The notes under the pieces were generated by a model. That model saw only the letters and a list, made by a program, of their open reading frames with translations, made no database searches and was not told where the DNA came from. This document shows, piece by piece, positions 1 to 64,000 of a DNA stretch of 64,000 bases. Source of the DNA: Lachnospiraceae bacterium. Its GTDB lineage: Bacteria; Bacillota; Clostridia; Lachnospirales; Lachnospiraceae. Both the position numbers and the translations under genes were made by a program. The DNA lies in contig JBGVIB010000047.1 of assembly GCA_045122835.1 (NCBI GenBank), positions 38,036-102,035 of the forward strand, given 5' to 3'. How positions within the stretch are numbered: the stretch's first letter is position 1; every line of letters begins with the position of its first letter.

Positions 1-759
1 GAATTTGTAGTGTTTTATCAGCCTAAAATTGATTCTGTCAGCCGCAAGATTGTGGGAGCAGAGGCGTTAATACGATGGCAGAAGCCTGATGGTACGATGT
101 TGTTTCCGGATTCCTTTATTCCGATTTTTGAACGTACTGGTACAATCGTAGAGCTTGACTATTATGTTTATGATAGTGTATGTCGTTATTTGAGAAAAAG
201 AATCGATGAGAATATGCCTGTTGTCCCTGTTTCCATGAATGTATCCAGAGTACATATGATGCAGGATAAGATTATAGACTACGTAGAGAGTCTGATGGCA
301 AAGTACCAGATAGATCCAAAGCTTCTTGAATTTGAAATTACAGAATCTTTGTATGTAGAAAATCTTGATATTGCAGTTAATCTTGTAAAGAAATTTAAAA
401 AACTGGGCGTGAAAGTGTCTATAGATGATTTTGGTTCCGGTTATTCTTCTTTGAATGTGTTGCGTAAGCTTCCGATTGATATTTTAAAGCTGGATAAGGT
501 ATTTCTTGAAGATTATTTAGATAATAGTCAGGATCAGATTATTGTTATCAGTGTAGTAGACATGGCGAAGAAGTTAAAGATAAAAGTGCTGTGTGAAGGA
601 ATTGAGACGGAAGGTCAGGCGGATTTCTTAGAGAAGTCAGGTTGTGATTTTATGCAGGGATATTATTTTTCAAAACCGGTAGCGGAAGTTAAATTTAGTG
701 ATATGTTAAATAAAGATGCAATAGATGTTGGTTTTGAGATAAAGCAAGAAAGAATGTGA
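1..759 (+). CDS. EAL-domain cyclic-di-GMP phosphodiesterase, C-terminal portion (5' end outside window)
   Basis: Frame 1 is open from base 1 (EFVVFYQPKID..). EAL-domain signatures GAEALIRW, DDFGSGYSSL, LKLDK and EGIETE are present. The TGA stop at 757-759 lies inside a terminator stem. Confidence 0.9.
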   Translation, partial: EFVVFYQPKIDSVSRKIVGAEALIRWQKPDGTMLFPDSFIPIFERTGTIVELDYYVYDSVCRYLRKRIDENMPVVPVSMNVSRVHMMQDKIIDYVESLMAKYQIDPKLLEFEITESLYVENLDIAVNLVKKFKKLGVKVSIDDFGSGYSSLNVLRKLPIDILKLDKVFLEDYLDNSQDQIIVISVVDMAKKLKIKVLCEGIETEGQADFLEKSGCDFMQGYYFSKPVAEVKFSDMLNKDAIDVGFEIKQERM

Positions 760-780
760 CTCTGTCACATTCTTTCTTGC
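744..780. terminator. Bidirectional hairpin terminator between convergent genes
   Basis: Perfect 17-bp stem GCAAGAAAGAATGTGAC / GTCACATTCTTTCTTGC with a 3-nt loop, followed by TTTAAAGTTT. Confidence 0.7.
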
Positions 781-808
781 TTTAAAGTTTAATTTCTGAC
801 AGTTACAA

Positions 809-1093
809 TTATTCTTTATTAAGGCCGGAATAAGGATTGCTTCCCAAAGACTTTTCCATTTCTTCCTGGAATTTTTGCTCTGCCTGTGCAGCAAGAAAAG
901 CATTCATATCCATGTATTCAATAAAGATATCTTCAACAGCCATGTTTTTTTCTTTGGCAATTTTCTCCATTTCAGGCTTTAATGCTTCTAATTGTACACG
1001 AATAGGAACCTTTGCAGGGTCTTTTTCCGGAAGTACAGAATCGGCGTATTTATTAATGCGGTCAACTAATTCTCGTTTCTCTTTATCAGTCAT
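809..1093 (-). CDS. Hypothetical small acidic protein (94 aa)
   Basis: Intact ORF with a GGAGG RBS about 5 nt upstream of the ATG on the minus strand. No family recognised. Confidence 0.6.
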   Translation of the reverse strand: MTDKEKRELVDRINKYADSVLPEKDPAKVPIRVQLEALKPEMEKIAKEKNMAVEDIFIEYMDMNAFLAAQAEQKFQEEMEKSLGSNPYSGLNKE

Positions 1094-1176
1094 AATTACC
1101 TCCTAAAAATGAAATCTATGTGGTATATAGTAACTCTTTTTGGTGAAATATGCAACAATATTAATATTCTAATTTA

Positions 1177-1455
1177 TTAAAGTAAATCAGAGTAATTTTT
1201 AAGGATATAAAAAATGATACCAGCTTCAATCAATGTGATACTAGGAAAACCAAAGCGAAAATACCAATGCTTGGTTTTGTGGTGGAAGAAGTGCATGCCT
1301 AATGTACCTCCTAATCCCCCGCCGATAAGTACCGACAGAAACAAAGATTTTTCCGGTATGCGCCATTTCTGATGAATGGCACGTTGTTTATCAATGCCCA
1401 TAAGAGTAAAAGAAAACAGATTGATAACAGTCAGATATAATAAAAAGATTTTCAT
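1177..1455 (-). CDS. DUF1294-family small membrane protein
   Basis: 92 aa. 'GIDKQRAIHQKWRIPEKSL' is followed by a GGGLGGTLGM hydrophobic segment, as in DUF1294. RBS is AGGAGGTAGACAATG. Confidence 0.75.
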   Translation of the reverse strand: MKIFLLYLTVINLFSFTLMGIDKQRAIHQKWRIPEKSLFLSVLIGGGLGGTLGMHFFHHKTKHWYFRFGFPSITLIEAGIIFYILKNYSDLL

Positions 1456-1748
1456 TGTCTACCTCCTATTTTTTGTATGTATTGTAATTTCTGGCATGAT
1501 AACTGCCTTGTATCTAGAACGTGTTTGCAGACGCTTATTAGCATACAACAAAAATACTTCTGATGCAACATGCTCTTAGACAACATATGTTAATACATAT
1601 TGCTGGATCAAATCAGTATTAATTTGTGCGTTTTATCGAATTATTGCAAAAAAATGAAAAATACTATTGACAAAATAACGAAAATCTATGAAAATGAAAT
1701 AGACAGCGTAAAATCGCAAATTCTTAGACAGATAAGGAAGAGGTAGAA

Positions 1749-2249
1749 ATGGCATTATTACAAGAGTGGCGTGAGGTCGCATATAATGAGAACGCAAATA
1801 AGGGTGAATTACAGAAATTTTGGCAGAAGTATTTTCTGATTGAGAAGGGAATTTATGAGAAATTATTGGCTGAACCAGATGTAGCAGTAGATGGTACTGT
1901 AAAAGAATTAGCAGAAAAATTTGGTATCGATACTTTTACTATGACAGGTTTCTTAGACGGTATTAACGATAGTTTAAAGGTGCCAAATCCAATTGAGGAA
2001 ATGGAAGAAGATACACATGTAAACCTTGCTTTCGATAAAGCCTTGTTATACAAGAACATGGTAGATGCAAGAGCAGATTGGTTGTATGAACTTCCGCAGT
2101 GGGATGCAATTTTCACAAAGGAAGAGCGTAAGAAATTATATATGGATCAGAAGTCTTCCGGTACAGTTCGCAAGGCACCAAAGGTTGGACGTAATGAGCC
2201 GTGTCCTTGTGGCTCTGGTAAGAAGTACAAGCATTGTTGTGGCAAATAA
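1749..2249 (+). CDS. SEC-C motif metal-binding domain protein
   Basis: C-terminal '[18 protein letters not shown]' is the SEC-C zinc-binding motif. RBS is AAGGAAGAGG upstream. Confidence 0.8.
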
Positions 2250-2254
2250 ATAAA

Positions 2255-2286
2255 AACTCCCATATCTCGGTATGGGAGTTTTTTTA
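2255..2286 (+). terminator. Rho-independent terminator
   Basis: AACTCCCATA-tctcgg-TATGGGAGTT followed by a T-run. Confidence 0.8.
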
Positions 2287-2373
2287 GACTAGGAAACACA
2301 ACGGTTTGCTATAGGATGTAATGCTCAAAATATCCTAGTATATAGTATATAAAAGAATAGTTTTAATACAACA

Positions 2374-3639
2374 TTATGGTTTGGAAACCTTTCCGTAGAC
2401 AGGCTTTGATTTGTTATATAAAATCTGCTGGCTGCTGTACAGGCTGAAATTACCGGATAGCATATGGGTAATAGCACATACAATACCAAAGTAAAGAAGA
2501 CCATCAGTACCAAATAATTCAATACCGAGAAACATAGTAGCTAACGGCGTATTTACCACACTACAAAATACACCCAACAACCCTAATGCAGCGCAAAAGC
2601 CCGGATCTAAGCCAAGAAGAGGACCGACAGCCGCTCCAAAAGTGGAACCTACAAAAAAGGCTGGAATGATTTCTCCGCCTTTGAAGCCAGCTCCTAATGT
2701 AAGTGCTGTAAACAGTAACTTAATAAAAAATGCTTCAGGCTTTGCGTTGCCTTGAATTGCCTTTGTGATAATTGACATACCAGCTCCATTATAGTCCTGT
2801 GAGCCAATAAGCAAGGTAAGTGCAGCAATAATGCATCCGCCCACAAAAATGCGAACATAAGGGTTTTTGAAATATCTTCGATATAATTTCCCTATTTGCT
2901 GCATGGTGATACAAAATAAAATGCCCACTAAGGAAAACAGAATGGCTGCAAGCACCGTCTGGAAGGTGGTGATGATAGAATTATTTGGTGTATGCTCGAG
3001 TAGAAAATGTACAGGAACAACTCCAAATAAATCTGCTACATAGTAAGATATGATGGCAGCAATCATGCCGGGAATCATAGCACCATAATAAATAACCCCT
3101 ACGCTGGCAACCTCCATGCTGAAGATGGCAGCTGCTACCGGAGTACCAAATAATGCTGAGAACAATGCGCTCATGCCGCACATTGTGATAATACGTTTGT
3201 CAGTGTCATCTAAATTGGAAATACCTCCTAGCATATTTCCAATGCTGGCACCGATCTGAAGTGCGGCGCCCTCTCGTCCGACAGAACCGCCAAATGCATG
3301 GGAAAGGCTGGTGGCTACAAAGATAAGAGGTGCCATGCGGGCTGGCACATGAGATCTTGTCTGTACTGCTTCTAGTACGGTATTGGTTCCCCTGTCATGC
3401 TCCATACCACAAATATGGTATAGAAATACAATAAAAAGCCCTGCAAATGGAAGGAGTAGTACATGATAAAGCGTACGCATTTCTGTTACATAATCCACGG
3501 TATGATGGAATAATGTTCCTGCAAGTCCGCATACAATTCCCATGAGAAGGGAGAATGCCATCCATTTTGCAAAAGTTTTCAAATACATGATAGGAGAATG
3601 AATGTTGTTTTTTGATAATAGATCGTGCATGTCGCTCAT
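2374..3639 (-). CDS. ClC-family voltage-gated chloride channel / Cl-/H+ antiporter
   Basis: Polytopic membrane protein with the ClC signature 'GGSVGREGAALQIGA' and Gly-rich helices. Start taken at ATG 3639 (MSDMHD..) rather than the upstream ORF-track start at 3708. Confidence 0.85.
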   Translation of the reverse strand: MSDMHDLLSKNNIHSPIMYLKTFAKWMAFSLLMGIVCGLAGTLFHHTVDYVTEMRTLYHVLLLPFAGLFIVFLYHICGMEHDRGTNTVLEAVQTRSHVPARMAPLIFVATSLSHAFGGSVGREGAALQIGASIGNMLGGISNLDDTDKRIITMCGMSALFSALFGTPVAAAIFSMEVASVGVIYYGAMIPGMIAAIISYYVADLFGVVPVHFLLEHTPNNSIITTFQTVLAAILFSLVGILFCITMQQIGKLYRRYFKNPYVRIFVGGCIIAALTLLIGSQDYNGAGMSIITKAIQGNAKPEAFFIKLLFTALTLGAGFKGGEIIPAFFVGSTFGAAVGPLLGLDPGFCAALGLLGVFCSVVNTPLATMFLGIELFGTDGLLYFGIVCAITHMLSGNFSLYSSQQILYNKSKPVYGKVSKP

Positions 3640-3727
3640 AAATGAATCCAACTTTCTCTTTTTGTAATATTCAGTTATAATTATATAATACTTTAGTAAT
3701 AGTGTCAAAATAAGTTTGTAAGAGCTA

Positions 3728-3858
3728 GTTACTGTTCATACAGGACTTAACATTCATTACTAAGTTCTGAGAAAACGTAGTGCAGGCGGGTAAAAATCCA
3801 TCACCGAAGGTGATTTTCATGGATTTTTACTCGTTACTGGAACGGAGTGAACAGTAAC
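3728..3858 (+). mobile_element. Divergent short copy of the MITE-like repeat family (see copies at 19466, 27215, 42527)
   Basis: Terminal inverted repeat GTTACTGTTCA...TGAACAGTAAC. Shares the core GAAAACGTAGTG..AAAAATCCATCACCGAAGGTGATT..CATGGATTTTT with the other copies. No ORF. Confidence 0.65.
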
Positions 3859-4005
3859 AATCATTATGATAAAATTATATATTAAAGAAAAAGGGCTTGA
3901 ATATTAAAAAGGCGTTTGCTATAATGAGAGGGCTTTGAGCAAGAAACTATTTCCGTGAAAGGGGACGTTTGAACAAAAATGTTTGACCAAAAGTATGGAG
4001 GTAAT

Positions 4006-5637
4006 ATGAATATGAAAAAAAGCAAAAGATATTTAGGAATGCTTATTGTTTCAATCATGTGTATCTGCTTTGGAATGTTTTGGTGTAAAACCGATGCAGA
4101 AGCAGCGGGAAGGTATACCATACAGGTAAATAAGGGAACCAATGTAGTTACTGTATACGATAGCAATAATAAGCCGTATAAAGCATTTGTTTGTTCCACA
4201 GGCTGGGCAACACCATTAGGCACTTACCAATTAAAGGAAAGATACCGCTGGCATGAACTGGATGGACCTTGTTGGGGACAGTATTGTACTAGAATAACAG
4301 GTAATATATTATTTCATTCTGTATTTTATAATACAATTAATGATCCATCGAATTTGAGTGTAACGGCGTATAATAAGTTGGGAACTACAGCGTCTCATGG
4401 TTGTGTAAGATTGGCAGTAGCAGATGCAAAGTGGATTTATGATAATTGTTCTTTAGGAACCACAGTTAAGATTATCTATGGAACATCCAAAAATGATCCT
4501 TTAGGAAAACCAACCGCACAGAAATTAGATCCTTACACAAAATATAGATGGGATCCGACAGATCCATCACCTGATAACCCTTACAAGAAATACTCACCAA
4601 CACTTAAGATTTCTTCTAAGAAAAAGTTAAAAGTATCTTATGGTGAAAAGGTTAATTATTTAGCTGGTGTTACAGCTAAGAATTACAATGGAAATAAGTA
4701 CTCTAAAAAGGTAAAATACAACGGTACTGTAGATACAAAGACACTTGGAACCTATGATATTGAGTATTATGTGACAAGCTCAAAGGGCATCACTGTGTAT
4801 GAGACAGTAACCTATGAAGTAGTGGATACAGATGCACCTGTTATCTCCGGAGTTAAGAATAGGGTGCTTTCCTATGGTGCTAAGGTTGATCTTGATTCTG
4901 GTGTGAAAGCTACCAGTGTATTTGGTGCAAATTTAAAAAAGAGTCTTGAAATTACTGTAAAGGATCCGGATGGTAAGTCAGTTAAACTTTTAAGTGGTAA
5001 CAAGATTCTCTTAGAGAAAATTGGTGATTACGAAGTAACATATAGCGTAACGGGAACCAATAAGAAAACAAAGACTGTAACGAAGAAGGTTACATCTGAG
5101 GATAGACGAGTAGTAATTACTGCTAATGATACAATTGTAGAATATGGTGCTAAATTTAATCCGTTAAGCATTGTAAGTCTGACTACTTACAAGGGTAAAT
5201 CATTAAAGCCATCTGCTTACTTAAAAGTGTCTGGTAAGGTAAATACTTCTGTTCCAGGTGAATATATTATTACATACACTGCAAATAGCAAAGTCAGCAA
5301 ATTAAGAAGAACTATGAAACAGGTTAAAATAATTGTATTAAACCAGCAAGAACCTGTTATCAATACTTCTGTAGCAGATGTGATTGATATTCCGGTGAAT
5401 TATAATGGAAGCTCACAATATGACTGTAAGCAGGGCGTAACTGCCAAGACTGCAACAGGAGTCACTATTACTTCATATATGCAGGTAAGTGTTCAGAAGA
5501 ATGGAGAAGCGGCTACACAGGGCAACTCTATTCTGGATGTTTCTTCACCGTGCACTTATGTAGTAACTTATACAGTAACAGTACCGGTACAAGGTGGAAA
5601 AACTACTACAAAGACAGTTACAATTAATGTAAAATAA
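4006..5637 (+). CDS. Secreted L,D-transpeptidase (YkuD domain) with C-terminal Ig-like repeat domains
   Basis: Signal peptide MNMKKSKRYLGMLIVSIMCICFG..AEAA. YkuD catalytic motif 'HSVFYN..TASHGCVRL'. Then about 4 repeated about 90-aa beta-rich modules (..YGAKV/YGEKV..). GGAGG RBS before ATG 4006. Confidence 0.85.
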   Translation: MNMKKSKRYLGMLIVSIMCICFGMFWCKTDAEAAGRYTIQVNKGTNVVTVYDSNNKPYKAFVCSTGWATPLGTYQLKERYRWHELDGPCWGQYCTRITGNILFHSVFYNTINDPSNLSVTAYNKLGTTASHGCVRLAVADAKWIYDNCSLGTTVKIIYGTSKNDPLGKPTAQKLDPYTKYRWDPTDPSPDNPYKKYSPTLKISSKKKLKVSYGEKVNYLAGVTAKNYNGNKYSKKVKYNGTVDTKTLGTYDIEYYVTSSKGITVYETVTYEVVDTDAPVISGVKNRVLSYGAKVDLDSGVKATSVFGANLKKSLEITVKDPDGKSVKLLSGNKILLEKIGDYEVTYSVTGTNKKTKTVTKKVTSEDRRVVITANDTIVEYGAKFNPLSIVSLTTYKGKSLKPSAYLKVSGKVNTSVPGEYIITYTANSKVSKLRRTMKQVKIIVLNQQEPVINTSVADVIDIPVNYNGSSQYDCKQGVTAKTATGVTITSYMQVSVQKNGEAATQGNSILDVSSPCTYVVTYTVTVPVQGGKTTTKTVTINVK

Positions 5638-5650
5638 TAAAAATATAGAA

Positions 5651-5683
5651 CAGTCATCTCATAAAGAGGTGGCTGTTTTTTTT
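5651..5683 (+). terminator. Rho-independent terminator
   Basis: CAGTCATCTC-ataaa-GAGGTGGCTG (two G-U pairs) followed by T8. Confidence 0.7.
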
Positions 5684-5790
5684 CTCGGTACATGTTTGAA
5701 AATCTGTGTTATACCAAAAAGTGATTTCCTTGACAACAAACATGAAAACGCACTAAGATAATGATAGAAACATATGTGAGGAGAAGCGGC

Positions 5791-7824
5791 ATGATTTATA
5801 TAAACAGCAGATGTAAGGAAATATTACATATGCTTTTAATGGGTGAGGATTATATTCCGCTACAGCGCATTGCGGCAGAGCAGCATGTGTCCAGACGAAG
5901 CATATATTATGACTTGTGTAAAATTAACGAATGGCTGGCAATGTACCAGATTCCGGAATTAGAAGTCATAAGAGGAAAAGGTATTTTCATTCCAAAGGAA
6001 GATAAAAAAGAAATTGAAGCAGTAATCGAGAATAGTTATGAAGAAAACAAGTATATATTTTCGCCGGCGGAGCGTATGAAGATAATAATTTGTTACGTGA
6101 TTTATATGGGCGAGTCGGTATATATTGATCAGCTTTCTGAGTATTGTCAGGTAAGCCGAAATACCATTTTCAATGATTTACGCATGGTGGTAAATCAGTT
6201 GCAGAGCTATAATCTAACTTTGGAATATGAATCTAAAAAAGGATATCGCGTTGCTGGTGATGAGATACGCATTCGGGCATTGTTTTTTGCGTATTTTAGC
6301 GAACTACTTCCTCTGTACAAAAGTGGAGTGATTACATTTATTAATCGGGAAGAATTAAAGAAAAACTTACAAAAGCTGCAGATTATAGAAAAGGAATTAA
6401 ATACAAAATATGTGGAAGGTGTATTAACCTCTTTAGCAGCGTTGTTGCCATTAATGTGCAAGAATGACGGAGTGCTGTATTTTCCAGGACTTCGAAAAGA
6501 AGAAATTTTGCGGACAAAAGAGTTTGGGCTGGTGGAGAGATATTTTTCTGATTTAAATGAAATGGAAAAAATATATCTTTGCATGCATTTGCTAGGCTCC
6601 AGAGTGGCAGTTTTGACAGAACGTTTTTTTGATGACCAGGCAGACCAGTCTGTATATGAAATTGTGAAGGGATTGGTGGCTGAATTTGAACGGATTGCCT
6701 GTGTTGTGTTTGAAGAAAAAGAAGAATTAGAGAGAGGGCTTTTTACACATATCAGTACATCACTATATAGATATCAATATGGTATACAAATAGGAAATCC
6801 AATGTGTGAAGATGTGCGCAGAGAATATCGCTATCTTTTTGATATGACAAAAATTTCCTGCAAATATTTAGAGCAGATTATTGGAATTCCGGTGCCTGAC
6901 ACAGAGGTGGCTTATTTGACATTGCATTTTGGTTCCCATTTAAAAATTGCAAAGCAGGTAAACCGACAATTAAAAATATTAATTGTATGTGCCAATGGGA
7001 TGTCTACCAGTAATATGCTGAGGCGAGAAGTACAGAAATTGTTGCCTTACGCTAACGTAATGGACATTATTCCTGCAGCAGAGGCTCAAAATTTAACAGG
7101 TTTTTGTGACCTTGTAATTTCTTCTGTAAAATTAACCTGCGATGTGCCGGTGATACAGGTGCATCCGATTCTTACAGATTTTGACAGAAAGAATATTTTA
7201 AGTCATAGCCTGGTTGAACATAATCAGGAAACGAGTGAGAGTCTGGCTTTGTTTGATGTGGTGAAAAAATATGTAGACAAAAAAGATTATGCCAGTTTGA
7301 AACTGGATTTGATTAAATTTTTTCAAGGAAGTCCAGAGCCAGTGTCAGCCCCTGTTATGTTGGCTGTTAAAGGACTGTTGTATTATCTGACAAAAGACAG
7401 TATTCGAATATTGCAGGATTCTTTTACCTGGGAGGAATCTGTAAGAGAAGCTGGGAATGTGCTGCTTAAAAAAGGGAGTATTACAGAAAATTATGTAGAG
7501 CAGGTTATCAGCCAGACAAAGCAATATGGAACATATATGTTTGTTGTGCCGGGACTGTTGCTTGCCCATGGCAGACCAGAAGATGGAGCTAATCAACTGG
7601 ATGTTGCTATGACTATTTTTAAGAATCCTGTCTGTTTTCCGGACGAACAGCAGGCATCTGTAATCATTACTTTATCTGTGATTGATCAGGAAAGTCATCT
7701 GAATATATTAAAAGATATTATGGCAATATTTTCTATTCATGAAAGGGTAAATGAATTAGCTGGATTTCATTCAATAGAGGATGTGTACCATTATATAGAG
7801 CAAATCATATATGAAATACAATAA
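5791..7824 (+). CDS. PRD-domain PTS-controlled transcriptional activator (MtlR/LicR/ManR class: HTH-PRD-PRD-EIIB-like-EIIA-like)
   Basis: N-terminal HTH (IPLQRIAAEQHVSRRSIYYDL). Central PRD-like helical regions. EIIB-like 'KILIVCANGMSTSNML'. C-terminal EIIA(type 2)-like 'LLAHGRPEDG'. Start at ATG 5791 with a GAGGAG RBS. Confidence 0.85.
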   Translation: MIYINSRCKEILHMLLMGEDYIPLQRIAAEQHVSRRSIYYDLCKINEWLAMYQIPELEVIRGKGIFIPKEDKKEIEAVIENSYEENKYIFSPAERMKIIICYVIYMGESVYIDQLSEYCQVSRNTIFNDLRMVVNQLQSYNLTLEYESKKGYRVAGDEIRIRALFFAYFSELLPLYKSGVITFINREELKKNLQKLQIIEKELNTKYVEGVLTSLAALLPLMCKNDGVLYFPGLRKEEILRTKEFGLVERYFSDLNEMEKIYLCMHLLGSRVAVLTERFFDDQADQSVYEIVKGLVAEFERIACVVFEEKEELERGLFTHISTSLYRYQYGIQIGNPMCEDVRREYRYLFDMTKISCKYLEQIIGIPVPDTEVAYLTLHFGSHLKIAKQVNRQLKILIVCANGMSTSNMLRREVQKLLPYANVMDIIPAAEAQNLTGFCDLVISSVKLTCDVPVIQVHPILTDFDRKNILSHSLVEHNQETSESLALFDVVKKYVDKKDYASLKLDLIKFFQGSPEPVSAPVMLAVKGLLYYLTKDSIRILQDSFTWEESVREAGNVLLKKGSITENYVEQVISQTKQYGTYMFVVPGLLLAHGRPEDGANQLDVAMTIFKNPVCFPDEQQASVIITLSVIDQESHLNILKDIMAIFSIHERVNELAGFHSIEDVYHYIEQIIYEIQ

Positions 7825-7913
7825 ATTGCACAAACTATGAACGTTTCTTGTACTTCCATTTTAGGGTGGAAATAGTATAATAAAAACATAGATGGTGCAC
7901 AGGAAAGGACATT

Positions 7914-8375
7914 ATGTTGCTGGAAGAACTGATTCAATGCAAACATTATAAATTTATGGAGGAAGCAAAAGACTGGAGAGATGCAGTTCGTATGAGCTGT
8001 GAACCTTTAGAAGCAGATGGCAGTGTGACAGCGAAATATAAGGAGGAGATTATACGGGCAGTAGAACAGTATGGTCCTTATATTATCATAATGCCCAATG
8101 TAGCAATCCCTCATGCACAGAAATGCACAGACAGCGTAAAGAAGACAGCAGTCAGCTTCTTGAAATTAAAAAAACCTGTTTGTTTTGTGGATAGCAATCA
8201 AAACAAAAACTATGTACAGAACTTTTTTACTCTTGCTTGCTGCGACGCTGAAAAGCATATTGAGAACTTAGGGAGTTTGGTGGAGTTGCTTATGGATCAG
8301 GCGTTTGTAAAAGAGTTGGAACATCTTGCATGTGAACAGGATTTAAAGAATCTACTAAAAAAATGGGGGGGTTAA
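7914..8375 (+). CDS. PTS EIIA component, type-2 (ascorbate/mannitol-like)
   Basis: 153 aa. 'PNVAIPHAQ' phosphorylatable-His region resembles UlaC/SgaA-type EIIA. Confidence 0.8.
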   Translation: MLLEELIQCKHYKFMEEAKDWRDAVRMSCEPLEADGSVTAKYKEEIIRAVEQYGPYIIIMPNVAIPHAQKCTDSVKKTAVSFLKLKKPVCFVDSNQNKNYVQNFFTLACCDAEKHIENLGSLVELLMDQAFVKELEHLACEQDLKNLLKKWGG

Positions 8376-8376
8376 G

Positions 8377-8700
8377 TTGAAGAAAATGCATGGTAAGGAT
8401 GGCTGGCGTGTTTTAGTTTGCTGTGCAAATGGGATAGCTTCTGGTCAGATTTTAATAATGTCTTTAGAAAAGGCATTTAAGGATCTGGGGATAAAAGTGG
8501 AATGTATCAACCATTGTATGCTTTCCGAAGTGGAAGCATATGAAGCTTCCTGTAATATGATAGTATGTTCTGTGCATTTTGTGCACACATTATCCTATAT
8601 ACAGGAAAAAGGTATTCCAGTAATAGGAATACAGAATCTTATGTCGTTACAGGAAGTAGAAGAAAAAATATCAAACATATTAAAGGAGGATTTCACATGA
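8377..8700 (+). CDS. PTS EIIB component (ascorbate/galactitol-type PTS_IIB fold)
   Basis: About 105 aa. 'VLVCCANGIASGQI' active-site Cys loop. TTG 8377 (or ATG 8386) start 2 nt after the EIIA stop. Its stop overlaps the ptsH start (ATGA). Confidence 0.75.
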   Translation: MKKMHGKDGWRVLVCCANGIASGQILIMSLEKAFKDLGIKVECINHCMLSEVEAYEASCNMIVCSVHFVHTLSYIQEKGIPVIGIQNLMSLQEVEEKISNILKEDFT

Positions 8701-8954
8701 AAGCATTTAAGTACGTAATTAAGGACGAATTAGGAATTCACGCAAGACCAGCAGGTTTATTAGCAAAAGAAGCAAAGCAGTATGAGAGTACCATCACAAT
8801 TACCAAAGGTGATAAGTCAGCTTCAGCCAGCCAGCTTATGAAGCTTATGAGCTTAGGAGTAAAGCAGGGAGATGAAATTGAAATCACAGTAGATGGTGCT
8901 GATGAAGAAACAGCTTGTGCTGCAATGGAGGCTTTTTTACAGAATAATCTATAG
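8697..8954 (+). CDS. ptsH: Phosphocarrier protein HPr
   Basis: 85 aa. His15 motif 'GIHARPAG' and Ser46 region 'SASASQLMKLMSLGV'. AAAGGAGGA RBS. The ORF-track N-terminal extension from 8565 is rejected. Confidence 0.95.
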   Translation: MKAFKYVIKDELGIHARPAGLLAKEAKQYESTITITKGDKSASASQLMKLMSLGVKQGDEIEITVDGADEETACAAMEAFLQNNL

Positions 8955-8970
8955 AAAAGGGGAATGACTT

Positions 8971-10596
8971 ATGGAGCAGTATACTGGTAAATCAATTTTT
9001 CGTAAAGTTACCATTGGAAAAATCTTTTTCTATGAAAAAAATCAGGCTGTTGTAAAAAGAGAAAAGGTTTCCGATGTGGAAGCGGAAGTAAAGCGCTTTG
9101 AGGAAGCAAAGAATGAAGCCCAAAGACAGCTTCAAGTGCTTTTTGAAAAAGCCCAGAAAGAAGTGGGAGAAGCAGAAGCTGCTATTTTTGAAGTACACAT
9201 GATGATGTTAGATGATGAGGATTATTGCGAGTCTATCTATAATATTATACGTGTACAGGAACTGACTGCAGAATATGCAGTTGCAAAGACGGGAGATAAT
9301 TTTTCTGCTATGTTCGGGGAAATGGATGATGATTACATGAAAGCCAGAGCTGCGGACGTAAAAGATATTTCAGAGCGTATTGTAAATGTGCTTACTGGTA
9401 ACAATAGTGATATGTCCGGGGTTTCTGAACCGGTGATTTTAGTAGCAGATGATTTGGCACCTAGTGAGACTGTACAGATGGATAAAACGAAACTGTTAGG
9501 CTTTGTGACACGTTTCGGTTCTTCTAATTCCCATACGGCAATTCTTGCCAGAACTATGAATATACCAGCATTGATAAATGTGGATATCAAAAAGGAATGG
9601 CATGGAAAACTGGCTGTACTGGATGGTTACGCCGGAACAGTAACCATTGACCCGGATGAAACAGTTTTAACAGAAGCTAAGAAAAAAGTAGAAGAAGATT
9701 CCAGAAGACAGGAGTTGTTAAAGGAATTAAAGAATCAGGAAACCGTTACCAAAGATGGTCAAAAAATACATCTGTATGCCAATATTGGAAGTGTTTCAGA
9801 CGCCGGTGCGGCCTTGCTTAATGGAGCAGAAGGTGTTGGCTTATTCCGAAGCGAGTTTTTGTATCTGGAATCCGATACATTTCCTACTGAAAACGAACAG
9901 TTTCTGGCGTATAAGACTGTAGCAGAAAATATGGCAGGCAAAAAAGTGATTATCCGAACCCTTGATATTGGAGCTGACAAGCAGGTGGATTATTTTAATC
10001 TTGATAAAGAAGAGAATCCTGCTATGGGATATCGAGCCATCCGTATCTGCCTGACGCAGAAAGAAATATTTAAGACACAGCTTCGGGCATTGCTTCGTGC
10101 CAGTGCATTTGGAAATATTTCCATTATGTTTCCAATGATTATTTCGCTTGACGAAGTAAGACAGGCAAAGGAAGTGTTAGCAGAAGCAAAGGAAGAACTT
10201 ACAGCAGAAGGAATTCCATACAAAGAAGTAGAAGTTGGTGTAATGATTGAAACACCGGCAGCTGTTATGATCAGTGAAGAACTGGCAAAAGAAGTTGATT
10301 TCTTCAGTATAGGTACTAATGATTTAACACAATATACCCTTGCCATTGACAGGCAGAATCCAAAGCTGGATGCATTTTACAATTCACACCATCCTGCCGT
10401 GTTACGTCTGATTCAGATGACAATTGAGAATGGACATAAAGGTGGTGCATGGGTTGGTATTTGTGGAGAATTAGGTGCTGACATCACATTAACAGAAGAG
10501 TTTCTTCGCATGGGTGTAGATGAATTATCGGTTTCACCTACATTTATTCTTCCTGTGAGAGAAAAGGTGAGAAGTCTTGATTTGTCAAAAAAATAA
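8971..10596 (+). CDS. ptsI: PTS Enzyme I (phosphoenolpyruvate-protein phosphotransferase)
   Basis: 541 aa. Phospho-His motif 'GSSNSHTAILAR', PEP-binding 'FFSIGTNDLTQY' and 'CGELG'. Confidence 0.95.
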   Translation: MEQYTGKSIFRKVTIGKIFFYEKNQAVVKREKVSDVEAEVKRFEEAKNEAQRQLQVLFEKAQKEVGEAEAAIFEVHMMMLDDEDYCESIYNIIRVQELTAEYAVAKTGDNFSAMFGEMDDDYMKARAADVKDISERIVNVLTGNNSDMSGVSEPVILVADDLAPSETVQMDKTKLLGFVTRFGSSNSHTAILARTMNIPALINVDIKKEWHGKLAVLDGYAGTVTIDPDETVLTEAKKKVEEDSRRQELLKELKNQETVTKDGQKIHLYANIGSVSDAGAALLNGAEGVGLFRSEFLYLESDTFPTENEQFLAYKTVAENMAGKKVIIRTLDIGADKQVDYFNLDKEENPAMGYRAIRICLTQKEIFKTQLRALLRASAFGNISIMFPMIISLDEVRQAKEVLAEAKEELTAEGIPYKEVEVGVMIETPAAVMISEELAKEVDFFSIGTNDLTQYTLAIDRQNPKLDAFYNSHHPAVLRLIQMTIENGHKGGAWVGICGELGADITLTEEFLRMGVDELSVSPTFILPVREKVRSLDLSKK

Positions 10597-10670
10597 GATT
10601 TTAAAAGCAAAAACGATATAGAAAGTATATGGTAAGGAAAACATATATTTTTATGAAAGGAAAGGAAACT

Positions 10671-12806
10671 ATGAAGGATAAAATTTTTGGAGTGTTACAG
10701 AGGGTAGGAAGATCCTTTATGCTCCCAATTGCAATTCTTCCGGTTGCTGGTCTTCTTTTAGGTTTAGGTGGCTCCTTAACAAATGAAACCATGCTAGAAA
10801 CCTATAACTTGTTAGGGTTAATGGGACCAGGGACAATTTTATATGCCATCTTTACGGTTATGAAAAATGCAGGTAATGTTGTATTTGATAATTTACCGAT
10901 TTTATTTGCCATGGGTGTTGCCATTGGTATGGCAAAGAAGGAAAAAGAAGTTGCTGCATTGTCAGCTGTGGTTGCATTCTTTATTATGCATGCATCTATC
11001 AGTGCCATGATTTCATTAAATGGCGGTGCAGAGGCATTGTTAGAGGGTGCTACTACATCTGTAGTTGGTATTGAATCCTTACAGATGGGTGTATTCGGCG
11101 GTATGATTGTAGGATTAGGTGTTGCAGCACTTCATAACCGGTTCTATAAGATTGAACTGCCACAGATGTTGTCATTCTTTGGTGGTACACGATTCGTACC
11201 AATCATTAGTGCATTAGTATATGTATGCGTTGGTATATTAATGTTCTTTGTATGGCCACCGGTTCAGGGAGTGATTTACAGCTTAGGTGATCTGGTATTA
11301 AAATCTGGTTATGCCGGAACATGGGTATATGGTTTCTTAGAAAGAGCCTTGATTCCATTTGGTCTGCATCATGTATTCTATCTTCCGTTCTGGCAGACAG
11401 GTCTTGGTGGTACTTTAGAGGTAGCAGGACAGGTTGTGGAAGGTGCACAAAATATTTTCTTTGCACAGTTAGCAGATCCATCTGTAGATCATTTTGCAGT
11501 ATCAGCAACCAGATTTATGTCCGGTAAATTCCCTCTGATGATTTTTGGTCTGCCGGGTGCAGCGTTAGCTATGTATCAGACAGCAAAGCCGGAAAAGAAG
11601 AAAGAAGTATCTGGACTTCTCCTTTCAGCAGCCCTTACTTCTATGCTTACCGGTATTACAGAGCCACTTGAATTTACATTCCTTTTTGTAGCACCTGCTT
11701 TGTACATTGTTCACTGTGTATTTGCCGGAGCTGCGTATATGCTGATGCATATTTTAAATGTTGGCGTTGGTATGACCTTCTCAGGTGGTGTGATTGATTT
11801 ATTCCTGTTTGGTATTTTACAAGGTAATGGTAAGACAAACTGGGTTATGGTTCCACTGGTAGGTATTGCGTACTTTGTAGTTTATTATTTCCTATTCAGC
11901 TTCCTGATTAAGAAGTTTGACTGGAAGACACCTGGTCGTGATGACAGCAGTGAAGTGAAACTTTATAAGAGAAGTGATTTTGAAGCAAAGAAAAACGGTA
12001 GCGACGGGGTCGCTGGTGCAGCCGATGAAATATCAAAGATGATCTGCCATGGTTTAGGTGGTAAGAAAAATATTTCAGACGTAGACTGCTGTGCAACCAG
12101 ACTTCGTTGTACTGTATACAAATCAGAGTTAGTACAGGATGATTTATTAAAAGCATCCGGTGCCTCCGGTGTGGTTCATAAAGGTAATGGTGTTCAGATT
12201 ATTTATGGACCAAAGGTAACTGTAATTAAGTCCAATTTAGAAGATTATTTAGAGACTGCTCCGAATGAGGAATATACTCAGACAGCGTCTGCAGAAGAGA
12301 AGAAAGAAGAGGCTGTAAAGCCTGTAGGCAAAAAAGTAGCAGACACCATTATAATTGGCAGCCCGATTACCGGTGAAGCCATGGATCTTTCCAAGGTTCC
12401 GGATGAAGGATTTGCAGGAAAAATGATGGGAGACGGCGCTGCGGTAGAGCCAAAGGCAGCTGAGATAAAAGCTCCTGCAGATGGCGAAGTTACCTTTGTA
12501 TTCCCAACTAAGCATGCTCTGGGATTCCAGACAAAGAGCGGAATTGCAATGCTAATCCATGTAGGAATTGATACCGTAAGATTAGAAGGAAAAGGCTTTG
12601 AAGTTCTTGTTGATGACGGACAGGAAGTGAAAAAAGGTGATGTGCTGATGAAGATTGACATTTCATATCTGAAAGAGCATGCACCATCAGTAGTAACACC
12701 GATTCTCTGTACTGAATTGGAGGATAATCAGAAAATCCGCCTGTTGCATGAAGGAGACATTAAAGCTGGTGATGATTTGTTTGCAATTGATGTTTACGAG
12801 GAATAA
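10671..12806 (+). CDS. PTS glucose-family EIICBA permease
   Basis: N-terminal 'FGVLQRVGRSFMLPIAILPVAGLLLG' EIIC(Glc). EIIB 'DCCATRLRC'. C-terminal EIIA(Glc) 'IHVGIDTV'. Start at ATG 10671. Confidence 0.9.
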   Translation: MKDKIFGVLQRVGRSFMLPIAILPVAGLLLGLGGSLTNETMLETYNLLGLMGPGTILYAIFTVMKNAGNVVFDNLPILFAMGVAIGMAKKEKEVAALSAVVAFFIMHASISAMISLNGGAEALLEGATTSVVGIESLQMGVFGGMIVGLGVAALHNRFYKIELPQMLSFFGGTRFVPIISALVYVCVGILMFFVWPPVQGVIYSLGDLVLKSGYAGTWVYGFLERALIPFGLHHVFYLPFWQTGLGGTLEVAGQVVEGAQNIFFAQLADPSVDHFAVSATRFMSGKFPLMIFGLPGAALAMYQTAKPEKKKEVSGLLLSAALTSMLTGITEPLEFTFLFVAPALYIVHCVFAGAAYMLMHILNVGVGMTFSGGVIDLFLFGILQGNGKTNWVMVPLVGIAYFVVYYFLFSFLIKKFDWKTPGRDDSSEVKLYKRSDFEAKKNGSDGVAGAADEISKMICHGLGGKKNISDVDCCATRLRCTVYKSELVQDDLLKASGASGVVHKGNGVQIIYGPKVTVIKSNLEDYLETAPNEEYTQTASAEEKKEEAVKPVGKKVADTIIIGSPITGEAMDLSKVPDEGFAGKMMGDGAAVEPKAAEIKAPADGEVTFVFPTKHALGFQTKSGIAMLIHVGIDTVRLEGKGFEVLVDDGQEVKKGDVLMKIDISYLKEHAPSVVTPILCTELEDNQKIRLLHEGDIKAGDDLFAIDVYEE

Positions 12807-12815
12807 AAAGAGCAC

Positions 12816-12844
12816 TTGACAGAAATTAAAATCTGGAGTATATT
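12816..12844 (+). promoter_or_regulatory. Sigma-A-type promoter of the thrS leader
   Basis: TTGACA (12816-12821), 17-nt spacer, TATATT (12839-12844). Confidence 0.6.
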
Positions 12845-12849
12845 TTTAT

Positions 12850-13119
12850 AGTGTAATAAGAAAAATGCGTGGAAGAGAATAGTACATGTAAGGAATTTCA
12901 CAGAGAGGGATGCAGGAACGATTCTGTTCACGGTGGAAGCATCCTGTTAGGAATTATATGGAAGACCATCTCGGAGCGGCTTTAATACAGTCCGGTTTGA
13001 TACCGTTATCATCTTTGAGGTTTTCATGTAGCTATTGTTATATGAGAATGAATGTGGGTGGAACCACGGATTTGATAATTCGTCCCTAATTGTAAGTGAT
13101 TGCAATTAGGGATTTTTTT
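12850..13119 (+). promoter_or_regulatory. T-box riboswitch leader, Thr (ACC) specifier, with terminator
   Basis: Stem I elements AGAGA / GGTGGAA. Candidate specifier 'GAAG-ACC-A' around 12964-12972. T-box core AATGTGGGTGGAACCACGG (13051-13069). Terminator TCCCTAATTG..CAATTAGGGA plus T7 (13083-13119). Confidence 0.85.
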
Positions 13120-13152
13120 ATTCACTTTAACCAAACGAAAGGAAGTAAGAAC

Positions 13153-15114
13153 ATGAAAGTTACATTAAAAGATGGTTCCGTTAAGGAATACGCACAGTCC
13201 ATTTCAGTGATTGACATTGCAAAGGACATCAGCGAAGGATTAGCACGTGTGGCATGTGCCGGAGAAGTAAATGGCGAGGTAGTAGATTTACGAACAGTAA
13301 TTGATACAGATTGTAATCTAAATATTTTAACAGCAAATGATCCGGCAGGTTTGGCAGCGTACCGTCATACTGCTTCCCATGTATTAGCAGAGGCGGTAAA
13401 GCGTATTCGCCCGGATGCAAAGCTTGCAATTGGACCGTCTATTGATACAGGATTTTATTATGATTTCGATAGTGAATCCTTTACAAGGGAAGATTTAGAC
13501 GCTATTGAAAAAGAAATGAAGAAGATTATCAAGGAAGGAAAGGCCATTGAACGTTTCACCCTAAAAAGAGAAGAAGCTATTAAGTTCATGGAAGAAAAGG
13601 GCGAACCATACAAAGTAGAGCTGATTCAGGATTTACCGGAAGATGCAGAGATTTCTTTCTACAGCCAGGGCGAATTTACTGACCTTTGTGCAGGCCCACA
13701 CTTAATGTCAACAAAGCCAATTAAGGCATTTAAATTAATTTCTTCTTCAGGTGCTTACTGGAGAGGTAATGAAAAGAATAAAATGTTATCTCGTATTTAT
13801 GGTACTGCATACACAAAGAAAGAAGAACTAGAAGAATATTTAGCGTACTTAGAAGACATCAAAAAGCGTGACCATAACAAATTAGGCCGTGAAATGGAAT
13901 TATTCACAACAGTTGATGTAATTGGACAGGGCTTACCACTTCTGATGCCAAAGGGTGCAAAGATGATTCAGACCTTGCAGAGATGGATTGAAGACGAAGA
14001 AGAAAAGAGAGGCTATGTTAGAACAAAGACACCATTAATGGCTAAGAGCGATTTATATAAGATTTCCGGACACTGGGATCATTACAAGGATGGCATGTTT
14101 GTTATGGGTGATGAGGAGAAAGACAAGGAAGTATTTGCGCTTCGTCCGATGACATGTCCATTCCAGTACTATGTCTATAAAGCAAGTCAGAAATCCTACC
14201 GGGATTTGCCAATTCGCTACGGTGAGACATCTACTTTGTTCCGTCAGGAGGATTCCGGTGAAATGCATGGTTTGACCAGAGTACGTCAGTTTACGATTTC
14301 AGAAGGACATCTGATTGTAAGACCGGACCAGATGGATGAAGAATTTAAAGGCTGTCTTGATCTGGCAAGATATTGTATGAGAACATTAGGTGTAGAGGAA
14401 GATGTGACATACCGCTTGTCAAAATGGGATCCGGAAGATTCAGAGAAATACATTGGTTCCGCAGAAGTATGGAATGAAACAGAGCAGAGAATCCGCGATG
14501 TATTAAATGAACTGGGAATTCCATTTACAGAGGCAGTAGGAGAAGCTGCTTTCTATGGACCTAAGGTAGATATTCAGGCGAAGAATGTATATGGTAAGGA
14601 AGATACGATTATTACCATACAGTGGGATGCGTTATTAGCAGAACAGTTTGATATGTATTATGTAGATCAGAATGGTGAAAAAGTACGTCCATATATCATT
14701 CACAGAACCAGTATGGGATGTTATGAGAGAACATTGGCATGGTTAATTGAAAAATATGCCGGAATGTTCCCAACCTGGTTATGTCCGGAGCAGGTTCGCG
14801 TACTTCCAATTTCTGAGAAGTACAGCGATTATGCAGCAAAAGTTGAAGCAGAACTAAAAGCAAACGGTATTTTAGCAACAACAGACAACCGCTCTGAGAA
14901 AATTGGTTACAAGATTCGTGAAGCACGTCTGAATAAAGTACCATATATGTTAGTAGTTGGCCAGAAGGAAGAGGAAGAAGGCGTTGTTTCTGTAAGAAGC
15001 CGTTTCTTAGGTGATGAAGGACAGAAACCATTAGCAGACTTTATTGATGCGATCTGTAAGGAAATCCGCACAAAGGAAATCCGTAAGATTGAGGTAACGG
15101 AAGAAAGTAAATAG
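13153..15114 (+). CDS. thrS: Threonine-tRNA ligase
   Basis: TGS N-terminal domain (MKVTLKDGSVKEY), class II motifs and C-terminal anticodon-binding domain. Start at ATG 13153 downstream of the T-box terminator. Confidence 0.95.
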   Translation: MKVTLKDGSVKEYAQSISVIDIAKDISEGLARVACAGEVNGEVVDLRTVIDTDCNLNILTANDPAGLAAYRHTASHVLAEAVKRIRPDAKLAIGPSIDTGFYYDFDSESFTREDLDAIEKEMKKIIKEGKAIERFTLKREEAIKFMEEKGEPYKVELIQDLPEDAEISFYSQGEFTDLCAGPHLMSTKPIKAFKLISSSGAYWRGNEKNKMLSRIYGTAYTKKEELEEYLAYLEDIKKRDHNKLGREMELFTTVDVIGQGLPLLMPKGAKMIQTLQRWIEDEEEKRGYVRTKTPLMAKSDLYKISGHWDHYKDGMFVMGDEEKDKEVFALRPMTCPFQYYVYKASQKSYRDLPIRYGETSTLFRQEDSGEMHGLTRVRQFTISEGHLIVRPDQMDEEFKGCLDLARYCMRTLGVEEDVTYRLSKWDPEDSEKYIGSAEVWNETEQRIRDVLNELGIPFTEAVGEAAFYGPKVDIQAKNVYGKEDTIITIQWDALLAEQFDMYYVDQNGEKVRPYIIHRTSMGCYERTLAWLIEKYAGMFPTWLCPEQVRVLPISEKYSDYAAKVEAELKANGILATTDNRSEKIGYKIREARLNKVPYMLVVGQKEEEEGVVSVRSRFLGDEGQKPLADFIDAICKEIRTKEIRKIEVTEESK

Positions 15115-15152
15115 TTGAAAATGAACAGTATGGAGCTGTTATGTTAAAATAG

Positions 15153-15211
15153 AACAATCCAGGCTATAGCAAATTTTTAGAAACGATTATGCTATTGCCT
15201 GGATTGTTTTT
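15153..15211 (+). terminator. Rho-independent terminator of thrS
   Basis: 18-bp stem AACAATCCAGGCTATAGC / GCTATTGCCTGGATTGTT followed by a T-run. Confidence 0.8.
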
Positions 15212-15390
15212 CGTGGTGTGACAGCTCTTTTGTCGAGAAAACGGGAAATATTTTAGATTTTTTCGACAATTTTCCTCTTGTTGAAAAAGAAAGATTACAG
15301 TAACATATTGTAATATGAAATTGATGAAAAGAGATGGGATAATGTTCCATTTGATTGTAAAGCCGCAGAAACGGCAGATTGAGAGGAATT

Positions 15391-16650
15391 ATGAAAAACG
15401 ATGAGAAATATTGTGTTGCTTTTAAAAATGCATGGGGTAAGACTGCCTTTGAAATTGGTCTGAAAGGTTATGGGATTGCTGATATGTATCGAATGGGTAT
15501 ACCAGTTCCGGATGGTTTCGTGATAAATACTTCCTTATGCCAAAATTATTTTAGAAGATCGAAAGAATACAGAAAGGAAATATTAAAACAAGCATTTGCT
15601 GAGATAGACAGAGAACTGCAGCAATTAGAAGAAAGAACAGGAAAAAGATTATCTGGATCAGATAATTGTCTGATATTGTCGGTTCGTTCTGGTGCAGCAG
15701 TATCCATGCCGGGGGTTCTGGCTACATATTGTAATATCACAAATAGAGAAGAACTGGCTGTTTGTATTGAAAAAGTGCTGCAATCATGGGACAGTGAGAG
15801 AGCAAAAATGTTTCGTGAGCAATCTGCTGTTCCGGAAGATTATGGAACAGCGGTAATCATTCAACAGATGGTAAATGGGATGGAATCAGTAATGTCTGGT
15901 ACAGGCGTTTGTTGTACAAGAAATCCATCTAGTGGGAAAAATGAATTATTTGGCGAGTTTCTTTTTGTGGCACAAGGGGAGCAGCTTGTTGGTGGCAAAA
16001 CCATACCTTATGGATTGCCGGAAATGAAAAAGCAATTTCCAGCGCAGTACGAAGAACTTACGCGCTATGCAAAACTTCTTGAAAATCATTATCAAAGTGT
16101 ACAGGAAATAGAATTTACCATTGAGGATGGGAAACTTTACATCTTACAGACCAGAAAGGCAAGATGCAGCCAGTATGCCCAGATGATGTGGAACAATGAT
16201 AGTAAATCAACGTGTGAAAAAGAAATGCCTCTGGGGTATTCAAAATGCATTAATAAAGAAAATTATAAGTTGCTCGGTGAAGGGATACCCCTTGGGATTG
16301 GAGATATTTATGGCAGAGTAGCTTATACACTAGAAGATGTAAATAAATGGAAGGAAGCAGGGGAAAACGTAATATACATATGCGAAGATTTATCAATTGA
16401 GCATATGGAGGCTTTTTTTAAGGCAGATGGTATTGTTTCGGCTTCTGGTGGTGTTACTTCCCATGCTGCCAGCCTTGCATTAGGGGCAGGAAAACGGTGT
16501 ATCACAGCATTCCGGTTACAAAATAATGCTGACAGTATATGTGTAAATGAAAAAGTTATAGCAGAGGGGACAAGCATCACCCTTGATATGGAGAATGGCA
16601 GGATATATGACGGAATGTTGTCAATGAGTCAGAAAAAATGTCTAAATTAA
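15391..16650 (+). CDS. Truncated pyruvate-phosphate-dikinase-like protein (ATP-grasp nucleotide-binding domain plus phospho-His swivel domain; no PEP/pyruvate TIM-barrel domain)
   Basis: PPDK N-terminal motifs LSVRSGAAVSMPG, GTAVIIQQMV, SGTGVCCTRNPSSG and EFTIEDGKLYILQTR, plus the swivel-His motif GGVTSHAAS. The protein ends about 45 aa later. GAGAGGA RBS before ATG 15391. Confidence 0.85.
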   Translation: MKNDEKYCVAFKNAWGKTAFEIGLKGYGIADMYRMGIPVPDGFVINTSLCQNYFRRSKEYRKEILKQAFAEIDRELQQLEERTGKRLSGSDNCLILSVRSGAAVSMPGVLATYCNITNREELAVCIEKVLQSWDSERAKMFREQSAVPEDYGTAVIIQQMVNGMESVMSGTGVCCTRNPSSGKNELFGEFLFVAQGEQLVGGKTIPYGLPEMKKQFPAQYEELTRYAKLLENHYQSVQEIEFTIEDGKLYILQTRKARCSQYAQMMWNNDSKSTCEKEMPLGYSKCINKENYKLLGEGIPLGIGDIYGRVAYTLEDVNKWKEAGENVIYICEDLSIEHMEAFFKADGIVSASGGVTSHAASLALGAGKRCITAFRLQNNADSICVNEKVIAEGTSITLDMENGRIYDGMLSMSQKKCLN

Positions 16651-16668
16651 CCTATATATAATAAGCTA

Positions 16669-16697
16669 TTGACTTTTTTGTGCGAAAATTGTATAAT
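16669..16697 (+). promoter_or_regulatory. Sigma-A-type promoter upstream of chemoreceptor gene
   Basis: TTGACT (16669-16674), 17-nt spacer, TATAAT (16692-16697). Confidence 0.6.
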
Positions 16698-16768
16698 TTT
16701 TATAAACTATGACACAATGGGGGGAAAATCAGTGTTAAAATTACACAAAGGTTTGAGGAGGGGGTCCT

Positions 16769-18637
16769 ATGTTAAAACAGAAGGAAACAAAAAAGTCAAG
16801 GGTTAAAGAGAAGGCTAAAACAAAGGAAAAAGCATCTCGTGAAAAAGATAAAGTAACAAAAGGCAAAACGACAAAAATAAAAAAAGATAAGAACATAAAT
16901 AAGAAAGAACAAAAAAATAGAAATAAAAAGAAAAAAAATGCAGGATTAATTGTTAAAATTCTTGCAATGTCGATTATTCCTGTGCTTGCATTAGGCATTA
17001 TACTTGCTGCGTATTCTAATAATATTTTGACTAATTCGTTAGAGAACAGAGTGGAAGAAGAATTGACCAATTCAGCAATTGCTCTGGAAAAAATGTACAG
17101 TGAGGGTATTACCGGAAGTTATCTTCAGAGTCCTAATGGAGATGTATATAAGGGTATGACAAAAATCACTGGAAATACTACAATGATTGATAGCTTTAAG
17201 GAGCGTACAGGGATTGATTGTACAATTATTTTCAATGATACCAGAGTAGCGACAACTGTGGAGAATGCATCAGGAGAACGAATAACCGGAACGACAGTGA
17301 GTGCAGAACTTGTAGAGACTGTTGTTACTAATGGAGAAGATTATTTCGGTAATGATATTGTTATTGATGGAGAACATTATTATGGCGCCTACATTCCATT
17401 AGTAGAATCTACAGGGAATGCAAAAGGTATGATGTTCTGTGGTATTAAGAGTGAGTCTGTTCACAATCTGGTATACAGCGAAACTGTTAAAATCTTTATG
17501 GTAGCAATTGTTGTTATGGTAATTGCAGTAGTTGTTTCTATCGTGATTGGACAAAGAATGGTTAAATCATTAAACAACTCTATGATAGTATTAGAAAAAG
17601 TATCAAAAGGTGATTTGACAATACCTTCTAATATGAAACGTATGACAAGACAAGATGAAATCGGAGAAATATTCCGATACGTTGAGAAGCTGAGAGAAGA
17701 ACTTAAGGGAATCATAGGTAATATACAGAATGCAGTTGGTCGCTTATCAAAAGCTTCTTTAGCATTAGAATCCACAACAAATACAACAAGACATAACACA
17801 GAAGAATTGACATATGCCATTGAAGAAATTGCTAAGGGTGCAAGTATGCTTGCTGACGAAACAGAAACAGCAACTGAAAGCATTGAGAAAATAGGTGAAA
17901 TGATCAAGCATATTGTTGGAGATGTATCTGGCTTGACGCGAAATGCGAAGCAAATGGATGCGGCAGGTAATGAGGCTGCACATATTATAGGAGAGTTAAA
18001 CGCATCGAATGATAAAACAATTGAAGCAATAAATCGTATTGCAGAGCAAACAAAGACAACAAATGATTCTGCACAACAGATTCGCCAGGCTGTAAATTTT
18101 ATCAGTTCTATTGCAGAGGAAACCAATTTATTGTCTTTGAATGCATCTATTGAAGCAGCTAGAGCTGGTGAAGCAGGCAAAGGATTTGCGGTAGTAGCAA
18201 ATCAAATTCAGAAGCTGGCAGAGCAATCTAATGAATCGGCTTCTAGAATTGAAGATATCATCACTGTTTTACTGGAGGATTCTAGAAGAACAGTAGCGAC
18301 AATGGATGAGGTGTTACAGATTGTTGCGGAACAACAGGATAAATTAGAGCAAACCAGAGATAAGTTCCTGGATGTGAGCAATGGTATTACAACTTCTTTA
18401 AAAGCAATTGATGGTATTAGTAATCGTACGCAAACGCTTGATGAATCCAGAGCTAGTATAGTAGACGTAGTAGCTAATCTTTCTGCAGTATCAGAAGAAA
18501 ATGCTGCTTCCACAGAAGAAACAAACGCTTCTGCGGAAGAACTAAATTCAACAGTTATTGAACTGGCAGATGCTGCAAAGGAGTTAAAGAGCATTGCCGA
18601 TATTTTACAGAAAGATATTGAATTCTTTAATATTTAA
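16769..18637 (+). CDS. Methyl-accepting chemotaxis protein (Cache-type sensor, HAMP, MCP signalling domain) with Lys-rich N-terminal tail
   Basis: TM-periplasmic-TM-HAMP layout. Highly conserved signalling hairpin '[24 protein letters not shown]'. AGGAGGGGG RBS. Confidence 0.9.
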
Positions 18638-18654
18638 AAGTTTAAAAGCAAATT

Positions 18655-18710
18655 AAAATGCTGAAACGGTTTTATTTTTTTCCGAAACGAAACAGTTTCA
18701 GCATTTTTTC
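18655..18710 (+). terminator. Terminator hairpin after the MCP gene (overlaps the 3' end of a convergent gene)
   Basis: AAAATGCTGAAAC ... GTTTCAGCATTTT followed by a T-run. Confidence 0.55.
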
Positions 18711-18944
18711 TGTTTTCTCCGCTTCGGCAGGTGTTTGTTGTTCTTTGAGGATTTCAATTAATAAAGATGTTTCATCCTCTGTAAAAGATAGTCCTTGCTT
18801 TTTGGCAGCCTGTATTGCAGCCATTATCATTGGGAATAATTCTTTTGGTGATTGTCCCTGTATATTAGCAGTGAGCGTCTCTAAAATGGATAATTTCTTT
18901 TTGTCCATATTTGCAATACGAGGATCATTTTTCCAATCTTTCAT
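18672..18944 (-). CDS. Hypothetical small protein (90 aa)
   Basis: Intact ORF with a GGAGG RBS. Apparently co-oriented and co-transcribed with 18976-19410. No family recognised. Confidence 0.6.
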   Translation of the reverse strand: MKDWKNDPRIANMDKKKLSILETLTANIQGQSPKELFPMIMAAIQAAKKQGLSFTEDETSLLIEILKEQQTPAEAEKTEKMLKLFRFGKK

Positions 18945-18975
18945 TTATTACCTCCAACTTTCTGAATTGATAGTT

Positions 18976-19410
18976 TTAATTGTTATTTTCTGAATTCATC
19001 TGTTCAAACATCATAGAGTACATGTCTATCATAGATTGTTGTTCCGGCGGCAACATATTTTTAATGGCATCCATAGGAGATTGGCTGTCGCTGTTCATAA
19101 TATCTTGATATTTATTAATCATTTCCATGGATTGTATGAAATGAATCAGAGTATCAATTGTTTGTCGCTCCGCAGGATTGCACACAGGGCGAATGTTTGT
19201 CAGTAGGGGCAGTAAATTATCTTTCCCTCCTTCAAACGAGCAGGCTTTCATGGTTGGTGGATGACGGATGTAGTGCATAGTATCCTGCAACTCTTTATAT
19301 TTAATGAGAAAGGAAACCATGCCCTGCATATTGGGACTTGTGTACGGCATAGCTGCTGAGAGCAGCTCTAATGCATGGGAATTTAATTGAAATGAAGTAG
19401 GGAATCTCAT
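18976..19410 (-). CDS. Hypothetical protein (144 aa, Met/Gln-rich C-terminus)
   Basis: Intact ORF with a GGAG RBS. No family recognised. Confidence 0.6.
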   Translation of the reverse strand: MRFPTSFQLNSHALELLSAAMPYTSPNMQGMVSFLIKYKELQDTMHYIRHPPTMKACSFEGGKDNLLPLLTNIRPVCNPAERQTIDTLIHFIQSMEMINKYQDIMNSDSQSPMDAIKNMLPPEQQSMIDMYSMMFEQMNSENNN

Positions 19411-19465
19411 ACGCAGCTCCTTTTATAGTATTTGGGTGTCTGAATAGGGAAAACAATGAAAATAT

Positions 19466-19631
19466 GTAACTATTCAGAACAGGACTGTGCTGAACTGCAC
19501 AGTCCGTATGAAAACGTAGTGGCAGCAGGCCAAAATCCATCACCGTAGGTGATTCTGCATGGATTTTGGCCTGTTATTATGAATGTAATTCATAATAACA
19601 TTGGTAACCTATGAGGGAACTGAATAGTTAC
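19466..19631 (+). mobile_element. MITE-like non-coding repeat, 166-bp copy, flanked by a perfect 8-bp direct duplication
   Basis: TIR GTAACTATTCAG...CTGAATAGTTAC. Flanks are GAAAATAT (19458-19465) and GAAAATAT (19632-19639). Nested hairpins. No ORF. Confidence 0.8.
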
Positions 19632-19736
19632 GAAAATATTTATTTTCTACAATTAACAGAAACCGTCTTAATGCATATATATGTAGTAATTTAAAAAACT
19701 ATGAATAGCAATCTAAAGGCAGGAAAGGAAATAAAT

Positions 19737-19874
19737 ATGGGATTAAATATGAGATTGATTGAAGATGAAAGTTCTATTTATGAGATTGATGAAGAATGTA
19801 TTCGCCGGCAATTGGAAGAAAGAGAAAATGCACTGCCGGAACTGGTAAAAACTGAGGTTGAATCCAAAAAATAA
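19737..19874 (+). CDS. Possible 45-aa acidic micro-protein (MGLNMRLIEDESSIYEIDEECIRRQLEERENALPELVKTEVESKK)
   Basis: Below the ORF-track cutoff. AGGAAAGGAA purine-rich RBS 7 nt upstream. Ends immediately before the 19877-19902 terminator palindrome. Confidence 0.35.
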   Translation: MGLNMRLIEDESSIYEIDEECIRRQLEERENALPELVKTEVESKK

Positions 19875-19876
19875 AG

Positions 19877-19902
19877 GGCTGCTACAGAATTCTGTAGCAG
19901 CC
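19877..19902. terminator. Bidirectional terminator palindrome
   Basis: Perfect palindrome GGCTGCTACAGAATTCTGTAGCAGCC. A/T-runs on both sides (minus-strand reading gives a T-run after the stem). Confidence 0.7.
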
Positions 19903-19932
19903 TGTTGTTGACTTGTTAGTCAGTATCTGGTA

Positions 19933-20163
19933 TTAGCAGAAAGAACCACCATGGTTTCCGCCACCGCAGCAGCAGAGTAAAAGGATAATCCAGATGATGC
20001 TTCCACAGCCGTTGTTTCCATCACAGCCACAGCTTCCGCCGATGCCGGAACCGTTACAACCGCCGCCACAGCAGCAGAGTAAAAGAATAATCCAGATAAT
20101 ATTTCCACATCCATTGTTTCCTTCGCAGCCGCAGCCGCAGTTTGTTGCAGCGAGATCACTCAT
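19933..20163 (-). CDS. Cys/Gly-rich tandem-repeat micro-protein (76 aa) with two short hydrophobic IIWIILLLCCC segments
   Basis: MSDLAATNCGCGCEGNNGCGNIIWIILLLCCCGGGCNGSGIGGSCGCDGNNGCGSIIWIILLLCCCGGGNHGGSFC. GGAGG RBS 8 nt upstream of ATG 20163. Terminator immediately downstream. Confidence 0.7.
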   Translation of the reverse strand: MSDLAATNCGCGCEGNNGCGNIIWIILLLCCCGGGCNGSGIGGSCGCDGNNGCGSIIWIILLLCCCGGGNHGGSFC

Positions 20164-20338
20164 AATTTTGAGCCTCCATGTTTTATTAAGGTTATACTTC
20201 ATAATATGGAGAGTGCTTGGATATATTTCCTATTTTTCAAAAATTTTTTTTGCTTATTTGAAATATCTGTGTTATACTGTGACAAGCAGAAAGATATTTA
20301 TCATCAAACTGACTACATTAAAGGAGAGGATATTTGCC

Positions 20339-20575
20339 ATGGCAGAAGTAATGATTCAATTACCGGATACAGATTCCATTAAGGCTTTCAACAGATTAGC
20401 TTGCCAGCTTGCCTGTGATTTAGATGTTGAGCAGGGAAGATTTTGCGTAGATGCAAAGTCAATTCTGGGACTTTACAGCATGGATTTAACTAAGCAAGTG
20501 AAATTAGTAATTCATGATGAGGATGAAGGCGCACAAAAAGCTATCGATTTGTTAAAAGATTTCATATGTGAATAA
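20339..20575 (+). CDS. HPr-like protein lacking the His15 phosphorylation site
   Basis: 78 aa, alignable by eye with the ptsH product at 8697. GIHARPA is replaced by DSIKAFN and the Ser46-region 'DAKSILGLYSM' is retained. AAAGGAGAGGA RBS. The upstream ORF-track extension is rejected. Confidence 0.75.
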   Translation: MAEVMIQLPDTDSIKAFNRLACQLACDLDVEQGRFCVDAKSILGLYSMDLTKQVKLVIHDEDEGAQKAIDLLKDFICE

Positions 20576-20591
20576 TTTATTGGTAGAATAA

Positions 20592-20627
20592 AAAGAAGAA
20601 GCTGCATTTTGTAGCTTCTTCTTTTTA
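20592..20627 (+). terminator. Rho-independent terminator
   Basis: AGAAGAAGCTGC-atttt-GTAGCTTCTTCT followed by a T-run. Confidence 0.8.
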
Positions 20628-20721
20628 TTATGATGAAAGGTAACTATGAACGTTCTATTTTTGCCGAACAAGCTATATATGCATATAATAAGAGGTAAGA
20701 TAGTTCGGGAGTGGAAACATA

Positions 20722-21612
20722 ATGGAAGCAGTTCGAAAACAACTCCATGCAGAGTATGCGAAACAACATAATCTGACAGGGAAAAATATTACCGTTGCAG
20801 TTCTAGATTCAGGAGTGTGGGGAGGGCATCCTGATTTATATGATAGATTATTATTCTTTAATGATTTAGTGAAGCATAATAAAAAGCCATATGATGACAA
20901 TTCTCATGGTTCTCATGTCTCTGGCATTATTTGTGGTACAGGTAAAATGTCAAGGGGACGCTATCAGGGAATAGCGCCAGAAAGTCGGCTGATAATGCTA
21001 AAAGTCCTTGATAAATTTGGAAATGGGGACATTGAAACTATGCTAAAGGGAATTGATTGGGTTATTCGTAATAAAAATCGCTATCAGATAAGGATTCTTA
21101 ATTTGTCAGTAGGTGGTTCTGATGATTTAGATGGAAAGGAAAGTATTCAATTACAGGAAAAGGTGGAAGAAGCATGGAATTTAGGGATTGTGGTTGTAGC
21201 GGCTGCGGGAAATAACGGACCGGCAGAGTGTTCTGTGACGGTGCCGGGTAATAGCCCTAAAGTTATTACAGTAGGATCTTCAAAAGACGCCATTGGAGTG
21301 GGGAGAAAAAAGAAACAAATTTTTTATGCTGGGAGGGGACCTACGATACAATGTGTAATGAAACCGGAAATTGTTGCACCCGCAGATGCAATTGTAAGTT
21401 GTTCAAACAATAACCGGTATTATTCCGCTAAAAGTGGTACATCAATGGCGGCACCTATTGTAAGTGGTGCAGTTGCATTATTGTTGGAGAAAGAACCGAA
21501 ATTAACCCCTAAGGAGGTAAAGCGCAGGTTGATGAATTGTGCCATAGATCTGGGATTGCCATCGAATCAGCAGGGATGGGGAATGCTTGATATAGAACGT
21601 CTTTTAAAATAA
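20722..21612 (+). CDS. Subtilisin-family (S8) serine protease, no signal peptide or propeptide
   Basis: Catalytic triad motifs VAVLDSGV (Asp), HGSHVSG (His) and SGTSMAAP (Ser). 296 aa, starting directly at the catalytic domain. Confidence 0.9.
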   Translation: MEAVRKQLHAEYAKQHNLTGKNITVAVLDSGVWGGHPDLYDRLLFFNDLVKHNKKPYDDNSHGSHVSGIICGTGKMSRGRYQGIAPESRLIMLKVLDKFGNGDIETMLKGIDWVIRNKNRYQIRILNLSVGGSDDLDGKESIQLQEKVEEAWNLGIVVVAAAGNNGPAECSVTVPGNSPKVITVGSSKDAIGVGRKKKQIFYAGRGPTIQCVMKPEIVAPADAIVSCSNNNRYYSAKSGTSMAAPIVSGAVALLLEKEPKLTPKEVKRRLMNCAIDLGLPSNQQGWGMLDIERLLK

Positions 21613-21628
21613 AATTTTGTTGTAGATA

Positions 21629-21657
21629 TTGACAGTCAGCGGAATGATGTTTACAAT
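21629..21657 (+). promoter_or_regulatory. Sigma-A-type promoter of icd
   Basis: TTGACA (21629-21634), 17-nt spacer, TACAAT (21652-21657). Confidence 0.65.
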
Positions 21658-21716
21658 AGTTTTAGCAAAAAAAGCATAATGATACAACCGTGTAAGCGGA
21701 AGAATGGAGGACACTT

Positions 21717-22925
21717 ATGGAAAAAATCAAAATGACTACACCGTTAGTTGAAATGGACGGAGATGAGATGACCAGAATTCTCTGGAAGATGATTAAGGAT
21801 GAATTGTTATATCCATTTATTGATTTGAATACAGAGTATTATGACTTAGGGTTAGAGTATCGTAATGAGACAAATGATCAGGTAACTGTAGATTCAGCAG
21901 AAGCAACAAAGAAGTATGGTGTAGCTGTAAAATGTGCAACCATTACTCCAAATGCTGCACGTATGACAGAGTATAACTTAAAAGAAATGTGGAAGAGTCC
22001 AAACGGAACAATCCGTGCTATCTTAGACGGAACCGTTTTCCGTGCACCAATCGTAGTAAAGGGCATTGAGCCAACTGTTAAGACATGGAAGAAACCTATT
22101 ACAATTGCAAGACATGCATATGGTGATGTTTATAAGGGAAGCGAAATGAAGATTCCTGGAGCTGGTAAGGCAGAAATCGTTTACACAGCAGAAGATGGAA
22201 CAGAGACAAGAGAATTAATCCATAACTTTACAGGTGCCGGCATCGTACAGGGCATGCACAACTTAGATGCTTCTATCGAAAGCTTTGCAAGAAGCTGCTT
22301 TAATTATGCGTTAGATACCAAGCAGGATTTGTGGTTTGCTACAAAGGATACGATTTCTAAGAAGTATGACCATACATTTAAGGATATTTTCCAGGAGATT
22401 TATGATGCAGAATATGACGAGAAGTTCAAGGCTGCGGGTATTGAATATTTCTATACTTTGATTGATGACGCGGTAGCACGTGTCATCCGTTCAGAAGGTG
22501 GTTACATCTGGGCTTGTAAGAACTATGATGGTGATGTTATGTCTGATATGGTGGCAACTGCATTTGGTTCCCTTGCTATGATGACATCTGTATTAGTATC
22601 TCCACAGGGATACTATGAGTATGAAGCCGCTCATGGTACTGTTCAGAGACATTACTACAAGCATTTAAAGGGAGAAGAAACTTCTACAAACTCCGTAGCA
22701 ACTATCTTTGCATGGACAGGTGCTCTTAGAAAACGTGGTGAGTTAGATGGTAACGCAGAATTAATGGCATTTGCTGATAAGTTAGAGAAAGCAACTGTAG
22801 ACACAATCGAAGCAGGAAAAATGACAAAGGACTTAGCGTTAATTACTACACTTGAAAATGTTACTGTATTAAACAGTGAGAATTTCATCAAAGCAATTCG
22901 TGAAACCTTAGAAAAAATGTTATAA
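21717..22925 (+). CDS. icd: NADP-dependent isocitrate dehydrogenase (eukaryote-like IDH1/2 subfamily)
   Basis: 402 aa. '[11 protein letters not shown](L)W', 'KCATITP', 'SPNGTIR' and the C-terminal region are typical of the about 400-aa dimeric NADP-IDH subfamily. Confidence 0.9.
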
Positions 22926-22932
22926 AAAATAG

Positions 22933-22961
22933 TTGACAGCATAAATTCAGAGTGGTAGACT
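22933..22961 (+). promoter_or_regulatory. Promoter of the trp leader
   Basis: TTGACA (22933-22938), 17-nt spacer, TAGACT. Confidence 0.5.
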
Positions 22962-22964
22962 ACA

Positions 22965-23261
22965 AACAATTAATAAATAAACCAGTGAGCAAGAGAAGTA
23001 GATTGTGGAAAAAGCTTACAGAGAGTCGCAGGTGGTGAGATTGCGATAGTGGTGTTTTTACACAGAAACAGTTGAATGGACTTGTGAGGGCAGCCTGAAC
23101 ATTAGTAGGAGCTGACGGGAATCCCATCCGTTATCAACGGGAGGCACATGATGGTGTGTTTACAGAGTGGATACTATGTATCAATTTGGGTGGTACCGCA
23201 GGAGCAGATTATATAACTCTTGTCCCATAGAATTAATTTCTATGGGGCAGGAGTTTTTTTT
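22965..23261 (+). promoter_or_regulatory. T-box riboswitch leader, Trp (UGG) specifier, with terminator
   Basis: Specifier context 'GAA-TGG-A' (TGG at 23077-23079). T-box core AATTTGGGTGGTACCGCAG (23183-23201). Terminator AACTCTTGTCCCATAGAA..TTCTATGGGGCAGGAGTT plus T8. Confidence 0.9.
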
Positions 23262-23343
23262 ATATACTAGAGCGTGCTTGCACGCTTTGTTCTACAGAAA
23301 AACCATGCCAATGTGTAAATTTTATTGAAAAGGAGAATGGAAT

Positions 23344-24801
23344 ATGATTACACCAACATTAGAACAAGTGAAAGCATTAAACCAATCGTACAATATGATA
23401 CCAATCTGTAAGGAGATTTATGCAGATGTAATAACACCAATTCAATTGTTACGAAAAGTAGCCAAAGTCAGTAAAAATTACTATCTGTTAGAGAGTGTGG
23501 AGCATGGGACACAGGGAAGATATTCCTTCTTAGGATTTGACCCGTTGTTACGAGCCGTTTGTAAAGATGGCGTAGTAACATTGAAAAGTGGAAGTATAAA
23601 AAAACAGATTACCGGTCAACCGATGCAGGTGTTGCGGGAATTGTTAGCAGAGTACAAGACGCCAAAGATAGAGGGAATGCCTCCTTTTACTGGTGGGTTT
23701 GTAGGCTACTTTTCATATGAAATGTTTGGTTATGCTGAACCGAAACTTCATATGAAGAAAAATGATTTTTACGATTTTGACTTGATGTTGTTTGATAAAG
23801 TTATTGTTTATGATAACCTGAAGCAGAAAATTAGCGTTGTAGTAAATATGAATGGAGAAGATGGAGAGGAAGGATATCATGCTACAGAATTAGAAATTGA
23901 TAAAATACTTCGCATGATAATGGATACCACACCACTGCCAAAGACAGAAGCAGAGGAAGCACCGGTATTTACTTGCAATATGTCAAAAGAACGTTACTGT
24001 GAAATGGTGAAAAAAACAAAAGAATATATAAGAGAGGGCGATATTTTCCAGGGAGTTATTTCAAGACGATTTGAAGCAGATTATCACAGCAGTCTTCTTA
24101 ATGCGTACCGGATTTTGCGAACAACCAATCCGTCGCCGTACATGTATTTCATACAAAGCGATGATGTACAGATATGTGGTGCTTCTCCAGAAACGATGGT
24201 GAAGCTAGTAGATGGTAAATTAACTACATTTCCAGTGGCAGGAACAAGAAAGCGCGGTGCTACAAAGGCAGAAGATGACGCATTAGAAGTAGAACTTCTT
24301 GCTGATGAAAAAGAGTTGGCAGAGCATAATATGCTGGTTGATTTGGCAAGAAATGATATTGGAAGAGTTGCTAAATACGGCACGGTAGAAGTGGAAGATT
24401 ACATGAGTATTCATCGCTTCTCGAAAGTAATGCATATTGCTTCTACTGTATATGGAAAAATTGCTGAAGATAAAGATGGCTGCGATACCATAGCTGCACT
24501 GCTTCCGGCAGGAACATTGTCAGGAGCACCAAAGTTCCGGGCTTGTGAGATTATTGATGAGTTAGAACCGGTATCAAGAGGAATTTATGGAGGAGCTATT
24601 GGGTATTTAGATTTTTCCGGCAATTTAGATGTCTGCATTGCTATTCGTACTGCAGTTAAAAAGGGTGATAAGGTATATGTCCAGGCAGGAGCCGGGGTTG
24701 TGGCTGACAGTATTCCGGAAAATGAATATGAAGAATGTGCAAATAAAGCAGGTGCAGTGATTGATGCAATTATGCGGGCAAGTGAGGTGAATGGATTATG
24801 A
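23344..24801 (+). CDS. trpE: Anthranilate synthase component I
   Basis: 485 aa. Chorismate-binding motifs 'GDIFQGVISRRF', 'NPSPYMYF' and 'GGAIGYL'. Confidence 0.95.
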   Translation: MITPTLEQVKALNQSYNMIPICKEIYADVITPIQLLRKVAKVSKNYYLLESVEHGTQGRYSFLGFDPLLRAVCKDGVVTLKSGSIKKQITGQPMQVLRELLAEYKTPKIEGMPPFTGGFVGYFSYEMFGYAEPKLHMKKNDFYDFDLMLFDKVIVYDNLKQKISVVVNMNGEDGEEGYHATELEIDKILRMIMDTTPLPKTEAEEAPVFTCNMSKERYCEMVKKTKEYIREGDIFQGVISRRFEADYHSSLLNAYRILRTTNPSPYMYFIQSDDVQICGASPETMVKLVDGKLTTFPVAGTRKRGATKAEDDALEVELLADEKELAEHNMLVDLARNDIGRVAKYGTVEVEDYMSIHRFSKVMHIASTVYGKIAEDKDGCDTIAALLPAGTLSGAPKFRACEIIDELEPVSRGIYGGAIGYLDFSGNLDVCIAIRTAVKKGDKVYVQAGAGVVADSIPENEYEECANKAGAVIDAIMRASEVNGL

Positions 24802-25382
24802 TACTTTTAATCGATAATTATGATAGTTTTTCCTATAATGTAGTCCAGTTGATAGGAGGACTATGTAAAGAAATAAAAGGAATGGACATTAAAGTAATCA
24901 GAAATGATGAAATGACGGTGGCAGAGGTGGAAAAATTAGCTCCTACACATATTATCTTATCACCAGGACCTGGAAAACCATCAGAAGCTGGTATTTGTGA
25001 GGAAGTGGTGCAGACAATGAAAGGAAAATGTAAAATATTTGGTATTTGTCTAGGACATCAGGGAATTTGTGAATCCTTTGGAGGAAGGATTACCTATGCC
25101 GGCAAGCTGATGCATGGAAAGCAAAGTTTGATTAAGATAAATAGTGGTAGTGGAATTTTTAAAGGTTTGCCGGATGTAGTAAAGGTTGCAAGATATCATT
25201 CTCTGGCAGCAGATAAAAATTCCATTCCGGAGGAATTAGAAGTAATTGCAAAGGATGATACGGGAGAAGTAATGGCAGTAAAGCATAAGGAATATGATAT
25301 ATATGGAGTGCAATTTCATCCGGAATCTGTTATGACACCAGAGGGTGCAGTAATGATGAGAAATTTTTTAGAGTTAGTATAA
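24798..25382 (+). CDS. trpG: Anthranilate synthase component II (glutamine amidotransferase)
   Basis: 'ILLIDNYDSFSYN', 'GICLGHQ' (Cys nucleophile) and 'GVQFHPES'. ATGA overlap with trpE. Confidence 0.95.
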   Translation: MILLIDNYDSFSYNVVQLIGGLCKEIKGMDIKVIRNDEMTVAEVEKLAPTHIILSPGPGKPSEAGICEEVVQTMKGKCKIFGICLGHQGICESFGGRITYAGKLMHGKQSLIKINSGSGIFKGLPDVVKVARYHSLAADKNSIPEELEVIAKDDTGEVMAVKHKEYDIYGVQFHPESVMTPEGAVMMRNFLELV

Positions 25383-25406
25383 GTATAGAAAGGAAGGTGT
25401 GGTAGT

Positions 25407-26417
25407 ATGATTAAGGAAGCGATTTATCAATTGGCAAATGGTGAAGATTTAACATATGAAACAGCAGAAACAGTGATGAATGAGATTATGGGTGGTGAAA
25501 CATCCCAGATATTGATTAGTTCTTATTTAACTGCACTGAGACAAAAAGGTGAAACCATTGATGAAATATCTGCATCAGCGTATGGTATGCGAAGCCATGC
25601 AGTACAATTACACCATGATATGGATGTCTTAGAGATTGTCGGTACCGGTGGTGATGAGGCGAACAGCTTTAATATATCAACTACATCGGCCTTTGTAATT
25701 GCTGCAACCGGTATTCCAGTGGCAAAACATGGTAATCGCAGTGTATCGTCAAAATCGGGTGCTGCAGATGTGTTAGAAGCCTTGGGAGTTAAGATAGATA
25801 TTGAACCTGAGCATATGCAGAGAGTATTAGAAGAAGCAGGAATTTGCTTTATGTTTGCACAGAAATATCATGGTGCCATGAAATATGTTGCTCCTGTTCG
25901 TAAAGAGTTGGGGATACGTACTATATTCAATATCTTAGGACCTTTGACCAATCCTGCTTGTGCCAATATGCAGTTGTTAGGTGTTTACAGCGAAGATTTG
26001 GTAGAGCCAATGGCAAAAGTGCTTGTGAAACTTGGGATTAAGAAAGGAATGGTTGTGTTCGGCCAGGATGGTCTTGATGAAATCTCTTTAAGTGCACCAA
26101 CTACATGCTGTGAAATAAAGAATGGTGAGATAACAAAATACGTGATTGAACCGGAGCAGTTTGGTTTTACCCGTTGCCAGAAAGCAGATTTAACAGGTGG
26201 CAATCCTGTGGAAAATGCACAGATCACAAGAGATATTTTAACTGGCAAGCAGGGACCTATGCGGGAGGATGTTTTGTTAAATGCAGGTGCAGCGATCCAT
26301 ATCGCCAAAGGTATTTCTATGGAAGAGGGCGTAAAACAGGCGGCAGAAATGATTGACAGCGGAAAGGCAATGAAGAAATTAGAGGAATTTATTCGACTGA
26401 CAAATCAATATGAATAA
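25407..26417 (+). CDS. trpD: Anthranilate phosphoribosyltransferase
   Basis: '[19 protein letters not shown]' and '[21 protein letters not shown]' motifs. Confidence 0.95.
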
Positions 26418-26429
26418 GGAAGGTAATAT

Positions 26430-27203
26430 ATGATATTAGATAAATTGGCTGCTTCCACCAGATTGCGAGTGGAGAAGGATAAGAAAAAAATACCACCGGA
26501 TAAAATGAAAGAAATGGCTTTGTCTATGCCAAAAGGACCCTTTGCATTTGAAAATCAGGTAAAAAAACCAGGCATTCATTTTATCTGTGAAGTAAAGAAA
26601 GCATCTCCCTCAAAAGGTGTGATTGCAGAAGAATTTCCATATTTGCAGATTGCAAAGGAATATGAAGGGGCAGGAGCGGATTGCATTTCTGTTCTGACAG
26701 AACCAGATTATTTCTTAGGAAAAGATGAATATCTATCAGAAATCAAAAAAGAAGTGTCCATACCAGTGCTTCGTAAAGACTTTACCGTAGATGAATACCA
26801 GATTTATCAGGCAAAAACCTTACATGCAGATTGTATATTGCTCATTTGTTCTTTGTTGTCGGAGGAAGAATTAAGAAAGTACATAGAAATTTGTGAAGAA
26901 TTAGGACTGTCTGCTTTGGTGGAAACCCATGACGAAGCAGAAATACAGATGGCAGTCCGGGCTGGTGCAAGAATGCTTGGCGTCAACAACAGGAACTTGA
27001 AAACTTTTGAGGTGGATATTCACAATAGTGAGCGTTTGCGGGCGCTGGTTCCAACAGATATTTTGTTTGTGGCAGAGAGTGGCATTAGGAACCGGTCGGA
27101 TATCGAGGTTCTTGAAAATGCCAATGTGAATGGTGTTCTTATAGGTGAAACCTTAATGCGAAGCACAGATAAGAAAGCTGAATTAGATAAACTTAGAGGA
27201 TAA
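26430..27203 (+). CDS. trpC: Indole-3-glycerol-phosphate synthase
   Basis: 'ICEVKKASPSKG', 'ISVLTE', 'LRKDF' and 'GVNNRNL' motifs. 257 aa, with no fused PRAI domain. Confidence 0.95.
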   Translation: MILDKLAASTRLRVEKDKKKIPPDKMKEMALSMPKGPFAFENQVKKPGIHFICEVKKASPSKGVIAEEFPYLQIAKEYEGAGADCISVLTEPDYFLGKDEYLSEIKKEVSIPVLRKDFTVDEYQIYQAKTLHADCILLICSLLSEEELRKYIEICEELGLSALVETHDEAEIQMAVRAGARMLGVNNRNLKTFEVDIHNSERLRALVPTDILFVAESGIRNRSDIEVLENANVNGVLIGETLMRSTDKKAELDKLRG

Positions 27204-27214
27204 GTTGAAAGAAT

Positions 27215-27396
27215 GTAACTATTCAGAACCAGGACAATACAAGCTTGTATGGTGCCAAACTGCACAGTCCGTATGAAAACGTAGTGGTAGCAGGCCAAAA
27301 ACCATCACCGTAGGTGATTCTGCATGGATTTTTGCCTGTTATTATGAATGCAATTCATAATAACATTGGTAACCTATGAGGGTACTGAATAGTTAC
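27215..27396 (+). mobile_element. MITE-like non-coding repeat, 182-bp copy, 11 bp downstream of trpC
   Basis: TIR GTAACTATTCAGAACC...GGTACTGAATAGTTAC. Near-identical to the copy at 42527-42708. No ORF. Confidence 0.8.
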
Positions 27397-27673
27397 TAAA
27401 AATGTAACAAAGAAGAATCATTTATGCAAGAAAAAGAGATAGACAAACTTCGACACTATGCCAGGGTTAGATGGAGGCTGTTCCGGGTGCTTAATCTGTC
27501 ATGACAAATCAAAACATATAAGCACAATGTTGGTAGCTTGTTTGCAGGCTATGTTTCAGGTGAAAAATAGGTTGCATAAAAAAGCGTATTGGTGCTATCA
27601 TAATTTATGATTGATAAATCTTATTTGTCAAAATAGCTGAAAAAATGTAGAAAAGTTTTTGGAGGAAATCAGT

Positions 27674-28078
27674 ATGGATAATTGTATTTTTTGTAAAATA
27701 GCAAAGGGAGAAATTCCATCTGCAACCATTTATGAAGATGAAAAGGTAAAAATGATTTTAGATATTAATCCTGCATCTAAAGGTCATGCATTAATATTAC
27801 CAAAGCAGCATTATGCAAATGTATATGAGATTGATGAAGATACTTTAACACATATTATTAAGATTGCTAAAAGAGCAGGAACCCAGATGCAGGCTGCATT
27901 GAATTGTGATGGTTTGAATATTCTGCAGAATAATGGGGAAGCAGCCGGACAGACTGTATTCCATTTCCACATGCATGTGATTCCACGTTATGAGAATGAT
28001 ACTGTGTCTGTGCAGTTAGGAAACGGTGTACTCAGTGAAGATGACAGGGATGAACTTGTGAAGAAGTTAAGCTTTTAA
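27674..28078 (+). CDS. HIT-family (histidine triad) nucleotide hydrolase
   Basis: 'CIFCKIAKGEIP' and the histidine triad 'FHFHMHVIPR'. GGAGGA RBS before ATG 27674. Confidence 0.9.
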   Translation: MDNCIFCKIAKGEIPSATIYEDEKVKMILDINPASKGHALILPKQHYANVYEIDEDTLTHIIKIAKRAGTQMQAALNCDGLNILQNNGEAAGQTVFHFHMHVIPRYENDTVSVQLGNGVLSEDDRDELVKKLSF

Positions 28079-28337
28079 AGTGTTTAGGATTTTGAAGTTA
28101 AGATCCGTTGGTGAAGTATTTGATAGTAATCAAGAGGGATTGATATGAAAACGTAGAAATTACAGATAAATTCTTGTAAAATATATAAGGGGCGAAATAT
28201 GAAGTGATAACGGACTTGCTTATGGTGAGTCTGTTTTATTTTGGGAAAAATTGTTCTAAAACGGTTGAGTTTTAATAACTTCATGGTATAGAATGAATAC
28301 GTAACTGTTTTATAAAACAAAAGTAAAGGAGAAACAC

Positions 28338-28703
28338 ATGAGAAAAATGAAAAAGGTAGTAGGTGTATGTTTATGCCTGATTATGGTGTTGAATCTGGTC
28401 TTATCAGGTACGACTATTAAAGTTCAGGCAGACGAAAAGGAAAATATAACAATTTATCTTATTGACAAAACGAATGAAAAATGGCTTGGAAATGATTCTG
28501 CGGCCATAGTTTTGGTTGATAATACCCATAATCACAAGACCTACGACATGACTAAGATGGGAAAGTACACTTGGAGTGCCACAATTCCATCAAGTGCAAC
28601 TAACATTACATTTAACAGATTAAATGAAAAAAAATACGCAATGGAATTCTTGGAGTGCAGGAGGAAGGGACGGAAAGACCATTTATCTTGCAGAAGGCAG
28701 TGA
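28338..28703 (+). CDS. N-terminal fragment (signal peptide plus first beta-rich module) of a large secreted protein, out of frame with the 28624 ORF at an A8 tract
   Basis: Sec signal MRKMKKVVGVCLCLIMVLNLVLSG..VQA. The frame changes at A8 (28627-28634). The tail after the tract (YAMEFLECRRKGRKDHLSCRRQ) looks like out-of-frame translation. Confidence 0.6.
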   Translation: MRKMKKVVGVCLCLIMVLNLVLSGTTIKVQADEKENITIYLIDKTNEKWLGNDSAAIVLVDNTHNHKTYDMTKMGKYTWSATIPSSATNITFNRLNEKKYAMEFLECRRKGRKDHLSCRRQ

Positions 28704-31700
28704 ATATGGAAAATGGATATCTGAGGATGATTATGGTTTCAAGGAAGGGGATATCGTTTATCTTGATTTATCGTCATTTGAAGAATGGGTAGATCAAGTA
28801 GATACCACTTTTTATGTGAATTTTACAAGTGCTTCAAAGACAGAAAATAATGGAAATGATGTTACCATAAAAAATGCAGATAGTTCTTTATATAACCCTT
28901 ATACAGGATTGGCTAAAATCAAAGATTATGTGTACAAGTATACCGTTGATTCTGAAAATAGTGGTAATAAAAATCTACGATTCTGGCGCGGCAATGAAGA
29001 AACTTTATGGAATTGTTCCAATTTATTAGAATATTCAGATTATACAAAGGGCAAAAATTGCGTTAAAGTAACAGGATGGACGAATTCTGGAGAATTAGTG
29101 ACATATGACGAGAACGAGGATTCTCCAATTGTCATACATATAAATACTGATGATTTTGGTTACAATGATCAAGAAAAATGGTATCTTGTTAATTCTAAAA
29201 TTGAAAAGTTGTCTGGAACTGTATCAAATATAAAAAATGTAGAGAAAATGACTTACAAAATAAAAGATATTAATGGCAATGTAGTGAAGTCAGGCAGTAT
29301 TACTGTTCAGGAAAATTGGATAATTTCCGATTTGGGATTAGTGGTCGGTTACAATCAACTTGTTATAACAACACAAACAAAGAATGGAAAAAATTACGAG
29401 GAAACAGTTACAATCATCAACACGGAAACTCAAAATATGGAAGGTGTAGATGTGGATTTGTCAGATAATGACAATGATGGATTGAAGAATTATTATGAGT
29501 GTGTTTATGGAACAGATCAGAATAAAGAAGATACGGATGGAGATGGATTGTCAGATTATTTTGAGTGTATTATCATAGGAACAAATGCTCTTGAGATGGA
29601 TTCGGACAATAATGGTATTAATGACGGCGAAGAAGATTTTGACGGAGATGGATTATCAAATAAAAAGGAAATGAAATTTGGAACAGATTTGACATGCAAA
29701 GATACAGATGGGGATGGGTTATCTGACGCAGAAGAAATAGATTTGGATACTAATCCATTAATGCAAGATACAGATTCTGATGGAATGAATGATTTAGATG
29801 AGTATTTATATGGATTTGATATGTTAAAAGATGATGCGAATGATATATATGTTGAAACATATTTAGAAGAGGATTTTAATATTTGTCAGAGTACTGTAGC
29901 TGTATCAGTAAAACTTGAAGCAACAGCAAAACAGCAACTTTCATTTAGTATGGATATTGTTGAAAATGATATGCTTGATGAAACGATTCCAGGATATATC
30001 GGTGAACCATTTGATTTTGATATGGATGGAGATTTTGTTTCAGCGGAAGTAACAATGACATTTGAACAAGAATTACTTAACGAACCAGACTTTACACCAT
30101 GTGTATATTATTATAATGAAGATACACAGATGTTAGAAGAAGTAGAAGAACAAGTTATTAGTGGAAACTCTGTGATTCTTAATTTAAAACACTTTTCTAC
30201 TTACATTTTACTGAACAAAGCTGAATTGAGTAAGGTTTGGGAAGAAGATATCTTAGCTCCTAACAATAAAACAAATAAATTACGTGTGGCATTTGCAATT
30301 GATGTATCAAGTAGTATGAATTATGATAAAATTGATGCTGCAAAACAAGTGTTAACTAAGTTTGTTGAGGAAATGCCAGAGAATGCTGAAGCAGCATTAA
30401 TTAAATTTAATGATAATGCTATTGTGGTAAATTCAATGACTTCTGATAAGACAATTTTGACACAGAGAATAAACTCATTAGGGGCATATGGGTTAACCGC
30501 TATTTATAAAGGAATAGAAACAGCTTTAAATGAATTATTACCAGTTCAGGATGATACATATAATATACTTATTGTGTTGACAGATGGTTATGATGTACCA
30601 TCTGTTAGTTATGATTCTATGTATAAACCATTAATTGAAAAAGCTAAAAATGAAGATATTTCTATTTTTACTGTTGGTATCAGTACTATAGATGAGAAAT
30701 TATTACAACGTATTGCTAATGAAACGAATGGTAAATTCTATTATGCTCAAGTCTTATCTGATTTGGATGATTATTTTGAGGAAATCGAAGAAGATAGTAT
30801 TGATTATATAACAGATTCTAATGAAGATGGTATTAGTGATTATTATACAAAACTATTATGTGAAGGTAAATTAAGAACAGGAACAGGTAAGCGAGTGTTT
30901 GGCAATGTATCGTATAATGATGTTCAACAAAATAACGATTATGATGGAGACGGAATAAAAAATGGTTCAGAAATAGTGATAAGTAGCAAAGATGATAAGG
31001 TATATGTTAAAGTAAAATCAAATCCTATGTCTGTAGATTCTGATATGGATAGTTACACTGACTCTGAAGAAGTATTTCTTTATGGGACTTCTCCAATAAA
31101 ACAAAATTTAGTTGTTATGCCAACTCAGATGGATTTATTGTTAGATGACACTAGATATGTATCTGATAAATATAAAGAAATATATAAGGAAGACTGGCTT
31201 GAAAAAACTAGTATATGGATTGGTAATAATATTTTCGGTACCGCATATGATCAGGAAATGATATATAAGGCAGCATTAGTAGATTATTTAAAGACTATAA
31301 ACGATGGGTTGAAAGAGCAAAGTGAATTACAGAAGGCGAGAAAACTAGCAAAATCATTGGTAGAACAAATTAATACTAATATTGATACATATTTGCAGTA
31401 TAACATGGAGTTGAATTCAACAACAAAAGGAATACTTGAGAGTGTGAGAAAAACTGCTGATGATTTAGATGGAAAATGGTTAACAACTGAACCTAGTGCA
31501 TTTAATTCTGTAGATGATTATTATAGTTATTGCGATGATTTATATAAACAGTACTGTCAAGCGGCTGATGCTATTCCAGAGTTAGAAAAAGAAATAAAGA
31601 TTATGGAAAAAGTGGAGGTTGGTAAAAAAATAACAGGTAAATTTTCTTGGGTATTGACAGGGGTGAGTGTTGTAACTAGTTTTCAGGAAAATTATAATGA

Positions 31701-32361
31701 ATATTGTGAATTTGTAGCTGATTTGGATGTAATGCAAAAAAATATTGATATACTGGATGTTATTATCAAGGATAGTAAAGATAATGTTTTAAAGCAAGCG
31801 GCTCTAGAACTTAAGGATGCTTTAAATCAAGATTTGACAGCTACCTTAAATTGTTTCTGGGAAAGTGATTACTTTAATCAAGGATATGTGAATAATAATA
31901 TTTTAGGAACAGCAATACATACAATAATTGGAATGGTTCCCTCTGGATGTTATGTAGAACTTGCACGAGGTGTTCTTGATTTCATTACAAATTTTTCAGG
32001 GGTATCTTATGAATGTGTTAAAGTGTATGCAATAGCGTCTGTGAGCAGTATATTATCAAAAAACTTTAATGACTTTTTAAGCGCTTATCAGCAAACCGAT
32101 TATGAAGGATATCATGTTTCTGATATATACAGGGCAATTTATTATGAACCAGACATTGCTGTTAATCTTTTAATTACATTGTCTTATGCAAGAAAGGCTA
32201 GTGAATGCCAAATGAAAACTGCAAATGAAGCAAATACATGGATTTTTGAGTGGTATTTTAAAGAGTTTGAATATAATAGTGATTTGTGTGATATTAATAT
32301 AGAATTTATAGAACGATTAATATCTAAGTATATTGATAACATGCAAGCATTAGGAGAATAA
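28624..32361 (+). CDS. Large secreted protein body: beta-rich N-terminal modules, thrombospondin-type-3-like Ca-binding Asp repeats, VWA domain, uncharacterised about 420-aa helical C-terminal domain
   Basis: DxDxDGxxDxxE repeats (DTDGDGLSDYFE, DFDGDGLSNKKE, DTDGDGLSDAEE, DTDSDGMNDLDE; about 29446-29820). VWA MIDAS 'AIDVSSSM ... LTDGYD' (about 30280-30750). Would be continuous with 28338 if the A8 tract were A7. Confidence 0.8.
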   Translation: MKKNTQWNSWSAGGRDGKTIYLAEGSEYGKWISEDDYGFKEGDIVYLDLSSFEEWVDQVDTTFYVNFTSASKTENNGNDVTIKNADSSLYNPYTGLAKIKDYVYKYTVDSENSGNKNLRFWRGNEETLWNCSNLLEYSDYTKGKNCVKVTGWTNSGELVTYDENEDSPIVIHINTDDFGYNDQEKWYLVNSKIEKLSGTVSNIKNVEKMTYKIKDINGNVVKSGSITVQENWIISDLGLVVGYNQLVITTQTKNGKNYEETVTIINTETQNMEGVDVDLSDNDNDGLKNYYECVYGTDQNKEDTDGDGLSDYFECIIIGTNALEMDSDNNGINDGEEDFDGDGLSNKKEMKFGTDLTCKDTDGDGLSDAEEIDLDTNPLMQDTDSDGMNDLDEYLYGFDMLKDDANDIYVETYLEEDFNICQSTVAVSVKLEATAKQQLSFSMDIVENDMLDETIPGYIGEPFDFDMDGDFVSAEVTMTFEQELLNEPDFTPCVYYYNEDTQMLEEVEEQVISGNSVILNLKHFSTYILLNKAELSKVWEEDILAPNNKTNKLRVAFAIDVSSSMNYDKIDAAKQVLTKFVEEMPENAEAALIKFNDNAIVVNSMTSDKTILTQRINSLGAYGLTAIYKGIETALNELLPVQDDTYNILIVLTDGYDVPSVSYDSMYKPLIEKAKNEDISIFTVGISTIDEKLLQRIANETNGKFYYAQVLSDLDDYFEEIEEDSIDYITDSNEDGISDYYTKLLCEGKLRTGTGKRVFGNVSYNDVQQNNDYDGDGIKNGSEIVISSKDDKVYVKVKSNPMSVDSDMDSYTDSEEVFLYGTSPIKQNLVVMPTQMDLLLDDTRYVSDKYKEIYKEDWLEKTSIWIGNNIFGTAYDQEMIYKAALVDYLKTINDGLKEQSELQKARKLAKSLVEQINTNIDTYLQYNMELNSTTKGILESVRKTADDLDGKWLTTEPSAFNSVDDYYSYCDDLYKQYCQAADAIPELEKEIKIMEKVEVGKKITGKFSWVLTGVSVVTSFQENYNEYCEFVADLDVMQKNIDILDVIIKDSKDNVLKQAALELKDALNQDLTATLNCFWESDYFNQGYVNNNILGTAIHTIIGMVPSGCYVELARGVLDFITNFSGVSYECVKVYAIASVSSILSKNFNDFLSAYQQTDYEGYHVSDIYRAIYYEPDIAVNLLITLSYARKASECQMKTANEANTWIFEWYFKEFEYNSDLCDINIEFIERLISKYIDNMQALGE

Positions 32362-32364
32362 AAA

Positions 32365-32835
32365 ATGAACTATAGAATTTACGCAACACGCCACGCTACT
32401 AGGGGTGTTATTCCTTCAATTATTACTTCGATAGAGACAAAAGAAAATGGATTTCTTGTTTCAATTGAAAAGAAAGAAGTTATTTTTTCTGAGCGAAAGC
32501 TGTTAGAAGGTTTCATTCAGAAAAATGATATTCAGCAAATGAAAAAGGGAAGTAGTTTAATTTTAAGTATTACAGATATTGCATATATTTTATTTTTAAT
32601 GCTGTTTACCGCTGTATCGATTATTTTTCAGATTGTAGAACCCTTTCCGGTACCATTGATAAGTATATTGTTACTTGTGATGGCATTCTTATTGTGCCGG
32701 TTTGCTGTTATCGTAGTTAAGTTAAAAGATGGTACTACTTATTGCATTCCGTATTGTGGAAGTATATTTTTCAAACAAACAGAAGAACAAGAGATGATGG
32801 AAATTGTAAGCATAATAATGAAAAAATCTACATAA
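32365..32835 (+). CDS. Small two-TM membrane protein, translationally coupled to the large secreted protein gene
   Basis: The ATG lies 4 nt after the upstream stop. Two hydrophobic helices (ITDIAYILFLMLFTAVSIIF, LISILLLVMAFLLCRFAVIVV). No family recognised. Confidence 0.6.
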   Translation: MNYRIYATRHATRGVIPSIITSIETKENGFLVSIEKKEVIFSERKLLEGFIQKNDIQQMKKGSSLILSITDIAYILFLMLFTAVSIIFQIVEPFPVPLISILLLVMAFLLCRFAVIVVKLKDGTTYCIPYCGSIFFKQTEEQEMMEIVSIIMKKST

Positions 32836-32840
32836 AAGAA

Positions 32841-32881
32841 AAGGTTGCCCAGAAGCACATCCCGTGCTTCTGGGCAGCCTT
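32841..32881. terminator. Bidirectional terminator between convergent genes
   Basis: 18-bp stem AAGGTTGCCCAGAAGCAC / GTGCTTCTGGGCAGCCTT. Confidence 0.75.
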
Positions 32882-32903
32882 CGTTTCATATGAAAAGTAT
32901 CCC

Positions 32904-33971
32904 CTACTTCTTCACAACATCCTCAATCAATTCAATAATCATATCAATCGGATTACTCATAGAGCTATTGCTCATAGCCTGGATATAAGAATCCCTGTTC
33001 TTGTAAACACTGCGTACAGCATCAAGTAACTGCTCATCCGTCAGTGTATCCTCGTCAAGCACCAGACTATATTCCTGTTCTTTAAAAGAACGTGCATTTA
33101 AAATCTGATCCCCGCGGCTCTGGGAAGCCGGCAGAGGAATTAATATGTTAGGCTTTTTCAGGCTTAGTAATTCACAGATGGCATTAGCACCGGCTCTGGA
33201 AATTACCACGTCTGCCAGTGCGAACATATCCGCTAACTCTGCTTTAATATATTCATACTGAACATATCCTTCTACGTCCGTCAGAGAGGTATCTAATTTA
33301 TCCTTACCACATAAGTGAATAACCTGAAAGTCCTTTAATAATTCCGGCAAAATTTTTCGTACTGCAACATTGACAGCATTGGCACCAAGACTTCCGCCAA
33401 TAATTAAAACAACAGGCTTTCCATTCTTTAAACCAGTAAAGGAAACAGCCTTTTTAGCAACGCCTTCGGCTAATTCTTTTCGAATGGGAGACCCTGTCAG
33501 CACTGCCTTTTCAGCAGGTAGATATTTCATAGTCTCCGGGAAATTACAGCATACCTTTGTGGCAGATGGAATAGCAAGTTTATTCGCCAGTCCCGGTGTC
33601 ATATCAGATTCGTGAATAATAGCAGGAATGTGGCAGAGCTTTGCTGCCAATACTACAGGAACACTGACAAAACCTCCTTTGGAAAATACAATATCCGGCT
33701 TTAAGGATTTCAAAAGCTTTACCGATTGTGCATATCCTTTTATAACCTTAAATGGGTCAGAAAAGTTTTTAACATCAAAATAGCGGCGCAGCTTACCGGA
33801 ACTGATTCCGTAATAAGGAATGTTCATTTCTTCAATTAATTTTCGCTCGATTCCTTCGTGGGAACCGATATATTGTATGTCATAACCAGCTTCTCTAAGC
33901 TTTGGCATAAGTGCAATATTGGGTGTGACATGTCCGGCAGTACCGCCGCCGGTTAATACGATTCGCTTCAT
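32904..33971 (-). CDS. murG: UDP-N-acetylglucosamine--N-acetylmuramyl-(pentapeptide)-PP-undecaprenol GlcNAc transferase
   Basis: 'MKRIVLTGGGTAGHVTPNIAL' G-loop and C-terminal 'ISRAGANAICE'. Start at ATG 33971. Confidence 0.93.
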   Translation of the reverse strand: MKRIVLTGGGTAGHVTPNIALMPKLREAGYDIQYIGSHEGIERKLIEEMNIPYYGISSGKLRRYFDVKNFSDPFKVIKGYAQSVKLLKSLKPDIVFSKGGFVSVPVVLAAKLCHIPAIIHESDMTPGLANKLAIPSATKVCCNFPETMKYLPAEKAVLTGSPIRKELAEGVAKKAVSFTGLKNGKPVVLIIGGSLGANAVNVAVRKILPELLKDFQVIHLCGKDKLDTSLTDVEGYVQYEYIKAELADMFALADVVISRAGANAICELLSLKKPNILIPLPASQSRGDQILNARSFKEQEYSLVLDEDTLTDEQLLDAVRSVYKNRDSYIQAMSNSSMSNPIDMIIELIEDVVKK

Positions 33972-34028
33972 GGTTCTACCCGTGCAATCCACAAAAAACT
34001 GTGGTATATGCAAATTCCTTTCTAAATA

Positions 34029-34271
34029 TTATAGTGTAGATTTTAATGCCTTTGCTAACTGGTCTGGACATGATGTCCCTCTACCGCCGCAGTTTACGCC
34101 TTCTAAGCGTTTGATCACTTCTTCTACTGTCATACCTTCCACTAAGCGGGAAATTCCCTGTGTATTGCCGTTGCAGCCCCCTACGAACTGAACTTTTTTT
34201 ACAATACCGTCTTCTACATCAAAATTAATTTTCATAGAGCATACGCCCTGTGGTGTATATGTCTGCATCAT
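34029..34271 (-). CDS. Stand-alone TSCPD-domain small protein (4-Cys)
   Basis: 80 aa. 'GGCNGN..QGISRL' and 'CGGRGTSCPDQLA' motif. GAGGAGG RBS before ATG 34271. Confidence 0.8.
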   Translation of the reverse strand: MMQTYTPQGVCSMKINFDVEDGIVKKVQFVGGCNGNTQGISRLVEGMTVEEVIKRLEGVNCGGRGTSCPDQLAKALKSTL

Positions 34272-34723
34272 ATATGTGTCCTCCTCTGTATATGTATAGT
34301 TATTACTAGAGCGTGTACCCAAATTGCTTCCCGCAAGATATGCATTCCACTTTGTGATGAAAATTATTTCACAGCGATGCAAAGCATGCAGATTGTAGCA
34401 ATGAATTCTGAATATTTGACGACCCTAGTAATAAATAAAAGTTTAGATTAAGTATATCAAAAAAAGCATATGCAATCCACTATTATTTTATGATTTTCCG
34501 GGTAGATTATTTGTTGCAAAATATAAGAAGATTTGTCGATTTATCAAGGTAAAATATAAAAAATTGGTCAAATGCTGTAAATTTATGTGAAACAAATAAG
34601 AAACCTGTAAAAATGTGGTTTTTTATGTAAAACGGTTTTTCTTTCTTTATGGAAAATAATACCGTATACTATGAGGGAAGAACCATTATCAAAGGATGAA
34701 TGATAGAAAGGAAAGTGGATGTT

Positions 34724-35446
34724 ATGGAACAATATATTGAGATGTGTGCAGAATGGATGAATAAGGGGTATGTGGTGTATGTAATTTTGGGGGTGGCATT
34801 TGTTGGCTTTTTAAGTCGTTTTATTGCCGGAATGGTGTATGACAGCCTGATAAAAAATACAGAGAATTTCTCCAAGGCAAAAAGTAAATTTGTAAAGCAG
34901 GTGAAGCTTAAGTATGAAAACAGTTATAAGCTGAACTTAAATATTAATAATAACGAAGCATTTGTGGACAAGCTCCTGTCAAATTACAAAATGTGTGGAG
35001 TAAGTCTTCATGGTTTCAGAAAAGTGTCCGGAACCCTTGGGATATTGTGTGTGATTTTATTAGGATTTCAGGCAGCTCTTGGTGTAGTGGCAGAAATTAG
35101 TCTGTCAGAACAGCTTTGGAATACGCTCCATGGGGTAATTGCACTGATTTTGCTTGTATTCTCCTGCAGGATTATTGATTTGAAGTATAAGCATGAACTG
35201 GTACGAATCAATCTTTTGGACTACTTAGAAAATTCCTTAAAGAACCGTATGATTCATGAATGTGTAAATGTAGTTGTGGCGGAGGATGGCAGGCAGGCAG
35301 AGCCGGAACCGGTTTTGACACCGGATATTCCACTTATGAAAGAGCAGCTTTCTAAGGTAAATGAAAAGGCAGAAAAAGGCAGAAAGAAGGATTTGGCAGA
35401 GGAAGAAGCGGTGATACAGGAAATTTTAAGTGAATTTTTTGCATAA
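34724..35446 (+). CDS. Hypothetical membrane protein (3 predicted TM segments, charged C-terminus)
   Basis: Intact ORF. The start is ambiguous (34700 or 34724). No family recognised. Confidence 0.55.
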   Translation: MEQYIEMCAEWMNKGYVVYVILGVAFVGFLSRFIAGMVYDSLIKNTENFSKAKSKFVKQVKLKYENSYKLNLNINNNEAFVDKLLSNYKMCGVSLHGFRKVSGTLGILCVILLGFQAALGVVAEISLSEQLWNTLHGVIALILLVFSCRIIDLKYKHELVRINLLDYLENSLKNRMIHECVNVVVAEDGRQAEPEPVLTPDIPLMKEQLSKVNEKAEKGRKKDLAEEEAVIQEILSEFFA

Positions 35447-35569
35447 AATTTTTGCTAAAAAAGAGAAGACTCTTGAATATCCATGATAGATTTGTTAAAA
35501 TATGGACTAAATGGTGTTGTTTATGACCAACCTACTAACATGTTATATATGGAAAAGGAGAAACGCAAA

Positions 35570-36916
35570 ATGGCAAAAGTATCATTCGATTACTCAAAGG
35601 CAAGTGCTTTTATCAGAGATGATGAAGTACAGTATATGAAGAAGTTAGCATTGGATGCGAAAGAGACTTTAGTATCTAAATCTGGTGCAGGTAACGATTT
35701 CTTAGGATGGATTGACTTACCGGTTGATTATGACAAGGACGAATTTGAAAGAATCAAAAAGGCTGCACAGAAGATTCAGTCTGATTCTGAAGTATTAGTT
35801 GTAATTGGTATTGGTGGTTCTTACCTTGGTGCAAGAGCTGCAATTGAATTCTTAAGACACAGCTTCTACAATAATGTGCCAAAGGAAGTTCGCAAGACAC
35901 CTGAAATCTACTATGCAGGTAATAGCATCAGCGGAACTTACTTAAAGCACTTATTAGATGTAATTGGAGACAGAGATTTTTCTGTTAATATTATTTCAAA
36001 ATCTGGTACAACAACAGAGCCAGCAATTGCTTTCCGTGTATTTAAGAAGAAATTAGAAGAAAAATACGGTAAGGAAGAAGCTGCTAAGAGAATTTATGCA
36101 ACTACAGATAAGGCAAAGGGAGCATTAAAGAACTTAGCAACAGAAGAAGGTTACGAGACATTTGTTGTTCCGGATGATGTTGGAGGACGTTTCTCTGTAT
36201 TAACAGCAGTTGGTTTGTTACCAATCGCAGCAAGTGGTGCAGATATTGATAAATTAATGGAAGGTGCAGCTTCAGGAAGAAAGAAAGCTTTAGAAGCAGA
36301 GTTTGAAGAAAATGATGCATTACAGTATGCTGCTATCCGTAACATTTTATTAAGAAAAGGAAAGAGCATCGAAATCGTAGCAAACTACGAGCCAAGCTTC
36401 CATTATGTATCTGAATGGTGGAAACAGTTATATGGCGAATCTGAGGGTAAAGACCAGAAAGGTTTATTCCCGGCAGCTGTTGACTTAACAACAGATTTAC
36501 ATTCTATGGGACAGTTCATTCAGGACGGTGCAAGAATCATGTTCGAGACAGTTCTGAACTTAGAATCTTCCAGAGAGCAGGTTCTTATTGAAGAAGAAGC
36601 GGTAGATTTAGATGGTCTGAACTACTTAGCTGGAAAAGACCTTGATTTCGTAAACAAGAGTGCTATGAACGGTACTGTATTAGCTCACACAGATGGTAAC
36701 GTACCAAACTTAATGGTAAATATCCCAGAGCAGAATGAATTCTACTTAGGTGAATTATTCTACTTCTTCGAGTTTGCTTGTGGTGTAAGTGGTTACTTAT
36801 TAGGTATCAATCCATTTGACCAGCCAGGTGTAGAAAGCTACAAGAAGAACATGTTCGCACTTCTTGGCAAGCCAGGATTCGAAGCTCAGAGAGAAGAATT
36901 ATTAAAGAGACTGTAA
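35570..36916 (+). CDS. pgi: Glucose-6-phosphate isomerase (short Gram-positive type)
   Basis: '[11 protein letters not shown]', '[10 protein letters not shown]', 'GGRFSVL' and 'QLYGESEGK' motifs. Start at ATG 35570 with an AAAAGGAG RBS. Confidence 0.95.
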
Positions 36917-36938
36917 ATTAAGCTTATATACAAAATCC

Positions 36939-36982
36939 AAAAGCTACCCCTATCTGCCTTATACAGATAGGGGTAGCTTTTT
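36939..36982 (+). terminator. Rho-independent terminator of pgi
   Basis: AAAAGCTACCCCTATCTG / CAGATAGGGGTAGCTTTT stem followed by Ts. Confidence 0.85.
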
Positions 36983-37201
36983 GGTGCTTGCATCATGGCC
37001 TGATTTAGAATTTTGAAAAAACGACGGGGCTTGTCAATAGCATAGCGAGTTTGATAATTTTTTGTTACAGATTTATTAAGACCTATTGACAAGTTATAGC
37101 ATTGTTGGTTAAAATTTCATAGAATAAAAATTGGATGGTTAGAACGGCAGATTGTAGGAATGAATGTTCAAACATGCACTAGCCAACGGAATAGAGGAAA
37201 T

Positions 37202-37714
37202 ATGAAAAATAATGTTGTATTTATCGGAATGCCGGGGGTGGGGAAAAGCACAATCGGCGTGGTCGTAGCGAAAAGATTAGGCTATCATTTTATCGATTCA
37301 GATATATTGATTCAGGAACAGGAAAACAGACTGCTAAAGGAAATTATTGCAGAAGAAGGCTTAGATGGATTCATTGAAATAGAAGGCAGAGTGAATGCCA
37401 GTATCCAGACAGAGCGTGGAGTAATCGCCACAGGTGGAAGTGTGGTATACCACAAAGGAGCCATGGAACATTTGAAAGAAATTGGACTAGTAGTGTATCT
37501 CAAAGTATCCTATGAGGAACTAGAGAAACGTTTAGGAGATTTAAGAGAGCGTGGCGTTGCGTTAAAGGATGGACAGACGTTGCTTGATTTATATAAGGAA
37601 AGAACCATTCTTTATGAAAAGTATGCAGATGTGATTGTGGAGGAAGACGGAAAAGATCTTGATCAGACTATTGACGCAGTGAAGGCCGCAGTGGCAGGAC
37701 GTCTGGCTGGGTAG
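37202..37714 (+). CDS. aroK: Shikimate kinase
   Basis: Walker A 'GMPGVGKST', 'DSD' and 'GGSVV' motifs. 170 aa. Confidence 0.9.
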   Translation: MKNNVVFIGMPGVGKSTIGVVVAKRLGYHFIDSDILIQEQENRLLKEIIAEEGLDGFIEIEGRVNASIQTERGVIATGGSVVYHKGAMEHLKEIGLVVYLKVSYEELEKRLGDLRERGVALKDGQTLLDLYKERTILYEKYADVIVEEDGKDLDQTIDAVKAAVAGRLAG

Positions 37715-37762
37715 GGAAAGAGTGATTCTGATGCTGTTATAGCGATTGAATAGGAGAATATA

Positions 37763-39298
37763 ATGAAAAAAAATTCAATTTATGGAAAAAGGTGGAGTAT
37801 CGGATTTTTTGGGGGAACGGTATTAGCGTTATTGCTTGTAGTTCTTTTAGCAGAGGGTGTTTCCTTTCAGAACATAACCGCCGATTATGTGACATGTACT
37901 GTGAATGGCGAGTATCTGGGAACATTTAAGGATGAGCAGGAAGCACAGGAGCTTGTGCAGGAGGCTCGTCTGGAAGTGGGGCAGGAGACAGGGGCTTTAC
38001 CGGTTGCCAATCTGCAGATAGAATATGAAAAAAAGAACGATTTATTTGCCAGTATGACAAATGCTTCTAAAGCAAAGGACAAGCTGAAGGCTTTGATTCA
38101 GGCAGAAGACAAGCAGCAGTTGAAACAGGTTTATATTGTTAAAGTAAATGAGTATACAGTGACACTTGATTCAAAAGAAGATGTGGTTGCGCTCCTTGAA
38201 ACAGCAGTGAATAAATATGACACCAGTGGAAATTTTACAGTGGAGCTATTAGATGACAGTGAGGATGGTCATAGCTATCATGCAAGAATTGTGGGTGTAA
38301 GCCGTTCTGCCAGAGATGCTTCTCTTGTAACCTTAAATTGTGGTATTGGTTCTGTGACAGATGAACTGCAATATGGTGACTCTAATCTGGTAAATCCGGA
38401 AGAGGGCACACTTCATGTGGAATTTGAGGAACAGGTAGAGGTGTTAGAGGGGTATGCTCCTTCTGAAGAGGTGATGTCTTTAGAGGCAGCCGTTGAGGAA
38501 GTGACAAAGGAAAAAGAAACAAGCCAGATGTATGAAATCCAGTCAGGAGATTCCTTGTCGCTGATTGCTTATAAAAATGATACAACCATGGAGTCCATTG
38601 TGGCACTAAATGATGATATCAAAGATGAAAATTCTGTTATTGTTGCAGGACAGGAGATTGTTATCAGTGTACCAGAACCGGAATTATCTGTGGTGACAAC
38701 GGTGCAGGAGACATATGATGAGGAATATCAGGCAGATACCATATATATAGACAACGATTCCTGGTATACCAATCAGACAGAGGTAAAGCAGGAGGCAACA
38801 ACCGGCAGTCGTAATGTAGTTGCACAGGTGACATATAGGAATGGAAAAGAGGTATCTAGAAATATTATTCAGGAAACGATAAAAACAGAATCTAGACCTG
38901 CAATTATTGAGAGAGGAACTATTGTTCCACCGACGTATATTAAACCTTTGTATGGAGGTGTGTTCACTTCCGGATTTAAATATCGTTGGGGAAGATGGCA
39001 CAAAGGTCTGGATTATGCATGCCCTGTTGGAACATCTATTATGGCATCCTGCGGTGGTACGGTATCAGCAGCTGGCTGGTCAAGCGGTTATGGTTATTGT
39101 GTCCGCATCAAGCATCCGGATGGCAGGGAAACAAGATATGCTCATTTAAGTAAGATATTAGTGCATGCAGGACAGCAGGTGAAGCAGGGAGAAAAGATTG
39201 CTCTGAGTGGTAATACAGGAAGAAGTACAGGACCACATGTTCATTTTGAAATATTGATTAATGGTTCACAGGTGGACCCACTAAAATATATGAACTAA
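37763..39298 (+). CDS. Peptidoglycan DD-metalloendopeptidase (M23) with LysM and G5-like domains
   Basis: N-terminal TM anchor. LysM 'YEIQSGDSLSLIAYKN'. C-terminal M23 motifs 'HKGLDYA' and 'TGPHVHFEI'. Confidence 0.9.
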   Translation: MKKNSIYGKRWSIGFFGGTVLALLLVVLLAEGVSFQNITADYVTCTVNGEYLGTFKDEQEAQELVQEARLEVGQETGALPVANLQIEYEKKNDLFASMTNASKAKDKLKALIQAEDKQQLKQVYIVKVNEYTVTLDSKEDVVALLETAVNKYDTSGNFTVELLDDSEDGHSYHARIVGVSRSARDASLVTLNCGIGSVTDELQYGDSNLVNPEEGTLHVEFEEQVEVLEGYAPSEEVMSLEAAVEEVTKEKETSQMYEIQSGDSLSLIAYKNDTTMESIVALNDDIKDENSVIVAGQEIVISVPEPELSVVTTVQETYDEEYQADTIYIDNDSWYTNQTEVKQEATTGSRNVVAQVTYRNGKEVSRNIIQETIKTESRPAIIERGTIVPPTYIKPLYGGVFTSGFKYRWGRWHKGLDYACPVGTSIMASCGGTVSAAGWSSGYGYCVRIKHPDGRETRYAHLSKILVHAGQQVKQGEKIALSGNTGRSTGPHVHFEILINGSQVDPLKYMN

Positions 39299-39420
39299 TC
39301 GAAGAAAAAATGGGGAGTATCACCAAAACATATGTTTGCACGTTGAGGCGATGAATGACAAAAGGACAAAATCGTCAAAATTTTAACCGAAACGAAAGAA
39401 GAAATCTTTGAAAAATTGCA

Positions 39421-39461
39421 AAGAAGATACATAATGTTATAATTGTGTATCTTCTTTTTTT
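39421..39461 (+). terminator. Rho-independent terminator
   Basis: AAGAAGATAC..GTATCTTCTT followed by T7. Confidence 0.8.
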
Positions 39462-39462
39462 G

Positions 39463-39490
39463 TTTACAAATATCAAACTTATGCTATAAT
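39463..39490 (+). promoter_or_regulatory. Strong extended -10 promoter upstream of murA leader / candidate small RNA
   Basis: TTTACA (39463-39468), 16-nt spacer, TGC-TATAAT (39482-39490). Confidence 0.55.
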
Positions 39491-39664
39491 GTAAATTAGC
39501 AGAAGGCATCACTTATTATTATGTACTAGTAGATATTAAGAATCTATTATTTTTGTACTTGATAAATAAGAAAAGAATGCAGAGAAAAGTTTCTAAAGTA
39601 GCAAGTTGAATTGAAATATACAAAATTTATTAGAGTTTGTTAAATATACTTTAAAATAGAAAAT

Positions 39665-39696
39665 AGCCGAACACACCATGGGTATCGGCTGTTTTT
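39665..39696 (+). terminator. Terminator-like hairpin inside the murA upstream region
   Basis: AGCCGA-N14-TCGGCT followed by GTTTTTCTG, 58 nt before the murA ATG. Confidence 0.45.
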
Positions 39697-39753
39697 CTGT
39701 GGGTTAAAAATGATAATAGGTCAGATAGTAAAATAAAAATTTTGAGGTGCGTT

Positions 39754-41046
39754 ATGGAACAGTACGTGATCAAGGGAGGAAATCCCTTAGTTGGTGAAGT
39801 GGTAATTGGTGGTGCAAAGAATGCAGCTTTGGCAATTTTGGCAGCAGCGATTATGACAGATGAGACAGTAGTTATTGATAATCTCCCTGATGTAAGGGAT
39901 ATTAATGTATTATTGCAGGCAATTTCCGGCATTGGCGCCATGGTAGAGCGTGTTGACCGCCATACAGTGAAAATCAATGGCTCTACAATTAAGAATGCAA
40001 GTATTGAATACGATTATATTAAGAAGATTCGTGCGTCCTACTATTTACTGGGAGCATTATTAGGAAAATACCAGAAAGCGGAGGTTGCACTTCCAGGTGG
40101 ATGTGATATTGGAAGCAGACCAATTGACCAGCATATTAAAGGTTTTCGTGCATTAGGTGCAGAGGTAAATATTGAGCATGGACTGATTTTAGCAGAGGCA
40201 GACGAACTGGTTGGAAATCATATTTACATGGATATGGTTTCTGTCGGTGCCACAATTAATGTTATGTTAGTCGCAGCACTGGCGAAAGGCAGAACTACTA
40301 TTGAAAATGCAGCAAAGGAGCCGCATGTTGTAGATGTTGCTAACTTCTTAAACAGCATGGGTGCCAACATCAAAGGTGCCGGAACAGATGTAATCCGTAT
40401 CAAGGGTGTTGAAAAATTGCACAAAACAGAATATTCTATTATTCCGGATCAGATTGAGGCAGGAACCTTTATGTTTGCGGCAGCAGCAACCAAGGGCGAT
40501 GTGACTGTAAAAAATGTAATTCCAAAGCATTTAGAGGCAACGACTGCTAAGTTATTAGAAATCGGATGTGAGATAGAGGAATTTGATGATGCAGTACGTG
40601 TAGTGGCATCTAAGCCATTGCGCCATACCCATGTTAAGACTTTGCCATATCCGGGATATCCAACAGATATGCAGCCACAGATTGCTGTGACATTAGGATT
40701 AGCAGAAGGAACCAGTATTGTAACAGAATCTATTTTTGAAAACAGATTTAAGTATGTAGGAGAGCTTGCCCGTATGGGAGCCAGCATTAAGGTAGAGGGA
40801 AATACTGCCATTATTGATGGTGTGCCAAAATATATGGGTGCAAAGGTGAATGCGCCAGATTTGCGTGCAGGTGCAGCTTTAGTTATTGCCGGTCTGGCAG
40901 CAGAAGGCATAACAGAGATTGAAGACATTCACTATATTGACAGAGGTTATGAGGATTTTGATGGAAAGCTTCGTAGCCTTGGCGGTCAGATTGAACGGGT
41001 AGATAACGAGAGAGATCTAAAGAAATTTGGTTTTAAGGTAGTATAG
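39754..41046 (+). CDS. murA: UDP-N-acetylglucosamine 1-carboxyvinyltransferase
   Basis: 'GGAKNAALAILAA' and active-site 'LPGGCDIGSRPID' (Cys). 430 aa. Start at ATG 39754. Confidence 0.95.
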   Translation: MEQYVIKGGNPLVGEVVIGGAKNAALAILAAAIMTDETVVIDNLPDVRDINVLLQAISGIGAMVERVDRHTVKINGSTIKNASIEYDYIKKIRASYYLLGALLGKYQKAEVALPGGCDIGSRPIDQHIKGFRALGAEVNIEHGLILAEADELVGNHIYMDMVSVGATINVMLVAALAKGRTTIENAAKEPHVVDVANFLNSMGANIKGAGTDVIRIKGVEKLHKTEYSIIPDQIEAGTFMFAAAATKGDVTVKNVIPKHLEATTAKLLEIGCEIEEFDDAVRVVASKPLRHTHVKTLPYPGYPTDMQPQIAVTLGLAEGTSIVTESIFENRFKYVGELARMGASIKVEGNTAIIDGVPKYMGAKVNAPDLRAGAALVIAGLAAEGITEIEDIHYIDRGYEDFDGKLRSLGGQIERVDNERDLKKFGFKVV

Positions 41047-41072
41047 TGTTATAAATTTCCTATAAAAAATAC

Positions 41073-41100
41073 TTGCAAAAATTGTAGAACTATGTATACT
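41073..41100 (+). promoter_or_regulatory. Promoter of the metK leader
   Basis: TTGCAA (41073-41078), 16-nt spacer, TATACT (41095-41100). Confidence 0.5.
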
Positions 41101-41120
41101 TAGTTAATAGAATATTATAC

Positions 41121-41278
41121 CTTTTATTCAGAGTGGTGGAGATACAAAGGATCTGTGAAGCCACGGCAACCCCTTAAAAGGAAGGTGCCAACCTGAGCGG
41201 CAGCCATATACGATGGCTGTTCGAACAATAAGAGGATTTGTATATAAAAACGAATCCGCTTATTGCGGATTTTTTTTT
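41121..41278 (+). promoter_or_regulatory. SAM-I (S-box) riboswitch with terminator
   Basis: P1 CTTTTATT / AATAAGAG. Conserved 'AGAGTGGTGGAG', 'CACGGCAACC' and 'GGTGCCAA' elements. Terminator GAATCCGC-ttatt-GCGGATT plus T9 (41252-41278). Confidence 0.85.
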
Positions 41279-41348
41279 CGAAAAAATCAGCAAATAAAGA
41301 TACTCTAAAATATTTTACATTCCTTTAATAAAGGAGAAAGGTGATAAA

Positions 41349-42530
41349 ATGGAAAGATTTTTATTTACATCAGAATCAGTAACTGAAGGACATCCTGATA
41401 AAATCTGTGATGCAGTATCCGATGCAATTTTAGATGCTATGTTAGAGCAGGATCCAATGAGCCGTGTGGCTTGTGAAACACTTACTAACACAGGATTTAT
41501 TATGGTAATGGGTGAGCTTACATCTAATGCACAGGTGGATATTCCAAAGGTAGTGCGTGATACGATTGTAGAAATCGGTTATGACCGTTCTGACTATGGA
41601 TTTGACGGAAATACATGCGCGGTAATGGTAGCTTTGGACAAGCAGTCTCCAGATATTGCCATGGGTGTTGATAAAGCATTAGAAGCAAGAGAAGGTGCCT
41701 TAGAAGATGATTTAGACACTGGTGCAGGCGACCAGGGTATGATGTTTGGATATGCCACAAATGAAACGGAAGAATATATGCCTTACCCAATCGCATTGGC
41801 ACATAAGTTATCAAGACGTTTAACAGAAGTGCGTAAGAATGGTACGTTGCCATATTTAAGACCGGATGGTAAAACACAGGTAACCATAGAGTATGATGAA
41901 AATGGCAAGCCAATTCGTTTAGAAGCAGTTGTATTATCAACTCAGCACAATCCGGAGGCGACACAGGAGCAGATTCATGAAGATATTATGAGAGAAGTAT
42001 TTGATGTGGTGCTTCCAGCAGACCTTCGTGATGAGAATACAAAATATTTCATCAATCCAACCGGTCGTTTTGTTATTGGTGGACCAAACGGTGATAGTGG
42101 ATTGACTGGTCGTAAGATTATCGTAGACACATACGGCGGATGGGCACGTCATGGCGGCGGTGCATTCTCTGGTAAGGACTGCACAAAAGTTGACCGTTCT
42201 GCAGCTTATGCGGCACGTTATGTGGCGAAGAATATTGTTGCAGCAGGTTTGGCAGATAAATGTGAAATTCAGTTATCCTACGCAATCGGTGTGGCACAGC
42301 CAACCTCTATCATGGTAGATACTTTTGGTACAGGAAAGATTTCTGATGAAGAATTAGTAAAGGCAATCCGTGAGAACTTTGACTTACGTCCGGCTGGTAT
42401 TATTAAAATGTTAGATTTGAGAAGACCAATTTACAAGCAGACATCTGCGTATGGACATTTTGGACGCAACGATTTGCACTTACCATGGGAGCAGACTGAT
42501 AAGGCTGATATTTTGAAAAAATATTTGTAA
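41349..42530 (+). CDS. metK: S-adenosylmethionine synthase
   Basis: '[13 protein letters not shown]', 'GAGDQG', 'GGGAFSGKD' and '[10 protein letters not shown]' motifs. The stop codon TAA (42528-42530) lies within the first bases of the MITE copy. Confidence 0.97.
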
Positions 42531-42708
42531 CTATTCAGAACCAGGACAATACAATCTTGTATTGTGCCAAACTGCACAGTCCGTATGAAAACGTAGTGGC
42601 AGCAGGCTAAAATCCATCACCGTAGGTGATTCTGCATGGATTTTGGCCTGTTATTATGATTGCAATTCATAATAACATTGGTAACCTATGAGGGTACTGA
42701 ATAGTTGC
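42527..42708 (+). mobile_element. MITE-like non-coding repeat, 182-bp copy inserted at the metK stop codon, with a perfect 8-bp target-site duplication
   Basis: TIR GTAACTATTCAGAACC...GGTACTGAATAGTTGC. Flanks are AAATATTT (42519-42526) and AAATATTT (42709-42716). The metK terminator lies downstream of the element. Confidence 0.85.
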
Positions 42709-42728
42709 AAATATTTATAAGAGATTTG

Positions 42729-42760
42729 GAATCCGCTGGCGTAGGCTGGCGGATTTTTTT
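42729..42760 (+). terminator. Rho-independent terminator (displaced metK terminator)
   Basis: AATCCGCTGGC-gtag-GCTGGCGGATT followed by T7. Confidence 0.8.
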
Positions 42761-42762
42761 CT

Positions 42763-42797
42763 ATGCGCACGAATTTGAAAGGAAGATGCACTGCGTG
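42763..42797 (+). repeat. 35-bp exact repeat, copy 1 (second copy at 52099-52133)
   Basis: ATGCGCACGAATTTGAAAGGAAGATGCACTGCGTG is identical at both sites. Confidence 0.9.
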
Positions 42798-42887
42798 CTA
42801 AATATACTTTGATAATAAAAATATATTGTCTTTTCCAAACAAATACCGTATACTATGAAAAAAGCGTATGGCAAAGGAGGTCAGGCT

Positions 42888-43322
42888 GTGGATATTTATA
42901 CAACGATAAATGGTGTATTGGTAAAACTGTTTCGGGATGTGATGCATCTAGAAGAGAAAGCAGTAATTACAGGTGAATTTAAGGACATCACCAATAACGA
43001 TATGCATATTATTGAAGTGGTAGGAATTGATGAACCGAAAAATATGTCTACAGTAGCAAAAGAACTATCCGTTACAGTAGGAACACTGACAATTGCCATG
43101 AACAGTCTGGTGAAAAAAGGGTATGTGACGCGAGTAAGAAGTGAGAAGGATCGTCGCGTGGTTCTTTTATCATTGTCCGAGAAAGGAAAAGAAGCTTATA
43201 ATCATCATAAGGAATTTCATCGGAAAATGGTGGAGTCTACCATAGAACGTCTTAGCGGAGAAGAAAAAGAAGTGCTTGTTAAGGCACTACAGAATTTGTA
43301 TCAGTATTTTCAAGAATTATGA
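42888..43322 (+). CDS. MarR-family transcriptional regulator
   Basis: Winged-helix region 'MSTVAKELSVTVGTLTIAMNSLVKKGYVTRVRSEKDRRVVLLSLSEKG'. GTG 42888 preferred (AAAGGAGG RBS 7 nt upstream) over the ORF-track ATG 42855. Confidence 0.85.
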   Translation: MDIYTTINGVLVKLFRDVMHLEEKAVITGEFKDITNNDMHIIEVVGIDEPKNMSTVAKELSVTVGTLTIAMNSLVKKGYVTRVRSEKDRRVVLLSLSEKGKEAYNHHKEFHRKMVESTIERLSGEEKEVLVKALQNLYQYFQEL

Positions 43323-43749
43323 TTGGTCGCTATATAAGAAAGAGGCGGCATTTTAAAATTCCTGACGCAAGTAGCAGCGCAGTTATTTTGAAATGTCGCC
43401 TCCTATATTTTTAAATACATTTTAAGAAACTACAAAAATACAACAAAATATTCCCAGATTAAAGCCCGATAATTTATAAAATAAAACTTTATAGCTTTAA
43501 AGCCCCACACCTATTGTGGAACGACACAAACCACGCAAAGTATGGGGCCTTAAAAAATAAAAGGATGAAAAAGATGAGATAAAAACAATGTATTGTTTGT
43601 TTTTACAAATAATACTATACTCATGATTTGTGAACTTGACATGAATGAAATGTAAATAAATTATGAACTTATCAATTTTTTTACATTTATTCTAGAAGAA
43701 ACATGTCGAAAAAACAAATATGATGTAAAAAATACGGGAAATCTGGTTA

Positions 43750-45543
43750 TTATAAGTAAAATTTTTTTAACCGTATCTGCAGTAAGGAGAATGGAGCAGA
43801 ACCAGATTCCAATAAAAATCTGTGAAAATTTTTTGCATTATAGTCTTCCTTCATATTTTGTTGTGCATAATCTCTGAGAGAACGGAATTCTAAATATCCT
43901 ATACAATATTTTAAATAGTTTGCGGGTTCTTCAATAATATATTGATAAACAGACTGGCATGCTTCATCATTTGCAATGCCAAAATTGTTTAAGAAATCCT
44001 TGACCTCGTCTAATTTCCAGCCCTCTCCATGGATTCCCATATCTAATCTGGCGTATAAGTAAAGGTTCAGAGCATTCTCAATTCGCAGATATTCGCTGGA
44101 AGCCTTATCAATACCACTGAAATCATAAGCATACATTTCCACATAGGTCGCCCAGCCTTCCGTGTATCCGCCATAATACAAAAGACTGCGAATGGGAGGA
44201 AGATTGTAGGAAGCTGCCATAGTGTTCTGGTACAAGTGTCCCGGGTAGCCTTCGTGAGCCAGTGTGGTATATAAGTCAAGCTGGCGTTTTTGCCGACCAT
44301 TATTGATATAAATTACATTTGAGCTGGCATCATCAATGGGTGGTGTGAGATAAAAAGCCGGACTTAAGTAATCCTCCATAGATTTATCAACATATTTTAC
44401 CGTATAATTGACGTCTACAGGTGTAGGAAAGTGTGACTGCATCTCCTCCCGTAGCTGCTCAAGCATCTCCTCTGGTGTAGCATCTGAGGTGAAGGACAGG
44501 TTGGAGGTTTCCAAAGAAGGATTTTCTTCCATAATTTCCTGCATCTTAGACATATCTTCCATAAAATAATGGGACAGCAGATTGCTCATTTCTTCTACGG
44601 AGCGGTCAGAACCGGTGGTTTGCCGGGCAAGGTATTCATAATACTCCGCACCGCCCTTTAAATAGTACAGTCCACCATCTATTCCAGGATGTTTGGCTGA
44701 AATTGATTTTAGTCCGCTGACAAGAGCTTCGTAGGCTGGAAGCACTTCTTCTTCTATGCAGACCTTATTCATGGAACTGTATTTATTTTTCTCAGAAGCT
44801 GTTAGGCCTTCCACTGTATTAAGGCGTGAATCAAAGGAGGAAATTAAAAAATTATTTTCCTGTGACAAAAAAGAATTACATTGGTCGCAGATATCCTGTA
44901 CTGCAAATTCAGCCATGAAGAGATTTTTGTCAGCTTTTTCCTGCTCGAAGGCTAACATGCTGTTAAAGTAATCAGGAACATCAGACAATAGTGCAAGATA
45001 GATGTCAATATCTTCTTTTGTATAGAATGAGTATTCGCTTAACAGAACAGGAAGCTGGGCCTGAATGCCCGTTGTAGGGCTTAAAGGCTCTGAATAATAG
45101 GTATATGTATAGCCCTCAATAGTGTTTTCTAAATAATGGTGCAGTACATCATAATGAAAAGCCATATTTTCTGAGAGGTTTGTAGTATCAATTTGTTCTA
45201 ACTCCTGTAAACAGGCAATGGTTTCCTGCTTGTCGTCTTCTAACGTGGAGGTATCATAGCTGCCAAGAGTTGGCGTAATGTCAGTAATTCCATAATCAGA
45301 AGGGTTTTTCAAGGTGTAATGAAGTGTTAATGTATTAGAAGTGATTTGCTCCCGGAACAGTTCATCCATGAAAGTTTCAAGGGCCGTGGAAGATGTGTCT
45401 GTGGTATCTTCCTTTGTATGACATCCGGTCAAAGTAATGGAGCATAGCAAAAGGGAAAGCACAAAGATCGGGCGTACGCCTTTGCCGGAACTAGTACGCG
45501 TCAAGGAGGTGAAGGAAAATTTCTTTATATAGGAATGTATCAT
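43750..45543 (-). CDS. DUF885-family lipoprotein (putative metallopeptidase-like fold)
   Basis: Lipobox 'LCSITLTGC'. Conserved 'HEGYPGHLYQ' and 'GWATYVE' motifs characteristic of DUF885. Confidence 0.8.
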   Translation of the reverse strand: MIHSYIKKFSFTSLTRTSSGKGVRPIFVLSLLLCSITLTGCHTKEDTTDTSSTALETFMDELFREQITSNTLTLHYTLKNPSDYGITDITPTLGSYDTSTLEDDKQETIACLQELEQIDTTNLSENMAFHYDVLHHYLENTIEGYTYTYYSEPLSPTTGIQAQLPVLLSEYSFYTKEDIDIYLALLSDVPDYFNSMLAFEQEKADKNLFMAEFAVQDICDQCNSFLSQENNFLISSFDSRLNTVEGLTASEKNKYSSMNKVCIEEEVLPAYEALVSGLKSISAKHPGIDGGLYYLKGGAEYYEYLARQTTGSDRSVEEMSNLLSHYFMEDMSKMQEIMEENPSLETSNLSFTSDATPEEMLEQLREEMQSHFPTPVDVNYTVKYVDKSMEDYLSPAFYLTPPIDDASSNVIYINNGRQKRQLDLYTTLAHEGYPGHLYQNTMAASYNLPPIRSLLYYGGYTEGWATYVEMYAYDFSGIDKASSEYLRIENALNLYLYARLDMGIHGEGWKLDEVKDFLNNFGIANDEACQSVYQYIIEEPANYLKYCIGYLEFRSLRDYAQQNMKEDYNAKNFHRFLLESGSAPFSLLQIRLKKFYL

Positions 45544-45824
45544 AATCCACCAAAAACAAGATTTTTATTAATATATGAAATAGAGAAAGGAGATATTACG
45601 AAGTGTTAAAAGAAAATAGCGAAGAAAAAACGATAGATGTTCAATGAATTATTTATTGGAATAAAATACAAAACAAATGTTTTTGATAATGAAAAATGTA
45701 GATAAATTTTATAATTTTTTAGAAAATAAAATGACAAATATAGTAAAAAATGTTAAAATGATGAATGTAAGAGAAAATGAAGGGTAACTATTTTCTTTTA
45801 AAAAACGAGTATAAGAGGTAGGGA

Positions 45825-47894
45825 ATGCTTATGAAAAGAACATTGAAAGTAAGAATTACAGCTGCAGTTGTGGGTGCGGTCGTTATGGTGTCCACATTGG
45901 TTGGAGGCATTAGTTTTTCAGAATCAAGAAGAATTGCATTTAAGGATTCAAAAGAAATTCTTACATTAATCAATAGCAATCATGCAGCACAGCTAAATGG
46001 AATGATGGCAAAGGTTGAGCAATCAGTAAATACGCTGAGCGATATGACATTGGCAAAGATTAAGGATTTTGACAAGTTTAAAACAGATTCTTCTTATGTG
46101 ACAGAATGTACAGAGGAACTAGAAGAAAGTGTGTTAGGGCTGGCAACCCATACAGATGGAGCAATTACAGCCTACGTTCGGTATAATCCTGAATTTACAG
46201 AACCAACCTCCGGTATTTTCCTTTCAAAATCCGGTGATAGTTATGAATATCTGACACCAACAGATTTTAGTATGTATGACCCGTCAGATACAGAGCATGT
46301 AGGTTGGTATTATATTCCCGTAGAAGCGGGGGAGCCTATCTGGATGGATCCATATCTCAATGAAAATATTAATACTTATATGATCTCTTATGTAATACCG
46401 CTTTACATTGATGGGGAATCGGTAGGTATTGTGGGAATGGATATTGATTTCAATGTGATACAGAGCCAGATTGCAGAGTGGGAGGCATTTGATACGGGAC
46501 ATGCATATCTGACAAATGGTGAAGATAGCATTTTATATCATAAGGATTATGAAGTAGGTGCGAAGACAGAAGAGGTTCTTAAGAAAGATTCTGTTGTTAT
46601 TTCAGACACTTCGTTAGAAGGCGCTGTGCAGGACATGGGGAATTACCAGATAGCGTATACCATACTAGATAATGGCATGAAATTAATCATTTCTGTTCCG
46701 GAAAATGAGCTAAAAGGTGAAATGAATCAGCTTTCTAATAGCATTATGGTATCTGTTCTTGCTGGTTTATTCGTTTCTTTCCTGTATGCATTATTTGTAA
46801 GTAACAATATTTCTAAGCCAATTAAGCTTTTGACTAAGATTATTAAAAAGACAGCTGATTTGGATTTAGCACCAAATCAAGGTAGTCAGCAATTGATGAA
46901 TCGCACGGATGAAACTGGTGATATGGCAAATGCAATTCACCAGATGCGAAACAAATTGAGGGAAATGACGAGAAATATTGATGCTTCCTGTGAATCATTA
47001 TATGAAAATATTTCATCCCTGCAACAGACATCAGAAGCTATTGACAGTATTGCAGAGTCCAATTCTGCTCTCACACAGGAATTGGCAGCTGGTATGCAGG
47101 AATCTACAGATGCTACAGTTTCCATGGAGGAGAGTATCGCAGATGTGAATGAAAATGCAGTTTCCATTGAGAACCTTGCAAAAGAGGGAAGTAATTTATC
47201 AAAAGAAATTATGAAGCGGGCAGTGGAGCTTGGTGTGACAACCAAAGATGCATCGGATAAGACAAAAGAAATGTACACTAACGTGAAGCAGGATACAGAA
47301 CTTGCCTTACAGAAATCAAAGGCAGTGCAGAAGATTGGTGAACTTGCAGAAGCCATTTCTGAAATTTCTACCCAGACAGGTCTTCTTGCCTTAAATGCTT
47401 CTATTGAAGCGGCAAGGGCCGGTGAGGCGGGGAAAGGATTTGCAGTAGTGGCAACAGAGATTACCAATTTATCAAACCAGACAGCAGAGACAGTAGCAAA
47501 TATCAGTGATATTGTAATGGAAGTAAATGATGCAGTGGCTGAAATGGCAAAATGTTTAGATATTTCCATGGAATTTATGGGTAAATCCGTCCTGTCTGAT
47601 TATGAGAATTTTGGCAATGTAAGTGAACAGTACAAACGGGATGCGACTGTGATTGAAAATAGTATGAACAATATAGATAGTGCAATTGTAACATTGACAG
47701 AGCATATTATGCAGATCAAGACATCCGTGGAAGGCATTAGCAAAACAGCTGGTGAGTCTAGCATCAGTATCAATGAAATTGCGGAAAGCACATCTCAAAT
47801 GGCAGAAAAGACAAGCAACAATGCAGATATGGTAAATGACAGCATGGAGAAGATTGATTTGCTAAAAGATGTTGTGGGACAGTTTAAGATGTAG
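45825..47894 (+). CDS. Methyl-accepting chemotaxis protein (double-Cache sensor, HAMP, MCP signalling domain)
   Basis: TM-periplasmic(dCache-like 'YYIPVEAGEPIWMDPY')-TM-HAMP layout. '[24 protein letters not shown]'. Confidence 0.9.
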   Translation: MLMKRTLKVRITAAVVGAVVMVSTLVGGISFSESRRIAFKDSKEILTLINSNHAAQLNGMMAKVEQSVNTLSDMTLAKIKDFDKFKTDSSYVTECTEELEESVLGLATHTDGAITAYVRYNPEFTEPTSGIFLSKSGDSYEYLTPTDFSMYDPSDTEHVGWYYIPVEAGEPIWMDPYLNENINTYMISYVIPLYIDGESVGIVGMDIDFNVIQSQIAEWEAFDTGHAYLTNGEDSILYHKDYEVGAKTEEVLKKDSVVISDTSLEGAVQDMGNYQIAYTILDNGMKLIISVPENELKGEMNQLSNSIMVSVLAGLFVSFLYALFVSNNISKPIKLLTKIIKKTADLDLAPNQGSQQLMNRTDETGDMANAIHQMRNKLREMTRNIDASCESLYENISSLQQTSEAIDSIAESNSALTQELAAGMQESTDATVSMEESIADVNENAVSIENLAKEGSNLSKEIMKRAVELGVTTKDASDKTKEMYTNVKQDTELALQKSKAVQKIGELAEAISEISTQTGLLALNASIEAARAGEAGKGFAVVATEITNLSNQTAETVANISDIVMEVNDAVAEMAKCLDISMEFMGKSVLSDYENFGNVSEQYKRDATVIENSMNNIDSAIVTLTEHIMQIKTSVEGISKTAGESSISINEIAESTSQMAEKTSNNADMVNDSMEKIDLLKDVVGQFKM

Positions 47895-47909
47895 CAGGGT
47901 AATTATTTA

Positions 47910-47934
47910 GAATCACCTACGGTGATGGATTTTA
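47910..47934 (-). repeat. Solo 25-nt fragment of the MITE core hairpin, inverted orientation
   Basis: GAATCACCTACGGTGATGGATTTT is the reverse complement of AAAATCCATCACCGTAGGTGATTC found in all full copies. Confidence 0.7.
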
Positions 47935-47981
47935 GATTTCTAAAATTGTGTTGTCCAGTTGTCCATAAGAAGACATAGAAA

Positions 47982-48032
47982 GTGCAGAATCGTGAGCAGA
48001 AGTATGTGACGGTTCTGCACTTTTTGTGTTTT
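47982..48032 (+). terminator. Rho-independent terminator of the MCP gene
   Basis: GTGCAGAA..TTCTGCAC stem followed by TTTTTGTGTTTT. Confidence 0.75.
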
Positions 48033-48070
48033 GCGGGGAATAATCCGGTAATATTTGTTGATGCCATCTA

Positions 48071-48099
48071 TTGTCTGGTTTATGGAATCGTGATATGAT
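48071..48099 (+). promoter_or_regulatory. Candidate promoter of the dehydratase operon
   Basis: TTGTCT, 17-nt spacer, TATGAT. Confidence 0.4.
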
Positions 48100-48112
48100 A
48101 GTAAAGATGTAC

Positions 48113-48183
48113 CCGTGTATTGTATCAAGGATATCATGCACAATAAGGCTAAATATCAATGATATTATTGATACAATACACGG
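48113..48183 (+). repeat. Long inverted repeat (25-nt arms, 2 mismatches, 21-nt loop) in the 5' leader of the dehydratase operon
   Basis: CCGTGTATTGTATCAAGGATATCAT ... ATGATATTATTGATACAATACACGG. Confidence 0.85.
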
Positions 48184-48224
48184 TCAGACGTGAACAGAAA
48201 CATAACAAAGGAGGACATACAATT

Positions 48225-48701
48225 ATGGGAAAAGTATTTAAATTCCATACAGATGTAGATACTGACCAGATTATTGCGTCACAGTATTTACTATTTTCGA
48301 CAATTGATGAGATGAAAGCTTATACCTTCGAATCCCTTGACAAGGATTTTGCAAAGAAGGTACAGCCGGGAGATTTCGTAGTAGCTTGTGAAAATTTTGG
48401 CTGTGGTTCATCCAGAGAGCAGGCACCAAGCGTATTAAAAGCATTAGGGGTAAAGGCAGTCATTGCAAAATCATTTGCAAGAATCTTTTACCGCAATGCG
48501 ATTAACATTGGCCTTCCTGTAATTGTGTGTAAAGATTTATATGATAACGTAGAAGCCGGAGATGATATGGAGCTGTCGCTGACAGAGGGTATCGTCACAA
48601 CAGGCGGAAAAGAATACATATGTACAAAGCTTCCACCATACATGCAGGGAATCTTAGACCAGGGTGGTCTTATTGCATCATTGAATAAGGAGGAAGCATA
48701 A
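48225..48701 (+). CDS. Aconitase-family small subunit (LeuD-type), pair 1
   Basis: 158 aa. 'ENFGCGSSREQAP' and 'AKSFARIFYRNAIN'. AAAGGAGGA RBS. Confidence 0.85.
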   Translation: MGKVFKFHTDVDTDQIIASQYLLFSTIDEMKAYTFESLDKDFAKKVQPGDFVVACENFGCGSSREQAPSVLKALGVKAVIAKSFARIFYRNAINIGLPVIVCKDLYDNVEAGDDMELSLTEGIVTTGGKEYICTKLPPYMQGILDQGGLIASLNKEEA

Positions 48702-48704
48702 ATT

Positions 48705-49955
48705 ATGGGAATGACAATTGCAGAAAAAATTATTGCCAGAGCAGCAGGTGTTTCAGAAGTAAAACCGGGGGATATCCATACCGTTGAAGTAGATCAGTTA
48801 ATGAGTAACGATGGTACTACACATCTTACCATCGACATGTATCACAACAAATTAAAAAATCCAAAGATTGCAGACGTAAATAAATTAGTCTGGATTGTAG
48901 ACCACAACGTACCGTCAGATAGTCCAAAGACAGCAGCTTCCCACAAGAAAATGAGAGATTTTGCAAAAGAGCATGGCATTACGTTTTATGAGGGACAGGG
49001 AGTCTGTCACCAGATTATGATGGAGAACCATGTTCGCCCGGGACAGCTTATTTTCGGTGCAGACAGCCATACCTGTGCATATGGTGCTTTAGGTGCATTT
49101 GGTACTGGTGTAGGATGTACAGATTATCTGTATGCCATGGTAACAGGCAAATCATGGGTATTAGTGCCGGAGACTATTCGTTTTAATTTAACAGGAAAAT
49201 TAAAAGATGGTGTCTATGCAAGAGACCTTATCTTAACTATCATTGGAAAAATCAGCGCTAACGGAGCCAACTACAAGGCAATGGAATTTGCCGGAGAAGG
49301 CTTAAAGACTTTAACTATGAGTGACCGTATTGCAATCTGTAATCTGTGCGTGGAAGCCGGTGCAAAGACAGCACTTATGGAAGTAGACGAAGTAGCTATG
49401 GACTATTTAAAAGAACATGGCAGAGAGCCGGTAGCAACCTATACAAGTGATGAAGATGCTGTATTTTCAGAAGTATATGACATCAATTTAGATGAAATTG
49501 AACCAATTGTAGCAAAGCCACACTTTGTAGATAACGTAGTACCTGCAAAAGAATGTGCAGGAGTAAAAATAGACGAAGCTTTCTTAGGTTCCTGCAATAA
49601 CGGACGTTTAGAAGACTTAAGAGTAGGCGCAGAAATCCTTAAGGGCAAGAAAGTACACCCATTAGTACGTTTCTTAGTAGTACCGGCAAGTAATGCAGTA
49701 TATCAGGCAGCCTTAGAGGAAGGGCTTATCGATATCTTTATGGAAGCAGGCGCCATCGTCATGAATGCCAATTGCAGTGTATGCTGGGGAAGCTGCCAGG
49801 GTGTAATCGGCGAAGGCGAAACACTAATCAGTACCGGTACCCGTAACTTTAAAGGACGCGCCGGTCACCCGGATTCCTTCGTATATTTAGCATCCGCCGC
49901 AACGGTAACTGCATCTGCGATAAAGGGTGTAATTGCGACTGCGGATGAAGTGTAA
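48705..49955 (+). CDS. Aconitase-family large subunit (LeuC-type), pair 1, atypical cluster-binding motif
   Basis: 416 aa. 'GADSHT', 'GSCNNGRLEDL' and the Cys motif 'NANCSVCWG' instead of the usual PGCGxCxG. Confidence 0.85.
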   Translation: MGMTIAEKIIARAAGVSEVKPGDIHTVEVDQLMSNDGTTHLTIDMYHNKLKNPKIADVNKLVWIVDHNVPSDSPKTAASHKKMRDFAKEHGITFYEGQGVCHQIMMENHVRPGQLIFGADSHTCAYGALGAFGTGVGCTDYLYAMVTGKSWVLVPETIRFNLTGKLKDGVYARDLILTIIGKISANGANYKAMEFAGEGLKTLTMSDRIAICNLCVEAGAKTALMEVDEVAMDYLKEHGREPVATYTSDEDAVFSEVYDINLDEIEPIVAKPHFVDNVVPAKECAGVKIDEAFLGSCNNGRLEDLRVGAEILKGKKVHPLVRFLVVPASNAVYQAALEEGLIDIFMEAGAIVMNANCSVCWGSCQGVIGEGETLISTGTRNFKGRAGHPDSFVYLASAATVTASAIKGVIATADEV

Positions 49956-50112
49956 GTAATTAGAAAATTTCAATAAGGTAATGAATATGTAATGCCTGCA
50001 AACGCTTTCCGCCAGTGTAAGGCTGAGCGTAACAGCTAAGCAATTCTGGCAAGTTGCGAACGGGCATCGCTTTGTAATTATTAGTGAAACTTAGATACAG
50101 AAAGGAACAATC

Positions 50113-50604
50113 ATGGAACAATTCACCGGAAAAGTATGGTTACTTGGCGATGATATCGACACCGACATCATCATCCCAACCGAATATTTAGCATTAAAAA
50201 CTGTAAAGGACATGACTCCATATGCCTTTTCTCCCCTCCGCCCGGAATTAGCAGGACAGATTAAACCGGGAGACATCATTGTAGCAGGAAAGAACTTCGG
50301 CTGCGGTTCCTCCAGAGAGCAGGCACCGGAAATTATCAAAGCCTTAGGCATAAAATGTGTCATTGCCAAATCCTTTGCAAGAATTTTCTTCCGCAACTCT
50401 ATTAATAACGGTCTGCTCTTAATTGAAAACCCGGATCTTAGAGAAGCAGTAGCAGAAGGCGATACCATCGAAGTAACCGTAAACGAGCAGATTACACACA
50501 ATGGTAATTCATACCCAATCACATCACTGCCTCAGAATCTGGTAGACATCATCAACGCAGGCGGTCTGGTAAAGGCAATGCGTAAGAGAAACGGATTAGA
50601 TTAG
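50113..50604 (+). CDS. leuD: 3-isopropylmalate dehydratase-type small subunit, pair 2
   Basis: 163 aa. 'KNFGCGSSREQAP' and 'AKSFARIFFRNSIN'. The symbol is a family-level assignment only. Confidence 0.75.
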   Translation: MEQFTGKVWLLGDDIDTDIIIPTEYLALKTVKDMTPYAFSPLRPELAGQIKPGDIIVAGKNFGCGSSREQAPEIIKALGIKCVIAKSFARIFFRNSINNGLLLIENPDLREAVAEGDTIEVTVNEQITHNGNSYPITSLPQNLVDIINAGGLVKAMRKRNGLD

Positions 50605-50615
50605 GAGGAAGCAAA

Positions 50616-51860
50616 ATGGGCGCAACAATTATCGAAAAAATTGTTCGGAAGAACACAGGAATAGATACAGCAAAAGCAAATGACATTGTAACTGTAAACG
50701 TAGACCGTGTCATGATACATGATATTTTTATCCCATTCGTAGCAGAAAAATTCGAGGAAATGGGATTCACAAAACTTTGGGATGCAGACAAAGTGGTACT
50801 GATTTATGACCATTTAGTACCGGCAAGTCAGGTAGATGACACCAGACATTTCCGTGTAGGAAATGAATTCGTAGAAAAATACGGAATGAAAAATATCCAC
50901 CGTTCTGACGGAATCTGTCACCAGCTTATGACAGAAGCAGGCTACGTAAAGCCTGGCAATATTGTATTTGGTACAGACAGCCATACTACTACATATGGAT
51001 GCGTTGGTGCATTTTCTTCAGGTATTGGTTATACAGAAATGGCAAGTATTTTAGGAACGGGAACTATGTGGATTAAAGTGCCGGAGACTATCCGTGTCAA
51101 TATTACAGGTACATTGCCGGCTAATGTAACCTCTAAGGATATTATCCTTCGTCTTATCGGTGATTTAGGTGCAGACGGTGCAACTTATAAAGCATTGGAG
51201 TTTGCCGGGGATACCGTGGAAGCCATGAGCGTGGCAAGCCGTATGACCATTGCAAACATGGCAATTGAAGCAGGTGCAAAATGTGCCTTATTTACGCCAG
51301 ATGAAAAGACAGCAGAGTATTGCAACATGGAATTAACAGATGCAGAACGTGATTTGGTTGGTGATGCAGATGCTTCTTATGTGAAAGTAATCAATTATAA
51401 GGCAGAGGACTTTGTTCCTGTTCTGGCATGTCCGTCCCAGGTGGACAATATCAAGCCAGTCAGTGAGTTAGAAGGAACAGAAATCGACCAGGTATTTATC
51501 GGTTCCTGTACCAACGGCCGATTAGAAGATTTAGAGAAGGCAGCTGCTTACTTAAAGGGCAAAAAAGTAGCCCCTTATGTGAAATGTATTATCACACCGG
51601 CAAGCCGTAAGATATACAAAGAAGCAGCTGCCAATGGTACACTTGCCATTTTAGCAGAAGCGGGTGCTATTATCACACATCCGGGCTGTGGTCTGTGCTG
51701 TGGTCGTACCGGTGGTATCTTAACAGACGGTGAGCGTGTAGTGGCTACCAACAACCGTAATTTCTTAGGAAGAATGGGAACCTCAAAGGTAGAAATCTTC
51801 TTAGCGTCTCCTGCAACAGCAGCAGCTTGTGCGGTGGCTGGGAAGATTGTGATGCCGTAA
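50616..51860 (+). CDS. leuC: 3-isopropylmalate dehydratase-type large subunit, pair 2
   Basis: 414 aa. 'GTDSHTTT', 'GSCTNGRLEDL' and the canonical 'HPGCGLCCG'. The symbol is a family-level assignment only. Confidence 0.75.
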   Translation: MGATIIEKIVRKNTGIDTAKANDIVTVNVDRVMIHDIFIPFVAEKFEEMGFTKLWDADKVVLIYDHLVPASQVDDTRHFRVGNEFVEKYGMKNIHRSDGICHQLMTEAGYVKPGNIVFGTDSHTTTYGCVGAFSSGIGYTEMASILGTGTMWIKVPETIRVNITGTLPANVTSKDIILRLIGDLGADGATYKALEFAGDTVEAMSVASRMTIANMAIEAGAKCALFTPDEKTAEYCNMELTDAERDLVGDADASYVKVINYKAEDFVPVLACPSQVDNIKPVSELEGTEIDQVFIGSCTNGRLEDLEKAAAYLKGKKVAPYVKCIITPASRKIYKEAAANGTLAILAEAGAIITHPGCGLCCGRTGGILTDGERVVATNNRNFLGRMGTSKVEIFLASPATAAACAVAGKIVMP

Positions 51861-51999
51861 GGGGATGGGTAAAATAAAATCAATTATATAGATATAGTCA
51901 GTTTCAATATATAAGCTAAAACAAAAGTTGCCAAATATTCTGTCAAAGATAGTTGAATCCATGGCAGAAGAAGTTTTTAAACAACAAATTGTAATTATA

Positions 52000-52035
52000 T
52001 CCCGGCGAAAGCGTAGGTTTTTGCTGGGATTTTTC
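52000..52035 (+). terminator. Probable operon terminator
   Basis: CCCGGC-N16-GCTGGG stem (one G-U) followed by ATTTTT. Confidence 0.45.
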
Positions 52036-52090
52036 ATATACTAGGAAATTACAACATTTTATTTTGGGATGTTGTAATTTCCTAGTATAT
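52036..52090. repeat. Perfect 22-bp-stem palindrome with 11-nt loop
   Basis: ATATACTAGGAAATTACAACAT-tttattttggg-ATGTTGTAATTTCCTAGTATAT. Confidence 0.9.
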
Positions 52091-52098
52091 AAAATATG

Positions 52099-52133
52099 AT
52101 GCGCACGAATTTGAAAGGAAGATGCACTGCGTG
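52099..52133 (+). repeat. 35-bp exact repeat, copy 2 (first copy at 42763-42797)
   Basis: Identical 35-mer. Both copies lie about 100 nt upstream of a transcription-factor gene. Confidence 0.9.
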
Positions 52134-52241
52134 ATATATGAAATTTATCTTTCGTATGTAAAGTAGAATGAAAGAGACATATTTGATATAATAAAAACTT
52201 GAAGTGATTTAAAAAGCAAATTATATAGAAAGAGTGTAACT

Positions 52242-53162
52242 ATGCCAGAAACATACAAAGATGAATACATAGCCCGCATACAAAAAGTACAAGATTATAT
52301 CGAAAAAAATTACCAGAAAGCCATGTCCACAGAAGAACTTGCAGAAGTGGCAGGGTTTTCTAAATATCATTTTAATCGTATTTTTAAAAGTGTATTGCAG
52401 GAGTCATTATTGCAGTATGTGAACCGAATCCGCCTGGAGCATTCCCTTTTTATGCTGGCTCACAGACAGGATTTTAATATGACAGGCATTGCCTATGAGC
52501 TTGGGTTCGCTGATTCAGCAGTTTTTTCAAGAGCATTTAAGAACCATTATGGAATAAGTCCTCTTACTTATAGAAAAAAATACAGCACGAATTGCAAAGA
52601 AAACATTTTTATTTCAGAGTACAATAAGGCTGAAAAAAAGAAGAAATGGGTAAAAGATCCGTTTTCTGCAACTGGGGAAATGCGAATAGAAACCTTAGAA
52701 TCAAAGAATGTAGTTTATGTAAGACATGTAGGAAATTACAAGTCACTAGCAAGAGCCTATGTGAAGCTGATGCATGAGTTATTCAAAGGTGCAGAAAAAC
52801 AACATCTTTTGAAACCAGGTCAGAACCAAGTCTTTGTCATGTATCATGATAATCCGGAATTTGGAAAGGAAGAACAGTTTCGTACCAGTTTATGTTTAAC
52901 AATCCCGGAAGATTGTAAAGCCAGAGAAGAGGGAAAGTTAGGCGTAATGAAGTTAGAAGGCGGACTTTATGCTGTCGGACATTATGAAATAACAAAAGGA
53001 CAATTTGAAGATGCCTGGGATCACATGTATCAGAAATGGCTTATGACAAGCGGATATGTTCCTAGAAATGCCTGTCCCCTTGAGGTATACCTCAATAATC
53101 CGAACGAAGAGAAAGGTCATCTGATTAAAGTAGAGATTTATGTGCCGATTGAACCCATTTAA
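52242..53162 (+). CDS. AraC-family transcriptional regulator with C-terminal GyrI-like effector-binding domain
   Basis: N-terminal AraC HTH ('SKYHFNRIFK', 'GFADSAVFSRAFK'). C-terminal about 150-aa GyrI-like region. Confidence 0.85.
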   Translation: MPETYKDEYIARIQKVQDYIEKNYQKAMSTEELAEVAGFSKYHFNRIFKSVLQESLLQYVNRIRLEHSLFMLAHRQDFNMTGIAYELGFADSAVFSRAFKNHYGISPLTYRKKYSTNCKENIFISEYNKAEKKKKWVKDPFSATGEMRIETLESKNVVYVRHVGNYKSLARAYVKLMHELFKGAEKQHLLKPGQNQVFVMYHDNPEFGKEEQFRTSLCLTIPEDCKAREEGKLGVMKLEGGLYAVGHYEITKGQFEDAWDHMYQKWLMTSGYVPRNACPLEVYLNNPNEEKGHLIKVEIYVPIEPI

Positions 53163-53182
53163 AGAAATGGAGGAAATTTGCA

Positions 53183-54151
53183 ATGGAAAAAACGAAAAGA
53201 TTGGAGCAGTTAATTAAATCAAAGTACGGAAATACTGGTGCAGTTATTGTACAGAAAGGCGGGGATACCGTATATGAGTATTATCAGAATAGCTGTACAA
53301 AGGAAAATCCGTTTCATGTATTTTCTGTAACAAAAAGTATTGTATCGCTGTTAATTGGCATCGCAATGGACAAAGGATATATACAGAGCGTAGAACAGCC
53401 GGTTCTGGATTTTTTTCCGGACTATACCACAAAGAAAAGAGAAAAAACTATACAAAATGTTACATTACGGGATATGCTGACCATGACAGCACCTTATAAG
53501 TACAAATATGCCCCGTATACCAAGTATTTTACCAGTGGGGACTGGGTAAAAGCATCCTTGGATTTGTTGGGTGGCAGAGGAAAAATAGGAGAATTTCGAT
53601 ATGCGCCAGTCATTGGTCCGGATATTTTTTCCGGAATCCTTGTAAATACAACAGGGAAGCAACTGTTAGATTTTGCAAATGAAAATTTATTTGAACCATT
53701 AGGAATACACATTCCCGGAGATATAGAATTTCACAACAAAGAAGAACAGATGGAATTTTATAAGAGTAAGACCGTGGAAGGCTGGGTGAAGGGTCCAAAT
53801 GACGTTCATACAGGTGGATGGGGACTGGTACTGAAGTCTTACGATATGGTGAAAATCGGGCAACTTCTTTTAAATAACGGAAACTGGAATGGAAAGCAGC
53901 TGGTATCAGAAGAATGGATTTGTGAAAGCACAAGCCAGAAGGTGCAGTGGAAAAACTTGAAATATGGGTATTTGTGGTGGATTATTGACGAAGCTGATCA
54001 GTCCTATGCGGCATTAGGTGATGGTGGAAATGTGATCTATGTCAATCCGAAGCAGGACATGGTGGTGGTGATAGGTTCGTATTTTAAGCCGAGAGTTGAG
54101 GATAGAATGAAGTTGATTAAGGAATATATAGAGCCATTATGGTGTGAGTAG
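53183..54151 (+). CDS. Serine hydrolase of the beta-lactamase/transpeptidase-like family
   Basis: S-x-x-K motif 'FSVTKS'. 322 aa, no signal peptide. Confidence 0.8.
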   Translation: MEKTKRLEQLIKSKYGNTGAVIVQKGGDTVYEYYQNSCTKENPFHVFSVTKSIVSLLIGIAMDKGYIQSVEQPVLDFFPDYTTKKREKTIQNVTLRDMLTMTAPYKYKYAPYTKYFTSGDWVKASLDLLGGRGKIGEFRYAPVIGPDIFSGILVNTTGKQLLDFANENLFEPLGIHIPGDIEFHNKEEQMEFYKSKTVEGWVKGPNDVHTGGWGLVLKSYDMVKIGQLLLNNGNWNGKQLVSEEWICESTSQKVQWKNLKYGYLWWIIDEADQSYAALGDGGNVIYVNPKQDMVVVIGSYFKPRVEDRMKLIKEYIEPLWCE

Positions 54152-54238
54152 TTACACACTTTAGTAATAATTTCATATTTTTTTCCATATAGTAGAATGG
54201 GTGTAAAGTAACACCGCTATTGTAAGGAGGATGGGTAA

Positions 54239-55594
54239 ATGTCAGAATATAAGCGGTTTATGGCATATCTTTATACATATGAAAGAGGGCAGAAGGCAGG
54301 AAACTGTGGCTTTGCAAAGGTTATGGTAAGGGATGAGGCAGGCTTTGTCAATCTTCATGTGAAATTGCCGAATCAGAAGGCAAGAGCGGGATGCACGGTG
54401 TATTTATATTACAGAAGTGAAGATAAGAGTAGAATGTACGGCGTTTCTATTGGTGAATTTGTGATTGCAAATGGAGTGGGGGAAGGTTCCATTCATTTTC
54501 CGGCAACCGAAATTGGAATAGGACGTCGTTTTTTCACAGAAATGGGTGGCTTGTATCTGATTTTAGATAATGAAAGGATAATTGCAACGGAATGGGAGGA
54601 CATTCCTGTAAGACCGGAATCTTTTCAGATAGAGTCAGAAGCCGGGGAGGAGCCGGACGCTGGGAGTATGGGGAGCGTGGAGCCTGAAACGTCGTCTGCA
54701 GAAATACTGGCAGAGGAAGAAAGAAATGAGGAAGACTGGCAGGAAGAATCGGCGGCACAGGAAAAGCAATCGGCAAATGAGCCTGTAAGGGAATCTGTTT
54801 TAGATAGAGAGGTTGTAAACGAAGAAAATAATCAGCAAGAGATGGCAGTAGCGGATGGTATGAAGAGGACAGATGGAGGTGGCCAGCAAAAGCAGAACTT
54901 CCAAAGGGAGATGCCGGGGGAAAATATAGATAATTCAAATATGGATATTCAGAGACAACAGAACAGGCAACAGGCTATACAAGTGAATGGTATGCAGGAA
55001 TCCCAGCCTGAAATCGAGGAACCGGATTATGATACAGAAACTGAGTCAGAACCAGAACTTACTGTTACAGATGGGAACCAGATTCACGCAGCATCTGCGC
55101 CAGTGGCAGAAAAAGATAACCAGATGTGTATGGGCGCCCGAAACGGCTGTTGTCCATATAGAATGCAGGGAAGGAACCAACAATCAGCTTATGGGGCGGA
55201 TGCCCGAAGACAGGCGAAGGAGCCGGAACGGATATCTCCCCTTATGGACAAATGGACACAGCTAAAAAGCAAGTATCCGGTGGTATCCCCTTTTGACAAT
55301 GACGATTCCATTACCTGTATTCGTATCCAGCCCAAAGATATCTGCCTGTTAAACCGTAGAGAATGGATACTAGGCAACAATAATTTTCTCCTTCATGGCT
55401 ACTGCAATTATCGATATCTGCTGCTAGGAAAGATAGAAGCAGAAGAAAAATACATTATTTGCGTGCCGGGAAACTTTTATTCAAAAGAAAAAATGATGGC
55501 ATCTATGTTCGGCTTCCAGAACTTTAAAATGGCAGGAGAAGGAGAATTGCGACAGGGAGAATTTGGGTATTGGTATAGAGAGATTGAATTGTAA
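54239..55594 (+). CDS. Hypothetical protein with structured N- and C-terminal domains joined by a long acidic/Gln-rich linker
   Basis: 451 aa with an AAGGAGGATGGG RBS. No family recognised. Confidence 0.6.
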   Translation: MSEYKRFMAYLYTYERGQKAGNCGFAKVMVRDEAGFVNLHVKLPNQKARAGCTVYLYYRSEDKSRMYGVSIGEFVIANGVGEGSIHFPATEIGIGRRFFTEMGGLYLILDNERIIATEWEDIPVRPESFQIESEAGEEPDAGSMGSVEPETSSAEILAEEERNEEDWQEESAAQEKQSANEPVRESVLDREVVNEENNQQEMAVADGMKRTDGGGQQKQNFQREMPGENIDNSNMDIQRQQNRQQAIQVNGMQESQPEIEEPDYDTETESEPELTVTDGNQIHAASAPVAEKDNQMCMGARNGCCPYRMQGRNQQSAYGADARRQAKEPERISPLMDKWTQLKSKYPVVSPFDNDDSITCIRIQPKDICLLNRREWILGNNNFLLHGYCNYRYLLLGKIEAEEKYIICVPGNFYSKEKMMASMFGFQNFKMAGEGELRQGEFGYWYREIEL

Positions 55595-55633
55595 GGCGGC
55601 TGTAGTAGTTGTAATTTTTATCATGTCTAAGTT

Positions 55634-55668
55634 TATCTCCATCATTTTGGCTCAAAGTGATGGAGATA
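55634..55668. terminator. Bidirectional terminator between convergent genes
   Basis: TATCTCCATCA-N13-TGATGGAGATA. Confidence 0.65.
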
Positions 55669-55703
55669 GATTTAAAATGAAGGAGGTTTAGAAATCAAAT
55701 TTG

Positions 55704-56429
55704 TTACCGAAGTTCCGTTACCGGAACACATTCTCTAGCGGCTTGTAATAACAGTAAAGCTTCCTCTTCATGGAAAGGAGACAACAGGGGTTCTGTCTGA
55801 CAATTTTTTTCATCCCGAGCCATAGCACGGATTAATATATCCCCGGAATCCTTATAATTCTGCAGAAAATATCGCTTACATCCCTTTATTTCCCTGGTAA
55901 TATTACGTATCATATCCGCATCATGAAGCTCCTGTACAATCGTAGTGCGGAATTCATATTCAATATCAGAATCAAGCAGTAAAGAGATAGATTCCCGAAT
56001 GTTATCATAAGAAACCTCAGTAAACCCGGTAATCTGCCGGTAACGCTCAGGAGAGGCTTTGATATCCATAGCAACATAATCGACAAGATTTTCTCTAAGC
56101 AACAGTCGAAGCATCGCCGGGTTCGTTCCATTGGTATCTAGTTTCACAAGAAATCCCTCTTGCCTCACTCTACAAATAAAATCTGGCAAATCCGTATACA
56201 AAGTGGGCTCGCCCCCGCTAATACACAATCCCTCAATCAACCCTGCTCTTTTTTTAAGAAAAGAGAGAACATCCTCCTCCGAAAAAGTATCAGGGCAGTT
56301 TTCATTCAGCACAAGCCCACTATTATGGCAATAAGGACACCGTAAATTGCATCCTCCAACAAAAGCAATTGCAGCCACATGCCCAGGGTAATCTAGTAAA
56401 GTTGTTTTCTGAAATCCATGAAATATCAT
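55704..56429 (-). CDS. Radical-SAM glycyl-radical-enzyme activase (anaerobic ribonucleotide reductase activase-like)
   Basis: 'GGCNLRCPYCHN' CxxxCxxC cluster motif and 'ISGGEPT'. Start at ATG 56429 with a GGAGG RBS. Confidence 0.8.
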   Translation of the reverse strand: MIFHGFQKTTLLDYPGHVAAIAFVGGCNLRCPYCHNSGLVLNENCPDTFSEEDVLSFLKKRAGLIEGLCISGGEPTLYTDLPDFICRVRQEGFLVKLDTNGTNPAMLRLLLRENLVDYVAMDIKASPERYRQITGFTEVSYDNIRESISLLLDSDIEYEFRTTIVQELHDADMIRNITREIKGCKRYFLQNYKDSGDILIRAMARDEKNCQTEPLLSPFHEEEALLLLQAARECVPVTELR

Positions 56430-56582
56430 GACAGCCTCCATAAAATTCGTAACATAAGTAAATCCCAAATTTCTATATGGTAATGAAGTGTCAGAAGGGG
56501 GATTTTCCCCCTTAACAATTTTTGTTTATCTCATGCATATTTTATGATAAAATATCCAAAAGCACAAGAGAGGAAAACACAT

Positions 56583-57062
56583 ATGACCCAAGATGAACGA
56601 TTTATGAAAGAAGCCATCAAGCAGGCAAAAAAAGCGTACAAACTCTTAGAAGTTCCCATAGGCTGTGTAATAGTCCATGAGGGAAAAATCATAGCAAGAG
56701 GTTACAATAGAAGAAACACCGACAAGAACACGCTGGCCCACGCCGAGCTGACCGCCATACGAAAAGCTGCAAAAGTTCTAGGAGACTGGCGTTTAGAGGG
56801 ATGCACCATGTATGTTACCCTAGAGCCCTGCCAGATGTGTGCCGGTGCATTAGTGCAGGCAAGAATTGATAAAGTATATATTGGCTGTATGAACAAAAAA
56901 GCAGGCTGCGCCGGTTCCGTACTGAATCTGTTAGAAATGCAGGAATTTAACCATCAGGTAGAAACGGTCAGAGGTCTGTTAGAGGAGGAGTGTAGCACCC
57001 TGTTGTCTACCTTTTTCAAGGAATTACGAATCGCTCACAAAGAGAAGCGGGGGAAAGAATGA
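56583..57062 (+). CDS. tadA: tRNA-specific adenosine-34 deaminase
   Basis: 'HAELTAI' and 'TLEPCQMCAGA' zinc motifs. Start at ATG 56583. Confidence 0.93.
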   Translation: MTQDERFMKEAIKQAKKAYKLLEVPIGCVIVHEGKIIARGYNRRNTDKNTLAHAELTAIRKAAKVLGDWRLEGCTMYVTLEPCQMCAGALVQARIDKVYIGCMNKKAGCAGSVLNLLEMQEFNHQVETVRGLLEEECSTLLSTFFKELRIAHKEKRGKE

Positions 57063-57268
57063 AAGTTTTCAATAAGATAGACTGAAAGAGGAGATGAAGT
57101 TTGTTGTCAGAAGAGGTAGCCCCTCTCTCAGCCGGACAGGCAGATAAAGCAACTTAAAGAATTTTTAATAAAACTCTTTGCCTTTTCTTAAAAATACAAT
57201 TTTACAATAAATTCCACAGTCGGAGAGAAAGGCAAAAGAGAAATACTGTGAGAAAAGGAGGTGGAATC

Positions 57269-57964
57269 GTGTTTACAGTACTAGTATGTGATGATGACAA
57301 GGAAATAGTGAATGCGATAGAGATTTATCTGGTGCAGGAAGGGTATCGGGTGTTAAAAGCATATGATGGAATTCAGGCAATCGAGATGTTAAAAAAAGAG
57401 GAAGTGCATCTTTTAGTAATTGATGTGATGATGCCACGAATGGATGGCATTCGTGCAACGCTAAAGATTCGCGAGGAAAGTAGCATTCCAATTATTATTT
57501 TGTCCGCAAAGACAGAAGATGCAGACAAAATTCTAGGCTTGAATATAGGGGCAGATGATTATGTAAGCAAGCCATTCAACCCATTAGAATTAGTGGCAAG
57601 AGTAAAGTCTCAGCTTCGAAGATATACAGCACTTGGCACAATGAAAGAAGCGGAGGATGGCAATGTTTTTACCACAGGTGGACTGGTAATCGATGATGAT
57701 TTGAAGGAAGTCACTGTAGATGGTGAATTCGTAAAGCTGACACCGATTGAATATAACATATTGCTTCTTCTTGTAAAGCATCAGGGAAAAGTGTTCTCTA
57801 TTAACCAGATTTATGAAAGCATCTGGAATGAGGATGCTATTGGAGCAGACAATACCGTAGCAGTTCATATCCGACATATACGTGAAAAAATAGAGATAAA
57901 CCCAAAAGACCCACGCTACTTAAAAGTAGTATGGGGGGTGGGCTATAAAGTAGAAAAATTGTAG
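57269..57964 (+). CDS. OmpR-family response regulator
   Basis: Receiver 'VLVCDDD..DVMMPRMDG..SAK' and winged-helix C-terminus 'RHIREKIE..YLKVVWGVGYK'. GTG 57269 start with an AAAGGAGG RBS. Confidence 0.9.
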   Translation: MFTVLVCDDDKEIVNAIEIYLVQEGYRVLKAYDGIQAIEMLKKEEVHLLVIDVMMPRMDGIRATLKIREESSIPIIILSAKTEDADKILGLNIGADDYVSKPFNPLELVARVKSQLRRYTALGTMKEAEDGNVFTTGGLVIDDDLKEVTVDGEFVKLTPIEYNILLLLVKHQGKVFSINQIYESIWNEDAIGADNTVAVHIRHIREKIEINPKDPRYLKVVWGVGYKVEKL

Positions 57965-57986
57965 CCTGGAAAGGAGATGATAGGAT

Positions 57987-60548
57987 ATGAAGCATCCGTA
58001 TTTCTGGAAAACAACAGTAGTGTTTTTGCAGATTCTGTGTGTTCTTGGCATATTTGGCATTTGCTATGCCGGATATTACAAGGCTGGAAGTAGCATTTTT
58101 AATATGGCACAGATAGATGGAGGCAAGTACGAAAATACGGAATATTATCTACAGGAAGTAAATAGTCAGTTTGCATTATTGCACGAGAGGATTCGCCAAG
58201 AAGAAATGTTCCAAAAGGATGAAAGTGGAAGAATGACTTCTGTGGTTAATATGAATGATTATGGATATTACAATATTAAATATACCGTAGAAACACTTTT
58301 AAATGCAGAGGAAAACTGGTCTGATTATGATATCAGCATTTATTTTGACCAGGATGGTGAGATACCGGATGAAGAAAATATTATGCTTCCGGCAGAGGCA
58401 ATGCGTATCCTGTTGAAGGAAAATGCATCCGGATTAAGTCAGGAGTATCAAAAAGAGGTTACAGAAGCGGCCAGGAATGAAGGGGATACCTATAATTGGA
58501 TCTTATATCACAACGGACAAGCTGTTGGAGGTATGACCGAGGAACAAGCGGCTGAAAGATATGAGGATCCAGTCGTTTTAAGCTGGAATTTTTCAGTGTT
58601 AAATGAAAAAAAATCCGGTTTACAGACTCAGGAGGGGAAAAGCTTGTTAGAATATTGTGGAAATATTCCGATTTATGAGTATTACAGTGTTTTTTCCACA
58701 CTTTCCTGCATGTTAGAAGAAGTGAAGAACATGTATGATGAATACCAGCAACGGCTTTACCAGTCACCATCTTCTATTTATGTTATGGTTGCAGGAGCGA
58801 ACGATGAATGTTTGTATAACAGTGGATTGGGAGAATTTTCCCAAGAATTATATACTGCCGGTGATAAGTGGTTAAAGACAGTAAAAGGCGGGAAGAACAA
58901 TTATATTTATTTTAACAGCAAGAATTTCCGGATGGAAACCAGTCTTAATGTGGATACCAATCAGTTGTATAGCTGGTATATGAGTCTGGGAGATATTTTT
59001 GATCATGACTTTGCAGCAGCAATTACCATTCCGGCAGGGGACCTTTCGAATTATCAGGTCCAGGATTCGCTTCGTGAAGGAAAGGTTCTTTATGATCAGA
59101 TACGGCCTCAGATGAAATATTATGTAAGTGTTGTGGTTGGTTGTCTCATAGGAGCGATTATTCTTCTGATTGCCTTTACCGGCATGTGCGGGCGTTCTAA
59201 GGAAGAAGGAATTACACTAATTGGATTTGATAAAATTCCTACAGAAATTGCTGCAGTTATATTGGGTGTGCTGGGCGTATGTTGTGTATGGGCTGTGGCC
59301 GGGGCAATCGAGGAGTCCCTTTACCATATGGGTAATCTTTTTTGGATTGGTGTGGATATGCTTATGATTGTTTCTGCGCATCTATTATTCTTGTATGGCT
59401 ATGGTTCTCTAGTTAGAAGAATGAAAGCCGGTGTATTGTGGAAAAACAGCATATTCAGAATGCTATGTTCAGGGGCAGCATTTTGTGTATCCCATATTCA
59501 TGAGGCAGTATCAACGGTAGTAGGCTATGCGGCATTTGTACTATTTAATATTGCTATGAGTGTAGAGGCATTTGGAGACGGTTATTTCTATGCATTTGTG
59601 TGTATGGTAATTGTAGATGTGATAGTGGGAGGTTGCCTGTTATATGAAGCCTATATCCGCCGCAACATACAAAAAACGGTAAAACGTATATCGGATGGAG
59701 ATATTACGTATCAGATGGATAGTTCCTATATACAGGGAAGTTACCGCAAATTAGTGGATAATCTGAATCATATTGGCGAAGGTCTGCAGAATGCAGTGGA
59801 TGCCAATATGAAGAGTGAACGTTTAAAAACAGATTTGATTACAAATGTATCTCACGATATCAAGACACCACTTACGTCTATTATTAATTACATTGGTCTG
59901 ATTAAGAGAGAAGATGTGGAGAATGAACGTATTAAAGAATATGTAAATGTTTTAGACCAGAAGGCTCAACGTTTGAAATCCTTGACAGAAGATTTGGTGG
60001 AGGTATCGAGAATTACATCAGGAAACATTGTACTTCAGATGATGCCATTAGATTTTGTAGAAATTGTTCAGCAGACAGTGGCAGAATTTGATGAAAAATT
60101 TGAAGGACGCAACTTACAGTTGGTGATGAATTTCTCCACGGAAAACATTGCTGTGCATGCGGACGGCAGACGTTTGTATCGTGTTATTGAAAATTTGTTT
60201 AGCAATGTTGCGAAATATGCGATGCCGGGAACAAGGGTGTATGTAGATATTTTCTTAGAAAATGGAGGAAGTAAAGCCGTATTGTCTGTAAAGAATATAT
60301 CGGAAAATCCATTGAATATTCAGGCAACAGAGCTTACAGAGCGATTTATTCGTGGTGATGTGTCAAGAAGTACAGAAGGAAGTGGTCTGGGACTTTCCAT
60401 TGCAAAAAGCCTGACAGAAGCCCAAGGCGGGACGTTTGAGATATATTTAGATGGAGATCTGTTCCGGTCAACTATTACTTTTCCGCATATTCGCCGTGAA
60501 TTTGCAAAAACAGAAGAGAGCGAGCAGAAAGATGAAGAAAATCAGTAA
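57987..60548 (+). CDS. Sensor histidine kinase with large extracytoplasmic domain and multi-TM region
   Basis: H-box 'ITNVSHDIKTPLTSI', N-box 'NLFSNVAKYA' and G-box 'GSGLGLSIAK'. Confidence 0.9.
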   Translation: MKHPYFWKTTVVFLQILCVLGIFGICYAGYYKAGSSIFNMAQIDGGKYENTEYYLQEVNSQFALLHERIRQEEMFQKDESGRMTSVVNMNDYGYYNIKYTVETLLNAEENWSDYDISIYFDQDGEIPDEENIMLPAEAMRILLKENASGLSQEYQKEVTEAARNEGDTYNWILYHNGQAVGGMTEEQAAERYEDPVVLSWNFSVLNEKKSGLQTQEGKSLLEYCGNIPIYEYYSVFSTLSCMLEEVKNMYDEYQQRLYQSPSSIYVMVAGANDECLYNSGLGEFSQELYTAGDKWLKTVKGGKNNYIYFNSKNFRMETSLNVDTNQLYSWYMSLGDIFDHDFAAAITIPAGDLSNYQVQDSLREGKVLYDQIRPQMKYYVSVVVGCLIGAIILLIAFTGMCGRSKEEGITLIGFDKIPTEIAAVILGVLGVCCVWAVAGAIEESLYHMGNLFWIGVDMLMIVSAHLLFLYGYGSLVRRMKAGVLWKNSIFRMLCSGAAFCVSHIHEAVSTVVGYAAFVLFNIAMSVEAFGDGYFYAFVCMVIVDVIVGGCLLYEAYIRRNIQKTVKRISDGDITYQMDSSYIQGSYRKLVDNLNHIGEGLQNAVDANMKSERLKTDLITNVSHDIKTPLTSIINYIGLIKREDVENERIKEYVNVLDQKAQRLKSLTEDLVEVSRITSGNIVLQMMPLDFVEIVQQTVAEFDEKFEGRNLQLVMNFSTENIAVHADGRRLYRVIENLFSNVAKYAMPGTRVYVDIFLENGGSKAVLSVKNISENPLNIQATELTERFIRGDVSRSTEGSGLGLSIAKSLTEAQGGTFEIYLDGDLFRSTITFPHIRREFAKTEESEQKDEENQ

Positions 60549-60760
60549 CTATGAGGGGCTGCATAGTTACAAACCAAAAAAATATGGATTGTGCATTATG
60601 CTGATATAAAGTCAAAAATTTGCTTTTTTGTACAGGAAGGTGTATAATACACAAAGAGAGAATGAGAAACGAATTGTTAAAATTGTTTCTCATTCTTGCG
60701 TGTAGGACTGCTATAATGGGCAGTGAGCGTATTTGCCGGAAGATTGTGCAAGGAGGCTAT

Positions 60761-62299
60761 ATGAATAAAGAAACAAAGAAAATAGAGGAAGGTAATAACC
60801 TGCCTGGCTTCAGAATCAGGGATGTTGTTATTCTTGGTATAGTATTAATAGGTCTGATTGTTCTGGTTGTAAAATATCAAGAAGCACATGTGGGCTCCAT
60901 TGTGAATAGCAGGCAATTGAACCAGTCGCAGGAAAAGATTGTACTATGTAAAAAGACAATAGAAACAGCCTTTGAATCAAGAGAGGCACTGTTGTCACTG
61001 TCTTCTTCTTTGTTGGCAGATAAAGATAATATTTTATTAAATGACAATTGTAGAGCACTTCAGGCGCTTGTGTCAGATAATAAATGGGAAGATGGTTTTA
61101 TTATAGTCAGTTCAGGAAGTTACATTACTGCTGAGGGCAAGTCAGGTTCAATGAATATAGGTCCTTATTATAAGGCCATAGCCTTAGAAAGAGAAGAAAT
61201 TGTCGCAGACCTTGTTGATTACAATCAGGATGGACAGGATGAATTAGTACTGATGGTACCAATTATCAATTCAGAGAACAAAGTGGAAGGATTATTGTGT
61301 GGCATCATTAATTCTGATTACTTTAAGGAAGAAATCAAGCGCTTTGCAGAAGAGGGTATTCACTATTATATAACTAATATTAATGGAATTGTTTTAGGTG
61401 AATATTGCCTGAACCCAAAAGAGGAATTGCCAGAAATAGAGAACCTGTTTGAGCATATCAAGTCTTATGGAAAAGACAGCAATTTTATTACTAATCTTCA
61501 ACGTGAGATGGAGAATGGTGTGTCAGGTATCTTGTTATTAGAGGGGGACGGAACTAATAGAAGTTTTGCTTATGCACCAGTTACTGGTACGGGATTATAT
61601 CTGTATATGACATTTAATGAAGTGGAAGTATATGAGATTGGAAAAATAGTAAAGCAAAGTTATAATACATTACTGTGGGATGTTATGGTAGTGTTTAGTA
61701 TATTTGTTGCAGCAGTAGTATTTTTGCATATGCTTGATAAGCGCCGTGCAAAGGAGCAGGTAGATGAGTTAAAGCAATTAGCAGAAATTGATGCATTGAC
61801 TTCTGCATATAACAAGGCGGCTACCGTAAAATATATCAAGGAACATATAGAATCCATGGAGCCGGGGGAACAGTGTGCCTTGTTTATTGTGGATGTGGAT
61901 AATTTTAAAATGATTAATGACACAAAGGGTCATGCATTTGGTGATTTAGTTCTGAAGGAACTAGGAAATGGTATCCGCTCTGAATTTCGTGTGACAGATA
62001 TTATTGGAAGAATTGGCGGCGATGAATTCATTGTATTTTTAAAGAATATTAATGGCAGCGAAAAATTCATGAGAAGACAGGGCGAGAAGTTGGTGAACTT
62101 TTTCCATAACCTTCGTCCGGGTGAGTATGTAAAGACAAAAGTATCCGCAAGTATAGGTGGTGCAGTGTGTCCAACTGATGCGATAGATTACCAGAGCTTA
62201 TATGAAGCAGCGGATAAGGCATTATATCTTGCTAAGAGGAGAGGCAAAGACCAGTATGCATTATATCAGGAAACATTAAAGACAGAAGAAGAAAAATAG
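60761..62299 (+). CDS. Diguanylate cyclase (GGDEF) with N-terminal TM-Cache-like sensor
   Basis: 'IGRIGGDEFIVF' active site and 'DVDNFKMINDTKGHAFGD'. Start at ATG 60761 with an AGGAGG RBS. Confidence 0.9.
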   Translation: MNKETKKIEEGNNLPGFRIRDVVILGIVLIGLIVLVVKYQEAHVGSIVNSRQLNQSQEKIVLCKKTIETAFESREALLSLSSSLLADKDNILLNDNCRALQALVSDNKWEDGFIIVSSGSYITAEGKSGSMNIGPYYKAIALEREEIVADLVDYNQDGQDELVLMVPIINSENKVEGLLCGIINSDYFKEEIKRFAEEGIHYYITNINGIVLGEYCLNPKEELPEIENLFEHIKSYGKDSNFITNLQREMENGVSGILLLEGDGTNRSFAYAPVTGTGLYLYMTFNEVEVYEIGKIVKQSYNTLLWDVMVVFSIFVAAVVFLHMLDKRRAKEQVDELKQLAEIDALTSAYNKAATVKYIKEHIESMEPGEQCALFIVDVDNFKMINDTKGHAFGDLVLKELGNGIRSEFRVTDIIGRIGGDEFIVFLKNINGSEKFMRRQGEKLVNFFHNLRPGEYVKTKVSASIGGAVCPTDAIDYQSLYEAADKALYLAKRRGKDQYALYQETLKTEEEK

Positions 62300-62483
62300 T
62301 TGCAGAAGTTCGTCAACTTGTATAATTCAAAACGAAAAAATTCGTCAATCTGATATATGGTTAGCATAATTGCCAAGGGAAGTGAGAAATATTTGTGGAA
62401 TAGTGGTATGGCGTAATGGGACAAAGTAAGGTATACTGGTTGAAGTCGAAAGGGCAAGTAATAATTTTAGGAGGATTGTATTA

Positions 62484-63596
62484 ATGGCAAGTTTATCATT
62501 AAAAAATGTTTATAAAGTATATCCTAACGGATATGAAGCTGTTAAGGATTTTAATTTGGAAATTGAAGATAAGGAGTTTATCATCTTCGTAGGACCTTCA
62601 GGATGTGGTAAGTCTACTACACTTCGTATGATCGCAGGTCTTGAAGATATTAGCTCTGGTGAGTTAAAGATTGGTGACAGAGTAGTAAATGATGTTGAAC
62701 CAAAGGATAGAGATATCGCCATGGTATTCCAGAACTACGCTCTGTATCCACATATGACAGTTTATGATAATATGGCTTTTGGTCTTAAGATTAGAAAAGT
62801 ACCAAAGGACGAAATCGATAGATTAGTAAAAGAAGCTGCTAAGATCCTTGATCTTGACAAGTTATTAGACCGTAAGCCAAAGGCTTTATCAGGTGGTCAG
62901 AGACAGCGTGTTGCTATGGGTCGTGCTATCGTGCGTGAGCCAAAGGTATTCTTAATGGATGAGCCGCTTTCTAACTTGGATGCTAAGTTAAGAGTACAGA
63001 TGCGTATCGAGATTGCTAAGTTACACCAGAAATTAGGTACAACTATCATCTACGTTACACATGACCAGACAGAAGCTATGACACTTGGTACCAGAATCGT
63101 AGTTATGAAAGATGGTGTTGTTCAGCAGGTAGATACACCTCAGAACTTATACCAGAAGCCACAGAACTTATTCGTTGCAGGATTCATGGGTTCACCACAG
63201 ATGAACTTCTTAGATGCATACTGCAGATGTAAAGGAGAAGAAGCTACATTATCAGTAGCTGGTTACGAAATCAAGTTACCACCAGCAAAGGCAAAAGCTC
63301 TTAGCGATGGCGGATATGATGGAAAGACTGTTGTAATGGGTATTCGTCCAGAAGACGTATATGATTCACAGATGATGATCGAAGCAAGACCAGAAGCAGT
63401 TATCGAATCTACTATCAAAGTTTACGAATTGTTAGGTGCTGAAGTTTACTTATACTTCGATTTAGCTGAGTTCTCTATGACAGCAAGAGTAGATCCTCGT
63501 ACAACTGTTAGAACAGGTGATACAGTTAAGTTTGCTCTTGATGTTGAGAAGATTCATGTATTCGATAAAGAAACAGAAAAGACAATCACAAACTAG
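62484..63596 (+). CDS. Sugar ABC-transporter ATP-binding protein (MsmK/MalK/UgpC type), stand-alone
   Basis: Walker A 'GPSGCGKST', signature 'LSGGQRQRV', Walker B 'FLMDEPLS' and a C-terminal MalK-like regulatory domain. No adjacent permease genes. Confidence 0.92.
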   Translation: MASLSLKNVYKVYPNGYEAVKDFNLEIEDKEFIIFVGPSGCGKSTTLRMIAGLEDISSGELKIGDRVVNDVEPKDRDIAMVFQNYALYPHMTVYDNMAFGLKIRKVPKDEIDRLVKEAAKILDLDKLLDRKPKALSGGQRQRVAMGRAIVREPKVFLMDEPLSNLDAKLRVQMRIEIAKLHQKLGTTIIYVTHDQTEAMTLGTRIVVMKDGVVQQVDTPQNLYQKPQNLFVAGFMGSPQMNFLDAYCRCKGEEATLSVAGYEIKLPPAKAKALSDGGYDGKTVVMGIRPEDVYDSQMMIEARPEAVIESTIKVYELLGAEVYLYFDLAEFSMTARVDPRTTVRTGDTVKFALDVEKIHVFDKETEKTITN

Positions 63597-63618
63597 TTTT
63601 TTACATTGTTAAATATAA

Positions 63619-63646
63619 GGTGCATCCGAAAGGATGCATCTTTTTT
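63619..63646 (+). terminator. Rho-independent terminator
   Basis: GGTGCATCC-gaaa-GGATGCATC followed by T6. Confidence 0.8.
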
Positions 63647-63793
63647 ATATACTAGTATAGTGTCACCAAATTCATTCCTGGGATTTATAAAAAAATAATA
63701 TTATTTTTCTTGCGCCCTGGAATAAATTCAAGTAAACTGATAAAGAAAATAATGTGATTGAGACAACATTTAGATAAGAAGGGAGCCGGAAAC

Positions 63794-64000
63794 ATGATTA
63801 CCAACCAGATTATACAGACAAGCATTGACGAGTTGCGGAGTATTACCAGAGTAGATTTGTGTGTGGTAGATTTAGAAGCAACTGTATTGGCATCCACATA
63901 TGACAGTGATGAGATTCAGAAAGAAGAAGTTTCGTATTTTGTAGAATCACCAGCAGATAGTCAGGCAATACATGGGCACCACTTTTTTAAGATATATGAT
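63794..64000 (+). CDS. Hypothetical protein, N-terminal part (3' end outside window)
   Basis: Open frame from ATG 63794 to the window end (MITNQIIQTSIDELRSITRVDL..). GGGAGCCGGA purine-rich RBS. No family recognised. Confidence 0.5.
   Translation, partial: MITNQIIQTSIDELRSITRVDLCVVDLEATVLASTYDSDEIQKEEVSYFVESPADSQAIHGHHFFKIYD

Follow-up and report, generated by a model that had tools for sequence, protein, structure and literature searches.

A short non-coding repeat with ISBst12-type IS66 ends and a covarying hairpin core in gut Lachnospiraceae

The 64-kb window analysed here, that is, the whole stretch of 64,000 nucleotides, carries several copies of a short repeat that is a mobile non-autonomous element (MITE). 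We consider this demonstrated because the copies are flanked by target-site duplications, an exact empty site exists for one of them, and insertion sequences (IS) with the same termini could be found. The repeat has no transposase of its own, it ends like the insertion sequences of the ISBst12 type of the IS66 family, and it is very probably moved by a transposase of that type. It is common in gut Lachnospiraceae. Its core consists of two or three separate hairpins plus one at the right end, and compensatory changes between subfamilies preserve their stems.

Three copies of 166–182 nt make up the main family in the window, all of them on the + strand (Table 1). Their pairwise identity is 95.2–95.8% over ungapped columns, the repeat finder groups all three as one family, and three stretches of this length at 95% identity cannot be a product of chance. 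The location, orientation and close similarity of these copies agree with a preliminary description of this DNA, as does the finding, obtained by comparing the copies, that a single palindromic insert of 16 nt in the first hairpin accounts for the length difference between the 166- and 182-nt forms. An unfiltered search of the whole window with a covariance model of the family returned the known copies together with a divergent subfamily copy of 131 nt and a decayed fragment, and nothing else; both of these additional loci had been overlooked in the preliminary description. The 12-mer GTAACTATTCAG that forms the ends of the element occurs 16 times in the window when up to two mismatches are allowed, against 5.9 expected. 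Coding capacity is absent in the 131–182-nt copies, as had been claimed: the open reading frames (ORFs) overlapping them are spurious antisense ones only, and the indels separating the subfamilies are incompatible with any reading frame. In line with the earlier statement that the window holds no transposase, tblastn found no IS66-type transposase there, and a promoter/terminator scan around copy 1 found no promoter- or terminator-like site inside it.

Table 1. Coordinates of the repeat copies, their ends, duplications and hairpins (positions in the window), and of partner insertion sequences (positions in their contigs)
Feature	Location	Strand	Remarks
MITE copy 1	19466..19631	+	166-nt form
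MITE copy 2	27215..27396	+	182-nt form
MITE copy 3	42527..42708	+	182-nt form
Divergent subfamily copy	3728..3858	+	131 nt; ends GTTACTGTTCA...TGAACAGTAAC; covariance model 88 bits
Decayed fragment	~47901..47955	-	part of P3/P3a only; 16.4 bits, model positions 68-98
Left TIR GTAACTATTCAG of copy 1	19466..19477	+	presumed transposase recognition end; right TIR 19620-19631
Left 8-bp TSD GAAAATAT of copy 1	19458..19465	.	8/8 match
Right 8-bp TSD GAAAATAT of copy 1	19632..19639	.	8/8 match
TSD AAATATTT of copy 3	42519-42526 and 42709-42716		perfect on both sides
Hairpin P2 (GGACTGTGC / GCACAGTCC)	19482..19505	+	covaries across subfamilies
Hairpin P3 (GGCCAAAATCCAT / ATGGATTTTGGCC)	19528..19571	+	7-nt 3' bulge
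Apical mini-hairpin P3a (CACC-GTA-GGTG)	19541-19551	+	strongest covariation
Hairpin P4 (TTATTATGAAT-GTA-ATTCATAATAA)	19574..19598	+	optional 32-nt module
Right-end local hairpin	19604..19631	+	internal GTAAC-C-TAT pairs with terminal ATAGTTAC
Partner IS	L124 645-2440		1796 bp; duplication CTATGGCA
Partner IS	L143 3864-5576		1713 bp; duplication AGAAAATC
Partner IS	L164 1235-2948		1714 bp; GTAACTATTCAGAACCC at both ends; intact 479-aa ORF
Partner IS	L305 871-2696		1826 bp; ends GTAACTGTTCAGAACCCC; duplication AAAAAGAT

The ends of the window copies vary more than had been described. A perfect 12-bp TIR had been attributed to all three main copies; copies 1 and 2 have it without mismatch at either end, but the right end of copy 3 departs from it at one position (GTTGC). 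Similarly, the extension of the TIR to 16 nt with one mismatch is true of copy 2 and, apart from the right-end mismatch, of copy 3, but fails for copy 1. The perfect 8-bp duplications reported for copy 1 (GAAAATAT) and copy 3 (AAATATTT) were both confirmed. No intact target duplication was found at copy 2, whose flanks match at four of eight positions, a feature left unmentioned in the preliminary description. None is left at the divergent copy either; a 91%-identical relative of that copy, found in a MAG contig (L006), has the duplication GAATGGGG. The start GTAAC is common to the three main window copies, the other main-family copies and the copies of a 133-nt subfamily, and the variant subfamily represented by the divergent window copy begins with GTTAC. 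Two end forms are distinguished by position 7: GTAACTATTCAG is the form of the main subfamily and of the window copies, and GTAACTGTTCAG that of most 133-nt copies.

None of the window copies disrupts a gene. Copy 1 lies between a gene of unknown function on the - strand (18976–19410), near the start of that gene, and an HPr-like gene region. Copy 2 begins 11 nt past the stop codon of trpC, encoding indole-3-glycerol phosphate synthase (IGPS; 26430–27203), and is followed downstream by a HIT-family gene (27659–28078), for whose product an exact look-up gave no match. Copy 3 is inserted at the last metK codons, upstream of the metK terminator (~42728–42760), and its GTAA end provides the metK stop codon (42528–42530), so that the original TTA TAA became TTG TAA and the protein is unchanged. 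The divergent copy has a CLC channel gene (-) on one side and an L,D-transpeptidase gene (+) on the other, the two genes being divergently oriented, and the decayed fragment directly follows the stop codon of a chemoreceptor (MCP) gene. The sites occupied by the element in the window are the 3' UTR of metK, the region behind trpC and two spacers in which at least one flanking gene points away.

Evidence for mobility came from related genomes. A conserved-core pattern scanned over one genome per species gave at least 21 matches in a single Lachnospiraceae genome, MAG_249 (fecal_MAG_249, JBGVMW01), and single matches in two further Lachnospiraceae MAGs. Matches of the same scan in Patescibacteria, Marinobacter, an archaeon and Allocopromorpha lay inside genes and were rejected as chance hits. 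The MAG_249 copies mostly have a 134-nt form without hairpin P4, 14 of them are sequence-identical, and numerous contigs of this genome end within the repeat. A perfect 8-bp duplication flanks 13 of its copies, each time with a different sequence, and one further copy has a duplication matching at seven of eight positions. The same degree of match (7/8) was seen at a more divergent copy (L005, 5033–5165) that lies on the same contig as one of these copies.

MAG_249 is also a syntenic relative of the window genome: the order aroA-metK-marR-DUF885-MCP is kept, and the MarR proteins are 85% identical (more distant MarR homologues carry the source names Roseburia or Lachnospiraceae). In MAG_249 and two other contigs (L033, L036, L037), the metK-marR spacer is empty, with a single AAATATTT and no element, and reads ...GAAG AAATATTT ATAA..., as compared to AAATATTT, 182 nt of element and again AAATATTT in the window. 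The comparison of empty and filled orthologous sites that the preliminary description had proposed thus yielded an exact empty site for copy 3. Within the species of the window, this site is filled in all three contigs examined, and the site of copy 1 is filled in ten of ten, of which eight hold the complete element and two end inside it; the eight spanning contigs are split evenly between the 166-nt form (four) and the 182-nt form (four). Recent activity of the element is shown for MAG_249, with its 14 identical copies, but not for the window genome, where the copies are ~5% diverged, one duplication has been lost and both checked sites are filled in all same-species contigs examined.

A second pattern, built to exclude the main subfamily and scanned over a metagenome collection, gave at least 120 matches of other subfamilies, many of them on contigs from human-gut assemblies. 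From the matches listed and the loci found earlier, we compiled 114 non-redundant insertions, mostly of 133 nt, 108 of which have both flanks. Among these matches listed, the 8-bp duplication is perfect in 75 of the 108 testable insertions and matches at seven of eight positions in 16 more, and the target sites are AT-rich, with a preference for G or A at the first position. Conserved termini and flanking duplications at other genomic copies, on which the preliminary description had made the mobile-element reading depend, are thus present well beyond the window. We found no conserved gene neighbourhood around the copies. Searches of plasmid and phage collections with the element (blastn) gave no match, and two matches of a first pattern scan of viral contigs, both in coding DNA, were discarded as chance.

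The preliminary description had also suggested looking for an insertion sequence or transposase bounded by the same termini, and such elements were found. For this purpose, viral contigs were scanned for a 15-nt end and screened for inverted end pairs 1.5–2.2 kb apart; the end scan was mostly noise, and the screening for paired ends yielded the first two partner IS (L124 and L143). In total, IS with matching ends were found in L124, L143, L164, L170 and L301–L306. They are 1.7–1.8 kb long, contain a single ORF, have the ends GTAACTATTCAGAACCC or GTAACTGTTCAGAACCCC and are flanked by 8-bp duplications. The ORFs of L124 and L143 match the Pfam domain DDE_Tnp_IS66 (PF03050) with E = 2.5e-39 and 7e-40, respectively. 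A homologue search returned intact transposases of 479–491 aa with DUF6444 (PF20042) together with DDE_Tnp_IS66 (PF03050), and precomputed matches to both domains exist for the products of L164 and L305. The IS in L124, L143 and L164 begin with the same 12 nt as the left TIR of copy 1, and the two end variants of the IS (A or G at position 7) parallel the two end variants of the MITE. As for their hosts, the IS with the exact A variant carry the source names Ruminococcus or R. callidus (L164 protein cluster) and not Lachnospiraceae, and the 1826-bp IS with GTAACTGTTCAGAACCCC ends carries the source name Lachnospiraceae and is present on more than 140 contigs, one copy being flanked by AAAAAGAT. 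A search for IS66-family transposases in the window and in the ~170 kb of MAG_249 examined gave no match.

The identity between MITE and IS is restricted to the terminal 12–16 bases; beyond them, the subterminal sequence of the MITE shows only weak similarity to the IS ends. Neither the covariance model with filters off nor blastn detected any trace of the hairpin core in the partner IS. Because the two kinds of element share only these terminal bases and the core was not found in the IS, the possibility that the core arose as a simple internal deletion of one of the sampled partners was rejected.

The ISBst12 group of the IS66 family is characterised in the literature by GTAA ends, 8-bp duplications and one DDE_Tnp_IS66 ORF, and the MITE and its partners together show all three features. 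IS66 inverted repeats start with GTAAGCG or GTAACCG (PMC12888890), and IS66 elements produce 8-nt direct repeats (PMC10017437). ISDge4, a member of the ISBst12 group of this family, has the ends GTGACTACTCAGCA and GTAACTGCTCAGCA, an 8-bp direct repeat and a single ORF (PMC12898284). Judged by sequence, the GTAA ends and 8-bp duplications of our repeat fit the ISBst12 group. It resembles the members ISBst12 and ISDge4 in its GTAACT..TCAG ends and the 8-bp duplication, and its partners resemble them in having a single ORF (PMC12898284); in contrast to these IS, the window element has no ORF, is 131–182 nt long and has an unrelated interior, the terminal 12–16 bp being what they have in common. 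A DDE transposase supplied in trans would bind the GTAACT(A/G)TTCAG ends, and an 8-bp staggered cut in AT-rich intergenic DNA would then integrate the element and give rise to the 8-bp duplication; in this scheme, we infer which transposase is used, its action in trans and the cut itself.

The preliminary description had called the repeat undescribed, and no Rfam family matches it. At the gathering threshold, the whole window gave a T-box and a SAM riboswitch only, the element itself gave only noise at E-values up to 10, and nine loci with other subfamilies gave tRNA only. A literature search returned no MITE tied to Lachnospiraceae or to these ends, and a text search for the end sequences returned unrelated primers only. 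On the basis of Rfam and the literature, what is new is a MITE family of the IS66/ISBst12 lineage, the type of element itself being ordinary.

The nested hairpins listed in the preliminary description proved to be real, as copy 1 folds far better than its shuffles (z = -9.4 as RNA of the + strand and -10.1 as DNA), and so does copy 2 (z = -5.3 as RNA of the + strand); for RNA of the minus strand, z = -5.1. All subfamilies have the same architecture, composed of the TIR helix, P2, a conserved junction CGTA(A/T)GAAAAC, P3 with its apical P3a, and, at the right end, a hairpin formed between the extreme terminus and an internal copy of the first 7–8 TIR bases. P4 is confined to the 166- and 182-nt forms and is missing from those of 131–134 nt; like the 16-nt insert, it is an optional add-on.

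To test for covariation, 69 distinct sequences were aligned with plain MAFFT. In this alignment, 94.0% of the cells of the predicted stems are paired, compared to 30–42% when the partners are slid, and the covariation score is 0.149 versus 0.082 in shuffles, none of 500 shuffles reaching the observed value. The mini-hairpin P3a shows the clearest changes, with pair counts of CG48/UA20, GC45/AU22/UA2 and GC40/CG29 and at least six distinct, perfectly complementary stems. The TIR columns are 97% paired, and the 8-bp helix of the right end is 99.6% paired and covarying (GC44/AU24). Here, the A/G position has no unpaired case among the 69 sequences in the right-end hairpin (GC44/AU24/GU1), as compared to 7 unpaired and 17 G·U in the long-range TIR pairing. 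An alignment fitted to the model, which leans towards structure by construction, gave 93.8% paired cells and changes on both sides in 35 of 44 pairs. The sequence conservation of P3 and of the right end was partly imposed by the search pattern, and the covariation of P2 and P3a was not. Across the subfamilies, compensatory changes thus preserve the stems of the core. Most probably it is the structured copies that proliferate or persist; as one possible reason, a compact fold, either of single-stranded DNA or of read-through RNA of either orientation, may render insertions harmless in UTRs and promoter regions.

The level at which the stems are maintained may be single-stranded DNA, RNA of either orientation, or the correction of palindromes by template switching. 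Among the cells that are not Watson–Crick, leaving aside one helix picked from + strand RNA folds, G·U occurs 65 times and A·C 84 times, and this balance therefore gives no signal for one transcribed strand. Where the flanking ORFs are co-directional, the element is oriented with the genes in 35 cases and against them in 17 (p = 0.018, among the matches listed), a weak bias that was obtained with a crude ORF caller and is not independent of the direction of replication. The preliminary description had offered a selected, structured RNA or DNA module as the alternative to a mobile element; the covariation of the stems speaks for such a module, which is compatible with the MITE reading and does not displace it. 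According to this proposal, the core is a functional module riding on IS66-type ends with its hairpins kept by selection, and it could act as RNA in 3' or 5' UTRs (as a block to exonucleases, or as a processing or protein-binding site) or as single-stranded DNA that aids transposition. We regard this as possible, although it is not the outcome we would expect. In its favour, the stems covary as the sequences change, the partner IS do without the core, and the single-stranded CGTA(A/T)GAAAAC is conserved between subfamilies that were found by different search patterns. Copy 3, sitting between the metK stop codon and terminator, would have to be transcribed, and the orientation agreement with co-directional genes points in the same direction. 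There is also a precedent in bcr1 of Bacillus cereus, which is transcribed into a cruciform-like RNA kept by compensatory changes (PMC3184786). However, the G·U and A·C counts do not favour a single transcribed strand, folding is equally good on both strands, the slight orientation bias is confounded by the direction of replication, neither P4 nor the 16-nt insert is more than an optional module, and the conservation of P3 and the right end was in part a consequence of the search pattern.

Compensatory changes could also be purely mutational, if intra-strand template switching corrects imperfect palindromes and the hairpins have no function. Quasi-palindrome correction acts on short perfect palindromes with small loops, and the covarying helices are indeed short perfect palindromes with loops of 3–11 nt; likewise, the symmetry of G·U and A·C is what a process at the DNA level should produce, and, at the same position, pairing is lost less often in the right-end hairpin than in the long-range TIR helix (0 versus 7 unpaired among 69). 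Yet neither the conserved unpaired junctions nor the persistence of one architecture in subfamilies that are ~30% diverged is explained in this way, and we consider this reading unlikely. Two further readings would deny the MITE nature of the repeat altogether. Stand-alone small RNA genes or cis-regulatory RNAs, with the TIR as a closing RNA helix and no mobility, would accommodate the compensatory changes in both the terminal helix and the inner hairpins between the main copies and the divergent 131-nt variant, but not the 8-bp duplications of unrelated sequence at 75 insertions (among the matches listed), the exact empty site, the lack of a conserved gene neighbourhood, termini identical to those of transposase-bearing IS or the absence of an Rfam match; it is highly improbable, and the target duplications and the empty site rule it out. 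Even less probable, to the point of being negligible, is a palindromic element of the REP/BIME or IS200/IS605 type, with a Y1 (HUH) transposase that works on single-stranded DNA hairpins; the density of hairpins and the presence of a subterminal one at the right end might suggest such an element. REP/BIME and IS200/IS605-type elements have no TIR and make no target duplication, whereas the window element has a TIR and a fixed 8-bp duplication, and the matching autonomous elements encode DDE_Tnp_IS66 and not Y1. Derivation from REP/REPIN or IS200/IS605 elements is contradicted by these same observations.

As a MITE, the repeat can be compared with several well-known families. The group A repeats of the Bacillus cereus group, bcr1, are of similar kind, being ~155-bp, intergenic, multi-copy, MITE-like elements of a Firmicute flanked by direct repeats, and their predicted independent stem-loops are kept by compensatory changes, as in the core of the window element (PMC3184786). 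They differ in having direct repeats of 5 bp instead of 8 bp, and their transcription was shown experimentally. Correia/NEMIS of Neisseria, ERIC, RUP, BOX and SPRITE of Streptococcus pneumoniae, MITEPsy1 and MITEAba12 are likewise short and non-coding with TIR and target-site duplication. These MITEs lie between genes, are frequently co-transcribed and are moved by an IS transposase acting in trans (PMC3184786, PMC3189936, PMC6382973). In contrast to our repeat with its 8-bp duplication, they depend on other IS families and have other duplication lengths (4 bp for MITEPsy1), and in most of them the whole element forms one long hairpin, whereas the window element has a branched core of separate covarying hairpins. 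This core is its only unusual trait, and one for which bcr1 provides a precedent.

Taken as a MITE, the repeat gives the ISBst12 branch of IS66, which has received little study, a well-documented family from abundant gut commensals whose mobile elements are poorly annotated. Its copies break MAG assemblies, as in MAG_249, where contigs end inside the repeat, and they occupy the UTRs of metK and trpC, so that knowing the family aids both assembly and annotation. The matching end variants of MITE and IS provide a natural system for studying end recognition in the IS66 family, the mechanism of which is poorly known, and the covarying core offers a clean test of selected structure versus a by-product of palindrome repair in bacterial MITEs. 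It is conceivable, though we hold it rather doubtful, that the branched hairpin core is selected either because it is needed for efficient IS66-type mobilisation or because it is a portable RNA that shapes host mRNA ends and is spread among the genomes of gut Lachnospiraceae by transposition. If the core were needed for mobilisation, this would be a requirement for structured DNA that is new to the IS66 family.

The third copy of the MITE, the hairpin-rich element without a transposase, is inserted in the last codons of metK (window 42519-42530; we compared this site with positions 3790-3815 of L033, a contig of another genome in which the metK-marR site is empty). The metK stop codon is now provided by the GTAA end of the MITE, reading TTG TAA where the ancestral sequence reads TTA TAA, and the protein sequence of metK is therefore unchanged. 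The order at the 3' end of the gene is stop codon, MITE and then the metK terminator. Upstream of metK we also observed a SAM-I riboswitch, one of two riboswitches found in the window. Starting 114 nt downstream of the other, a T-box leader, there is a long ORF (at 23344), followed by a series of ORFs in the same orientation, the last of which is trpC.

Features located in the window and in the compared loci (L-numbers, loci or contigs from other genomes and metagenomes)
Feature	Position	Context or remark
T-box leader	window 22976-23230	score above Rfam gathering threshold
SAM-I riboswitch	window 41121-41234	upstream of metK; score above Rfam gathering threshold
Box of second repeat family (ATGCGCACGAATTTGAAAGGAAGATGCACTGCGTG) alone	window 42763-42810	upstream of marR
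Neighbouring ORFs, ~415 aa each	window 48705-49955 and 50616-51860	common 71%-identical stretch
Full unit of second repeat family	window 52029-52133	upstream of gene at 52242
Second repeat family, other loci	L008 2830-2935; also L012, L018, L021, L023, L024
Split transposase, Ruminococcus callidus-type IS	L143 5100-5330; L170 354-1796

Partial copies of the MITE were found in MAG_249, a syntenic Lachnospiraceae relative, and in other contigs. Only the first 75 nt are present in a truncated copy at L033 6608-6682, also found in L034 and L037-L040, whose position between the DUF885 and MCP genes is conserved in MAG_249 and relatives; the window carries no MITE in this spacer. This truncated copy stems from an old insertion that has since decayed. 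At L011 603-629, two MAG_249 genes flank a right-end hairpin (GTAACTAGGAGAGTACTCAATAGTTAC) that stands by itself and may represent a remnant or an excision footprint.

Distinct from the MITE, a second repeat family consists of a long near-perfect hairpin (ATATACTAGGAAATTACAACA...TGTTGTAATTTCCTAGTATAT; RNA fold z = -7.8) followed by the conserved box, and in MAG_249 it often directly adjoins a MITE copy. Two 76-nt direct repeats, 86% identical and 102 nt apart (window 19958-20135), fall within the ORF region adjoining MITE copy 1 and probably represent a repeated protein segment. The stretch common to the two neighbouring ~415-aa ORFs lies at 49048-49123 and 50962-51037. Each of these ORFs is preceded by a small ORF, the first of which matches Aconitase_C, and the pairs resemble paralogous units of two genes each.

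The transposase of the Ruminococcus callidus-type IS is interrupted by an in-frame stop, which separates a 44-aa N-terminal piece from an ORF of 417 aa. Despite the split, this form is very common (a cluster of 579 members, with one sequence on up to 1000 contigs), and could be either a degenerate copy or one that is read through or recoded.

Finally, eight same-species contigs (L291-L298), orthologues of window 19466-19631, share a single insertion site with the same GAAAATAT duplication; the element is 166 nt long in four of them and 182 nt long in the other four. Such a mixture suggests that copies have undergone gene conversion, that the 16-nt palindrome was lost or gained in place, or that the metagenome assemblies are chimeric.

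Follow-up and report, generated by a model that had tools for sequence, protein, structure and literature searches.

The locus studied here raises a simple question: is a very short, extremely cysteine-rich open reading frame from a Lachnospiraceae bacterium a real gene and, if so, what might its product do? The ORF, hereafter gene A, occupies 19933..20163 (stop codon included) on the minus strand of the window, by which we mean the whole 64,000-nucleotide stretch of DNA that was analysed, and runs from an ATG at 20163-20161 to a TAA at 19935-19933. Translation gives a Cys/Gly/Asn-rich product of 76 aa, MSDLAATNCGCGCEGNNGCGNIIWIILLLCCCGGGCNGSGIGGSCGCDGNNGCGSIIWIILLLCCCGGGNHGGSFC, which contains 15 Cys (15/76, 20%), 21 Gly, 9 Ile, 8 Asn and 7 Leu and carries two hydrophobic IIWIILLLCCCGGG cores placed 102 nt apart. 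On the same strand a GGAGG ribosome-binding site is found at 20173..20177, 9 nt before the ATG, and an intrinsic terminator lies just past the stop codon at 19877..19902, where a GC-rich hairpin with an 11-bp stem and a 4-nt loop (GGCTGCTACAG-AATT-CTGTAGCAGCC) is followed by a T-run. This hairpin separates gene A from a convergent gene (gene D, see below), and the terminator scan scored it on the strand of gene A only. The initial annotation of this DNA had described a 76-aa, 15-Cys, Cys/Gly-rich ORF with a strong GGAGG and its own terminator palindrome, all of which were recovered in our analysis. A longer mechanical ORF over the same region begins with an ATG at 20202; this codon falls inside the -10 box of the promoter described below and is therefore unlikely to be the start of gene A. 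We consider gene A to be a genuine micro-protein gene that looks translated and is equipped with a ribosome-binding site and a terminator of its own, and we are almost certain that it is real.

An exact database look-up of the window protein returned no record. A word-seeded search of 5.8 billion proteins recovered 248 homologues, most of them 66-87 aa long and sharing the same layout, whilst HMMER, run exhaustively with a family profile over 1.84 billion representatives, matched 441 clusters (50% identity) at E<=1e-3, 164 of them at E<=1e-10. Where a listed profile match starts at residue 1 of its own sequence, its alignment opens at the profile column that holds the conserved start. Moreover, one genome per GTDB species was scanned for MSDL[ATS]ATNC. 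At least 599 stretches matched and at least 300 places were confirmed, from which 80 loci were kept; going by record title, almost all of these belong to Lachnospiraceae or its genera, including Agathobacter, Roseburia, Blautia, Hungatella, Acetatifactor and Anaerobutyricum among others. The initial annotation had staked its claim on conservation of the ORF in related genomes, and each of the kept loci (80/80) indeed has one intact gene A ORF starting MSDLAATNC. GGAGG stands at the matching distance from the ATG in 79/80 upstream regions. Counts out of 81 given hereafter refer to the 80 kept loci plus the window.

Family members are 66-101 aa long and contain 11-19 Cys. The first 9 residues are invariant; the body varies but keeps a fixed two-core architecture. 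Within the first 9 codons the minor-allele frequency is 0.05-0.47 at third positions and approximately 0 at first and second positions, the exception being an Ala/Thr change at codon 5, and across the first 11 codons almost all variation is likewise at third positions. This pattern is a signature of purifying selection acting on the minus-strand frame. The composition of the family is dominated by Gly (22%), Cys (18%, mean 18.4%), Asn (12%), Leu (11%) and Ile (9%), with Lys, Tyr, Pro, Val and Gln essentially nil. As 56/81 members contain neither Lys nor Arg, most of the family is invisible to standard tryptic proteomics.

The two cores sit in an internal direct repeat of 76 nt with 86% identity and a spacing of 102 nt, the first unit (the C11-G35 region) at 20060..20135 and the second, taken as the reference copy (the C45-G69 region), at 19958..20033, both on the minus strand. 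The repeat was found by a direct-repeat search, though it was not reported by Tandem Repeats Finder. Over a 21-codon core the two units of the window gene differ at 9/63 nt, yet only 1 codon is changed at the amino-acid level, and therefore the units are old and have been kept alike by selection. Identity between units at the amino-acid level is 90% in the window protein, against a family median of 50%. The initial annotation had proposed to compare repeat number among strains; across the family, a simple pattern detects two hydrophobic cores in 80/81 homologues. Thus the 102-nt tandem duplication claimed initially stands as a 76-nt repeat at 102-nt spacing, but not as a local event: the two-unit layout is ancestral to the family and no recent duplication has taken place here. 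Cores of the type IIWIILLLCCC comprise 11 residues, 8 aliphatic or aromatic and 3 Cys, and core length ranges from 8 to 12 residues across the family; at 11 residues they are short for a transmembrane span. AlphaFold2, supplied with a 100-sequence alignment, placed helices at residues 19-32 and 53-66, corresponding to both cores, at low confidence (pLDDT 50.5).

A clue to when gene A might be expressed lies upstream. We aligned the 140 nt before the start codon from 79 loci and the window, one locus being short of upstream sequence. Every one of the 80 loci has, at a constant distance from the start codon, a block that reads g(G/T)AAC(a/c), 15-16 nt, CATAnnAT(a/g), 3-4 nt, TGTAAA; except in two loci, its CATA falls 37-47 nt ahead of the ATG. 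In the window the block lies at 20192..20230 on the minus strand and consists of a GGAAAT -35, a 16-nt spacer containing CAAGC, a CATATTAT -10 (20208-20201) and GTATAA, whose family counterparts are GGAAAC for GGAAAT and TGTAAA for GTATAA. The published consensus for sigma-K, the late mother-cell sigma factor, is an AC-type -35, a 16-17-nt spacer and a CATAnnnT -10 (PMC3789822). The initial annotation had suggested a check for sporulation-sigma promoter motifs, and AC-N16-17-CATAnnnT does occur within 100 nt upstream of the gene A ATG in 70/81 loci, where approximately 1.3 would be expected; over 600 kb of fetched DNA its density is 0.28 per kb in total and approximately 0.17 per kb elsewhere. 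The AC itself is at the correct spacing in 71/80 upstream regions.

Because the block matches the published consensus we call it a sigma-K-type, late mother-cell promoter, the match being one of motif to a C. difficile and B. subtilis consensus and not to one from Lachnospiraceae. The window copy (20230-20201) has AT at the -35 where the family has AC, and therefore reading by sigma-E is equally possible; on its sequence this copy is of mother-cell type and could be read by either sigma-K or sigma-E. No sigma-70-like site was found on the gene A strand in the window. Two further elements recur around the promoter: TGTAA just downstream of the -10 in 58/80 loci, and CA(A/T/G)GC in the spacer in 45/80 loci against a shuffle mean of 4. 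The latter was considered as a SpoIIID box and dropped, since only 10/80 spacers fit the RACAR core. Judged by these upstream motifs, gene A is very probably a sporulation gene, and we regard its sporulation-specific expression in the mother cell as likely. The initial instinct that this was a sporulation micro-protein is thus largely borne out by the sigma-K-type motif across the family.

To describe the surroundings of gene A, all ORFs within 4 kb on each side were clustered over the 81 loci, revealing a recurrent arrangement of four genes, A, D, B and C. Gene D (19737..19874, plus strand; mechanical ORF start at 19701) is convergent with gene A and encodes a 45-aa peptide beginning MGLNMRLIEDESSIYEIDEECIRRQ, a member of what we call the 'GRLIIDGNSVYEIDEEC' orphan family. 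D-like ORFs are present in 49/81 loci, where this peptide, also called the IDGNSVYEIDEEC peptide, is always found on the opposite strand and just downstream of gene A; across loci it is 45-66 aa long, with the motif GRLIIDGNSVYEIDEEC and a charged tail. A putative sigma-K-like promoter of its own precedes it at 19655..19690 on the plus strand (AAC, N16, CATATATAT, GTAGTAA), with one mismatch to CATAnnnT, and the strict sigma-K-type pattern is found upstream of gene D in 21/49 loci. Downstream of gene A on the same strand is gene B (18976..19410, minus), a 144-aa, all-helical orphan present in 63/81 loci, which ranges from 104 to 224 aa and carries the motif LQMLKAAIPY...ELQRT...AIKPY...E.E.ID. 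Its 254 homologues are all unnamed or 'hypothetical', and CATA-type boxes occur 25-35 nt before its ATG in many loci. AlphaFold2 gave an all-helical but weak model (pLDDT 63.7, pTM 0.28), and a profile search of the PDB returned only chance coiled-coil matches. Directly after gene B follows gene C (18672..18944, minus), a 90-aa orphan in 64/81 loci with a weak match to phrog_10824 (function unknown). Genes B, C and D have no match in Pfam or NCBIfam, and all database names found for them are 'hypothetical protein'. In [Clostridium] symbiosum D-B-C are present at a locus without gene A, and therefore the four-gene linkage is not obligate.

Other neighbours are less constant. A small, leaderless S8 subtilase of 296 aa (20722..21612, plus; PF00082, E=5e-54) is divergent from gene A and begins 559 nt from its ATG, as the initial annotation had reported at approximately 560 bp. 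However, an S8 peptidase of this kind occurs in 10/81 loci only, upstream and divergent in the window and 9 others, and is absent from approximately 88%; we therefore rejected it as a dedicated partner of gene A. A Csp-family germination subtilase of 568 aa (NF040809, E=3.9e-86; NF040808, E=1.2e-81) precedes gene A on the same strand in six loci, which belong to several genera, and ends 70-100 nt upstream of it. Isocitrate dehydrogenase is also often encoded upstream (28 loci), which reflects conserved chromosomal order only. Ten large ORFs of the window were scanned for sporulation genes and none was found, all being housekeeping genes (PTS components, ThrRS, MurG and others).

Searches against reference collections place gene A in no described family. 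The window protein matched no family of Pfam, PF09680 included, or of NCBIfam at E<=10, the precomputed Pfam column reads '-' for all 120 homologues listed, and 100 family members scanned against NCBIfam had no match. PADLOC and PHROGs scans of the protein and a PDB sequence search with the family profile were likewise without a match, and Rfam gave no relevant RNA family at the gene A region. Literature searches by database name, by the peptide string MSDLAATNC and for cysteine-rich spore-coat proteins of Lachnospiraceae returned nothing on the family.

Gene A would belong either with the small sporulation proteins of the sigma-K class or with the Cys-rich proteins of the spore envelope. The initial annotation had likened it to the former, namely to YjcZ-type sporulation proteins. 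For comparison, 34 genuine PF09680/TIGR01732 proteins were fetched from the database with a probe sequence and aligned, the probe serving for retrieval only. There are similarities, in that both are tiny and almost uncharged, with Gly-rich stretches on either side of a very hydrophobic Ile/Leu core. Moreover, both fall into the sigma-K class, yjcZ by regulon, as the B. subtilis gene belongs to the sigma-K regulon (PMC517825), and gene A by promoter motif. In contrast, YjcZ has a single core of 15-19 residues (FALIVVLFILLIIVG), Tyr/Gly flanks, few Cys and a length of 30-50 aa, whereas gene A has two cores of 8-12 residues, 66-101 aa, 18% Cys, 12% Asn, no Tyr and the invariant MSDLAATNC. The taxa differ too, the kept gene A loci being almost all from Lachnospiraceae and the named YjcZ matches from Bacillaceae and related genera. 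TIGR01732 (NCBIfam) was matched by none of 100 family members, nor by the window protein, and hhalign of the gene A profile with the 34 YjcZ proteins gave a probability of 0.6% over 1 aligned column. We therefore rejected membership of the YjcZ family; a functional analogy remains reasonable, since yjcZ belongs to the sigma-K regulon and its product has a hydrophobic segment between two Gly-rich ones.

Cys-rich proteins are a recurrent solution for the outer layers of spores, for which cooperative disulfide cross-linking has been proposed (bioRxiv 10.64898/2026.09.03.749163). We compared gene A with B. subtilis CotY/CotZ, ExsY of the B. cereus group, C. difficile CdeC/CdeM and C. sporogenes CsxA/CsxC. 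With these it shares a high Cys content (approximately 9% or more is taken as the criterion; the window protein has 20%) and, at the level of motif, a late mother-cell promoter, with AT and not AC at the -35 of the window copy. CdeM carries NGNNGGNNNNC repeats (PMC6101409), and Asn/Gly/Cys low-complexity repeats are thus common to both proteins. However, the compared proteins are 150-400 aa long, soluble and self-assembling, several of them with a SPOCS/DUF3794 fold, whilst gene A encodes 66-101 aa with two strongly hydrophobic cores and has no Pfam or PDB match; the known Cys-rich coat proteins exceed it in size, and none is a hydrophobic peptide of this type. No SPOCS/DUF3794 or CotY/CotZ homology of gene A was detected in Pfam, NCBIfam or by PDB sequence search. 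These proteins build the outer layers of spores, and from promoter and composition we infer a role there for gene A.

Three features lead us to propose that gene A encodes a spore-envelope component: the late mother-cell type of its promoter, neighbours connected with sporulation and germination, and an extremely high proportion of Cys. Our best reading overall, to which we assign a probability of roughly 0.45, is that of a hydrophobic, disulfide-prone component of the spore envelope that is made late in sporulation. Under this proposal sigma-K RNA polymerase would transcribe gene A in the mother cell while the coat and the outer layers are being deposited. The product would present its cores (IIWIILLLCCC) between flanking Cys/Gly/Asn loops with almost no charged residues, and, folded as a short helical hairpin, these cores may insert into or pack against either the outer forespore membrane, which is derived from the mother cell, or a hydrophobic layer of the coat. 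Because 11 residues are few for crossing a membrane, we do not favour a membrane hairpin over packing inside the coat, and either may apply. The 11-19 Cys could then form intermolecular disulfides once the spore meets oxygen, cross-linking the peptide into a tough hydrophobic envelope layer as Cys-rich crust and exosporium proteins do elsewhere, with genes D, B and C as likely assembly partners. A structural role in the spore envelope or the forespore membrane that involves disulfide cross-linking is, taken as a claim of its own, a tentative suggestion.

Several other explanations need to be weighed against a cross-linked envelope component. Gene A might be no gene at all, either a by-product of a GC-rich repeat or the shadow of a real opposite frame at 19994-20575 (193 aa). 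Opposite-strand ORFs are indeed open across the region in 57 loci, although this is because antisense Cys and Gly codons lack stops, and the plus-strand ORF of the window is upstream read-through into an HPr-like gene whose real start is at 20339. A gene on the minus strand agrees with the start codon, the ribosome-binding site, the terminator and the direction of the promoter alike, and the third-position-only variation fits the gene A frame; we regard this explanation as effectively refuted. The initial annotation had also raised a RiPP-like peptide. In a RiPP or bacteriocin precursor of this kind, MSDLAATN would be a short leader, the Cys-rich body the modified core and the S8 peptidase the processing enzyme. 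An invariant N-terminus followed by a variable Cys-rich body is what such a precursor would show, and the peptidase lies 559 nt away in the window and accompanies gene A in 9 other loci. However, it is missing from approximately 88% of loci, a leader of just 8 residues is far shorter than usual, and no radical-SAM enzyme, lanthionine synthetase, YcaO, cyclodehydratase or ABC exporter is found among the conserved neighbours. Within 4 kb each side of the 81 loci the recurrent neighbours are the orphans B, C and D, isocitrate dehydrogenase and the minority S8 peptidase, with no maturase or exporter. Moreover, bacteriocin loci do not typically have a fixed promoter of sporulation type, nor are they typically conserved as single chromosomal copies in many genera. 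The precursor explanation was not supported and strikes us as very improbable.

A metal-binding peptide, metallothionein-like or cluster-binding, that captures and stores metal ions inside the sporangium or spore via CGC, CCC and CxC would account for a Cys content of 18-20%, for the C-x-C and CCC motifs and for Cys columns that are nearly invariant in the alignment. It would leave the hydrophobic cores unexplained; in addition neither His nor any other ligand pattern is conserved, the Cys positions in the loops shift freely among homologues, gene A matches no solved structure or family, and no conserved metal transporter or regulator lies nearby in the 81 loci. We consider it improbable. Rather unlikely, in our judgement, is that the product of gene A is a small protein integral to a sporangial membrane, either that of the mother cell or the outer one of the forespore, with a YjcZ-like function, for example as a regulatory, transport or germination accessory, and not as cross-linked coat. 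This would agree with the two hydrophobic segments predicted to be helical (AlphaFold2, low confidence), with the YjcZ-like layout of Gly-rich flanks around a hydrophobic core, with the sigma-K dependence of yjcZ, and with the position of gene A next to Csp germination proteases in six loci and the small S8 peptidase in ten. Against it, the cores are only 11 residues long and lack flanking positive charges that would set a topology (56/81 members have no Lys or Arg), homology to YjcZ is absent, and a simple membrane anchor would have no evident need of 18% Cys.

Returning to the preferred reading of an envelope component, its interest lies in the organisms concerned. Lachnospiraceae such as Agathobacter, Roseburia, Blautia and their relatives are dominant butyrate-producing commensals of the gut, and it is believed that they need spores to pass from one host to another. 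To our knowledge almost nothing is known of how the spore envelope is constructed in this family of bacteria. Gene A and its three orphan neighbours are concrete candidates for parts of that machinery. CdeC and CdeM are absent from Lachnospiraceae (PMC6101409), which leaves the outer-layer role open there. We speculate, while considering it doubtful, that A, D, B and C form an unrecognised, Lachnospiraceae-specific spore-envelope module in which gene A is a new kind of bacterial 'hydrophobin' that replaces the CdeC/CdeM or CotY/ExsY systems lacking in these bacteria. If so, a charge-free two-core peptide would coat, or be embedded in, the outermost spore layer and be locked there by disulfides, and it could influence spore hydrophobicity, resistance to oxygen and ethanol and the host-to-host transmission of gut commensals. 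The finding as such is that of an orphan family with an inferred role, and adds no new mechanism.

Lastly, we considered the names under which these proteins are currently deposited. The gene A family is large, uncharacterised, single-copy and misnamed: several members in NCBI/UniRef bear the name 'chorion class high-cysteine HCB protein 13', and the sole paper found to use this name is on Bombyx mori. The likeness of gene A to insect chorion HCB proteins is one of composition only, both being Cys/Gly-rich and of low complexity. The chorion proteins are products of eukaryotic (lepidopteran) eggshell genes, whereas gene A is found on bacterial contigs with GGAGG and a bacterial promoter. As all loci are on bacterial contigs with bacterial translation and transcription signals, a chorion HCB identity was rejected, and the name is a compositional misnomer and an annotation artefact. 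Homologues of 130-184 aa were considered as fusions and rejected, as they are read-through or mis-started calls with junk extensions. At present, members of the family are annotated under the name of a silkworm eggshell protein or with false N-terminal extensions.

The target, gene A, which encodes a 76-aa Cys/Gly-rich protein starting MSDLAATNC (window 19933-20163, minus strand), is usually accompanied by three orphan genes. Two of these lie downstream and encode orphan helical proteins, gene B (18976-19410, minus strand) and gene C (18672-18944, minus strand), which are kept 3′ of the target in 63-64/81 loci (the fetched relative loci together with the window). The 254 homologues of gene B are either unnamed or called 'hypothetical' throughout; their carriers include [Clostridium] symbiosum and Lacrimispora, and one ENA metagenome entry shows 99% identity to the gene B of the window. 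Gene C gave a weak match to phrog_10824 (function unknown). The third neighbour, gene D (19737-19874, plus strand; promoter at approximately 19655-19690), is a conserved micro-gene present in 49/81 loci; it always lies on the other strand, convergent with the target and immediately 3′ of it. Its product carries the motif (G)RLIIDGNSVYEIDEEC followed by a tail rich in Lys/Arg/Glu, and in every case database entries for it are unannotated or 'hypothetical'. Moreover, we identified a D-B-C cluster in [Clostridium] symbiosum GCA_023015555.1 (L081, 2830-3500) beside which no MSDLAATNC gene was found. Therefore, linkage of the target to these three genes is not obligatory.

Gene D frequently has its own promoter of the sigma-K-type pattern seen upstream of the target, AC-N16-17-CATAnnnT. 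Two further conserved elements lie close to the target promoter (window 20192-20230, minus strand; approximately 20-60 nt 5′ of the target start codon in L001-L080, the fetched relative loci). TGTAA(A) is found 4-7 nt 3′ of the -10 box in 58/80 loci, whilst CA(A/T/G)GC occurs within the promoter spacer, at -12/-11, in 45/80 loci (mean of 4 in shuffles). A sequence similar to the former, GTA(T/A)A, is found 3′ of the gene D -10 box.

On the 5′ side of the target, six loci (L068, at 2224-3930, L078, L029, L042, L070 and L056) contain a 568-aa Csp-family germination subtilase on the same strand, ending 70-100 nt from the target and matching the CspBA/CspC models with E-values of approximately 1e-82 to 1e-86. 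In L068, L078, L056 and L042 a small, divergent S8 peptidase is located farther upstream than the subtilase.

Public gene calls for the target family are frequently wrong (P0016, P0018, P0035, P0036, P0135-P0178). Some entries carry N-terminal extensions of approximately 60 aa, from an in-frame start farther upstream, others have read-through tails at the C-terminus, and several take their name from a silkworm chorion protein.

The window alone, among the loci compared, has an HPr-domain protein next to the target (78 aa, 20339-20575, plus strand; PF00381, E=1.5e-7), with a terminator-like hairpin 3′ of its gene at approximately 20586-20629. Since the PF00381 match starts only at profile position 20, this protein seems to be missing the usual His-15 region but to retain the Ser-46-type segment 'DAKSILG'.

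Lastly, the divergent B-D intergenic region of the window (19526-19600) contains two adjacent perfect inverted repeats, one with 15-nt arms (19526-19540 and 19559-19573) and one with 13-nt arms (19572-19584 and 19588-19600). No Rfam family matched this region, and two 9-nt pairs are found close to the repeats.

Follow-up and report, generated by a model that had tools for sequence, protein, structure and literature searches.

The metK gene of an uncultured Lachnospiraceae bacterium ends in a structured repeat that starts within its last codon. This locus raises the question of whether the repeat arrived by transposition and, if so, how an essential gene could receive it with no change in its protein. 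The analysis covers a stretch of 64,000 nucleotides (the window) together with related contigs, and the features are collected in Table 1.

Table 1. Features of the metK locus, copies of the repeat and related insertion sequences (ISs). Positions are those of the window unless a contig is named.
Feature	Position	Strand	Sequence, extent or support
SAM (S-box) riboswitch aptamer, metK leader	41121..41234	+	Rfam RF00162, 68.6 bits, E 6.6e-14
Terminator-like hairpin of the metK-leader riboswitch	41252-41272		Terminator scan
metK, S-adenosylmethionine synthetase	41349..42530	+	393 aa; ORF list, Pfam, homologues
Left TSD copy at metK	42519..42526		AAATATTT, within metK codons 390-393
Non-coding MITE at metK, presumably IS66-family-derived	42527..42708	+	182 nt
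Left TIR, metK copy	42527-42542		GTAACTATTCAGAACC
Internal hairpins of the metK element	42546-42565, 42603-42650, 42649-42677
Right TIR, metK copy	42693-42708		GGTACTGAATAGTTGC
Right TSD copy at metK	42709..42716		AAATATTT; 8/8 with the left copy
Displaced metK end, now untranslated	42715..42720	+	TTA TAA; matches the functional TTA TAA of L005, L007 and L081
Original metK intrinsic terminator (predicted)	42728..42764	+	Stem 42728-42757, then T-run
MarR-family regulator gene	42855..43322	+	Own promoter-like site 42826-42854
Second copy	27215..27396	+	182 nt, 96% identical, 11 nt past the trpC stop
TSD of the trpC copy, L073 and L074			GAAAGAAT / GAAAGAAT, 8/8
Third copy	19466..19631	+	166-nt variant without the first internal hairpin
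TSD of the third copy	19458-19465, 19632-19639		GAAAATAT / GAAAATAT, 8/8, non-palindromic
Diverged relative	3728..3858	+	131 nt, termini GTTACTGTTCA / TGAACAGTAAC
Degenerate remnant	47899..47935	+	TIR-like GTAATTATTTAGAATC and 27 nt of central hairpin, reversed
TSD of L012 (fecal_MAG_249)			ATCAAATT / ACCAAATT, 7/8
TSD of L010 (248-nt sister MITE, goat-rumen MAG)			ATTTTATG / ACTTTATC, 6/8
IS, L054 (same locus as L047)	L054 5650-7362		1713 bp, ends GTAACTATTCAG, TSD AGAAAATC
IS, L041	L041 645-2440		1796 bp, ends GTAACTATTCAG, TSD CTATGGCA
IS, L064			1676 bp, ends GTAACTATTCAG / GTAACTGTTCAG, TSD AAATCCCC
IS, L065			1613 bp, ends GTAACTATTCAG / GTAACTATTCAC, TSD CATTTAAT
IS, L086			1826 bp, ends GTAACTGTTCAGAACCCC, TSD AAAAAGAT
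IS, L090			1714 bp, intact 479-aa transposase, ends GTAACTATTCAGAACCC, 17-nt TIRs, TSD not matching

The metK gene and the element at its 3' end

The metK product carries the three S-AdoMet synthetase domains (PF00438, PF02772 and PF02773, from the precomputed Pfam assignment of the identical protein) and has hundreds of homologues that are 83-99% identical to it. The 3' end of the gene reads AAA AAA TAT TTG TAA (KKYL-stop), where the final sense codon TTG (42525-42527) and the stop codon TAA (42528-42530) are both completed by the first four bases of the element, GTAA. The junction reads TTG TAA because the TSD ends in TT, which supplies positions 1 and 2 of the Leu codon, and the element starts with GTAA. 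When the element and one AAATATTT are deleted in silico, the sequence becomes AAA AAA TAT TTA TAA GAG. The preliminary description had proposed that the insertion is silent at the protein level and that the TIR carries an in-frame stop. Both points hold, as KKYL is kept, the change of Leu TTA to TTG is synonymous and the TAA of metK is provided by the left end GTAA. Its coordinates and sequences for metK and the element were likewise all found to be correct.

The direct repeat that flanks the element is exactly 8 bp long and neither side allows it to be extended. The TIRs comprise 16 nt with two mismatches in the metK copy and one in the other copies (AGAACC vs AGTACC), and the metK element starts with GTAAC and ends with GTTGC where the other copies end with GTTAC. 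This repeat structure is not due to chance. The 21-nt left terminus occurs twice in the window against an expected 0.00, and the 16-nt TIR with at most three mismatches gives 11 matches against an expected 1.05, six of which are both ends of three copies. A point missed in the preliminary description is that AAATATTT reads the same on both strands, and in the metK copy alone it could therefore pass for an extension of the TIR. Its assignment to the TIR was ruled out by the single copy present in the empty sites of relatives and by the non-palindromic 8-bp repeats at other copies, which differ from it and therefore remove the ambiguity.

At metK, the TSD and TIR together form an inverted repeat of 24 nt with 92% complementarity, and the element is predicted to fold at -73.7 kcal/mol (z = -7.5). 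It has no coding capacity, as only spurious ORFs of at most 48 aa cross it, and promoter-like sites within it were observed at or below the level expected from shuffled sequence. No RNA family in Rfam covers the element, either at the gathering threshold or at E <= 1.

Proposed transcription through the element

The original terminator was indeed found 3' of the element, as the preliminary description had stated. It consists of a 13-bp stem with six GC pairs, a 4-nt loop and TTTTTTT in the terminator scan, and it is predicted to be active in termination. The right TSD copy is followed by ATAAGAG and then by this terminator, which now starts 198 nt past the stop codon where about 8-14 nt separate the two in empty alleles. 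The terminator has therefore been displaced by 190 nt of highly structured sequence, and a metK transcript would cross these 190 extra nucleotides before reaching it. The MarR-family gene downstream of metK lies outside the element and is a syntenic neighbour.

It is plausible that the whole element is co-transcribed as the metK 3' UTR up to the old terminator, because the consensus terminator scan found no terminator-like site within the element on the + strand and because a copy in the same orientation is situated between trpC and trpF in the trp operon of two other assemblies (L073 and L074). The main alternative is that the element carries its own transcription stop, with the central hairpin (42603-42650, then UUAUUAUGAUU) ending most, or at least a part, of the metK transcripts. 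This hairpin is long and stable and is followed by a U-rich stretch (TTATTATGATT), and the module that it forms is the part kept between diverged subfamilies (the relative at 3728-3858 and the 182-nt family). Terminator-like MITEs are also known, SPRITE being an example (review PMC10969869). While the 18-nt loop could hide a weak terminator at 42603-42650 from a simple scan, the U-tract is broken after two U, and an efficient terminator in the copy between trpC and trpF would have a polar effect on trpF and on the genes beyond it. An internal stop is thus unlikely in our judgement. If it were present, the old terminator would be redundant and about two thirds of the element would lie in the 3' UTR.

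Co-transcription of the element as far as the old terminator also agrees with the RNA fold predicted for this metK 3' end, in which the terminator hairpin is retained and an outer stem of 20 bp is present. This helix, built from the palindromic TSD and the TIRs, encloses codons 391-393 and the stop codon. Such a structured 3' end may alter the processing or stability of the mRNA, and one may speculate, by analogy with Correia and ERIC elements (PMC10969869), that the 20-bp helix is a site for RNase III or for other processing.

A more far-reaching reading would be that IS66-type MITEs with GTAA ends favour, or are retained in, the interval between stop codon and terminator as mobile 3'-UTR modules. 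Their TAA and the helix enclosing the stop would then retune mRNA stability or translation termination, and with it metK output, and the alleles would be under selection for expression. We regard this as a long shot. It would imply that the output of an essential gene controlled by a SAM riboswitch is retuned by the element and that the three metK alleles reflect selection on expression and not drift.

Alleles of the metK site in relatives

An exact-protein look-up of MetK returned filled or truncated contigs only, without empty sites, and the search was therefore moved to MetK proteins that are 96-99% identical. These were traced to their contigs, all of which have the gene order murA-metK-marR-DUF885. 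The filled allele, with both TSD copies and a metK that is 100% identical at the nucleotide level, was observed in the window and in L001-L003, of which L001 spans the element in full and L002 and L003 break inside it. The comparison of metK 3' ends among related strains, which the preliminary description had suggested, revealed the uninterrupted junction that it predicted in three contigs. L005 (metK 96.5% identical in nucleotides, MetK 98% in amino acids) has the junction TTGAAAAAATATTTATAAGAGATAG, TTGAAAAAATATTTATAAGAGATAGAAAAATCCGCTGGC, and L007 and L081 (both with metK 88.8% identical in nucleotides and MetK 96% in amino acids) have the junction AAATATTTATAA, AAGAAATATTTATAA. All three contain a single AAATATTT with an orthologous hairpin and T-run 8-14 nt past the stop, and the reconstructed AAA AAA TAT TTA TAA is thus matched by real empty alleles. 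A C-terminus or junction at odds with the reconstruction, which would have refuted the preliminary description, was not found in these relatives.

A third allele, in L004 and L080 from two samples (99.7% and 99.1% nucleotide identity), has lost 149 nt (window 42525-42673) and reads AAAAAATAT / AACATTGGTAACCTATGAGGGTACTGAATAGTTGC / AAATATTTATAAGAG. The 35 nt of the element that are left end in GTTGC, which is specific to this copy, and the right TSD is also retained, which indicates that this allele descends from the same insertion. Here translation continues into the element, and the MetK C-terminus becomes KKYNIGNL instead of KKYL (proteins P0002 and P0003). KKYL is the native C-terminus, since LKKYL was found in the other 58 of the 60 closest MetK proteins.

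The metK site is therefore polymorphic in the population, with empty, full and 149-bp-deleted alleles. All filled and deletion-derived metK alleles have a nucleotide identity of 99.1% or more to the window. A gain in the window's lineage is the parsimonious polarity, since the filled state is confined to this lineage and the empty state is found in progressively more distant relatives. The reverse would require that the element is ancestral at metK and was lost from the lineages with empty sites by a precise excision in which the 8-bp repeats recombined. Host-mediated deletion within the element does occur, as the 149-bp allele demonstrates. However, this sole deletion is imprecise, and independent precise excisions would be needed in at least two lineages (L005 and L007/L081), which are the more distant ones, while the filled and deletion-derived alleles all stay within the narrow identity range given above. 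We consider an ancestral element very improbable. The preliminary description had read the locus as a transposition event, and a gain by insertion agrees with the TIRs, the exact 8-bp TSD and the single-copy empty sites.

Other copies and their target duplications

The window contains three near-full copies of the repeat, a diverged relative and remnants. Perfect 8-bp TSDs were observed at three independent sites, namely metK, 19466 and trpC-trpF, the last in L073 and L074. The diverged relative at 3728-3858 shares the central hairpin module of the 182-nt family (84% over 58 nt). The degenerate remnant in Table 1 starts 4 nt past the stop of ORF 45825..47894, and a 26-nt remnant of the form GTAAC...GTTAC provides the TAA of ORF 57987..60548. 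Proximity to stop codons was noticed more than once in the window, with copies or remnants lying 4 and 11 nt past stops, and these cases and the TAA of the 26-nt remnant are hints towards the reading as mobile 3'-UTR modules.

Outside the window, copies occur in Lachnospiraceae MAGs, and L012 and L016 are those in fecal_MAG_249. A matching TSD is absent at two copies, the window's own trpC copy and L016. Comparison of the left 21-mer with the genome collection gave three true matches only. Four further matches in Calothrix and all three matches of the 21-mer in metagenomes were rejected as chance, since they fall within a conserved coding gene. When the element was compared by BLAST with the plasmid and phage collections, nothing beyond chance-level fragments was returned. 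In L010, the 248-nt sister MITE agrees with the metK family in its first 21 nt and in its right terminus, but its interior is unrelated. The termini are thus the part conserved across subfamilies and are therefore the signature of a transposase substrate and not of an RNA gene.

Probable source of the element in the IS66 family

Full-length ISs of 1.6-1.8 kb from gut metagenomes and Lachnospiraceae MAGs were found to have termini that match those of the MITE over 12-17 nt, and the IS ends GTAACTATTCAG are identical to the left end of the MITE over 16 nt. A scan of viral contigs with the 16-nt TIR gave about 40 matches, mostly due to chance, among which three have an inverted second TIR 1.7-1.8 kb away and are complete insertion sequences. 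Further examples came from more distant relatives and from the protein database. The IS ORF encodes an N-terminal DUF6444 (PF20042) together with DDE_Tnp_IS66 (PF03050, E 6.9e-40 and 2.5e-39), and in the protein database the transposase clade takes in proteins named 'IS66 family transposase [Lachnospiraceae bacterium]'. Perfect 8-bp TSDs flank the full-length ISs in L054, L041, L064, L065 and L086.

The hallmarks of IS66 are an IR starting with GTAAGCG and direct repeats of 8 bp (PMC11946415, citing TnCentral). The single-ORF IS66-family elements resemble the metK element in their 5'-GTAA termini and their 8-bp target duplication. The metK element differs from them in that it measures 182 nt, encodes nothing and has an unrelated interior, the match being limited to the terminal ~16 nt. 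It starts with GTAACTA where the canonical IS66 IR starts with GTAAGCG. In addition, canonical IS66 has three ORFs (tnpA, tnpB and tnpC) and the relatives identified in this analysis only a single ORF, and we take these single-ORF relatives to be the ISBst12-like group of ISfinder. A tblastn search of the 64-kb window with an intact IS66-type transposase gave no match, and among the full-length ISs none, an immediate parent included, was found to match the MITE beyond the terminal 16-17 nt.

The GTAA ends, the 8-bp direct repeats and the termini held in common with transposase-encoding ISs point to a MITE that descends from single-ORF IS66-family elements and is presumably mobilised by them. 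Alternatively, the repeat could be a gene for a structured RNA, or could be of the REP/BOX type and have spread through recombination, with coincidental flanking repeats. The very strong predicted structure (z = -7.5) and the conserved central hairpin would suit this view. It is nevertheless contradicted by the perfect 8-bp duplications, which are of unrelated sequence at the three sites, by termini that are all that is shared with the 248-nt sister and that also bound transposase-encoding IS66-family elements, and by the lack of any Rfam match even at E <= 1, and we judge it to be extremely improbable.

In the explanation that we favour, a non-autonomous MITE that uses the ends of single-ORF IS66-family insertion sequences has inserted at the 8-bp target AAATATTT across the last metK codons. 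As it encodes nothing, it would have been mobilised in trans by a DDE transposase of the IS66 family that acts on GTAACTATTCAG termini and cuts with an 8-bp stagger, and the insertion polymorphism between strains is indirect evidence for this step. The insertion probably survived because it is neutral for the essential metK, and a neutral insertion is what is observed since those damaging an essential gene are lost by selection. The rebuilding of the wobble base and stop is a direct outcome of how IS66 elements end and of the frame in which the target is read, and does not call for a new mechanism. Taken as a whole, it is very probable that a MITE of an undescribed family was mobilised by an IS66-type transposase and inserted into AAATATTT in one uncultured gut/rumen Lachnospiraceae lineage, leaving the protein unchanged.

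The trpC copy and the assembly of the window

The right flank of the copy at 27215-27396 in the window disagrees with L073, L074 and L072. In L073 and L074 the copy has the perfect TSD GAAAGAAT on both sides, and trpF comes next. In the window, the right flank is probably chimeric or rearranged here, because independent assemblies show a perfect duplication at this site. The trpC copy as an argument against an 8-bp TSD was ruled out by the same GAAAGAAT duplication. The repeat breaks or mis-joins metagenome assemblies, as many contigs end within the element, and the window at 27215-27396 is probably another such case. While this behaviour could suggest that the metK junction is itself an artefact in which the repeat was mis-joined to the 3' end of metK, the metK copy is bounded on either side by sequence that is syntenic with relatives and bears the matching TSD, L001 from an independent sample runs through the entire element from one flank to the other, and the deletion allele of two further samples has the same right junction, which leaves this explanation scarcely credible.

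Comparison with known elements

Literature searches turned up no account of the family, nor of any IS66-derived MITE in Lachnospiraceae. The metK element represents an undescribed MITE family of a known kind in uncultured Lachnospiraceae, and its insertion is an ordinary event that does not overturn current understanding. MITEs in 3' UTRs, MITEs tolerated in genes and assembly breaks or rearrangements driven by MITEs have already been described (PMC10969869). What the metK site adds is a fully documented natural insertion polymorphism, in which a single site may be empty, filled or partly deleted, and the harmless entry of a transposon into an essential gene by means of its own GTAA terminus, which rebuilds the last codon and the stop. 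Furthermore, the new MITE family can be linked with single-ORF IS66-family elements that have GTAACTATTCAG ends and make up a large clade, and the alleles form a natural series for asking how a structured insertion in the 3' UTR affects a gene under riboswitch control.

RUP, BOX and SPRITE of Streptococcus pneumoniae are likewise small dispersed repeats of a Firmicute that are often clustered, lie near gene ends and are strongly structured, but they have no sequence similarity to the metK element. RUP is derived from IS630-Spn1 and has a TA target. Neither BOX nor SPRITE is known to be a simple TIR/TSD element.

In Neisseria, the TIR helix of Correia elements is cut by RNase III in the mRNA, and in Yersinia an RNase E site is unmasked by ERIC (review PMC10969869). 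The metK element is like these in being a short TIR-bounded repeat between a stop codon and a terminator with a long TIR helix, its co-transcription at metK being probable from the arrangement described above. It differs from them in that no sequence relationship exists and in that the parent IS family and the TSD are different. Correia elements duplicate TA while the metK element duplicates 8 bp.

The Rickettsia palindromic elements (RPEs) and other intragenic MITEs show that an insertion within a protein-coding gene can be tolerated, with reading frame and function surviving (PMC10969869). RPEs add an in-frame peptide, whereas the full metK element adds none, because the wobble base and the stop both come from the first four bases of the element. 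Residues encoded by the element (NIGNL) are added only in the deletion derivative in L004 and L080.

Alleles of the metK MITE and stop codons from its terminus

An allele of window 42519-42716 whose metK MITE has lost 149 internal bp and retains only its last 35 nt was observed in two other assemblies (L004, positions 4175-4211, and L080). The deletion lengthens the end of MetK from ...KKYL to ...KKYNIGNL (397 aa). At least two independent samples carry this allele, and nine member sequences were found in P0003, a protein cluster of MetK with the altered C-terminus.

A second instance of a GTAA terminus making a stop codon was observed in the window, where the TAA stop (60546-60548) of an 853-aa ORF (57987..60548) comes from the GTAAC of a mini-palindrome. 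Similar solo right-end remnants occur in two other assemblies, one of which, L005, has the empty metK site. A different insert of about 430 bp (about 4200-4620) separates the metK terminator from the marR promoter in L005; it contains a long inverted repeat (...GGAGAGGAGGCGCAGATTGGCAACAGAGAC... / ...GTCTCTGTTGCCAATCTGCGACTCCTCTCC...) and is unrelated to the metK MITE.

Remnants and relatives of the MITE
Feature	Location	Character
26-nt mini-palindrome	window 60545-60570	GTAACTATGAGGGGCTGCATAGTTAC; similar to final 28 nt of MITE
Solo right-end remnant, like window 60545-60570	L005 5169-5191	directly after marR; TTAAGAGGCGG repeats on its flanks
Solo right-end remnant, like window 60545-60570	L030	
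Diverged 131-nt MITE relative	window 3728-3858	perfect 11-nt termini GTTACTGTTCA / TGAACAGTAAC
Degenerate MITE fragment	window 47899-47935	TIR-like GTAATTATTTAGAATC, then 27 nt matching the MITE central hairpin exactly in reverse complement

Relatives of the MITE and IS66-family copies

The diverged relative has a central hairpin module, AAAATCCATCACCG.AGGTGATT..CATGGATTTT, in common with the 182-nt family. Its location is a divergent intergenic region, and no clear TSD was seen at its flanks. The degenerate fragment begins 4 nt past the stop of ORF 45825..47894. Exact 21-nt matches to the MITE left end at seven loci (L011, L013-L015 and L017-L019) were rejected as MITE copies. They fall inside a protein-coding gene that is conserved in Calothrix/Dulcicalothrix cyanobacteria and are chance matches, unrelated to the MITE; they illustrate that 21-mer matches over 600 Gb must be judged by context.

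The first IS66-family copies to be identified came from viral contigs and are probably defective: in L054 the N-terminal region contains an in-frame TAA (about 6045-6050), and L041 has a frameshift between the DUF6444 and DDE parts (983-1261 / 1149-2420). Intact transposase versions of 479-491 aa are present in L090 and L082-L089. The transposase stop codon of these insertion sequences lies inside the right TIR or a few nucleotides from it.

Right flank of the trpC MITE copy

Past the MITE copy at trpC, on its right side, the window (27215-27420 in the comparison) reads TAAAAATG..., followed by a HIT-like ORF at 27659; this sequence conflicts with three independent assemblies. In L073 and L074 the copy is followed by a matching TSD, GAAAGAAT, and then trpF; era and recO lie to its right in L072. 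Downstream of trpC in the window trpF, trpB and trpA are absent, and the trp operon ends at trpC. The window at this repeat is probably either an assembly chimera or the product of a real MITE-mediated rearrangement.
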